Part shown: positions 1 to 64,000 of the stretch, in pieces
Position numbering within the stretch: position 1 is the first letter of the stretch
Layout: every line of letters begins with the position of its first letter
Assembly (NCBI GenBank): GCA_965113315.1
Contig: OZ220376.1
Source of the DNA: Podarcis vaucheri
Taxonomy: Eukaryota
Length of the DNA stretch: 64,000 nt
Strand: one strand, 5' to 3'
Position numbers and translations under genes: made by a program
The notes under the pieces: model-generated
Told to the model about the DNA's origin: nothing
Seen by the model: the letters and a program-made list of their open reading frames with translations, nothing else
Database searches by the model: none

Positions 1-25856: not shown

Positions 25857-26788
25857 CGTAAAACACCCAGAATTCCTCCAGACATGCTGATACCTCCCTT
25901 CTTTGCATGGGGTTGTGGTTCTGCCATTTTGGCTGCCTATGTGTTGACACTCAGCCTGTGAAGTTGAGAAATAGAGGAAGAATTGCCAGAAACAGAAACA
26001 ACCCCGCGGGCCTTGGATATAGGAAAGTTACTAATCAGCTGTGTGTTTATGTGATCAGAGGCATTAAGTGAAAGAATCAGAGGATTCTGGGGAATAACTT
26101 GGATCCTACTCAGTGCTGCAGTATTGCAAAGGATCTTTAAGTGCCCCTAAAAATTCTGCCACTCTGGTCAAGTAGAGGGGGGAAAAACGCAGATTCCACC
26201 CTCTTTGGTCAAAGAGTTCAGCTCTGCACCTGGAGGGCTGTCACTTCCACAAATTAAATACTAGGGAGTGAGTTTAAAGTTCAGCTGCCTCCCTCCTTCC
26301 CCACCCCACCCCAACACCTTGCTCAGATTTTCTGCTGCTGTGCTTTCCTTGTTATGCTTGAGCTCCTTGCTGACGAGTGCTAATAGCAAAATGCCAAGTG
26401 AGGGCCTGTTTGGGGTTTACCACATATTAAACATTCTGAACTTGTCCTTTTGCTCATAGATTGGGCATAATTAATAATTAAACAGCTTCTGTTGTAATGG
26501 GTTGACCTTCCTGAACTGTTCATTATTCACAAGGCAAAGGCATCACTCAAAACATCCCTCTCCCCCTCAACACACACATTGCCCTTCTCTGTACTCAAAA
26601 CTGGAGATATACAAAGCGCTTGGGTTGGTTTTCCTTCTCTCTCTCTCTTCTTCTACTCCCTTTCTCTTTTTTTAATGCCGTAACTTGGGCTTTCCCCAGG
26701 ATCAGCCTCTCAAAGTTTAGCTGGGTAAAATAAGAAAGGAACAAACTGGTATATCATGGAGAGCTGGTGTGGGGCTTTTGGAGGACCT

Positions 26789-26972
26789 TAACATAAGAAC
26801 GTAAGGAGAGCAACCCAAAGGAGGCCCATTTAGTCCAGCATCCGGTTCTCACAGTGGCCAATGAGATGCCCCAGTGCAAAACAGCACTCTCCCCTTCTTC
26901 GGTTTCCAGAAATATACTGCCTCTGACAGTGGAGGTAGAACATAGTCATCAAGCTTAGTAGCCATTGATAGA
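26789..26972 (-). mobile_element. CR1-type LINE 3' fragment
   Basis: aacataagaac...tagtccagcatccggttctcacagtggccaa...tagtagccattgataga. Confidence 0.65.
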
Positions 26973-29272
26973 CAAATTCATGGAAGTAAGGCTAATTTGT
27001 GTGGTGGACTCCTCCCTTCTTATTAACCACCACTTTCATAACTCACACTTCTCCCAAAGTCTGCAGTTCAAATCTTGCTTCGGCCTCAAGCTCTCACCAA
27101 GTTAAACCAAGCCAGTGCTCTCTCTCCTTCTCAGGGTTCGTGGGTTTGGCAAAGTGGTCTGCAGTCAGCAAACACAGGTCTCCCCCTTGTTGCTTAGCCC
27201 AGGCCAGAAAGTTAGCCTGACCTGGTGCATTCACCTTTAAAAAGGAACACCTCTGCGCTGTGGGTGCAAAACGACTTGCAGTTCCCTCCTTCGGCCAGAA
27301 GCAGGCGGTGGTGTGCAGGCAGATCCTCAGCCAAGACCACTCCTACTCGCCCCCCAGGCTCGGGCTCTAGCCCAATACCCACTCTGGACCCAAGTCCTGA
27401 CACCCTCCCCACACACCTGCAGTGTGAGAACGGTGACATCGTTCTACCTGACAGGGCTGTTAGCAAGATTCCTGAAAGAAAGTACGTAACGGGCTTTGCA
27501 CGCTTGGCCTGCGCTATGACAGCTTGTCATCCTTGCTGAATGAGTGACACCTGCACGTGCTTCTTTTGCGAAGCCTCTTTCTGGTGGTGGTGGTAGCAAG
27601 AGCCACGAGATACAAGTGGCAGCTGTACCTTCTGCGACTCATTCAGCTGCCAGGTTCAAAGTTGCCCTCCCCACATGGCAGAATCCTCAAAAGTGTGTGT
27701 CAAAGGCAGCCCCTCAGAACGCTGTCGCCTTTTACTCTTCAGTTACTTTTGATTTAATTGTATTTTGCTGCAATTTCCGATTGTTTGAATCGGAAACAAA
27801 GCCTTAATAAGAGTTCTAGTTAATTTTCTGTCTTGTAATTACCACTCTCATTTTTCTGATAATTGGCCGCCGCAATTATATGTATATTTACTAATCACGT
27901 CAGCAGCTCGGTGGTCGCTTCTCCCTGCCGCCATTGATAATGATATGCGCGCATGTATTGTGAAGCTGGCTTTTATCATCATCATCATCTCCTCTCCTCT
28001 TCTTCTGTTTCTTCTTTTTTTTTAAATTCCCCCCACCCCTCCTTCCCGCACCACATCAAAGCTATTTCCCTCGCAACCCTCCATAATGAACCCCACACAT
28101 GCATTTGACACAGTTGTGTGCGAGAGAAATTGTTTGGCTCCCACCAAATGCTGCACGCTCTGAGTTTCTTGCCTGCAGCACTGGAAGGTTGTATGTGATG
28201 ATATATGACTCTTGCAAATGGCCAAAGCACTCCAAAGCACGGCAAGATTAAAATAAGTCATTCCTTTGTTAATTTAAATAGGTGCATGCATCATACTTTG
28301 CAAAGCACTCAGGGACGGGGTGGGGGGAGGTTGTGGGGGGCGGGGGAAACGGTGGCAAAAGCTGCCGAAAGGTATTTTTAATAGCAAATGAGAATAGATG
28401 AGAACGGAGTCATTTGCAGCTGACTCCTGTTTTATGTGGTTCTCTTGTTCCAACTGTAGGTCTAATGAGATGACTGTTAAAGTACTCCGCAGTGCAATTT
28501 CATTACATCCTGAGCTGTTACACTATAAACACTGGCAAGTCTCTCTGTCATTTTTGGGGGGCGGGGGGGGGGAGATGGCAGAAACTCTCCTCAATTTGTA
28601 AATCCCTATTTTGCTGGTGAAATATTCCTCTTTGGAAAATAATACGGATGTTTCTTGAGTTTTTTAAAATGCATTTGTTAGCCTTGTGTTTTGATAGATT
28701 TGTTGTTCGTTGGCTCAACTTGCAATTTACTATTTTTTTAATTTTTTTATTTAGTTCTCCATATACCCCCCTGGCCTCTCCTGCTTAACTCTAACAAGAT
28801 TTGAGATTGCTAAGTGTAAATAAATAGCAACTATGATGCAGGAAGCAAAGGTCAACACAAGAATAATTTCCCAGCTCTTTGTTAATTACAAGACCATTTG
28901 GGTGTTACTTAAATAATCATTAATTTCTCATTTACACTTTCCCTACCTTCTTTTCTGCCCCGTGGCTATCATTGTCCCTTTTTACCTCCCCTTGGTCTTA
29001 TTTCTACGTATTCTTACCCGTTGTATAACACTCATTACTTCTAAATGCAGGATTTCTGACACATTCTCACGGCTTCACCCTCTCTCCCCCCACACGTACA
29101 CAGTCTGGTATTTGAAATCAACATCATCCCCTGCTTGCTTTCCATCTGAAATCAACTATACAATTAACAAATTGCACTTTCACTTTCTGATGCTGTTGTT
29201 GTTGTTGTCCCCCTCCTTTCTCTCCCGCCTCCCCCCATTGCCCCCACCTGCCCAATCCAAACTCAATTGCAG

Positions 29273-29334
29273 GAATCGCCTGTCCTTCCGGTTGGGGAGT
29301 TCTCAGAGCCGTTTGTACACTTCATCACTCAATG
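29273..29334 (+). CDS. MAP2K5: MAP2K5 internal coding exon (62 nt, ESPVLPVGEFSEPFVHFITQ+TG)
   Basis: ttgcag|GAATCG...CAATG|gtaagc. Matches MEK5 (D/E)SPVLPVGEFSEPFVHFITQC; ends in phase 2. Confidence 0.97.
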
Positions 29335-31250
29335 GTAAGCTTCGTTTGCAAATGTGCCGTGCCCTCAATGTAAATGATACATGCCATTAACTCCACAGTA
29401 CCACAGGACCTTATGGCTTTCCCTGCATCCTTCCAGAGACGCCAGGGACTTGGCAGGCCTTGGGCAGCTGGGCCAGCAAAGCTGAGCAAACTGTTTAAAT
29501 TATGTAAACGTTATTTACACAAAGGGTCATAAAAGCACTTCAGAGGGAGAGTTTTTACCCCCCGCCCCTGTTTTAATAAACGGTTGGGGATCTTGGGTGT
29601 ATTCTCAAGGAATTGGTGTGTGCGTGTGTGTGTTTGTGTTTTAAATCACTCGGAAAAATAAGGATGACAGATAATCATATTTATAACTCCATTATTCAGG
29701 CATTCTCATATTCCTTAGGAAAGCAGGCAACCTTTTTAAATGGGGTAAACAATGCACTTGATTAATTCATGGGCTTTTCATTTAGAAGTGGTTTTATGGA
29801 GTTCTTCTTTGGGAGGGTACTCTTCTCAGTAAGGGCCGTATTTTAAACCACACCGTAGGGCATGTTTTGCTTCTTCCAGACAAACTGCCTCATTCAGTGG
29901 AAGGCCACTAAAATTAACTAGGTGTTGTTTTTTTTTAATATAAAAAAAGGAATCTAGTTTTAAAAAGGAATCTCCTGAGCACCAAAAGGTTAAAGATCTA
30001 AGTACAACCTATTACAATGAAGGCATGTTTTAATGTCTCATTTATAGAGAAAGCTTAATAAGCAGGCGATAAAGGATGAGAGAGAGAGATTGAGCTTGGT
30101 CTAAATGATTTGGGTTTAATGGAGAATAATTGCCTTTTTTATCCTGTCAAGATGAACTTTCTGGACAAAAACTGTCAATGGACATAATTCAACAGTGCAA
30201 AGCAAGCACGCAACCCCTAAGCTTCTAGGCAAACTGAGTAGGTGAGAACTCTTGGATTCAGACATGTTGCAGAAGCTGGAGATGGAGGAGGATGCTCAAC
30301 ACTGCGCAGAATTAGGCCATCCATTAGCTACTATGATAGGAATCCATGTGTAAAAATATATGGATACTCACCATCAAAACTGATTCCCAGAAAACACCCA
30401 TAGGTTCCTTGGTTCTAAATCCCCTTTTCTTTGGAAATAAAAGTTTGATTGCCAGCCACAAATTTACTACCAAAGAAGTGTCCAGGAATCAGCTCCTTAC
30501 GCAAAGAGGCATTTGGATACATTCAGATTATGCGAATTTACACTAATGCGAGAGAACCTTCTCTAGAGTGTCCCAAAGGATGATGTTCTGACAGAAGAAT
30601 TAACAGTGTGACTTTACAGTTAATTGAAATAATAAATACAAGGCTTATGTTTATTATAAGACTGATCCAGTTTCGGGTAGATTAGGTTTTTACGCTGCAG
30701 CCATAATTGTGGGTGATCTATCCTGCTCTTGCTGACTGAGGTGCAGGGGGCTGTACCTTTCTGTCTCTTCCCAGAGATTAATCTGAAAACATATCGTTTT
30801 TATATATTTTTAATTGAGGCAGGAGGAGGGCTAACCTCTATAGAAATGTCCACAGATGTCAGGCTGAAGCATAAATGATGGCAGATAATAGCCTTGTTCT
30901 CCCACGAGATCCAGCTACTTTGGAATGTCAGATTAAGAGGGTTGCCAAGGCGGCTTTGAATGGCTTGCAAGAATGCAACCCTCCGTTGGGCTGTGCATGG
31001 CTATTAGTTACAAGGGGAGCGATCCACCAAGTGCTCCTGCTGCTGACTTGTCCTCCTTTAAGTTCTTTGGAGCTTGTGCTGCATGAGTATTTATGAAACA
31101 GACAAAGATTACACAGCAGCAGTGCCTGGTGCCATTAAAACTGCACAGGGCAACTATAGATCTTCCAAGGGGCACTGTTCTCTGCAAGCTCTCAAGTTGT
31201 GGCAGGTGGGACTGCCCAGGTCACACACTATGCTATGCTACATGTTTTAG

Positions 31251-31434
31251 GCACATAGCAAGCTGCTTTCTGTTGAGTCAGAACATTTGCTCCAGTCTAG
31301 CTCAGTATTTTCAACCTTGCAGCAGATCTCCAAGGTTTCTGGCAGGGATCTCTCCCATCTGTGGAGAAGCTACCAGGGATTGAACCTGAGATCTTCTGCA
31401 TGGGAAAAATTTGCTATATCACTGAGCTATAGCT
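31251..31434 (-). mobile_element. Squam3-like SINE
   Basis: ctagctcagtatt...ctccaaggtttc...gggattgaacctgagatcttctgcatg...cactgagctatagc. Confidence 0.7.
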
Positions 31435-31477
31435 TCTTTTTTTAACCTCTTAGAAGAGTGGTTGACTTGCACAAACT

Positions 31478-31690
31478 GGTGTAGCCTAGGGGTTAAGAGT
31501 GTGAGCTGTAAGCCAGATGGGCTCCAACCTCCCAGTTCAAATCTCACTGCAACCACAGGTTCACCAGCTCACCTTAGGGTGCTATTCTAGCCATCTCCCT
31601 CCTCCAACAGGGATAATAATATTGGCCCCACAGGGCTGTTGTAAGAGTTCCTGAAGTATTAATATGTGCAAATTGTTTTTAAAAGCTTAA
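31478..31690 (+). mobile_element. MIR-like SINE (decayed)
   Basis: ggtgtagcctaggggttaagagtgtgagctg...gttcaaatctc...gggataataat...cacagggctgttgtaag. Confidence 0.55.
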
Positions 31691-32592
31691 TAACAACAAC
31701 AACAACAATTTTATTATATATATCCCACCTGTATGTAAATGCTTATTGTGGTAAGTACCCTAACATGGGAGGAGACATAAATTGGTTGCCATTGCTTCCT
31801 TGATCTGGATGGGGAGATAACGGAGACAAAATCTGAGGCTGCTGAACAAACTCTTGAACTGCGGTGTTTGGGGGTTTTGTTGAGAGTCGGGGATTGTTGC
31901 TGGGGTTTTTTTATATCTTTATTTTATATCTTGTGGTTTATATGGAAATTGTTCGGTTTGGTCGTGTATTTTTTAACTCTTTCTTGATTGTTTATGACTG
32001 CTTTTGTTACATTGTATTTATGTATTTATGTATTTTTCCCCATGTTATAAACTGCCCTGAGCATACAAAATTTATGTATGTCTGTATGAAGTAGAGGTGC
32101 ATGTAGCACATTGCACAGCAGCAAACCTGAATTGGCCAATCACAGGCCCCTAGTGAGTAAACTTGCATAACACCTATTTGTCTCGCACTACACATTTCAC
32201 ATGTGTATGCCTAAGAGGATCTAAGTGAACACCTAAAAACGTAATGTGTGTGAAGTGCCCCGGCAACAAGCAAACTGGGAGAAAGGGTGGCTGGTCCAGG
32301 GGTTGCCAAATAGCAGAGGCTGCCGTGTGGGCTCCATTGTGGAGTGCCTGGTGGTGCCCACCTTAATTCATGGTGGCAGAAGCAGTCAAGTTAAAGAAGA
32401 ACAGTGACATTTCAAGTGCATTCATAAAGCTATCTTGGGTGGGGGTGGGGTTGGTTTTATTCATTAACTGTTGGTCATCCGTAATAAGAGACTTTTAAAA
32501 AAGTAAATCTTCAGCATTCTGAGATAATGAAGTAAATGACTAGTGCTTTTTCACACCAAATCTGGGTTCTGTTTTTTGTTGTTGCTGCACAG

Positions 32593-32638
32593 CATGAGAA
32601 AGCAGCCAAAGGAACGCCCAGCCCCTGAAGAGTTAATG
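32593..32638 (+). CDS. MAP2K5: MAP2K5 penultimate coding exon (46 nt, C+MRKQPKERPAPEELM)
   Basis: gcacag|CATGAG...TTAATG|gtaagt. First C completes the TG-C Cys codon from the previous exon; contains the kinase subdomain XI Arg. Confidence 0.97.
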
Positions 32639-35600
32639 GTAAGTAAATCTTCAGCCTTCTCATTACAACACAAACAAGAAAAGTTTTGCTGATTTATGAC
32701 ATGCAGAAGTTTGTTGGGGGTGTTTTTCCTCCATAAGTTAACTAACATTAAATCTAAATTTTGCTTCCAGCTCTGACAGCCAGCAGACGTTGGCGTAATG
32801 CACATAAGCTTCTATCTTGGTTTCAGAATCATAACAGTGGTTATGGGACACATTTTGTTTGAAAGGTCTCTTGATCAAAGCAAGATGCTGTCTGTATTAG
32901 GAATTACTCAGATTTCTTCCTTCATTTACTGAATTATTTCTTTTTTAAAAAAACTTTTTTAAACTGAATTCTACAGTAGTTTCTATAAACTTGTATCCAC
33001 CCTTATAGTATACATTGGCAGGGTTCTATAATCCTGTTGCGAAGCTGATCTTGGGGTTTCTATGGAACTTTTTCATAATTAGATGTGACGTTCTTCCTCA
33101 CCAAATTGCCAAGAGAAATGTCTTCATTTCTACAGGTTGCCCTTTGTCCTTTTTTTTCTTTCTTTCCTTTTTTAAAGTCCTTTATTTTGCTTTTAGGTTT
33201 ACAGTCATGCTCTCTGACATGATCAGTGCATAACAATTCACTAAATACAATGGCAAGAGCAGAAACATAATAAACAACAAATCTCATTAATGGTCTTTTC
33301 CTTTCTAAGTTGCCCTTTGTTTCTGCCCATGCTGAACTTTGTATAATAATGAAACATTTTTATTTATTTTTATTTTATTCAAACAAAATCCCTTCAATAC
33401 ACTTTTACCCATAGATCACCTTTGTTCTTGATAGGTCAAATAGGTTCGTTTACTTTCCCAGTAGAGAACTGGGAGGAAGCTAAGATGAGTTATGTTTTCG
33501 CAACAGAATGAAATAACCATGGCCAAGAGTCACAGATTTATTTATTTTTAAAGTAAACTTTATTGAATTTTTGTAGAAGTATGTTAGACTGTTGTACTGA
33601 ATGCCACAGAATTGAACACCGGGGTGGGGGGGCAGGGGTTTGGCCTGCATTCCTCAAACAGCTGTGTACTCTATCACTTTTATTGATTGAAAAACATTTA
33701 TATAAGGCTTAGTGTTTTAGAAATCTCTGAGCAGTGTGCAGTCTAAAAAATAAACAATGCACCATTAAAAAAAATTAAAACAAAAGCCGAATCACAACCT
33801 TGGACCAGTAAAACAGCAAATAAAAACACATCAAAGCAGATAAAAGTGAATAAAACAGAAATTTGTTAACAAATAAAACAGGATCTGGGCAAAAAGAAGA
33901 GTCTCCACCAAAACGTCTGAAACAACGGAGGGTTGACGCTTCACCTGTGGCAGAGGCAAGGACATTCCTGAAACAAGGCTCCAAAGGAGATTTCAATACG
34001 ACAGGAATGAAGTGTGTGTGAAAAAGGAAAAAGTCTAAAATGCCGCTGTGCTAGTTGAGGCCCTAGAGGTGCCACCTCCCTCTGCAACTCTTCCTCTGCA
34101 TGGGCACCACGTTTGTCAGATATGTGACCATGTTTATAAAACTGGATGTGAGTAATTTCTGCTACTGCTGAAGAGAGCTGTTAAGCAATTGCAGAAATAC
34201 CTTGGTGAGGAGGAACTTTGTATTTCCCCCCCACACCGTCCATTCTGTCTCTGGGTAGTGATGGTTGAGGCTGCCTTAATTTGCCGCTCTCTCTTTTTTT
34301 ATTAACTTTTGATGGTTGGAAGGTTCCTGCACTTAGTCACATCTGAGAGAACTTGGAACAGGTTCTAGAGATGGAGATGCATTTACCTGATGCGTTGTTA
34401 TTATTCTATGGCTGGGTAGCTTGACTATTAAACCAACAGAATGGGGTTTCATAAAACCTGTATCTCTTTGTAAATGCATGTTTTCCGTGATGCAATAGGC
34501 CTGCCACTTATAAATAAAACATCTGCAGATCGCACTTCCAACCCTCAGTATATATGTGCGTGTTCGGAAGCTGTAACACCACTCCAGGGTGTAAAGTCAT
34601 AAAGACGGAGGCCAAGGGGTGAGTGCCTATAGGAACAACGACATAGAGTTATATATCTTTCCAACTACCTGCCCTGAAGTGCCGGGTCCTACTCATAAGA
34701 CAGTATCTTCTCCCATCCCCCCTTTAATAATTAAAAAAAGGCACAATGGCTTTTTAAAAAAGACTCTTTTTTAATATATATATAAAAATTAACACTTTCT
34801 TCCACATTGCTTTCCCTTCACTGCGAATGGCTTCTGAAGCCTGGCCACTCAGTATTGAAAGGGGCATCTGACTGTGTTGAGAAGTCTGATTGATGCCTTG
34901 CTTGATGCCACAGTCATAGACCCAAAAGAGAAGGGGGATGTTGCTTGTGCAGAGACCCCAACGGCTCTTGCACAGACGTTCCTGGTGCATTGTGTCCTGG
35001 ATTTTGTTTTGTCATCAGATTCTTCCTTGCTTATGCTCCAGAGATCAGGTCACTTGGACCTAATCAGGACTGCCTTGTTCGTGGTGACCCATGACAGGCC
35101 CTTCTCAGTGGCCATTCTGGCAAGTAACTCTGCAGGCCTTGGGGTTACCAAAAAGAGAGAAGTGGCAGTAAGTGATCTGGACAGTGGAACAAGGGATGGG
35201 CAAGACTTTTGAAAGCTTCATGGATAAAAGAGTCTCTCTTTCTCTCTCTCTCTGGCTTTGTAATGTTATTGTTGGCATCCGTCTGTTTTGAGAGACAATG
35301 GATTGTGCCTCCAGGGATGAAGTCAAACCCTCTGCGTTAGGAGCTTCGAAGTTACCTCCCTGGGGCACAAGCTTGGACTGTGTGTATAGAGGTCCTGGTC
35401 TGCTCAGACAACAAGACGCCCCTCTCAGCCTCACTGATGTGGTCCAAAGGAAAGCAGAGCAATATGTTTGGCACTAGCTTGGCTGCAGGAGTTGCCAGAA
35501 TGAGGCACCACCCAACCATCTTAGGAACTCCACTCTGGATTTATGCAGGGTTTACTCCTTAGCTTTTTCTTCTCCTGAAGATATCCCACAAGGCAGCGGA

Positions 35601-36592
35601 AATTTAGAGTCAGAGTTTTCCTTCTCCTAGATGGGGTACCTTCCCAGGTTGATGAGCCCCTTTTGCCCCTCACTTCCCTCTGCAGTAAGCGCAGAAACTG
35701 CCTTCTTGACCATTGGACCCACAATTAGTGTTGTCTGCTCAATCTGCCAGAGCCTATCTTCGCATGCAATGGAAGTCCCTAACTCACTCTTAAAAAGCGT
35801 CCTCTGATTCTTTGGACTCAAACACACACATAGAAAAAGAGAGAAGAAACAAAGACCAAAAGCACTGTGTACTACCAAATCTTATTTCTGCTGCTGTCCT
35901 ATTGCATTTCAATCCATTTTAAATGGGGCTTGTACAGCAAAACCTCCTGGTGGAATGTGGCCAAGGCCAACTCCTAGTGGAAATGATGCTACTAACTTTG
36001 GTGGGAGCTGCATTAGGATGGGAAGTTATAATAAACCCTTAAAAACTTGGCTTTCTGAAATGCATATAATAATTTAGCTATAATTAACTGAGAGTGGGAA
36101 AATACTGGAGCTCAGCTATCTTCATTTGCTGCCACCCTTTAATTATACTAAATTGCCTGCATGGTCCCAATATCTCCAATGGCTAATATCCAGAGAACTG
36201 GAAGCATCTATTTTTATCCCTCCTCTCACTGCTCATGAATGACTTACAAATGACCTACAGCAGCTTTCACCAACCTGTCACCTTTCAGGTACTTTGGAGT
36301 ACAACTCCCATTAGGCCCAGCCAGCACATCTGGAAGGCACCAGATCCTTCTTGGGTAGTTGGTCCACCTTGGTCCCCACCCTGCACTCAGCTCTCACCCA
36401 TGGTGCCTAGAAGTTTTCATCATGTGACAGCAGCCACAACCCAGGAAACAGCTTTGTCAGGCCAGCTTAACCAGGTGCAGGTAGCCAATGGGTCTCAAAG
36501 AATGTTCATATAAGCTCCATGTAAACACAAAGCAAAAGACCCTGAAAATCAGTGAGCTAATTCACCTTGAGCCAAGTACCTGATAAAATATA

Positions 36593-36818
36593 CAGTGGTA
36601 CCTCGGGTTACATACGCTTCAGGTTACAGACTCCACTAACCCAGAAATATTACCTCAGGTTAAGAACTTTGCTTCAGGATGAGAACAGAAATTGTGTTCT
36701 GGCAGCGCAGCAGCAGCGGGAGGCCCCATTAGCTAAAGTGGTGCTTCAGGTTAAGAACGGTTTGAGGTTAAGAATGGACCTCTGGAATGAATTAAGTACT
36801 TAACCCGAGGTACCACTG
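36593..36818 (+). mobile_element. Tc1/mariner (Tigger-like) MITE, copy A (orientation arbitrary)
   Basis: TIR cagtggtacctcgggtta / taacccgaggtaccactg; TA on the left, TC on the right. Confidence 0.9.
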
Positions 36819-36879
36819 TCTGACACTTGACTGCAGAACTATCCCACACTTGGACATGCAAGAACCTATTCTATGTATT

Positions 36880-37070
36880 TATTATTTTAGCCTATTAGTA
36901 TCATGTCCTTTCTCCAAGGAACTTGGGATAGTGACATTTATCCCATTCTGCCCTCACAACAGCCCTACAAAGTCATTTAGGTTGAGAATGTCTGACTGGC
37001 CCAAGGTCACCCAGCGAGCTTCATGCCCAAGTCTCCCTGTTCCAAGTCAGTCACTGTCTGCTTCACCACA
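36880..37070 (-). mobile_element. MIR-like SINE (decayed)
   Basis: cctcacaacagccct...tgactggcccaaggtcacccagcgagcttcatg, the reverse of the 16660 family. Confidence 0.6.
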
Positions 37071-38062
37071 CTTTTCAGATATTTTGCCTGATGAAGACTT
37101 CTGTGGAACGTGAAAGCTTGCATCATACTTGAGCTACTTGAGCAAGTAAAAAAGAGCCATCATTTCATTCATCCTGCATGCTTATAGATGGGAATCATTT
37201 TTAGTTTCTTTAAAGCACTTTTTCTGCCTTGATATCAGGATAGAATCCACAAGTTCTCAGAAAAATATGCAAAGATTTGTTTACACTACTGCACCTCCAT
37301 TTAAAATCTAAATCAGGCTTTGGCTTGGTGGGAGAGTCACTTTTATCTGATGGAGGTGTGTTCTCCAGGTGTGGCTGAATGCCACAGGAATTCACATGGG
37401 ACAGGAGGCTATACATTTGCGCACTCCAACCCAGACGCCGTCGATCTCGGCCTCAGTGGCACCGTTTTCCTGAAGCTTTCAGTTCCTAAGCTCTATTTAA
37501 TGGAATCTATGCATAGTAAGTAACCGGGTCAGAGAGAGGCAGCCTTCCCCTGTTTGAGATCAATCGCTGGCTAATACTTTATCTAGGTCACTTTATTATC
37601 TCATGGCAATGCGTTCCCATTCGCCTCCTCCTTTTGTAAGACACACTTCAGCTGTGGGGAAAGTGCGTTATCGCATACATATTAAAAACATATACCCATT
37701 CTATCTGTATGTAAATGTGCGAGGCACAGCTGGATATTGCCAAGGAGTTTGATTTACTAATGGTTATTATCTGTTCTCGCTGTTCAGTGGCAGAGAGTGT
37801 TTCAGCAAGCATGCTAACATGGAAATTGTCTCCCAGTAGCACCGGCCTGCTTTTGAGAATTGTTTAAAAAGATGGCCCCGTTTTCTGGGGCTTTTGCATG
37901 GCTGTGTTTTTTCAGATGCTGTTGCAGTCCCTTGGTGGGTTTCCTAGTGAAGCGTGTACTATTGATAGAAAGTTAAGAGCAAACCAGAGTGTTTCTTAAG
38001 GCCGTTCCTCATCTGAAGCACCCTCCGCTGCAGGACCCCAGCAGAATGGCAGCTTAGCCATC

Positions 38063-38100
38063 CCTCCTCCTCCTCCTCCTCCTCCTCCTCCTCCTCCTCC
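38063..38100. repeat. (CCT)n microsatellite
   Basis: Read directly; gives the poly-E in the spurious ORF. Confidence 0.9.
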
Positions 38101-41100
38101 TTCCTGGTACCCACAGAAGTCAAGACCTGACACTCGGGCTCTCTTTTACCCTCAGTCACAAGGGCTTCCTCTTCTCCCTCCACTCCTACCAAACACTTCC
38201 AACGAGGATTCCTGCCAGATTGTGCCCCAGAGAAGCACAGTGCAGCAGTCCAGCATTCACCCATCCCTTGCAGTGCAGGAAGCAAGGTGAGCTGGGAGGG
38301 CATCTGAGTAGGAAGCATTGGTGCATGAGATTACAAACGCTGCACCAAATTTTTATGAGGTTTGATTTGTCCTGCAGAAGTTGCCATTTGGGGGTTGGAT
38401 ATGAAAGGATTGGCATTCATAAGCCTTACATTCCGCTCTTCACACACACACGTATTGTAGTCCTTGTTTCTTTGAATTTGCTTCAGTGCCTTGATTTTTT
38501 TAATTTGAAAAGGCTCCTTCACTGCAGGATCCCAGCCAGTCAGGGTTCACATAGTGAACTTGTTAATGTTGCAGCACCGGCTTAGTCAGTCAGGGCAGCA
38601 ACACCCTCACTCTACATACAAGTGGAGAAGGAAAAGAGGCTCATCTCCCTTGTCCTGTATAATTGGACCAGCATTCCTTTCCTTGCTTCACTGGTGGCTT
38701 CATTGGACACCAGCCCCCCAAAGCAATAAAGCTGTAACAAAATAGAGTGGCTGTCTCTATATCCAGCTATATGATTTGCAAAATATATCCAGTTTTTACA
38801 AAAACACTGGGAAATAGTTGCAATTATATGATATCCCTGTGCAATAATGTTGCAGATGCAGCCTTTGATTAGATTTGGTTACAGGAAAGATTGTGTATTT
38901 CTAGCTAGTTGTTTGTTCCCTTTTACTGTATTTTTAAAAATATTCCTCTTCTGTCTTTTTATATAGTGGGAATCCCAAGCTACCCAAATGCAGTTATCTT
39001 CCCTTTAACACCACTAGAGGAAGTCCTTGAAGTGATGTATCCCCTGCCTACTATTAAAACTTTGTAGTTGCATAAATTATCTGACCACCAAGGTTGGTAA
39101 CTAAATTTGCAATATGTACAGTGCTTACAAGTAATAGTTTTCAACTCCTAGGTGCCGTGGTGTAATTACAGGACAGAGGAGCCTGTTTTTATTATTATTA
39201 TGAAGGCCACTTCATCAAGTGACAGGAATCAGCAATGGAACCCCTTAGGTCAGAGAAAAGAGTCCTTTGCTATCTTGCTCCATCTTTGCATGTAAACATT
39301 TCTAACTGATGTGGCAGAATTAGGGTGTGGAACTGAGTGCTAGAAACAGCTCTTCCCCCAACCCCTCAGAGTTTATACAGGCCTGCAGGCTGTTAGAAGA
39401 GTCTTTGTGGCAGGACAATGTTCTCCATACCAGTGTATAATGATTTCTGATCACACAATGCCACCAGAATGAAAAGACTAAACTTAAATCCCAATCTTTT
39501 AAAATCTGTGAATTATGTTATAATTAATCAACTGATACATTCAGATCCGATCATTGCTGTTGTTGGTGTTTGGTTTTAGGGTTTTTTATTTGCTTACGCT
39601 AGTAAAACGTGTTATCAGCTTGAACTAAAAACATAAGAAAACAGAAAAATAGCCACACTTGCTGTTGTCCCTTTTTGGACTTCTCTACGAGATCAGATTT
39701 GTGCAACTGAAACCCAGCCATGGCTGTGCAGCCACTTCATTGTGCATTAGTATTGCCTGCATAGTGAAGCTGTAGGCTGATTGATTCCTCTCAAGCAGTT
39801 AGACTTATCTGCAGCACATGATAAGGTTACTTTTTCTCTATTGTTTATTATCTGTGCCCTTTCCTTCAAGATAAATATTCCAGCGTGTCATAATGAAAGA
39901 CAAAACAATCACTTAAAAATACAGCCACATTAAAACTTAAACAAAAGCAGCATAAGACAAATTTGACAAGGAGTAAATCTGCTGAAAGGTCTGTGAAAAT
40001 AAACAAGTATTTCCCTTGACACCAGGAAGGTAAGGCAGAAATCAGGCAAGCTTACCAGTTGAGAGTGTTCAATGGTAGGGGGCCACCACAAAGAAGGCCC
40101 TTTTCCCAGAAGCCACCCACTGTCTGAAAGGGTTTTCCACATTCACTGAAAGTTGAAAGCTGTTTTCCCTGAATGAAGGACACCACCATTTCCCCATGTG
40201 TCATTTGGTAATATTTACGAAGATCCATGTGCCAATATTTGAACTGATAGAGAAAAGTCAACACTTACTTGTTAATCTAGGACATAGTCCTCAGGGGGGA
40301 TTCCTCCTACGCAAGTCCCGGTGAGAAGAACAATGTTTGCCTTCAAGTCCCTTAATGATACATCTAAAAAGATAAAAATAAACATTCAACTGGAACAGGA
40401 TGGATTGAATTGGCAGTTACTAATTGCAGAAGGACAAAGATGGGCATTTCCCCTTTGCGTTAAAATAAACCCTGTCCATGATGGGTCTACATTTCTCATT
40501 GGGTAATATAAATATTAAATAAATGTCTGTACAATGCTATGCCTTTGAAAAAATATTCCTGAGTACAAATTTAGGGCTGTGGGATGATTCTCTTACTCTG
40601 TAAGGGATGTAGTAATGGGATTGGTCCACCTTTAAAGCATTCCTAAAATGGGTGCATCTATGGCTATGAAGCATTTTCTGTTTCATAGGGGACTATGAGA
40701 AACTGGTTTGTGTGTGTCCAGGATTTGTGGGAGGAGCTCCTGATCTTTTTTAAAAATAACTCCAGAACCACTTTTTCATTTGTAGAGTTGCCGAAATTAC
40801 GTCTTAAGTATTTCTGCTTAAGAGAGCCTATGCCGAACAGCTCTTAATTGGATTTTCATGGTGATTGACAACATTTCATTATGACAGTAACTTTCTTTGG
40901 CTAGATTGCCACAAACCTTGTTTGGATTTTCTCTTTCACTCCTCCCCACCCCCACCCCCAGTTCTCCATCAAAGCTCATTTTTATCCCTGAATTCCCGGT
41001 GGCGCAGTCGCAATTGTGAAAGAGCCTTTTAGCACCTTTGTTGTCTCCATCCCTGGTGGTGATTGGACCCAGCTGGTTGTAGAGAAGAGAATGCCCTTCT

Positions 41101-42434
41101 CACAAAGCGACTCTGTCTCCTGTCTCCGCAGTTTCAATAATTTTAAGAGCTCCGAAACCTGTTGAGGATTCGAAGTAGCTTTAGATGTGGAATGAGTGTT
41201 AAGTATTAGTTATCGGGAGATTAGGGCCCTGGGGACGGCGGGAGATAAACAACCACAATTAAGGCAAAATCTGCCATAGTAAACAAAATTTAGCTGAAAC
41301 AGATGCCCCGACCCATTTGGGGGGATTGATTTGAGGGTGACGAGGAATCGATTTTTGTCTCATTTACACTTTGCAAAACCCCATCGTGATAAGCTGGGAG
41401 GATAAATATTTCATACACTCCTGATTTTAGTTAATTTTTTCCCTTCCTAGCACCTCACAGTGGGTCTGCTCTCTGCTAACGGTGACCAGGCCTAAGTTTA
41501 TCCTGCATTCACACGGAGCAACTAATTGGCTATGAAGGGCCCCTGTGTTTAAATGGGCTTGACAGGAATTTAAATTTTGCTTCAATCAACCTCTGTGTTT
41601 GCAGCCTGCTCCACTTTCTAATTTTTAAATTAAACATTGATTTTAAAGAAAGAAATACAAAGAAGGCAGGCTCAGGCTTCGCTTCTCTTAAGTCCCTTGT
41701 GTTTTTTACCTTCCATTGAAGGTAAGGCAGCCAGCACCACAAAGGTAGTGTTTCTTAAAGCAAATGCAAGAGAAGAAAGATGGGGACACCTCTGCAGACC
41801 TGCCCCCATGTTAGAGGAGCACAATTAGAATTTGGGGCTTAAATATTGGAGGGGCTGGTGATTTAGATAAAAGTGTGTAGTTCCTTAAAATGTGGTGAGC
41901 CAGCTCCACTGTGTTTGGGGCCCCTGCTGCCTGCTCATTCAGTTGGAGGGCCCTGGGTTTCTGCCTCCATGACCCATTTGTGTGCTTGCCAGAGGCAACT
42001 GGTTGGCCATTGTGGGAACAGGATGCCAGACTAGACAGGCTTTCAGCCTGATCCAGCCGCCAAGATATTATCTCACTGGAAGAGGTGCTGGTACACAAAG
42101 TTCTTAACACACACACTGGTAATTTTGAAATAATAATGAAGTGTAACTGGTGCTTTTACTGCCCAGAGAAAGCAACTTCCCAAGTAGCATGTTTTTTTTG
42201 TGTGTGTTTTTGGCTGTGTTCCAGTCTGCGCTGATCCATTCTCTCCCTCACTCAAATGCTTCGTCTTCTGCTGCTCCTGAGACAATAACATTAGTGTGGT
42301 GATCCAGATAGCCAGTGTTTCCCCCCAACTGACCTGGCCTAATCTGCCTTTGCAATTTGGAGAGCTGTATTTGACTTCTCCGGAAGTAACCTTAAATTGT
42401 AATCTTGTAAGAATTCCAGCATTGTATCCTTCAC

Positions 42435-42638
42435 NNNNNNNNNNNNNNNNNNNNNNNNNNNNNNNNNNNNNNNNNNNNNNNNNNNNNNNNNNNNNNNNNN
42501 NNNNNNNNNNNNNNNNNNNNNNNNNNNNNNNNNNNNNNNNNNNNNNNNNNNNNNNNNNNNNNNNNNNNNNNNNNNNNNNNNNNNNNNNNNNNNNNNNNNN
42601 NNNNNNNNNNNNNNNNNNNNNNNNNNNNNNNNNNNNNN
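42435..42638. other. Assembly gap (204 N)
   Basis: Run of N. Confidence 1.
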
Positions 42639-43036
42639 GTGGATATCAGAACATTTGAAGTGTGGGGATGATTAATGTTTGCAGCGATTTTGTGGGAGAG
42701 ATTTTAAAATGGCAACTCTGGAAGCCTCATCTTGAGCTTTCCATACAATTCAAAGCTATTGCCTCTCATGTACACTAATGAACATTTTAATTACAGTGTG
42801 TGACAGGGCACTGAACCGTGCAAGAGGCCACCTTCACCATTTTAAAATGGCAGTGGAAGGAAGCTGGTGGATCTCTGGCTGCTAAGAGCATTCCTATTAG
42901 TCTGAAAAATGGCAAGACATCCAGTCTTCTGAAGAATGTTGTGTAACCAAAAAACTTGCAGTTTGACTTTTTTGCACATTGAGAAAAGGGTTGTGTCTCA
43001 TGTGCTCTTTTTCTGCATTACTACCAGTTGCTGGAA

Positions 43037-43390
43037 AGGGAAGCGGGTGGCGCTGTGGGTTAAACCACAGAGCCTAGGGCTTGCCGATCAGAAGGTTGGT
43101 GGTTCGAATCCCCGCGATGGGGTGAGCTCCCGTTGCTTGGTCCCAGCTCCTGCCAACCTAGCAGTTCGAAAGCATGAGGTGCAAGTAGATAAATAGGTAC
43201 CGCTCTGGCGGAAAGATAAACGGCGTTTCCATGCACTGCTCTGGTTTGCCAGAAGCGGCTTCATCATGCTGGCCACATGACCTGGAAGCTGTATGCTGGC
43301 TCCCTCGGCCAATAAAGCGAGATGAGCGCCGCAACCCCAGAGTCAGCCATGACTGGACCTTATGGTCAGGGGTCCCTTTACCTTTACCCT
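43037..43390 (+). mobile_element. Full-length Sauria SINE
   Basis: tRNA-like head with B-box ggttcgaatccc, conserved body, (ACCTTT)n tail; 15-bp TSD taccagttgctggaa at 43022-43036 and 43391-43405. Confidence 0.95.
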
Positions 43391-43392
43391 TA

Positions 43393-43544
43393 CCAGTTGC
43401 TGGAAGCCACAGGAGGGGAGAGGGCTCTTGTGCTTGGGTCCTGCATATGAGTCCCCCATTAGGGCTGGCTGGCTACTGTGAGAACAAGATGCTGGACTAA
43501 ATGGGCCATTAATGTGCTCTAGCAAAGCTCTTCTTTTGTTCTTA
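43393..43544 (+). mobile_element. CR1-type 3' end fragment (host of the Sauria SINE)
   Basis: ggctactgtgagaacaagatgctggactaaatgggcc...gctcttcttttgttctta; same family as 26789-26972 and 52634-52779. Confidence 0.6.
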
Positions 43545-46222
43545 CCATGGGCAAGCTCAGCAAAGAAACCCTCTTCATTGAACCAAGAACCATTGAAGTC
43601 TGTTCTTGGCTGTGTCGTCATACCTGATACCGCTGACTTTTACTCCTGCCGTTGGTACTGTTTAACCTTTGTGTCATGTCGGCTGGGCAATAGAGATGCA
43701 TGCAAGGTGCAGAAGTGAGATGGACCTGCCCCAGTCACATTAAGAGAGCAGTTGGGAACTGACAGTGAGTCATGGAGATGTTTGGAGGAAGTCTAGGGGC
43801 AGTGACAAAGTGAGGCTCAGGAAACAAATTGCTAAAAATATTTTGGATTTTGAGGAAGGGCTTGAATGATGAGAAGTGGCTTGATGAACAAAGTGTGTCC
43901 TGACATGTTATAGCCAGATGGAGCAGGATTTCAGAAGCATAGAGACAGAAGTTTGGAGAGGACGTAGCGGCAGGATGTTGACAACAGATCAGCTGGTGAA
44001 AGTCGCTGCCATCAGAGGTGCCTCCAAGGCAGTAGCAGAATTTACTCCTGCATGTCCGTAGTGAACATTCAGATTTGTATCAGGAGCCCTTTCACAAGAG
44101 GTCCAACCAACTAATCAAGAGAGAATGAAGACCAACTGCTATTGGCAGCTTAGCAGGAAAGGACAGTAGTGATAAAAATGTGTCAGGATTAAGCCAAAGA
44201 ATCTTGATGGCGACTTTCAGGCAGAGAGGACCCAGTGAGCGCAATGTTTTGTTAAATGAAAACTGTTTACGCTGCGCCATTGCACAGAAACCACTTAAGT
44301 CTCATTTTTAAATACCTCCAGATAAAGCTGCTCTGTTCTTCTTCTTTTTCCAGTGAGAAGTCTCACAATTGCATGCTAAGCTGTGAGAAGAACCTTTTTA
44401 CCAATCAGGCCCTGTAGCCATATTTATTTTATCTCTTTGCTTTCCTCCTGTGCAGGCACTATGTGTTTTCCTCTCTCTTTTTCCTCTGTGCTGTCCTGAC
44501 TGGCGTCCTGACCAGCGAGCGTGCAGTGCCCCCAGCCCTAATGTGCCGTTAACGATAGGTTAATGTACAGTATAATGTTTGCCGGGCTCTGGGTTCATTA
44601 CACTTCTGAGTGCAAGGTCTTTCTGCAGAGTGCCCATGTTCCCATTGCATTATATCATGCAATAAAAACACCCTTTTAATATCACACACTAATAAACTGT
44701 ACTTGAAGTGCCATCTGAGGGCACCGCCATCCTTCCTAATAAGGTGGCCTCCAAGTAGAACAGTTAGGATCTTCCATTTTATTTTATTGTTCTGGATTGA
44801 GATGCTTCCTGCATTTAATGGAAATGCCATTGTCCCCTTTGCTCTGATATGATAGGTAAATTGTCAGCTCAGTTTTTGCCTTTGCTCAGCATTTATTGGC
44901 AATTGTTAGTCCTGTTTTCAAAGCCCACATAGCCCATGTAAACCACTGGGTGTCTTTGGGAATGTCAAGAACTCCTCAGTCGGGCTTTTGATAGTGTGAA
45001 GACTGTGGGATTGTATAGCACCCCCCCCCCTTCAACAAATGCAGAGTGGTTGACATATCCAGGACCTATGTTCAAGATGCTGGCTGTGACCTTTTAAAGT
45101 CTTAAGCAGCTTGTTCCACCCTAGCTAAGGGAATGCATTTCCCTAAATGAGCGCCCACATCCTTTATGAAATGGGGGGGGGGACCCTGCTCTAGATTCCC
45201 TTACATAGAGAAATGCAATCTGCTTGGCTTAGAAGCAGGGCCTTCTTTTTGGTGACTCCAGCCTCGCCCTGAGGTCTGACTGATGTGGGGGGTATTTTAA
45301 GACGAACATCAAGGGAAGACCTTTCTTTTGTAGGCACACGGTTGGTTTACCCTCCATTTTGTAATAAGTCTCCAATTTTACACGTGCAGGTTTTAATAAA
45401 GGTGCTTTGAATTTGCTATGATATGTAATAAACACTTTGGTGTTTCAAATTAAGCAAATGCTGCATTTGCATGTTTTAGTCCAAATGTTTAGTTTCATGT
45501 ACAGATTAGTCCCTTCTATAAAAATACTGAAGATGCAAAAAAGAAGGAAAGATAGTAATCTACAATGTAATAAATGCAAATATACAGAAAGGAAAGCATT
45601 TTGAATGAACTGTCAATAAGAATAAAAGCAGCAGCAGCATCCTTGAATAAAGCCAACTCTCATCCAACACCAGACGCCAGGAAAAGCTGTTGCACATGAA
45701 AATGTTTTATCCCACGGGCCAAAGTCATGCCAGGTGGGTGCCTCCAGGTGACCTCTCTTAGCTCCTGGAAGGCAGAAAATGGAACAGCACAGTGTCACTT
45801 TGTTGGTAATATTTCATGTTTGGGAAAGTTCATCCACAGGCAGGGCAGAGAATTAAGCATTGATGTTCCCTTGGGGAAGTATAACACCCAAGGGTAGGGA
45901 GAAACCCAAGGAGGCAAAGAGTCCGTAGTGGGTTACTTGGAAGTCATTACTAAACAAAGTCAGATAGTTTGAGCTATATCATTCACATCTATCAATAGGT
46001 GTTCATCTTTGAAAGGGTTAATCTTCCTGCAGAAGCCCAGTGGCTTAAAAAAAGGCAGCCCTTCTCAAGAAAATGAGATGTGACAAGTTCATTTAAAATG
46101 CCCGGTTTGTCATTGTTTATCTCATTTTCAGAGTTGGCAGAGAAAATTAGGCTGGCTGACACTCACCCACATCCATCCCCAGGCCTCTCCGACCTGACCT
46201 TTCCCTGGACTGAATCTCTTAA

Positions 46223-46223
46223 C

Positions 46224-46258
<35 letters not shown>
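46223..46258. repeat. Compound (CA)n(GA)n microsatellite
   Basis: Read directly. Confidence 0.85.
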
Positions 46259-46259
<1 letters not shown>

Positions 46260-46709
46260 ACGAGAACTTTCCCCAGAGTCTTTTTAAGTTGTTCTAAATG
46301 AGGTGTTTGGGCCATCACTCTGTCTAGGCTTTGATCCCAGGGTAAACGAGAAGACTTTTTTTAGGGGAGAAATTGCAATATTTTTATCTACTTGAATGTG
46401 GCTTGGCAGAATAATCAGTGTGTGTTGCTACCTTGTTCTCAGTGTAGTGAGCGTGCCCATTTTCTATGTGTAAGAACTTAGTGGCCAAGGGGAATGGTAA
46501 CAAGATGGGCAGAAGTGAATGGGACACATATTTCTTAACAAATATTTAAGTCTTTAGCTGTATAGCATCCTTTCTTCCTAAATCTCCCTGTTGTCCTGGA
46601 ACTACTATTAGCAGACAACCTATAGGTGATGTTTCTCCTCTTAGTGCTAGGAGTTATATTCCACCCAACACTGTTTTCTTGGTTTGGATCAGGTGATGGT
46701 ACAACAGAA

Positions 46710-46838
46710 CATGAATGGCTAACCTGTGGTCTTCTATATATTATTCAACTACAAGTCCCATCAACCCCAGCCACCCATCAGGGCCGAGGGGAGTTGTGGT
46801 CCTCCAACATTTGGAGGGCCACAGATTCCTCATCCATG
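46710..46838. mobile_element. Short hAT-like MITE (decayed, 17742 family)
   Basis: actacaagtcccatcaaccccagcc...gggagttgtggtcctccaacatttggagggccacag. Confidence 0.6.
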
Positions 46839-46927
46839 TCTCAGAACTTTTGCAGCAAGAAAACTGGGCAGAGCTTAGTTACAGTAAGAGGAGGAGCCAT
46901 CCTTGTAAATTAAGCCAATTTTTTATA

Positions 46928-47142
46928 CAGTGGTACCTCGGGTTAAGTACTTAATTTGTTCCGGAGGTCCGTTCTTAACCTGAAGCACCACTTTAGCAAA
47001 TGGGGCCTCCAGCTGCTGCTGTGCTGCCGGAGCACAATTTCTGTTCTCATCCTGAAGCAAAGTTCTTAACCCGAGGTACTATTTCTATTTCTGGGTCAGC
47101 AGAGTCTGTAACCTGAAGCGTATGTAACCCGAGGTACCACTG
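46928..47142 (-). mobile_element. Tc1/mariner (Tigger-like) MITE, copy B, inverted relative to 36593-36818
   Basis: Same TIRs, TA TSD on both sides; interior is the reverse complement of copy A. Confidence 0.9.
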
Positions 47143-47638
47143 TATATATTTTCAACCTGTCATGTGTTGCAGTCATGTGCTGGAGCTGAGTGGTGGCTCA
47201 GTTCAAAGGCATAAAGAGGAGCCAAGATGAGAGGAGGTTGGGACCAGAGTACTGAACAACAAGGGAGCTGGCTCACCAGTCACTTTAAAAAAAACCCCTG
47301 TTGTACCAGCAGAGATCAGTGGGTTTCAACTCCTACAGAGTCTGCATTCAGGGGCTTTCTCTCCTCAGGAGTAACATTATGGAAAGGAAGGCTTTGTGCT
47401 AGCAGGTGGGAACTTCACCTTTAGTGTAGGCTAGATTGACTAGGTTTCTGAAGATGGAGCTGGGGGGAGATTAAGGAGAGAGTAACGGATCTAGCAGGCT
47501 GCACTAGAGGCAACAGGGCAAGCTCAAAATGTAAATGGCATGGATTTGGGCCATGTGAAAGTAGAGTGGAGGGCTAGGAGATTAAGATTAGGAAAACGAA
47601 ATTGAGAGTTACCCGTTTCAAACCAGGGAGAAGGAGGA

Positions 47639-47779
47639 GAAGCTTTCTCTCAGAGGCTCACAGTGACTTGGGGGGGGGGTAGAATTAGGGTTGAATGCCA
47701 AGAATACTCTCTGAGTATTCTTGGCATTCAACCCTAATTCTACCCCCCAGGTCACTGTGAGCACCTGAGAGAAAGCTTC
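47639..47779. repeat. Near-perfect long inverted repeat (about 70-bp arms, 3-nt loop)
   Basis: Arms 47639-47709 and 47713-47779; inner 36 bp perfectly complementary; loop tct. Confidence 0.95.
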
Positions 47780-49329
47780 ACCAAAATGAATTGTTGGTGG
47801 TCTGGCACATCAGCTATTGGACAAATGGATGCCTCTGGCTACCCAGAAACAAGAGAAAAGGCTGTGATGGGGAACCGTAAGCAGACAAGACTTCATAGGG
47901 TCCCCTTGAACCCTGCATGGTGTGGTTCCCCGTGCAAGCAACCGGGGTCCTCCTTGAACCCTCCCAAGCCCTCTACAGGTTTTTGAAATAAGTTTTTCTT
48001 AACATGCAAAGGAGGTCACAGGGATGGGCACCCTAGCTCTGCTCCCTCACTGTTTTCATTTCAGAGGGCAACCTTCTGAAATGGGGAGCTACTCAGGAGA
48101 AGCCTGAGCCCAATAGAAGAGGACAGCTGGTTACACCATATTCCTTCTGTTGTGCTGCCTAATAAGCCTTCCACTTTGCTCAGCCACATGCAGAGCAAAG
48201 TGTTAGGAATCAAGGCACTAGCAGGAACACTTGGGGTTAAGCAAGGCAAAATGGTCTTGGTAGCACTTTAGGTAACAGGGCTTGCGGTGAGGATCCTCAT
48301 CCTCCTGAGGAAGGCTGCTCTGAATCCAGCTCCAGAGACTGATGGGTCTTGACCCCACACCAAGCAGATAATTCAAGGTCACCTCTTGTTTGAGGAAGTG
48401 TTTGCTACAAGAGAAAACACATTTCAAGCTTCTGTGCATTTACATTTCTGCAACATTACCTTGCAAAATGAAGGGAGTCAATAGAGGGATATTTAAGTAC
48501 CAAAGGTTTGCTGCCATCTGGTTTTGGACCAATATTGCTCAGGGATAAAGTAGATCCCATCGATGCCAGCAACGTTCATTTGTTGCTGAAATGCGCAAGG
48601 AGCAAAATCCTGTTGGAATGCACATCTTTCCTCCTCCCTTTTTCCCATTATGTCCTTCCCTGCTTTTGTGTGCCTTGTGTATTTGTTTCTTCTTTCCTTA
48701 GGAATGAGAGTGTCTGGTTAACAAATGGGTTCTGTCTCTTTCTAACAGCCTGGAACTTCATTATACCTGCACAAACTGCCAGCTCCATTTCTGATGTAGT
48801 TGGCTTGCTTCTTCCCCCACCCCCCACTTCATTCCCCCCTCTAGCTGTATCTCTGGTTACCTCCTACCGTCTCCCTTGTCTTCCGCCTCAGTGGAATCCA
48901 TTCAACAGTGGGGAAAACACTGAAGCAAGTGTTTTGGTCTGCCTTTTTCTTTCTGCCTTTCTAGCATCCTTACCTCCAACCTCTGCTTTTGCTTTCTATG
49001 ACTCTACCCACTTGGAAAAAGACTCTTCCTTATGTCTAGGACCACTCTGGCATGCAAAACTTTATGACGTCCCCCAAAAGCCTACAAATCCCTCCAGATC
49101 TACAGTTTTGCAAATGCTGCTGAATTCATCTTGTGCTATCGTCTCCCTATTGCTTCTACATCAGCTTCAAATTTGTGGTTAGGAATGTATCTTTATTTTT
49201 ATTATTATTATTATTGGCAACAACACCCGTTTCCATGTTACTACCAGTGCCGTCTAACCTTTGTTTATACCCAGGAGTGTGAGACCGGATCTAACAGTTC
49301 TGAAAATGAGAGTTGGGTTTGTATATACA

Positions 49330-49769
49330 GAACTTTGGTCCATCTAATTCAGTATTGTGTGTACCAGCGGTTCCCAAACCCCCGCCCCCCCCAATAAACC
49401 ACTTGAAAAGCCAAGCTGGTGGTCTTGGCAGACTATTTAATGATTTTTCTGCCTGTCGTAGGCGTTGTATTACAATTCAAATTCAATGGAATTACAATAA
49501 AATAAAATATAAGAAAGAAAAGAAGCAATAAAATACTATCAGTTATCAATGTGAATATTTAGTGTGATGGATGTGCCATCTCCCATCTTCAAGCACAGAT
49601 CACACAATGAACCATTGGTGGTCCATGTCTGGAAACCCCTGATCTACGCTGCAGTAGTTGTCCAGAGTTTCAAGGGAGAAGCTTTCCCCAGCCCTACCTG
49701 GAAATGCCAAGGATAAAGCCTGGCATCTTCTGGATGCAAAGCATGTACTCCACCCCTGAGCTATAGCTT
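49330..49769 (-). mobile_element. Squam3-like SINE interrupted by a hAT element
   Basis: ggtccatctaattcagtattg | insertion | ...ccagccctacctggaaatgcc...gatgcaaagcatgtactccacccctgagctatagc. Confidence 0.7.
49365..49641. mobile_element. Non-autonomous hAT (Charlie-like) element nested in the SINE
   Basis: Ends cagcggttcccaaac / gtctggaaacccctg; TSD decayed. Confidence 0.65.
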
Positions 49770-49779
49770 ACCTCCAAAG

Positions 49780-49938
49780 GAATGTGGGAAGCTACTGTAT
49801 ATTAGACCAGGTTCTGATTGGTGTTAGCTCTCCAGGTCTTTCCTATTGCCTGCTCTGTGATCCTTTCTTAACTGGAGGTATCGGGGATTAAACCAGGGAC
49901 CTTCTGCATTTTTTATCACCGTGCTCAGACCCTTCCCC
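49780..49938 (-). mobile_element. Squam3-like SINE (decayed)
   Basis: ttaactggaggtatcggggattaaaccagggaccttctgca. Confidence 0.6.
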
Positions 49939-50027
49939 ATGGGAAGTTTCTATAGATTGGGGTGGCATGAACAGTAAGTAAATGCTTGTTTTTGAAGCTA
50001 TTCCCCACCACCACCCAAAACCAATTA

Positions 50028-50273
50028 CCATATTGGCCCTAATATAAGCCGCACCTTTAAAATTCAGGGGGGGGGAGGGAGCAAAGACAATACCCAATTA
50101 TAAGCCGCTCCCTTAAAATTCTGCAGGCACCCACACCCATTCCGTTTTACCGTAAGTCTGTTTCAGCAGCGATATTGGAAAAGCCAAATTTTGCAAGGTC
50201 GCGAATTTAAGTCGCGCTTTAACTTTTCACGGAATTTGGAAAAGAAGTGTGGCTTATATTTAGGCCAATATGA
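50028..50273. mobile_element. Tc1/mariner (Tc2/pogo-like) MITE
   Basis: 27-bp TIRs ccatattggccctaatataagccgcac / gtgtggcttatatttaggccaatatga; TA TSD on both sides. Confidence 0.85.
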
Positions 50274-51406
50274 TATGGAGCAGAGCTTGTTCCACAAAAG
50301 CAGCAGGTCTCCACCCTTTCTCTGCACCTCCCTCCTAGGAACTGAGTTTGCAACAGGGTGCGAAATGAGCTTAAGCCCTGGCGCTCCTGCCCTTCAGGTT
50401 AACTCCTGCATCCTAGTGCCTCTTCCATTCTTCCACACAGCAACTGCATGCCTAGAGCTCCCAGACACCATTTTGTTTCCAGATTTCCTTGCTGTCTCTC
50501 TTGCTGTGGCTAATCCTGAGCAAGGCAAGTTTCTTTTTTCAACTGGTGTGAGATGGGTTTTTTCCACAGCAGGGAGCTTCTCCGCTGTAAAGGAGATTCA
50601 TGGTAGAAACTGTCTGACTTTGTTTAATGGCTGGTTTTACTGGCCCAGTGTGCGTGTGCTCTCTCTTTTTTTGTCTCTGGGATCTTGATTTGTTTCCCTC
50701 TCAATTCTTCCTTGACCTTCCTCGTTTGCCAGTTTTGTTTGTGGCTGACTTATTTAAAAGGCCAGGCAGGTAATTGTAGGTTTTATTGTGAATAAGGACA
50801 TTTGTTCCTTTCCTCCAGGGATCTCCAAGAGTTTTACAAACACTTAAGTGAATTTAACCTCATGGCATTCTGTGAAGTCAGTGAGAGTAATTACTGTAAG
50901 GCACTTGGATACTGGAAGACTAAGCACCAGGCTTGACCAGGAAGTTATTGGAGGAGGAGCAAGTTTTGGCACTGATAAATGCCCAAGTTAGACAATCTGA
51001 AAAATAATGCAAATGTTCAAATTTCCACTTCCTAATTCCTGTAGTCGCATCTTACTGTGTTTAGCAGCAATTAAGGGAATATGAGGAAAGAGGAAGTCAA
51101 TGTGTACAGGGGAGGAAAGATGTTCACATTGCTGTCAGTCAAAAGGGGAGGAGCATGCAGCTCCTAGGATGGTGGTGATTGGGCAATGGAAGAGTGGCAA
51201 ATCTGTTTCATAGAAAGATTCATATTGCAGAAATGGTGCAAATTTGGAACGGACCTAAAAATACTTTGGTGTCTTTGTACCATCCACAAACATCCATTTG
51301 TCCCACTTCCATCTTCAGCTGTGTTTTGCTTATTGCATCATCACCACCCTTTTGATGATTATATTTCCATGTTCTCCTGAAGGGTTTCTCTGCCTGCACC
51401 AATTTA

Positions 51407-51631
51407 CAGTGTTACATCTGGTACGAACCTAATGCGTTCCGGAGGTCCTTTCTTAAGCTGAAACCATTCTTATCCTGAGGCGTGCTTTCACTATTGGGGT
51501 CTCCTGCTGCATGCGCGCCTCTGGCACACGATCTCCATTTGCATCCTGGGGCAAAGTTCACAACCAGGAGCAGCTACTTCCAGGTTAGCAGAGCTCGTAA
51601 CCAGAAGCATTCGTAACCAGAGGTACCACTG
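51407..51631 (-). mobile_element. Tigger-like MITE related to the 36593/46928 family
   Basis: ta|cagtgttacatctgg...cgtaaccagaggtaccactg|ta; interior similar to copy B. Confidence 0.8.
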
Positions 51632-52492
51632 TATTTGTTGCAGCTGGCTATGGCTATTAAGAAGCAAAGTTTCAACATCTCCCTTCGACCATTGATGAAG
51701 TTCGTGCAATTATTCCAGAGTACAGCGTCAACTTGACTTTTCCCTATGTCATTCTTTGCTTTTGTGTTACTTGTGTGAGGCTGGAGCTCTGCGCCAGTGG
51801 GTGACTTTTGAAAAAGGAGGTTTCAAGGCTTCTGGCCCCTAATCTCAGAGCAGGGAAATGCCTCAAAGAGAGGCATTCTGCACATGTTCAGTTGCACACC
51901 CTTCTTTCTAATTACTCCATGCATCATAAAGCTCACATCAGTGCAGCTGTTGAACAGAGCACAGAATGCAGGATCTGGTAGCTCCTGCAAAGCTCTCAAG
52001 TGCTGTGTTCCTTTCTGTAAAACTAGTGCCTTCCCTCATAGTAACTAACTGAAAAGCGTAACGGTTGCATTCTTAGGCAGTCCATGGGGGCTGCAGGGAG
52101 CTCCCAGGAAAGAGGAGAGGGAACTTCCGCACTCAGCCATATTCCTCAATGGTCTCCATTTTCTGTCCCTGCCACAGCCCATCCCAATAATTGCCAGTCT
52201 GATCATCTTAGTTATGTTGAGGAGAAGATGTAATCTAAATTAATATTGGGAAGCTGTGGAAGCAATCTGGTAATGCCTAAAGCAAAAATACAGGATGGTA
52301 ATAAACACCTAGGAAAGGTATGTGTTTGCCTTCTGCCCTTCGACTGGACTGGAAAACAAGCCCAGCATTTTTTCCCCTGTAATGTTTTTCTCTCCTTTTC
52401 AGATAGGACCTTTACAAAAGAAAGACACTGATTTATAGATTTTTAAAAAAAAAACTTTAAAACAATGTTCTCCATGGAAAAGAAAAACATCA

Positions 52493-52605
52493 GGGGCCAT
52501 AGTTTGGGTGGGGGTAGAATACCAGCCTTGCAATCAGAAGGCCCCTGATTCAGTCCAGAAACCCTCCAGTTAAATCAGATCTTGAGTAGCAATACCTGGA
52601 GATCC
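52493..52605 (+). mobile_element. Squam3-like SINE head (decayed)
   Basis: ggggccatag...ttgcaatcagaaggcccc...ctccagttaaa. Confidence 0.45.
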
Positions 52606-52633
52606 TTGTGTGTTTCGTACATTCATTCAGTGC

Positions 52634-52779
52634 TAGTTGCTGGGAATCACAAGTAGGGAGAGTGCTGCCTTGGTACTCAGGGCCTCCTTTTGGGCATCTG
52701 GTTAGCCACTGTGAGAATAGGACGCTGGACTAGGTGGGTCATTGGCTCAATCCAGCTGCAGAGCTCTTCTTGTGTTCTT
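52634..52779 (+). mobile_element. CR1-type 3' end fragment just upstream of the last exon
   Basis: gggcatctggttagccactgtgagaataggacgctggactag...atccagc...gctcttcttgtgttctta. Confidence 0.65.
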
Positions 52780-52824
52780 AGATGCTTGATTCTGTTGGTT
52801 GAGTCCATCTCTGCTTCTTTTCAG

Positions 52825-52944
52825 GGCCACCTCTTCATTGTCCAGTACAATGACGGGAATGCTGAGGTCGTCTCCATGTGGGTCTGCCGGATGTTAGAGG
52901 AGAGGCGTTCGCAGCAGCAGCAGCAGCAGCAGGGATCTCAGTGA
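52825..52944 (+). CDS. MAP2K5: MAP2K5 terminal coding exon (GHLFIVQYNDGNAEVVSMWVCRMLEERRSQQQQQQQGSQ*)
   Basis: cttcttttcag|GGCCAC...CAGTGA. Matches the MEK5 C-terminus; stop TGA at 52942-52944. Confidence 0.96.
   Translation, partial: GHLFIVQYNDGNAEVVSMWVCRMLEERRSQQQQQQQGSQ
52912..52932 (+). repeat. MAP2K5: (CAG)7 coding repeat (poly-Gln) in the last MAP2K5 exon
   Basis: Seven uninterrupted in-frame CAG codons. Confidence 0.95.
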
Positions 52945-53340
52945 GCCAAAGGGATGCTGAATGTCTAAAGGACAGAGACTCTGGTGTCATCCAAAGCCCA
53001 TGCAGGTTTTTTATGCTTTGGCAGAAGATTTTGATGAAGGCATGGTGACTTTTTTATTCAAGAAATACCTTCCCCTCTCCTCCCCCATTACCATCACACT
53101 GTTTCCTGAAACATTAAGAAAATATTATATATTTTATTAAACTTACTGTATATTTCTTGGCTTCAGAGTATTTTATACATCTTTTACTAGCTTAAAAGCA
53201 GTCCATGGGTGGGGTGGATGAATTGATGGGCATGAATTTAACTGTCCTGTGGACTCAATCGTATCTCCTTTAGTCTTTTTATTTTTAACACCAAAAATGA
53301 GTTGAAATGGACCAGGCAGGGGAAATAATTATGTTGGAAG

Positions 53341-53346
53341 AATAAA
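53341..53346 (+). terminator. Candidate polyadenylation signal for MAP2K5
   Basis: AATAAA about 400 nt after the stop, followed by GT-rich sequence (gatgtgtgct). An alternative ATTAAA lies at 53136-53141. Confidence 0.5.
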
Positions 53347-53937
53347 ATGTCTAACCAATATCAGTCACAGGATGTGTGCTAAATTTGTACTCATTAGAGA
53401 AGTGTGTGCTGTTCATCAAAGCAACTCCAAGAGCAGCTCTCAATACAGGGAAATGAGGACATTGTGCAATGTGTCCTCTTTAGTGGGATAATATAATGGA
53501 GGTTGGGATTTACTTGGCTTTACCAGTAGGAACACAACCAAAGGTCTCCATTCCCACATTGTCCATCCTGGTGCATGTGGATATATGAATTCATTCACCC
53601 ATGACGCAAGGTGAGGCAAATGCCTTGGGTGGCAGGATCCATAACGGCAGCAGATCATACCTCTAAGGAATGTAGCTGCAGTGGCAGCATCGCCTGTGGC
53701 ACGCTCATTGGATCTACCACCTCCTCAGCAGCGCCCCCCCCCAACTCTCTCAGTGGCTTCTTTGTGAACAGGAAGCATTGCTGGTCTCCTCCCACCCCTA
53801 GGGAGGAAATGGGAACATCCCTCTGGTGTCTCCTAGACTCTGCACTCACCAGCATGATTCAGAGCGGGTCCCTTTTGCTCCCATGATGGCCTTCGATTCC
53901 CCTTTTCAACCATCAGGGAAGGTTGATTTGATTCCCT

Positions 53938-54025
53938 CCCTTGTTCCCAACATAGATCTTCACTCCCCCTTGTTCCTGATGTAGAACTTTGTTACCCCAT
54001 TGCTCCTGATGTAGATCTTCACTGG
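53938..54025. repeat. Degenerate 29-30 bp minisatellite, 3 units
   Basis: cccttgttcccaacatagatcttcact / cccttgttcctgatgtagaactttgtt / ccattgctcctgatgtagatcttcact. Confidence 0.8.
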
Positions 54026-57000
54026 CCCAGGGTGTGGGGGGAGGTGCCCACCATTTTTTGGTTCTTCTCAATTGCCAAAATGTCTTGGGCCGACTTTTCC
54101 ACTTTTGTTGCCCAGATTTGTTTTCTAATTTTGAGGCTGTTTTAGTAGACCAGTGTTTAATTTAAAATGTATTTTTAAAGTCTTATAATTTGTTTATTTA
54201 TCAGGGTTGTGTTGTTGTTTTTTGGAAATTCTTCAGGAGATTTCTCAAAAGTCCAGTGACTTGGAAGACTGTATGATGGCCAACAAAAGTGTTTACACTG
54301 AGGTGGCTATTTCTGATGCACTGTCACTTAAAAACCTGAAGAGGATCATAAAAAAAAGCTTGGGAGTACACCAGTCTCTTGTAGTGAGGAATTTCTGCTG
54401 AACAATTACAAATCCTAACCATTACTTCAGAGGTAGACTGGAAAATACTTTGCTTCCTTCCTTGGAGGGATCATCAATCTTCAGGTGAAGGATAGAGATT
54501 GCAGGCATGAACTTATAGACTAAAGTTTGTCTTAATTGCTCCAATGTCACAACCTCTCTGGCAGATAACAGTACAATGAATGACTCGATGTGACCGGTAG
54601 CTGCAGGTGCTTTTTGCTAAAAGTGAGACAAATTTCTTTCCTTTGAGCCAACTGAGCTGAGGCAGTTCTTTCATTTATTTATTTCCTAGCATATTTTTTT
54701 GCATATACCTCCCCTGTATAAAAGGTGTTTGTGTTAAAATTAAAATTTTGCCTTCATTTACACAAATATATATGAGAAAGATCTTTATCTTTAGCCCAAA
54801 GGGTCATGCCGTTTTGACCCACTGGTTTCCATTTATCAGTCCATACATCAGAGACTGATAAAGAATGCAAATAGATGGTCTAGGCTTGTTGCAAGTGATG
54901 AAGAGTGTGGGTTCTAAATGTCTCAATTAGCAATTCTAGAGACAAGGTGGTGGCGTGGTTAAAAATGAGCTTTTGGACTTGACCATAATTCATAGTAATT
55001 AATTAGCCATTTGCTCAACCATCCCTTCATCTAGCTTGTGTTAACCCTTTTTATAAATGTGTAAAATCTACCTGCATGTACACAGAACAATTACATCTAT
55101 GGACACACAATTACTGAGGATCACATGGATCTGTTTGACCTACATTTATGTCATGCCAATTTTGTTTGTGAATTGGCCCTCTATTAACACCCACATAACC
55201 ACCCGCAAAAAAAAGGACTACAGAATAAGGGCCACATCATACATCTCCATTGGCAGAATAGTGTAGAGATAACAATGAATGGAATGGACATGAATCTCAA
55301 CTCATTTATTACACCCAGCTCTTTCCCCAAAGAGCTCGGAGCACCTTGCTTAGGATTCCCAGGCAATCTCTCATCCAGACAGCTTATGAAACCAGCAGAC
55401 TTCTTTCATTTAGCTTTCAGTAGTGCAACTGTTACATGTGCCTTTGGACCATTCTCTGGCCCCTCCTTGGGTAATGTGGAAGTGAGTGGAAGTATGGTGA
55501 GCTGTGTCAACAGCCTCTGCACATAGAACCATTCTCCCTTGTACCCCAGAAGTGCTATATGTACACTGTCAAATTTGGTTTCCTGTTTCTCCATGTATCA
55601 CATGAGCTACTTAAGGTCACTAAAGCTAAATGCTTCAAGACTCCTATTTAACTTTGTTCTGCTATTAAATCTACTCAAAGAAAAGGACAACAAAGTAGAG
55701 GAAATTAGCTTTCGGTGGCCTTGTGTTGTCATGAAGATGCTGAAATGCTTGGATGTTTCAGGATAAAACACACAATCTGATGAAACAGAACTTGAGCTCA
55801 GCTAGGATTGAACTGTCTATACCTGAGGTAGTACCTGCCCTCAGATATCTTCCTAATTCTTTGCACATTCCTGGTGGAGGCAGAAAGAAACTTGGCACTT
55901 TGGGAGACACGTGTGTCAAGGCTTTATACGGTGAGCCACCACTAAGAGATCATTTCCCAGCAGTTTCCATGTAGTTGGTGTAGTGTGTAAACAAGCCATA
56001 ATTCTCAAGTGCTTCACATGAAAGATGAAAATGTTTAATAGTTGCTGGGGAATGGAAGAAGGAGACCCCCAAATATTTGTTTTAAATGAGTATTCCATTA
56101 TGTGTCTGTACCTGCAAGGGGTGAGTTGAAATTTGACAATACATCAAGTGCAATTATTGGTGGGAGATCTTTCCAACCTTCACTGGGCCTTGGTTTCAGC
56201 TGTCTTCAACAGTGGCCAAATCACAATTCCTGAAAAGCTCAGAGTGCTCCATTATCTGTGTTTTTCTTCCATAGTACACATAGACAAAAACAATCCCTCC
56301 CATCCTTCTTAGATATCCCATTGGCTTTTAAGGACGCCTGTCACAAAAGGGATCAGACATCTCTATTCATTTGTTCACTTGGGGTCGTTCCTCAGGAGTA
56401 CCCAAAACTCTTGACTAATATGGGATCCACAAGTAACCACAACAAATGCTCTTCAGTTATACTTTCTCCTTTTTGGTCATTTCCTAATATATCCAAGAGC
56501 AGTCCTTTGTACCATGCTGTGAATTTACTCTCCACTGAAACCTTTTTCCAACCCACAACAAAACCTGGAATGGCATCCCCTGTTAAGTATCAATAAATTT
56601 CAGCAGATCAAAATGGCTGATAATGTGGGTTTTTAATTTTGAGCAAAAGTAGTTTGCTCAACCGTTCTTGTTACATATGTACGTATGATGAGGTTTTCTA
56701 CCACATCATGTATTGCTTTATCAGTCCTGCACCCATCTTAGATCAATGGCCCAAATAGCTGTTGCCTTCAACTCTTTTGCATTCCAAGAGGAAGCTGACA
56801 GGAGATGAAGGCATTTTCTACTGTGCCCAGATCTGGTACTGAGTATCACTAATGTGGACTAGAACCCACACTTCTCACTAAATTGTGCAGGGGGAAGGGA
56901 ATTAATGCACCCTTCTGTTTCTTTCTAATCTTGGAAAGGCAATCTCATATGCAGCTTGCACAGAAGTGGGATGTTAGTGGCTCATAAGTAAAGCACATTT

Positions 57001-57097
57001 TGGATTGGAGTCACCAGGGGAATTTTTATCCACAATCCAAATTAGTTGAAGTGTGGCTGTTTCTAAAAATGTACTCCCAAGAAAGACATTCTGGGAT

Positions 57098-57143
<46 letters not shown>
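57098..57143. repeat. (GATA)n microsatellite
   Basis: Read directly. Confidence 0.95.
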
Positions 57144-57425
57144 GGATGGATATGCTCTGTCTTCCCTGAAGACCCAAATGTCTGCAATTTGGCCTTGTTG
57201 TTTTTCAGAGCAGGGTGCCGGCAAAGTGTCATTCTTCCTTTCCTCAACAGTACTTTGAAAAAGCTCTCTTGATGTGCAGATTTATTGGCAGAGAAAACAA
57301 TTCATGGAACAGATCAAACTGTTTTTTATTTTAAAAACCACCAGAAAATGGTGTAACTTTCAGGTTTGCTGTAAGGATTGCTGAAATAAAATATAAATAT
57401 TGTTTATTGTAAATATTGGAGGATA

Positions 57426-57638
57426 ATGGACTCTCCTTCATCTGAGGTTTTTAAACAGAGGTTAGATGGCCAACTGTCAGGGGTTTGCTTGCTTGCTTGC
57501 TTGCTTCATAAAATTTATACACTGCTTGGTTGTAAAAACCCTCAAAGTGGTTATTCTTTAGTTGTGGTTCCAGCTTTTCAGGGAGTTGGAATAGAGGACC
57601 CTTTGGGTCCTTACCAACTCTGAAATTCTATGATTCTG
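57426..57638 (+). mobile_element. CR1 LINE 3' fragment with internal (GCTT)n-containing insertion
   Basis: Translates DSPSSEVFKQRLDGQLSG, a typical CR1 ORF2 end; tail attctatgattct. Confidence 0.8.
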
Positions 57639-58197
57639 TGAGTGTTCAAAGTGCTATATAAATTGTATGTAGATCAATATTACTTCTGTTGTTACCTGAT
57701 CCAAGGGGTTGGGGGTTGGGGAGGGAAACAAATTCCAGGATTGTCACTTGGCCAGTCCAGCTCCAGATTAGGTTCTGAGCCTGCTGCCCTTGTGGCAATG
57801 CACTTTCGTCTAACTTTCTGATGGGGAAACTTCTACAATAATTGTGGTTTAGGTTGATTTGTTTTTTCCTTTTATCAGCAGAGTTGTCCAGGATCCTGGT
57901 GTCATTTTTATAGGAGTGGGACTCTGGCTGTACAATTGCTGAAGATTTGTACTGACTGGGGACTTTACCTTCACTAAAGGGTAGGCCCATAAACTACAAG
58001 TGCAGGCTAAAGACAGGATTTATGGACTGAGCCTTCCTGCCTATTGCAGAACAAACCTGTGCAGCTCATCCCTGTTTTTTTCACTGGCGCAGCTGCTCTG
58101 AGCTGGAATCCTGGAAAGAAAGTTCAAGGTTTATAAGTGACTGGTCAGCCCAAGAGATTTTTAATGGAAAATGAATGTCTAGGCTAGGGTTTTTAAA

Positions 58198-58199
<2 letters not shown>

Positions 58200-58233
<34 letters not shown>
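58200..58233. repeat. (GT)n microsatellite
   Basis: Read directly. Confidence 0.95.
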
Positions 58234-58234
<1 letters not shown>

Positions 58235-59149
58235 GGGGGGGTGTTCCTCAACAGCTGATCCACCACACATTCTGGCCAAGAGAGAAATGCATAGCCAACA
58301 GATGAGATGACTCTAAAGACAGGTGAGTGGAAGGCTGCCTCTGTTTTTTGCCTGCGTGTACGTGTTTGGTTGTGTGAACCAACGATCCAGCAAGCGATTC
58401 CCGCAGCTGGATGCTGTGCTGGAAAAGCTTTCACCCCCCCCCCGCCTCTTTTTCATCCACTTCTCCAAGGCTTTTTCTTTTCCCAAGGGCCTGATCACTC
58501 AAGCACCTCCGTCTCTCCCAGCGTGTGGAAAGTGGGAGGGAGCGGGGTTGCGGGGAGAGAAGGAGGGCCAACTAAAGCGTTAATTGTGCCTTTTTAGCTC
58601 ATGTTCGGCCGGCAGCAGGAGAAGGCGCTGCTTAAACCTAATCAATAAAGTCTTGTCTATTGATCGTGTAAATTTCATTTGGCAACCGTCACTTACCAGT
58701 CTCTCCCACTGAGCCGCGAGAGAGGCAAGGGCAGACTCGTCCCCCGCCCCGCAGTAAGCTGCTTTGGGGGACGGGCCCTGAGTCTTTGGCGCGGCTTTCA
58801 TGTGTGAATTTGAAGAAAGGGATGCTGTGCCCAAGTGGAAATGCAGAAACCCGCTCTTTCTAAGCCAGGGCCTTTGCAATATGTTCTCTGGCCCGCGATG
58901 ACCTTGGGTGGGTGGGGGATACGTCTAAGTGCTGTTGGATGAGTGGGCGTGCCTGGACTTGCACTTGCCCCATTCCTAAACGGCCTTGACTGGAACCAGG
59001 CGACACTACCTGCGGATTGGGACCATGTCTCTGGGCCCTCCGCCCTGAGCGCCATACTGGAGAAACACCAAGGGCTGTGCTGAGTAGGAGTGGATGCAAA
59101 TACCGCAATGAATGGATCTTGGCGCGGCAACTGGCCGTCGGATTCCCGC

Positions 59150-59170
59150 GTCTCTCTCCAGGGTCCTGAA
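59150..59170 (-). promoter_or_regulatory. RE1/NRSE-like site (degenerate)
   Basis: Minus strand TTCAGGACCCTGGAGAGAGAC vs consensus TTCAGCACCNNGGACAGCGCC. Confidence 0.5.
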
Positions 59171-59201
59171 GGCTCCCTAACCCGCCCGCGTCTGCCTCCG
59201 C

Positions 59202-59222
59202 GTCGCTCTCCGAGGTGCTGAA
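59202..59222 (-). promoter_or_regulatory. RE1/NRSE (REST binding site)
   Basis: Minus strand TTCAGCACCTCGGAGAGCGAC: perfect left half, GGAGAG right-half variant. Confidence 0.8.
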
Positions 59223-60814
59223 GGTCCCTTGACCTGAGGAGCCAACTACCAAGGCAGAGGGTGCAGGTTCCTTCAGTCTTTTACCTACTCCTGGCGGTGG
59301 GGAGAGGCTCTCTTTCTCCTCCCGCCTGCCCCGGGGGTCGCCTCTCTCTGTTGGCGGCGCCTCTGACCTCTGCCCGCCCCGTCCAGGTTGATTACTCCAT
59401 CAGGCCCGTCCGGGTGTGCCAAGGCTGTAAAGAGCCATTACCCGGATTCTTTTATCAATGTCCAGTAATTAAAATGTCACCGTTTAATTTTCAGGCCTTC
59501 TCGGAGCAATCTTTTCCTAATAAAGAGTCTAATCGAAAGGCTATTCGCCACCCTCCCACCCGAAAATGGCACCGGCAGGCGGGCTGCTGCGGCGGAGCGA
59601 GGCCCCCGCGCGGATCGATAGCGAGAGGGCTGGGATTGATCTGCCGCTAAAATGAAATTTATTGGGGTCATGGTTTTATATGGTGCTGATACAACTGTTA
59701 AATGGGGGACATTCGTTTCCAATAGGAGGCGTTTATTAAACTTCCACTGAATTAGACCGCGGTGATTTATGGGGCAATCTCCCGCCTGCGAGCCCCTCCA
59801 GGAACGAGAGCGGGGAAGGAAGGGCCTTGGCGGCCTCCTCTTAGAGAGATATTTATAAAGAGATGACACGGGCCTCTGAGTTTTAAGCCGGAGTGGCGAG
59901 GAAAGGACTTTCGAGGGACGTGACAAGGAGGCAAAGGATCGGGAGGCAGACGGAGGGTGGGTGGGGGAACCTAAAAGGGTGAGCCACCCAAGCCCACCAG
60001 CGCCACGTGTGACGGTCTCACCCCCGCCAGAGTTCCCTACTCAGTTCAGGAATTTCCAACAGACTGGACAGAAAGTCTGGAGTAACATGGGTCTGCACGA
60101 CTGCAAGCCTACCCAGGTTTTCTGCTAGCCGCCCTGAGCACGGTTGGGTGGAAAGGCGGGGTGCAAAAATAAGGAGTAAAATAAAAGCAGGAAACAGGGA
60201 GTAAGTCCCATTGAGGGCGCTGGGACTCCGAATCGACACTGATCTGCTTGTGCGCCCATTACCCAGCCGAAATATTCCAAGACCAGCTCACGGGGCCAAC
60301 TTTCCTGCCGACTGTCTTTTGTCACGAGACTTTAGGTCATCGGAATCAAAAGCATCTTACAAGGGTGGGCCTTCCCTCGCCGCTTCACTGGTACCTTGTT
60401 TTGGCTGAAATACACGGATTAACAGCAGAGCGGAAGAGGAGGTGCTGGATTAACGCACGAACGGTCGAAGGGGTTGCTGTGAGGTCTCCCTTTTAAAACA
60501 AAACTTTGGAAACTCCCACTCCAAGCCTTCCCGAGAATTTTTCCCCCCAAGTAACACTTGCACCTTTGATTTGACTTGATCACAGCAGAGGTTGTGACAA
60601 GCCATTCCCCCTTTCCTCACTAGCGACTGGCATGATAACACTTTCCCCCGTTCCTCCAGCTGTCCCATTTTAAAGAAGAACCCCCATCGCCACCCATTCT
60701 CCTCCTGCGCAAACAGCTTTCTCATTCCCCCTTGGGGGCAGGAAGAGGAGAGGAGTATAAAGCGAGGAACAAGGGGTGGGGTTCTGTTTGGCAATCCAAG
60801 TGGGCCGGGCGGGG

Positions 60815-60955
60815 GGAGCGTCTGCTTTGCATGCAGAAGGACCCAGGTACAATCCTGGCATCTCTAGGTAGAGCAGGAAGAGATTCCTTGCCTGAAACTC
60901 TGGAGAGCCACAGAATACGGAGCTTAGACTCAATATAAACCCATTTCCTGTGTTC
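60815..60955 (+). mobile_element. Squam3-like SINE
   Basis: gagcgtctgctttgcatgcagaaggacccaggtacaatcctggcatctctaggtag...cctgaaactctggagagcc. Confidence 0.8.
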
Positions 60956-61053
60956 GATATATGGGATGCGGAAGGAAATCGGTCATTCAAGTACACGCTG
61001 CGATTTTACTCTGTGAACCGCCCTGAGACCTGCGGGTATATAGGGTGGAAGAA

Positions 61054-61116
61054 AAGAAGAAGAAGAAGAAGAAGAAGAAGAAGAAGAAGAAGAAGAAGAA
61101 GAAGAAGAAGAAGAAG
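61054..61116. repeat. (AAG)21 trinucleotide repeat
   Basis: Read directly, uninterrupted. Confidence 0.95.
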
Positions 61117-62679
61117 AGGCAGCCAAGCTGAGAAAATGAAGGGGGTGGGCCAAGGAGGATCCACCCTAGCTCTCCAGTACTTCGAGGTTCCCATCTCTGC
61201 CGCCACATGCCCCCTCTGTTTGACAGGGCTCAGGCTCTGCGGTGTGTTCTTGTAGTGTGGGTGAATAGGTGGCTATAGATATGGCGGAGATTGGATGGCG
61301 GATGCAGGGCTGGATACATGGTTAGAGAGGTTCTTGTTTTTCCCTCTGAGTTTGCTTGCTTGCTTGCTTGCTTGTTTGTTTAAGTTATATCCCACCCTTC
61401 CTCCCAACGGAGCTCAGGGCAGCAAACACACAATGCTCATCTTGTGGCAGTTAGTTCCTTGGGTCCATTGGACATGTCGTAAGATAGTGTTTTCCTTGAA
61501 CACAAGCTTGCTTGTAAACAGCCTAAGGGGCCAGGAGTGTGCCTGCAGATTCTTCTCCACTATAGACCCTCTTGGTCTTTCAAGGTGCTGCGCCCACAAC
61601 CTCTCCAGCAACCCCTGCTTGGAGGGCCAGCTCCCGCTCATATTTCAAAACAAGGGACAAAAGTAGAGACTCTCAGCCATCTCCTTCACCCACACTCCCT
61701 CAGAAAAACAACAACCCGTGTATATCCCCCCAAAACCCCTTGCATTGGGCGATCATTGAGTTTTAATTAAAAATTGTTACAATTAAACCCAACACACACG
61801 CACGTGCGCACACATGCCTTAATTACATTTGATTTTTAATTCCAAATCCGTGTTTACACAGTAAGCGAGACGTACCTCCTGATTATCCCCAATACTCTTT
61901 ATACTGTACTAATTATGTAAATTAAACCTAATTAACTGACAAAAAACTGCAGTTAATTCAACTGTTAAAAGATATGGGATCGCAAGGAGCTTAAGAGAAG
62001 CAATGAAAGGATAAGGGGAGCGGATACCTTCCTGGGGAGGGCTCTCCCCTTCCTGTTTGCACTGGGAGAAGGCAGGTGGGGGTTAGTTATGAACTAGGCA
62101 CTGGCTGTTAAAGTTAAAAAAGGTCGGTTGTCGTCGTTGGCTTTCCCCGATAAAGATCTGAGACCTCCAGAGCGACACGAGAGGTCAAAAGGAAGATTTT
62201 GAACGGCCGCCCCATGGCTCCTTAATCAATGTTCCCACTTCACTCGCTCCCACCCCACCGCTTGCTCCCCTCCCTCCCCTTAATCCCGAAACAGCACTGG
62301 AAACAATATTATTTCTGGCTGTGGTATAGTATCTGGGCGAGAAATGCAAGCATGCTTCTAAGTGCGCACCCTCCCTAACAATGAGCGGAGAATATTTTGT
62401 CGGAGCTGTTGGGCAGCAGAATGGATATCCTGCTGCGCCGAAACTTCAGTCCCTCCAAATTCCCATGTAAGGGGGAGGATTATGAGAGACCTCAAAAGGC
62501 AGCTGCTAGCCTTGCTTGTTGCTTTTATGCTCTCTTGGAAAGGTGGGGGGGGAGGGAGAAGTTAGAGAGGGGTGCTGCTCCCTGCTAATGTTCTTATAGG
62601 GTGGGGGCATGTGGTATAGAGTCCTTCGTCTCACAACTTCCCCGAACGGTGTTATTCGGACAGCGCCTTCTTTTACAAT

Positions 62680-62700
62680 GGCGCTGTCTCAGGTGCTGAA
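62680..62700 (-). promoter_or_regulatory. RE1/NRSE (REST binding site)
   Basis: Minus strand TTCAGCACCTGAGACAGCGCC (one core mismatch). Confidence 0.8.
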
Positions 62701-62762
62701 ACCACCGGTGCAGGTCGAATACCTGCAGCAACCGCAAGTGCGGGCCTCCGGCTAGGGGTCAG

Positions 62763-62783
62763 TTCAGCACCTGGGACAGCGCA
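62763..62783 (+). promoter_or_regulatory. RE1/NRSE (REST binding site), canonical
   Basis: TTCAGCACCTGGGACAGCGCA: both half-sites intact with a 2-bp spacer. Confidence 0.88.
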
Positions 62784-64000
62784 GCGCTAGGCGACGCCCG
62801 ACGATACCTTCCTTTTAAACCGATCGCGACAGGAGGAGAAGGCCGATTCGCCTCTGCGACTTTGGAACCGGTCACTTTTGATTCCAATCGCTGCTCTCTC
62901 GGAGTTAATGTCTGGGCGGCCCACAGTCCAAATAACGCCCCCCCCCTCTGCTTTTCACATTAAATCACCAGGACTAGAGTGGGCGAGACAATGCGGTCTT
63001 GCCCATTTACAAGCTAAGGCCTGAAGTTTGCATTCCTGAGATTTCACTCCTGAAAGCGCGTCAAAGCCTCTACTCGTAGTTATTTGTAATAACATGGTCT
63101 TGGCTATCTCAGGCCTTTGGTACGTGGTGGAATACATACCCAGGTAAATTAATAAATAGCATATCCCGCTTTCCCCAAACTTCCTGGGTGGTTAAGAGAC
63201 TCATCCTTCTGGACAGGGCTAGACTTGTACCGACGACCTCTTAAACCAGACTCGTTTCCTCCCAGCGCAAAGCAATCAGGGTTGTTAAAATCAGCCAACT
63301 TTGGGGACTGCGGCGGGGTCCATCTCGGTTAGCTATTTGTAGGACAAGGTTTCTGGTTAGAAACGAGTCCAGAGCTCTCTGCTCCATCCTCCCAAATTCG
63401 TTCCTGGGGTTAGACTGCCTTCTTCACTTTTGGAAGAGGAGGGGCCGCCCCGGGATGACGCCGGAGCAAACGATCTGCCACTATTTTAAATTGAGACCCC
63501 CCCCCGCTCGCCAGAAACACTTCGGGGTCCCCTGATGACTCAGTCGTCTGTCGGGAAGCAACTTCCCTCGGTGTGGCAAACTTTACCTCCCTCTGCGCCC
63601 CCCCTTCCCAGTTCACCGCCCCCCTTCGGGGTTGCTTTTGCAATTGACACTCTGGGCTAACAGACGGGTCTAATATCAACCGCGCTGCAGAGGTTAAGAG
63701 CCCTGGGGCGAAGGGCGGCGGGGCGGGAGGGGGGGCGAAGAGAGAGGGGGAGGAGGGAGGGGGAGGGAAGAGAGATCGGATTAAATACGGCGCTTTGTAA
63801 GTATTTAAAATTACATTTAATCTCCGCGTTCCACGTTTGTTTATTTGCTCGGTTTTGTAACAAAACAAAACATAGAGTTTCAACATAAAACATTAAACCA
63901 TCACGAACTGTGAATTATTCTAATAAAAATATATATTAAAAAAACCCCCGAAGGAAACACCTCCCTTCTTTCAAAACCAAATAAATATGCCACCAAATTA

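What the first reader, a model, noticed from the sequence alone, without database searches (positions are those of the whole stretch)
59146..59235. Tandem RE1 pair apparently created by a ~52-bp duplication
Seen: two related ~36-bp units 52 bp apart, cgcgtctctctccagggtcctgaaggctccctaacc and cgcgtcgctctccgaggtgctgaaggtcccttgacc. Each contains a minus-strand RE1, one strong (TTCAGCACCTCGGAGAGCGAC) and one degenerate (TTCAGGACCCTGGAGAGAGAC). Similarity extends beyond the motif, suggesting birth by local duplication. With the 62.7-kb module this gives four RE1s and a half-site in 3.6 kb, an unusually dense cluster for so long a motif. Inference: REST sites bracket the homeodomain-rich blocks between them and may gate them.
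Basis: partly seen in the sequence, partly recalled or inferred. Interest (0 to 1): 0.7.

Follow-up and report, generated by a model that had tools for sequence, protein, structure and literature searches.

The report
Duplicated REST silencer pair before SKOR1
A short local duplication left two head-to-tail copies of the docking motif for the neuronal-gene repressor REST upstream of the nerve-cell gene SKOR1; the stronger copy likely helps keep SKOR1 off outside neurons, and such pairs are a known and fairly common arrangement.

Summary
Two minus-strand RE1 motifs (59150-59170, 59202-59222) lie in adjoining units of 40 and 52 bp (40 plus a 12-bp internal repeat), so the duplicated unit was likely about 40 bp, not 52. 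Flank similarity beats the nulls (2 of 435 genomic RE1 pairs; 86 of 20,000 shuffles). The pair is present in 6 of 6 fully covering contig sets; in one relative the units match at 30 of 36, against 28 here. The locus lies between a MAP2K gene and a SKOR gene (MAP2K5/SKOR1 by gene order). REST binds the mouse and human SKOR1 5' region, apparently at other positions. The arrangement is not new: 46 head-to-tail matches (43 loci) occur in this genome against 1 inverted locus, 27 human pairs were published in 2006 with the same duplication model, and this scan noted tandem RE1s in other genomes. The wider cluster is dense (4 strict cores in 14.8 kb), but TAAT-rich blocks lie both inside and outside the claimed bracket, so 'gating' is unsupported. 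REST binding here is untested; the second copy varies at background rate and may be decaying.

The parts
59145..59184 (.). Unit A of the tandem duplication (40 bp)
   Evidence: Offsets 40 and 52 in the self-comparison; global alignment of A to B with one 12-base gap
59185..59236 (.). Unit B (52 bp = 40 bp plus a 12-bp internal repeat); abuts unit A
59186..59209 (.). 12-bp internal repeat in unit B; it repeats the tail of the RE1 right half
   Evidence: offset-12 segment
59150..59170 (-). Weaker RE1 copy (G at motif position 6; 3 mismatches to the recalled consensus)
   Evidence: 3 variable positions of 21 across 6 contig sets
59202..59222 (-). Stronger RE1 copy (canonical core, 2-bp spacer; 2 mismatches)
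   Evidence: 0 variable positions of 21 across 6 contig sets
59321..59850 (.). Strongly conserved, TAAT-rich non-coding block about 100 bp from the pair (likely enhancer); holds a lone RE1 left half at 59682-59689 (minus)
   Evidence: 2 variable positions of 530 against 27 of 329 in the flanks, Fisher P 5e-10; parts shared with more distant organisms H and I; left half
62658..62667 (+). RE1 right half-site, forming an inverted repeat with the right half of the 62680 site
62680..62700 (-). RE1, 1 mismatch; no flank similarity to the pair
62763..62783 (+). RE1, 1 mismatch; back to back with 62680, flank score 0 between the two
52825..52944 (+). Last coding exon of the upstream MAP kinase kinase gene (MAP2K5 by gene order)
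   Evidence: an upstream exon matches MEK-family kinases

Best explanation
A local head-to-tail duplication of about 40 bp, with a further 12-bp internal repeat, likely copied one RE1 site into two, and the stronger copy is predicted to bind REST and help silence the downstream neuronal gene SKOR1, or the enhancer-like block beside it, in non-neuronal cells. Shown: the two motifs, the unit structure, flank similarity above chance, presence in related organisms, and the gene order. Inferred: the duplication history (about 0.9), REST binding to the stronger copy (about 0.8), SKOR1 as target (about 0.65). The weaker copy is likely an auxiliary low-affinity site that is drifting (about 0.35 that it adds measurably). 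Each copy would bind one REST molecule in one orientation, which would recruit its deacetylase and demethylase co-repressors (established knowledge, recalled).
For: Unit anatomy and flank tests. In organism G two of the three differences in the pair make the units more alike, 30 of 36, and the six mismatches left are all transitions (read from the tables; chance (1/3)^6 = 0.0014 if mismatches were random). The tail of the weaker copy equals that of the stronger copy in organisms B, F and G. Genome-wide: 46 head-to-tail matches, 0 divergent, 1 convergent locus, controls 0-1. The RE1 core is about tenfold enriched in this genome. The region is single-copy and shares only the motif with 50 other RE1 loci. 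Locus: SKI/SNO and SMAD-binding domains 11 kb downstream, a 91% paralogue elsewhere, kinase exons upstream, matching the published MAP2K5/SKOR1 order. Mouse REST ChIP-PET clusters lie 4.2 kb 5' of Lbxcor1 (= Skor1) in ES and neural stem cells. Two human peaks on chr15, 4.2 kb apart, are each seen in 22 of 23 ENCODE experiments (their assignment to SKOR1 rests on recalled coordinates and on matching the mouse spacing).
Against: No binding or expression data for this organism. The 0 of 21 variable positions in the stronger copy is not significant against the 8.2% flank rate (P 0.17), nor against 3 of 21 in the weaker copy (P 0.23). Motif position 6 of the weaker copy is G in five runs of organisms A, B, D, E including the window, and T in F and G, never canonical. 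Human reporter data show that weak motifs add no repression, and no validated matrix score could be computed here. The listed mammalian sites lie about three quarters of the way or further from MAP2K5 to SKOR1 (mouse 12.5 of 16.7 kb), while this pair lies about one third of the way, so orthology is not shown. 2 of 435 null pairs reached the flank score (one is a repeat-family pair). The SKOR paralogue has no site with 3 or fewer mismatches in 60 kb.
Confidence: 0.7

Rival explanations
1. Only the stronger copy works; the weaker copy is a neutral, decaying by-product of slippage in GC-rich DNA, so the pair acts as a single RE1.
For: 3 of 21 positions vary in the weaker copy, at or above the 8% flank rate; position 6 differs between relatives; weak motifs gave no repression in a human reporter screen.
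Against: Its G-type core is enriched twelvefold genome-wide; no indel breaks the pair in 6 of 6 contig sets; tandem sites gave two shifted bands in published gel shifts. The difference between copies is not significant (P 0.23).
Confidence: 0.5
2. The two RE1s arose independently by point mutation, and the flank likeness is chance in GC-rich sequence.
For: The flanks are short (16 bases compared), chosen after seeing the data; Tandem Repeats Finder missed the pair; 16 of 20 other tandem loci examined show flank scores under 8.
Against: All four nulls give 0.07-0.5%; units abut exactly; relatives are more alike and differ by transitions only.
Confidence: 0.07
3. The pair was delivered ready-made by a dispersed repeat that carries two RE1s.
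For: Such a repeat exists in this genome: 7 of 20 tandem loci examined share 50-140 bp around a 32-33-bp-period pair, with at least 39 further loci matching. Repeat-borne RE1s are known in human.
Against: The window's pair has a 52-bp period, matches those loci only over 18-24 motif bases, and the 900 bp around it are single-copy.
Confidence: 0.04
4. The sites act on MAP2K5 or on a more distant gene, or flank the TAAT-rich blocks as paired gates.
For: The pair is nearer the MAP2K5 3' end (about 6 kb) than the SKOR1 main exon (11 kb); human RE1 knock-outs sometimes changed distal genes; the pair lies 100 bp from a strongly conserved block.
Against: The MAP2K5 promoter lies more than 75 kb away (exons already at -17.8 kb); the pair sits at the edge of the CpG-rich domain that spans SKOR1; TAAT-rich blocks also lie outside the bracket; SKOR1 is neuron-restricted.
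Confidence: 0.15

Closest known systems
Head-to-tail tandem RE1 pairs of the human genome (Johnson et al. 2006, PMC1557810; SNAP25, L1CAM, KCNN4)
   Same: Two RE1s within 100 bp, head to tail, one strong and one weaker as at KCNN4, proposed there to arise by tandem duplication.
   Different: Another gene and lineage; here flank homology and relatives show the duplication directly; binding is untested.
Tandem NRSEs of CELSR3 and PCDH-gamma (10.1101/2021.03.06.434230)
   Same: Several motifs in tandem, each bound by one REST molecule in one orientation.
   Different: Those use long-spacer or half sites 9 bp apart; these are two 2-bp-spacer sites 31 bp apart.
REST-bound sites at mouse Lbxcor1/Skor1 and at human chr15:67.82 Mb (PMC2573930, PMC11025195, PMC9903721 supplements)
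   Same: REST sites between MAP2K5 and SKOR1.
   Different: The human distal site is a single 7-bp-gap site and the proximal one lies by the promoter; no tandem canonical pair is listed, and positions do not match this pair (no alignment made).
Repeat-borne RE1 families (LINE2 and others, PMC1557810)
   Same: Explains part of the tandem pairs in this genome.
   Different: The window's pair shares no flanking homology with them.

Membership tests
Canonical RE1/NRSE (stronger copy) | Left and right half-sites with a 2-bp spacer in a 21-bp motif | tested here: met
   Exact match to the strict core pattern; 2 mismatches to the recalled consensus
Canonical RE1/NRSE (weaker copy) | Left and right half-sites with a 2-bp spacer in a 21-bp motif | tested here: inconclusive
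   Spacing is right; position 6 is G here and T in organisms F and G; the G core is enriched 702 to 57
Canonical RE1/NRSE | Score above a validated matrix cut-off (PSSM 0.91 or FIMO 20.86) | not testable with these tools
   Cut-offs read; no matrix was available
Canonical RE1/NRSE | REST binds the site in vitro or in vivo and represses | not testable with these tools
   No ChIP or reporter data for this organism; mammalian binding is at the same locus but not shown to be the same site
Canonical RE1/NRSE | Motif more conserved than its flanks | tested here: inconclusive
   Stronger copy 0 of 21 against 27 of 329, P 0.17; weaker copy 3 of 21
Tandem RE1 pair (Johnson 2006) | Two RE1s within 100 bp | tested here: met
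   52 bp apart
Tandem RE1 pair (Johnson 2006) | Head-to-tail orientation | tested here: met
   Both on the minus strand
Tandem RE1 pair (Johnson 2006) | Origin by local duplication, seen as homology outside the motif | tested here: met
Repeat-borne RE1 | Flanks homologous to dispersed copies elsewhere | tested here: not met
   Single-copy region; motif-only hits to 50 RE1 loci

The most novel reading that the evidence does not exclude
REST control of SKOR1 is ancient but its sites have turned over completely: this lineage lacks both mammalian sites and built its own cluster of five full RE1s, partly by local duplication, with one copy caught in decay. The MAP2K5/SKOR1 interval, a restless-legs risk locus in people, would then be a clean natural test of function kept while every binding site is replaced.
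Probability: 0.35. Interest if true: 0.45.

Novelty: new member of a known kind. Interest (0 to 1): 0.25.

Why it matters
Modestly. It adds a well-resolved example of how a long binding site multiplies: flank homology, exact unit junctions and relatives all show the duplication that was only proposed for human tandem RE1s. It also points to SKOR1 as a REST target across amniote-level distances, a link I found in supplementary tables but not in the main text of any listed paper (searches; most subscription papers are not searched). It changes no model of REST action.

Tried and rejected
Tandem Repeats Finder did not report the pair. Rfam gave only a weak tRNA-like hit far away. A homeodomain search listed no match at this locus among 150 scored of 428 candidates. 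A PB1 search, meant to confirm MAP2K5, found 4 matches, none on this contig; exon-wise searching can miss it, so it is uninformative. No long-spacer RE1 was found in the 164 kb scanned with a strict left half. The SKOR paralogue shares no RE1 and no conserved upstream block with this locus. Runs X15 and X16 cover only the conserved block, not the pair, and say nothing on its presence there. Supplements: none readable for PMC1557810, so its list of human tandem RE1s was not seen; no SKOR1 or MAP2K5 name in those of PMC4371837, PMC4055426, PMC11025195. The human reporter library leaves out 5 kb upstream of start sites, two of its files were cut, and the site had no scrambled control, so absence there and its activity values were not used. 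A motif-string paper search gave nothing relevant. The one paper read for SKOR1 with REST names SKOR1 only as a marker. Earlier findings by place gave nothing.

Full report
Observation. The two quoted 36-bp units are at 59147-59182 and 59199-59234 and match at 28 of 36 positions. Each holds a minus-strand RE1-like 21-mer: 59150-59170 with 3 mismatches and 59202-59222 with 2 mismatches to a consensus that I recalled. Only four sites in the 64 kb have 3 or fewer mismatches: these two and 62680-62700 (minus) and 62763-62783 (plus). A right half-site lies at 62658-62667 and a lone left half at 59682. Tandem Repeats Finder does not report the pair at score 30.

Anatomy. Self-comparison shows repeats at offsets 52, 40 and 12. 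Unit A (59145-59184, 40 bp) aligns end to end with the adjoining unit B (59185-59236, 52 bp) with one 12-base gap. The simplest history is a 40-bp tandem duplication plus a 12-bp internal repeat of the right-half tail; the order of the two events is not known.

Is the likeness more than the motif? With the 21-mer removed, 12 of 16 flank bases match and the anchored alignment score is 10. It was reached by 2 of 435 pairs among 30 genomic RE1 sites (the first 30 of 676), 14 of 19,809 local pairs, 14 of 19,487 GC-matched pairs and 86 of 20,000 flank shuffles. One of the two genomic exceedances is a pair of repeat-family copies. The flank lengths were chosen after seeing the data. The 62.7-kb pair scores 0 by the same test, so it did not arise this way. 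With the motif included, 0 of 2,000 shuffles and 7 of 310 window tiles reach the observed score.

Relatives. 24 runs were listed and 8 were laid. Six, from organisms A, B, D, E, F and G, span the pair, all without an indel in it; two cover only the neighbouring block. In G the pair differs at three places, two of which make the units more alike (30 of 36), and the six mismatches left are all transitions (read). The tail of the weaker copy equals that of the stronger in B, F and G. Variable positions: stronger copy 0 of 21, weaker copy 3 of 21, flanks 27 of 329, block 59321-59850 2 of 530. Only the block is significantly constrained (P 5e-10); the two copies do not differ significantly (P 0.23). 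These are assembled contigs of close relatives, so power is low.

Locus. Kinase exons run through the window and end at 52944; one matches MEK-family kinases. A CpG-rich domain starts at 58 kb and runs to about 84 kb. At window position 70309 begins an exon with SKI/SNO and SMAD-binding domains, nearest to SKOR proteins, with a 91% paralogue on another contig. The names MAP2K5 and SKOR1 rest on the published gene order (PMC6093889, passages) and on my recall of the proteins; a PB1 search did not confirm MAP2K5. A fifth RE1 with 1 mismatch lies at 73887, after that exon.

How common? The strict canonical core occurs 676 times against 69 for the reversed control; the variant with G at position 6, as in the weaker copy, 702 against 57. 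Head-to-tail pairs of 30-60-bp period give 46 matches at 43 loci, ours among them, control 1; divergent pairs 0, convergent 1 locus. Of 20 tandem loci fetched, 4 have flank scores of 8 or more, and 7 belong to a dispersed repeat with a 32-33-bp-period pair, one copy of which matches at least 39 further loci. The window's pair matches these only over the motif and its region is single-copy. On contigs C1 and C10, where all 174 strict cores were listed, no 4-kb stretch holds 3 and no 15-kb stretch holds 4; this locus has 3 in 3.7 kb and 4 in 14.8 kb. Triples occur at 4 other loci under the looser pattern. The cluster is therefore in the upper tail but not alone.

Gating. TAAT/ATTA counts per 400 bp are 8 and 10 at 59.4 and 61.8 kb, inside the bracket, and 10, 10 and 11 at 63.8, 64.2 and 65.0 kb, outside it. 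The bracket is not specific.

Literature. PMC1557810 (passages and section 15; supplements unavailable) reports 27 human RE1 pairs within 100 bp, all head to tail, and proposes tandem duplication. Preprint 10.1101/2021.03.06.434230 (passages) shows one REST molecule per tandem motif. PMC9903721 (section 10, passages, supplement rows) finds that weak motifs add no repression and lists two REST-peak elements at hg19 chr15:68113358 and 68117538, the second with FIMO score 21.5 or 20.9 by matrix version. PMC11025195 (passages, supplement rows) lists the same two peaks in 22 of 23 ENCODE experiments, the first as a 7-bp-gap site; no row with coordinates beginning 6780 or 6781 was found. That these lie at SKOR1 is from recalled coordinates. 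PMC2573930 (supplement rows only) names the gene: REST clusters 4.2 kb 5' of Lbxcor1 and 12.5 kb 3' of Map2k5 in ES and neural stem cells, and an RE1 about 4 kb nearer the gene. By position these mammalian sites do not match the pair, and my scans found no site with 4 or fewer mismatches between 62.8 and 73.8 kb; no cross-species alignment was made.

Mechanism and verdict. Shown: motifs, unit structure, flank homology, presence in relatives, gene order. Inferred: duplication (0.9), REST binding to the stronger copy (0.8), SKOR1 as target (0.65), a real contribution of the weaker copy (0.35). It is a new member of a known kind; this scan has noted tandem RE1s in other genomes. Interest 0.25.

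Noticed in passing
L054:1380-1830 and L031, L037, L041, L048, L049, L053, L058, L059, L061: An old dispersed repeat (66-88% identity between copies, at least 39 further loci) carries a head-to-tail RE1 pair of 32-33-bp period, canonical core first and G-type core second; it may have seeded many tandem RE1s in this genome. Not classified.
   Followed up: partly
whole genome G000: The RE1 core with G at position 6 is as frequent as the canonical core (702 against 676), and is often the downstream copy of tandem pairs. How much is repeat-derived is unknown.
   Followed up: partly
window 62658-62783: Two near-consensus RE1s back to back, 62 bp apart, plus a right half-site that forms an inverted repeat with the first. 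Inverted pairs are rare here (0 divergent, 1 convergent at 30-60-bp range) and absent from the published human set. Conservation in relatives was not tested.
   Followed up: partly
L002:9887-9907 (window position 73887, past the window's end): A fifth RE1, plus strand, 1 mismatch, after the main SKOR1 exon.
   Followed up: partly
window 59321-59850: Block with 2 variable positions of 530 among relatives, shared in part with more distant organisms; likely an enhancer of SKOR1.
   Followed up: partly
L002:3095-3120 (window position about 67095): A minus-strand RE1 right half with 1 mismatch and a poor left half 7 bp away; the same strand and gap as the human distal site, so possibly its decayed counterpart. 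Seen by eye only.
   Followed up: no
G000:C31:62164597-62164693 and 62196483-62196579; C38:14400567-14400692; C38:19910622-19910672: Triple head-to-tail RE1 groups elsewhere in the genome; the C31 group occurs twice, 32 kb apart.
   Followed up: no
window 52911-52932: The last kinase exon ends in a run of seven glutamine codons (GCA repeat).
   Followed up: no
window 31365-31436: Weak tRNA-like Rfam hit (36 bits) in an intron, probably a tRNA-derived repeat.
   Followed up: no
window 50001-50200: A direct repeat scoring as high as the RE1 pair, not listed by Tandem Repeats Finder.
   Followed up: no

Follow-up and report, generated by a model that had tools for sequence, protein, structure and literature searches.

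The interval downstream of MAP2K5

The window, a stretch of 64,000 nucleotides from the genome of the lizard Podarcis vaucheri, carries the 3′ end of MAP2K5 and, beyond it, a CpG-rich domain in which several motifs of the RE1/NRSE type are gathered. The gene was recognized in a six-frame scan with MAP2K5 peptides, which gives five collinear matches on the plus strand at about positions 2995, 19341, 29306, 32597 and 52828. The last coding exon is 87% identical to residues 420-450 of a 452-amino-acid protein with PB1 and Pkinase domains, whose UniRef name is dual specificity mitogen-activated protein kinase kinase 5; searching the PDB with the tail of MAP2K5 gave no match. Two runs of N are present in the window, at 18531-19180 and 42435-42638. 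The CpG-rich domain starts about 5.6 kb beyond the stop codon of MAP2K5 and contains every RE1 motif, and the pair of RE1s that is our main subject is found 9.7 kb downstream of the same codon. The features are as follows, in the order of the window:

52825-52944, plus strand: last coding exon of MAP2K5 with its stop codon (52942-52944), assigned by residue match, domains and UniRef name
58501-64000, no strand: CpG-rich domain, with CpG observed/expected ratios between 0.43 and 0.87 (500-bp bins); the median for 1-58000 is 0.20
59150-59170, minus strand: RE1d, a degenerate RE1-like copy, reading TTCAGGACCCTGGAGAGAGAC
59202-59222, minus strand: RE1c, a third canonical RE1, reading TTCAGCACCTCGGAGAGCGAC, with two mismatches and 3.5 kb upstream of the pair
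62658-62667, plus strand: lone RE1 right half-site, reading GGACAGCGCC
62680-62700, minus strand: RE1a, a canonical 21-bp RE1/NRSE, reading TTCAGCACCTGAGACAGCGCC, one mismatch from TTCAGCACCNNGGACAGCGCC
62701-62762, no strand: 62-bp spacer with two small hairpin-forming palindromes
62763-62783, plus strand: RE1b, a canonical 21-bp RE1/NRSE, reading TTCAGCACCTGGGACAGCGCA, one mismatch from TTCAGCACCNNGGACAGCGCC

Around the RE1 pair, the CpG observed/expected ratio rises to 0.77 (window median 0.20), which fits a germline-unmethylated regulatory domain. Rfam searches covering 1-61879 and 62000-64000 found no known RNA family between MAP2K5 and the module formed by the half-site and the pair, and none over the module. 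Closer to the end of the window there are GC boxes and a polypurine tract (63713-63775), and after them a splice donor of consensus form, GTAAGT (63797-63802). An ORF is found at 63413-63886. The gene expected on this side of MAP2K5 is SKOR1, a lineage-restricted neuronal co-repressor. Risk for restless legs syndrome has been mapped to the MAP2K5/SKOR1 interval. Since the window ends at position 64000 and SKOR1 does not lie within it, its adjacency is drawn from synteny with mouse.

RE1 motifs and their expected affinity

REST, also called NRSF, is a zinc-finger repressor that binds the 21-bp RE1/NRSE. We define this motif as a bipartite sequence of 21 bp, made up of a left half TTCAGCACC, a 2-bp spacer and a right half GGACAGCGCC. 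The degenerate consensus TYAGMRCCNNRGMSAG reportedly comes from Bruce et al. in 2004. In the JASPAR matrix MA0138.2 the two half-sites are positions 1-9 and 12-21 (PMC9903721). RE1a and RE1b each depart from the bipartite motif at one base and RE1c at two, and all three fit TYAGMRCCNNRGMSAG. The sole mismatch of RE1a is G12 to A, a change permitted (R) in the degenerate consensus, while that of RE1b is the final base. When at most three mismatches are allowed, the 64-kb window holds 3 RE1 matches for 0.01 expected, the expectation being taken from 100 dinucleotide-preserving shuffles, none of which reached 3. With the degenerate consensus the same three matches are recovered (0.05 expected), and a chance origin of the matches is rejected by the shuffles.

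As a proxy for a matrix score, near-identical sites were sought among the mouse sites tabulated by Johnson et al. (2008; PMC2573930). The mouse site TTCAGCACCTGAGACAGCACC, one base from RE1a, has a PWM score of 0.9386, is enriched in ES-cell ChIP-chip and also belongs to the ES-cell ChIP-PET set (PMC2573930). Two mouse sites that differ from RE1b by two bases, TTCAGCACCTGGGACAGCGGC and TTCAGCACCTGGGACAGCTCA (ending in CAGCTCA), are bound in ChIP-PET, and a third that differs by three bases, TTCAGCACCTGGGACAGGGCT (ending in CAGGGCT), scores 0.9478 and shows enrichment in E14, NS5 and NIH3T3 cells (PMC2573930). The site one base from RE1c, TTCAGCACCTCGGAGAGCGGC, is bound in ES cells and in neural stem cells (PMC2573930). 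The two scored proxies differ from the lizard sites by 1-3 bases at positions 18-21, and the differences between lizard and bound mouse sites fall at weakly constrained 3′ positions. Since these close matches are REST-bound, and since two of them have PWM scores of 0.94-0.95 against an empirical PSSM binding cutoff of 0.91 (Johnson et al., 2006; PMC1557810), RE1a, RE1b and RE1c are all expected to be high-affinity RE1s.

The motifs could nevertheless be relics or neutral RE1-like matches whose use by REST has been lost. RE1s are often gained and lost, and REST leaves many RE1-like sequences unbound (PMC1557810). Such non-binders are, however, typically degenerate and below the cutoff, whereas RE1a and RE1b are each one mismatch from the consensus, and their mismatches are of kinds found in bound mouse sites. 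What decay looks like at this very locus can be seen in RE1d, which is degenerate. The CpGs within the motifs are also kept, although CpG is depleted outside the domain. We therefore regard a loss of REST use as distinctly improbable.

The inverted pair, its spacer and its half-site

A repeat search of the window finds an inverted repeat of 20 nt (62681-62700 and 62763-62782) with 95% complementarity and a 62-nt spacer. The original prediction, made from the same DNA, had described exactly this: a 20-bp inverted repeat with its arms 62 bp apart, each arm being a 21-bp RE1 on the minus (62680-62700) or plus strand (62763-62783), an extra right half-site facing the first RE1 at 62658-62667, and two small hairpins in the spacer. 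All of these elements are present, each RE1 with its single mismatch to TTCAGCACCNNGGACAGCGCC and the half-site as an exact GGACAGCGCC. It is in their interpretation that the prediction needs to be corrected in part. When RE1a and RE1b are compared in motif orientation, their cores agree at 19 of 21 positions, but the 30-nt flanks agree at only 9 of 30 and 8 of 30, as random sequences would, and the similarity of the arms ends precisely at the motif borders. This is the pattern expected if each site were held separately to one motif. On its sequence, then, the inverted repeat is two RE1 motifs in opposite orientation, the by-product of one long motif being present twice, and it has no structural function of its own. 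The “compact palindromic module” that had been proposed keeps its inverted geometry, but with unrelated flanks there is nothing special in it beyond two opposed RE1s.

Two other origins of the repeat have to be considered. A small non-autonomous transposon could have the arms as its terminal inverted repeats, or the arms could be parts of an RE1-carrying repeat family, so that the RE1s would have spread by transposition and not by local selection. Among mammalian RE1s, many do owe their duplication to transposable elements (Johnson et al., 2006; PMC1557810), and a unit of 102 bp that ends in inverted repeats of 20 bp resembles a MITE in size and shape. The original prediction had itself named the ends of a multi-copy transposon among the outcomes that would overturn it. 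However, no target-site duplication of 2-10 bp is found around any of the three candidate boundaries (62681-62782, 62680-62783 and 62658-62783), and the extent of the arms is exactly that of the 21-bp RE1, outside which nothing matches. Scanning the whole 64 kb at up to three mismatches yields no additional copy of an arm except RE1c, whose flanks differ. With unrelated flanks and no target-site duplication, the inverted repeat is neither a pair of transposon ends, which we reject, nor a recent inverted duplication, and a spread of these RE1s by transposition in any form is very unlikely.

The palindrome might also act through its structure, as a DNA cruciform or, were it transcribed, as an RNA hairpin, without serving as protein-binding sites. 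Its predicted RNA folds are stable (-74.1 and -72.7 kcal/mol for the two strands, with z = -5.6 and -5.9 against shuffles), as is the DNA fold (-39.8 kcal/mol, z = -8.5), but stability of this order is automatic for any 20-bp inverted repeat. In the predicted fold, a stem of 20 bp encloses a multibranch loop of 62 nt. A loop of this size is much too big for a cruciform to extrude readily, and the geometry is not that of microRNA precursors, which have a stem of about 30 bp and a small loop. With this wrong geometry and no Rfam family over the module, a structured RNA is rejected. A structural role would moreover leave the identity of the stem with the exact RE1 motif as a coincidence with an expectation of about 0.01 per window, and we consider it extremely improbable.

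Of the two hairpins of the spacer, the one at 62709-62727 has a stem of 7 bp and a loop of 5 nt, and the one at 62732-62743 a stem of 5 bp and a loop of 2 nt. A perfect hairpin of at least 7 bp occurs in 2.4% of dinucleotide-shuffled spacers and both hairpins together in 0.3%, while the folding energy of the spacer is ordinary (z = -1.3). These hairpins are marginal and at best weakly non-random.

The right half-site at 62658-62667 is the sole exact copy of GGACAGCGCC in the window (0.04 expected), and 12 bp separate it from the right half of RE1a, which it faces. Reading the bases directly, no left half-site is seen upstream at a distance of either 2 bp or 8-9 bp. Convergent half-sites of this kind are catalogued among the non-canonical arrangements in the MPRAduo study, a genome-wide reporter assay in which silencing came solely from canonical motifs and from half-sites spaced by 8-9 bp (PMC9903721). 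Without a left partner at either spacing, the lizard half-site is not expected to silence alone, and it is probably a relic or a minor helper. The special part that the original prediction had given it in the module is thus not borne out, as unpaired half-sites did not silence in the assay (PMC9903721).

Close RE1 pairs are known from human. Johnson et al. (2006; PMC1557810) counted 27 of them within 100 bp, against 0 in random sets, and the pairs at SNAP25 and L1CAM recruit REST better than single sites. Like SNAP25, L1CAM and KCNN4, the lizard locus has at least two canonical RE1s no more than 100 bp apart (PMC1557810). The human close pairs sit beside a neuronal gene; the lizard counterpart, SKOR1, is placed by synteny. 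The orientation differs. All 27 human pairs are head-to-tail (P = 7e-9; PMC1557810), whereas RE1a and RE1b are head-to-head, with their TTCAGCACC halves inward and their right halves outward, and with centers 83 bp apart, or about 7.9 helical turns. Of a tandem duplication, which would explain head-to-tail pairs, the flanks of RE1a and RE1b bear no trace. The usual head-to-tail form is found 3.5 kb upstream, where RE1d and RE1c (59150-59222) follow each other with a 52-bp period. A literature search for head-to-head RE1 pairs found no report of one. Strong and weak RE1s around a single gene are also seen at CACNA1A, where they are of graded affinity and conserved between species only in part; there the sites are dispersed over a large gene (Johnson et al., 2006; PMC1557810). 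At the lizard locus, four motifs and the half-site share 3.6 kb of an upstream domain rich in CpG. Silencers with multiple RE1s are well known, and the head-to-head orientation is the sole unusual feature here.

REST occupancy in mouse and a proposed silencer model for SKOR1

In mouse, REST ChIP-PET places two clusters in the corresponding interval (PMC2573930, Dataset S4): cluster 9.62945 in E14 ES cells (overlap 11, chr9:62949224-62949268) and cluster 9.62948 in NS5 neural stem cells (overlap 15, chr9:62949263-62949283). The annotation puts both of them 4.2 kb from Lbxcor1 (now called Skor1), on its 5′ side, and 12.5 kb from Map2k5, on its 3′ side (PMC2573930). A canonical RE1 is also present at Lbxcor1 itself (chr9:62945203, PWM 0.9016) and is enriched in ChIP-chip from E14 and NS5 cells (PMC2573930). 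Because both clusters lie between Map2k5 and Lbxcor1, REST does occupy this interval in one mammal, in a position relative to Map2k5 similar to that of the lizard sites. The two regions resemble each other in lying downstream of Map2k5 and, if synteny holds, upstream of Lbxcor1, and in having multiple RE1-type motifs. In mouse, REST occupancy was measured in ES and neural stem cells (PMC2573930). The motifs of the mouse clusters, TTCAGCACCGCGAACAGCAGT (at the gene) and GGTAGCACCTAGGAGAGATGC, are on one strand and are unlike the lizard sites (PMC2573930). The tabulated canonical motifs of these clusters lie 0.4-4 kb off the ChIP-PET summit (PMC2573930), so that base-level orthology with the lizard is at most a possibility. 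A literature search found SKOR1/LBXCOR1 named as a REST target in no main text among the papers covered, only irrelevant co-mentions, and no SKOR1 entry was found in the supplements of some other REST papers; the sole trace of REST at SKOR1 that it turned up is in the supplementary tables of the 2008 mouse ChIP-PET study (PMC2573930).

Judged by its motifs, the lizard locus is a cluster of genuine RE1/NRSE elements, with a head-to-head pair and its half-site, and a further head-to-tail pair 3.5 kb upstream. We infer that REST binds it in the lizard, that the binding silences, and that SKOR1 is the target. In zebrafish, silencing through the NRSE/RE1 works and depends on REST (PMC3529185), so that the REST system spans vertebrates on either side of lizards.

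The following model can be proposed. The co-repressors of REST include the Sin3/HDAC and CoREST/LSD1/G9a complexes. In non-neural cells and neural progenitors, each full RE1 would be bound by one REST molecule, which would bring in these complexes. The clustered sites would be occupied more highly than a single site, and would silence the next downstream gene more robustly. By conserved synteny this gene would be SKOR1 (LBXCOR1). In neurons, REST would be lost and the block lifted. We think it fairly likely that the cluster works in this way, one REST per full RE1 with co-repressors silencing the next gene, and that this gene is SKOR1. What stands of the multi-site REST silencer of SKOR1 in the original prediction is therefore its core, supported by the strong RE1s, the 3′ end of MAP2K5 and the REST occupancy in mouse, whereas the palindrome, the half-site and the hairpins add nothing special to it.

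REST could also bind these RE1s and act on something other than SKOR1, be it an unannotated transcript of the CpG-rich domain, MAP2K5 or a distant neuronal gene. SKOR1 is outside the window, REST sites are able to act across tens of kilobases, and the GC boxes, polypurine tract and GTAAGT near the end of the window could mark a first exon some 1 kb past the pair. Yet the genes nearest to the mouse REST cluster are Lbxcor1 (4.2 kb, 5′) and Map2k5 (12.5 kb, 3′), and of these MAP2K5 is broadly expressed and has its promoter past the other end of the window. The stretch between MAP2K5 and the module, for its part, shows no known RNA family. A target other than SKOR1 is on this evidence unlikely, if less so than the other alternatives.

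To return to the pair as a silencer of SKOR1, its head-to-head geometry might have a function of its own. Both RE1a and RE1b have TG at the two free spacer positions, which embeds a CACCTG E-box in each. At about eight helical turns, the two RE1s would lie on one side of the helix and no further apart than the length of a nucleosome, and two REST molecules with the right halves of their sites outward could form a bidirectional or cooperative silencing unit. Once REST is gone, E-box factors of the bHLH or ZEB/SNAI type could read both sites and activate SKOR1. That the geometry makes the pair a cooperative or bidirectional unit of this sort, switchable through its E-boxes from repression to activation of SKOR1, is a speculative idea to which we give only a slim chance.

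The 126-bp module could serve as a compact element for probing how the orientation and helical phasing of RE1s affect their action. Otherwise, the locus is one RE1 cluster among thousands. A reptile with a strong multi-RE1 cluster in this same position would, however, suggest that REST control of SKOR1 is ancient in amniotes.

The 3' end of MAP2K5

The last coding stretch of MAP2K5, the gene whose 3' exons lie on the plus strand, closes with a run of seven glutamines just ahead of the stop codon (52915-52941, RRSQQQQQQQGSQ-stop). Other vertebrate MAP2K5 proteins match a 39-residue tail query up to about residue 32-35, and these matches end ahead of most of the glutamine run. Within an intron of the same gene, a tRNA match (Rfam RF00005, 31365-31436, minus strand) scores 36.2 bits with an E-value of 6e-4. 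A pseudogene or a tRNA-derived SINE is the probable source of this match.

Two clusters of RE1 motifs

The RE1 motifs, the 21-bp binding sites of the repressor REST, occur in two clusters downstream of MAP2K5.

Elements in and between the RE1 clusters
59146-59235: pair of RE1-like motifs, head-to-tail, 52-bp period
60800-61118: SINE-like element between the two clusters, with a (GAA)n microsatellite roughly 60 bp long at its end
62690-62695 and 62768-62773: CACCTG/CAGGTG E-boxes within RE1a and RE1b

In the upstream cluster, RE1c (59202-59222) is a strong motif, RE1d (59150-59170) is a degenerate copy with four mismatches, and their 3' flanks, gcggaggcagacgcggg and gcgggaatccgacgg, show only partial likeness. 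The head-to-tail arrangement is the one typical of close RE1 pairs in human. An AT-rich block with many homeodomain-type TAAT cores is also seen at about 61770-61960. In the downstream cluster, RE1a and RE1b are placed head-to-head, and each carries TG at two unconstrained spacer positions, so that each holds an E-box. Just one other CACCTG/CAGGTG E-box is found in 62000-64000, and the average density over the window is 0.64 per kb.

CpG-rich domain and candidate first exon

Features of the distal region
58501-64000: CpG-rich domain, CpG observed/expected 0.43-0.87, GC 0.49-0.59
63713-63775: GC boxes and polypurine tract
63797-63802: consensus splice donor GTAAGT, 3' of the GC boxes and polypurine tract

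The CpG-rich domain starts abruptly about 5.6 kb past the MAP2K5 stop codon, the preceding bins having observed/expected ratios of 0.05-0.06. In appearance it resembles an unmethylated domain lying upstream of a developmental gene. The sequence signals at 63713-63802, some 1 kb beyond the head-to-head RE1 pair on its downstream side, could mark the promoter and the end of a non-coding first exon.
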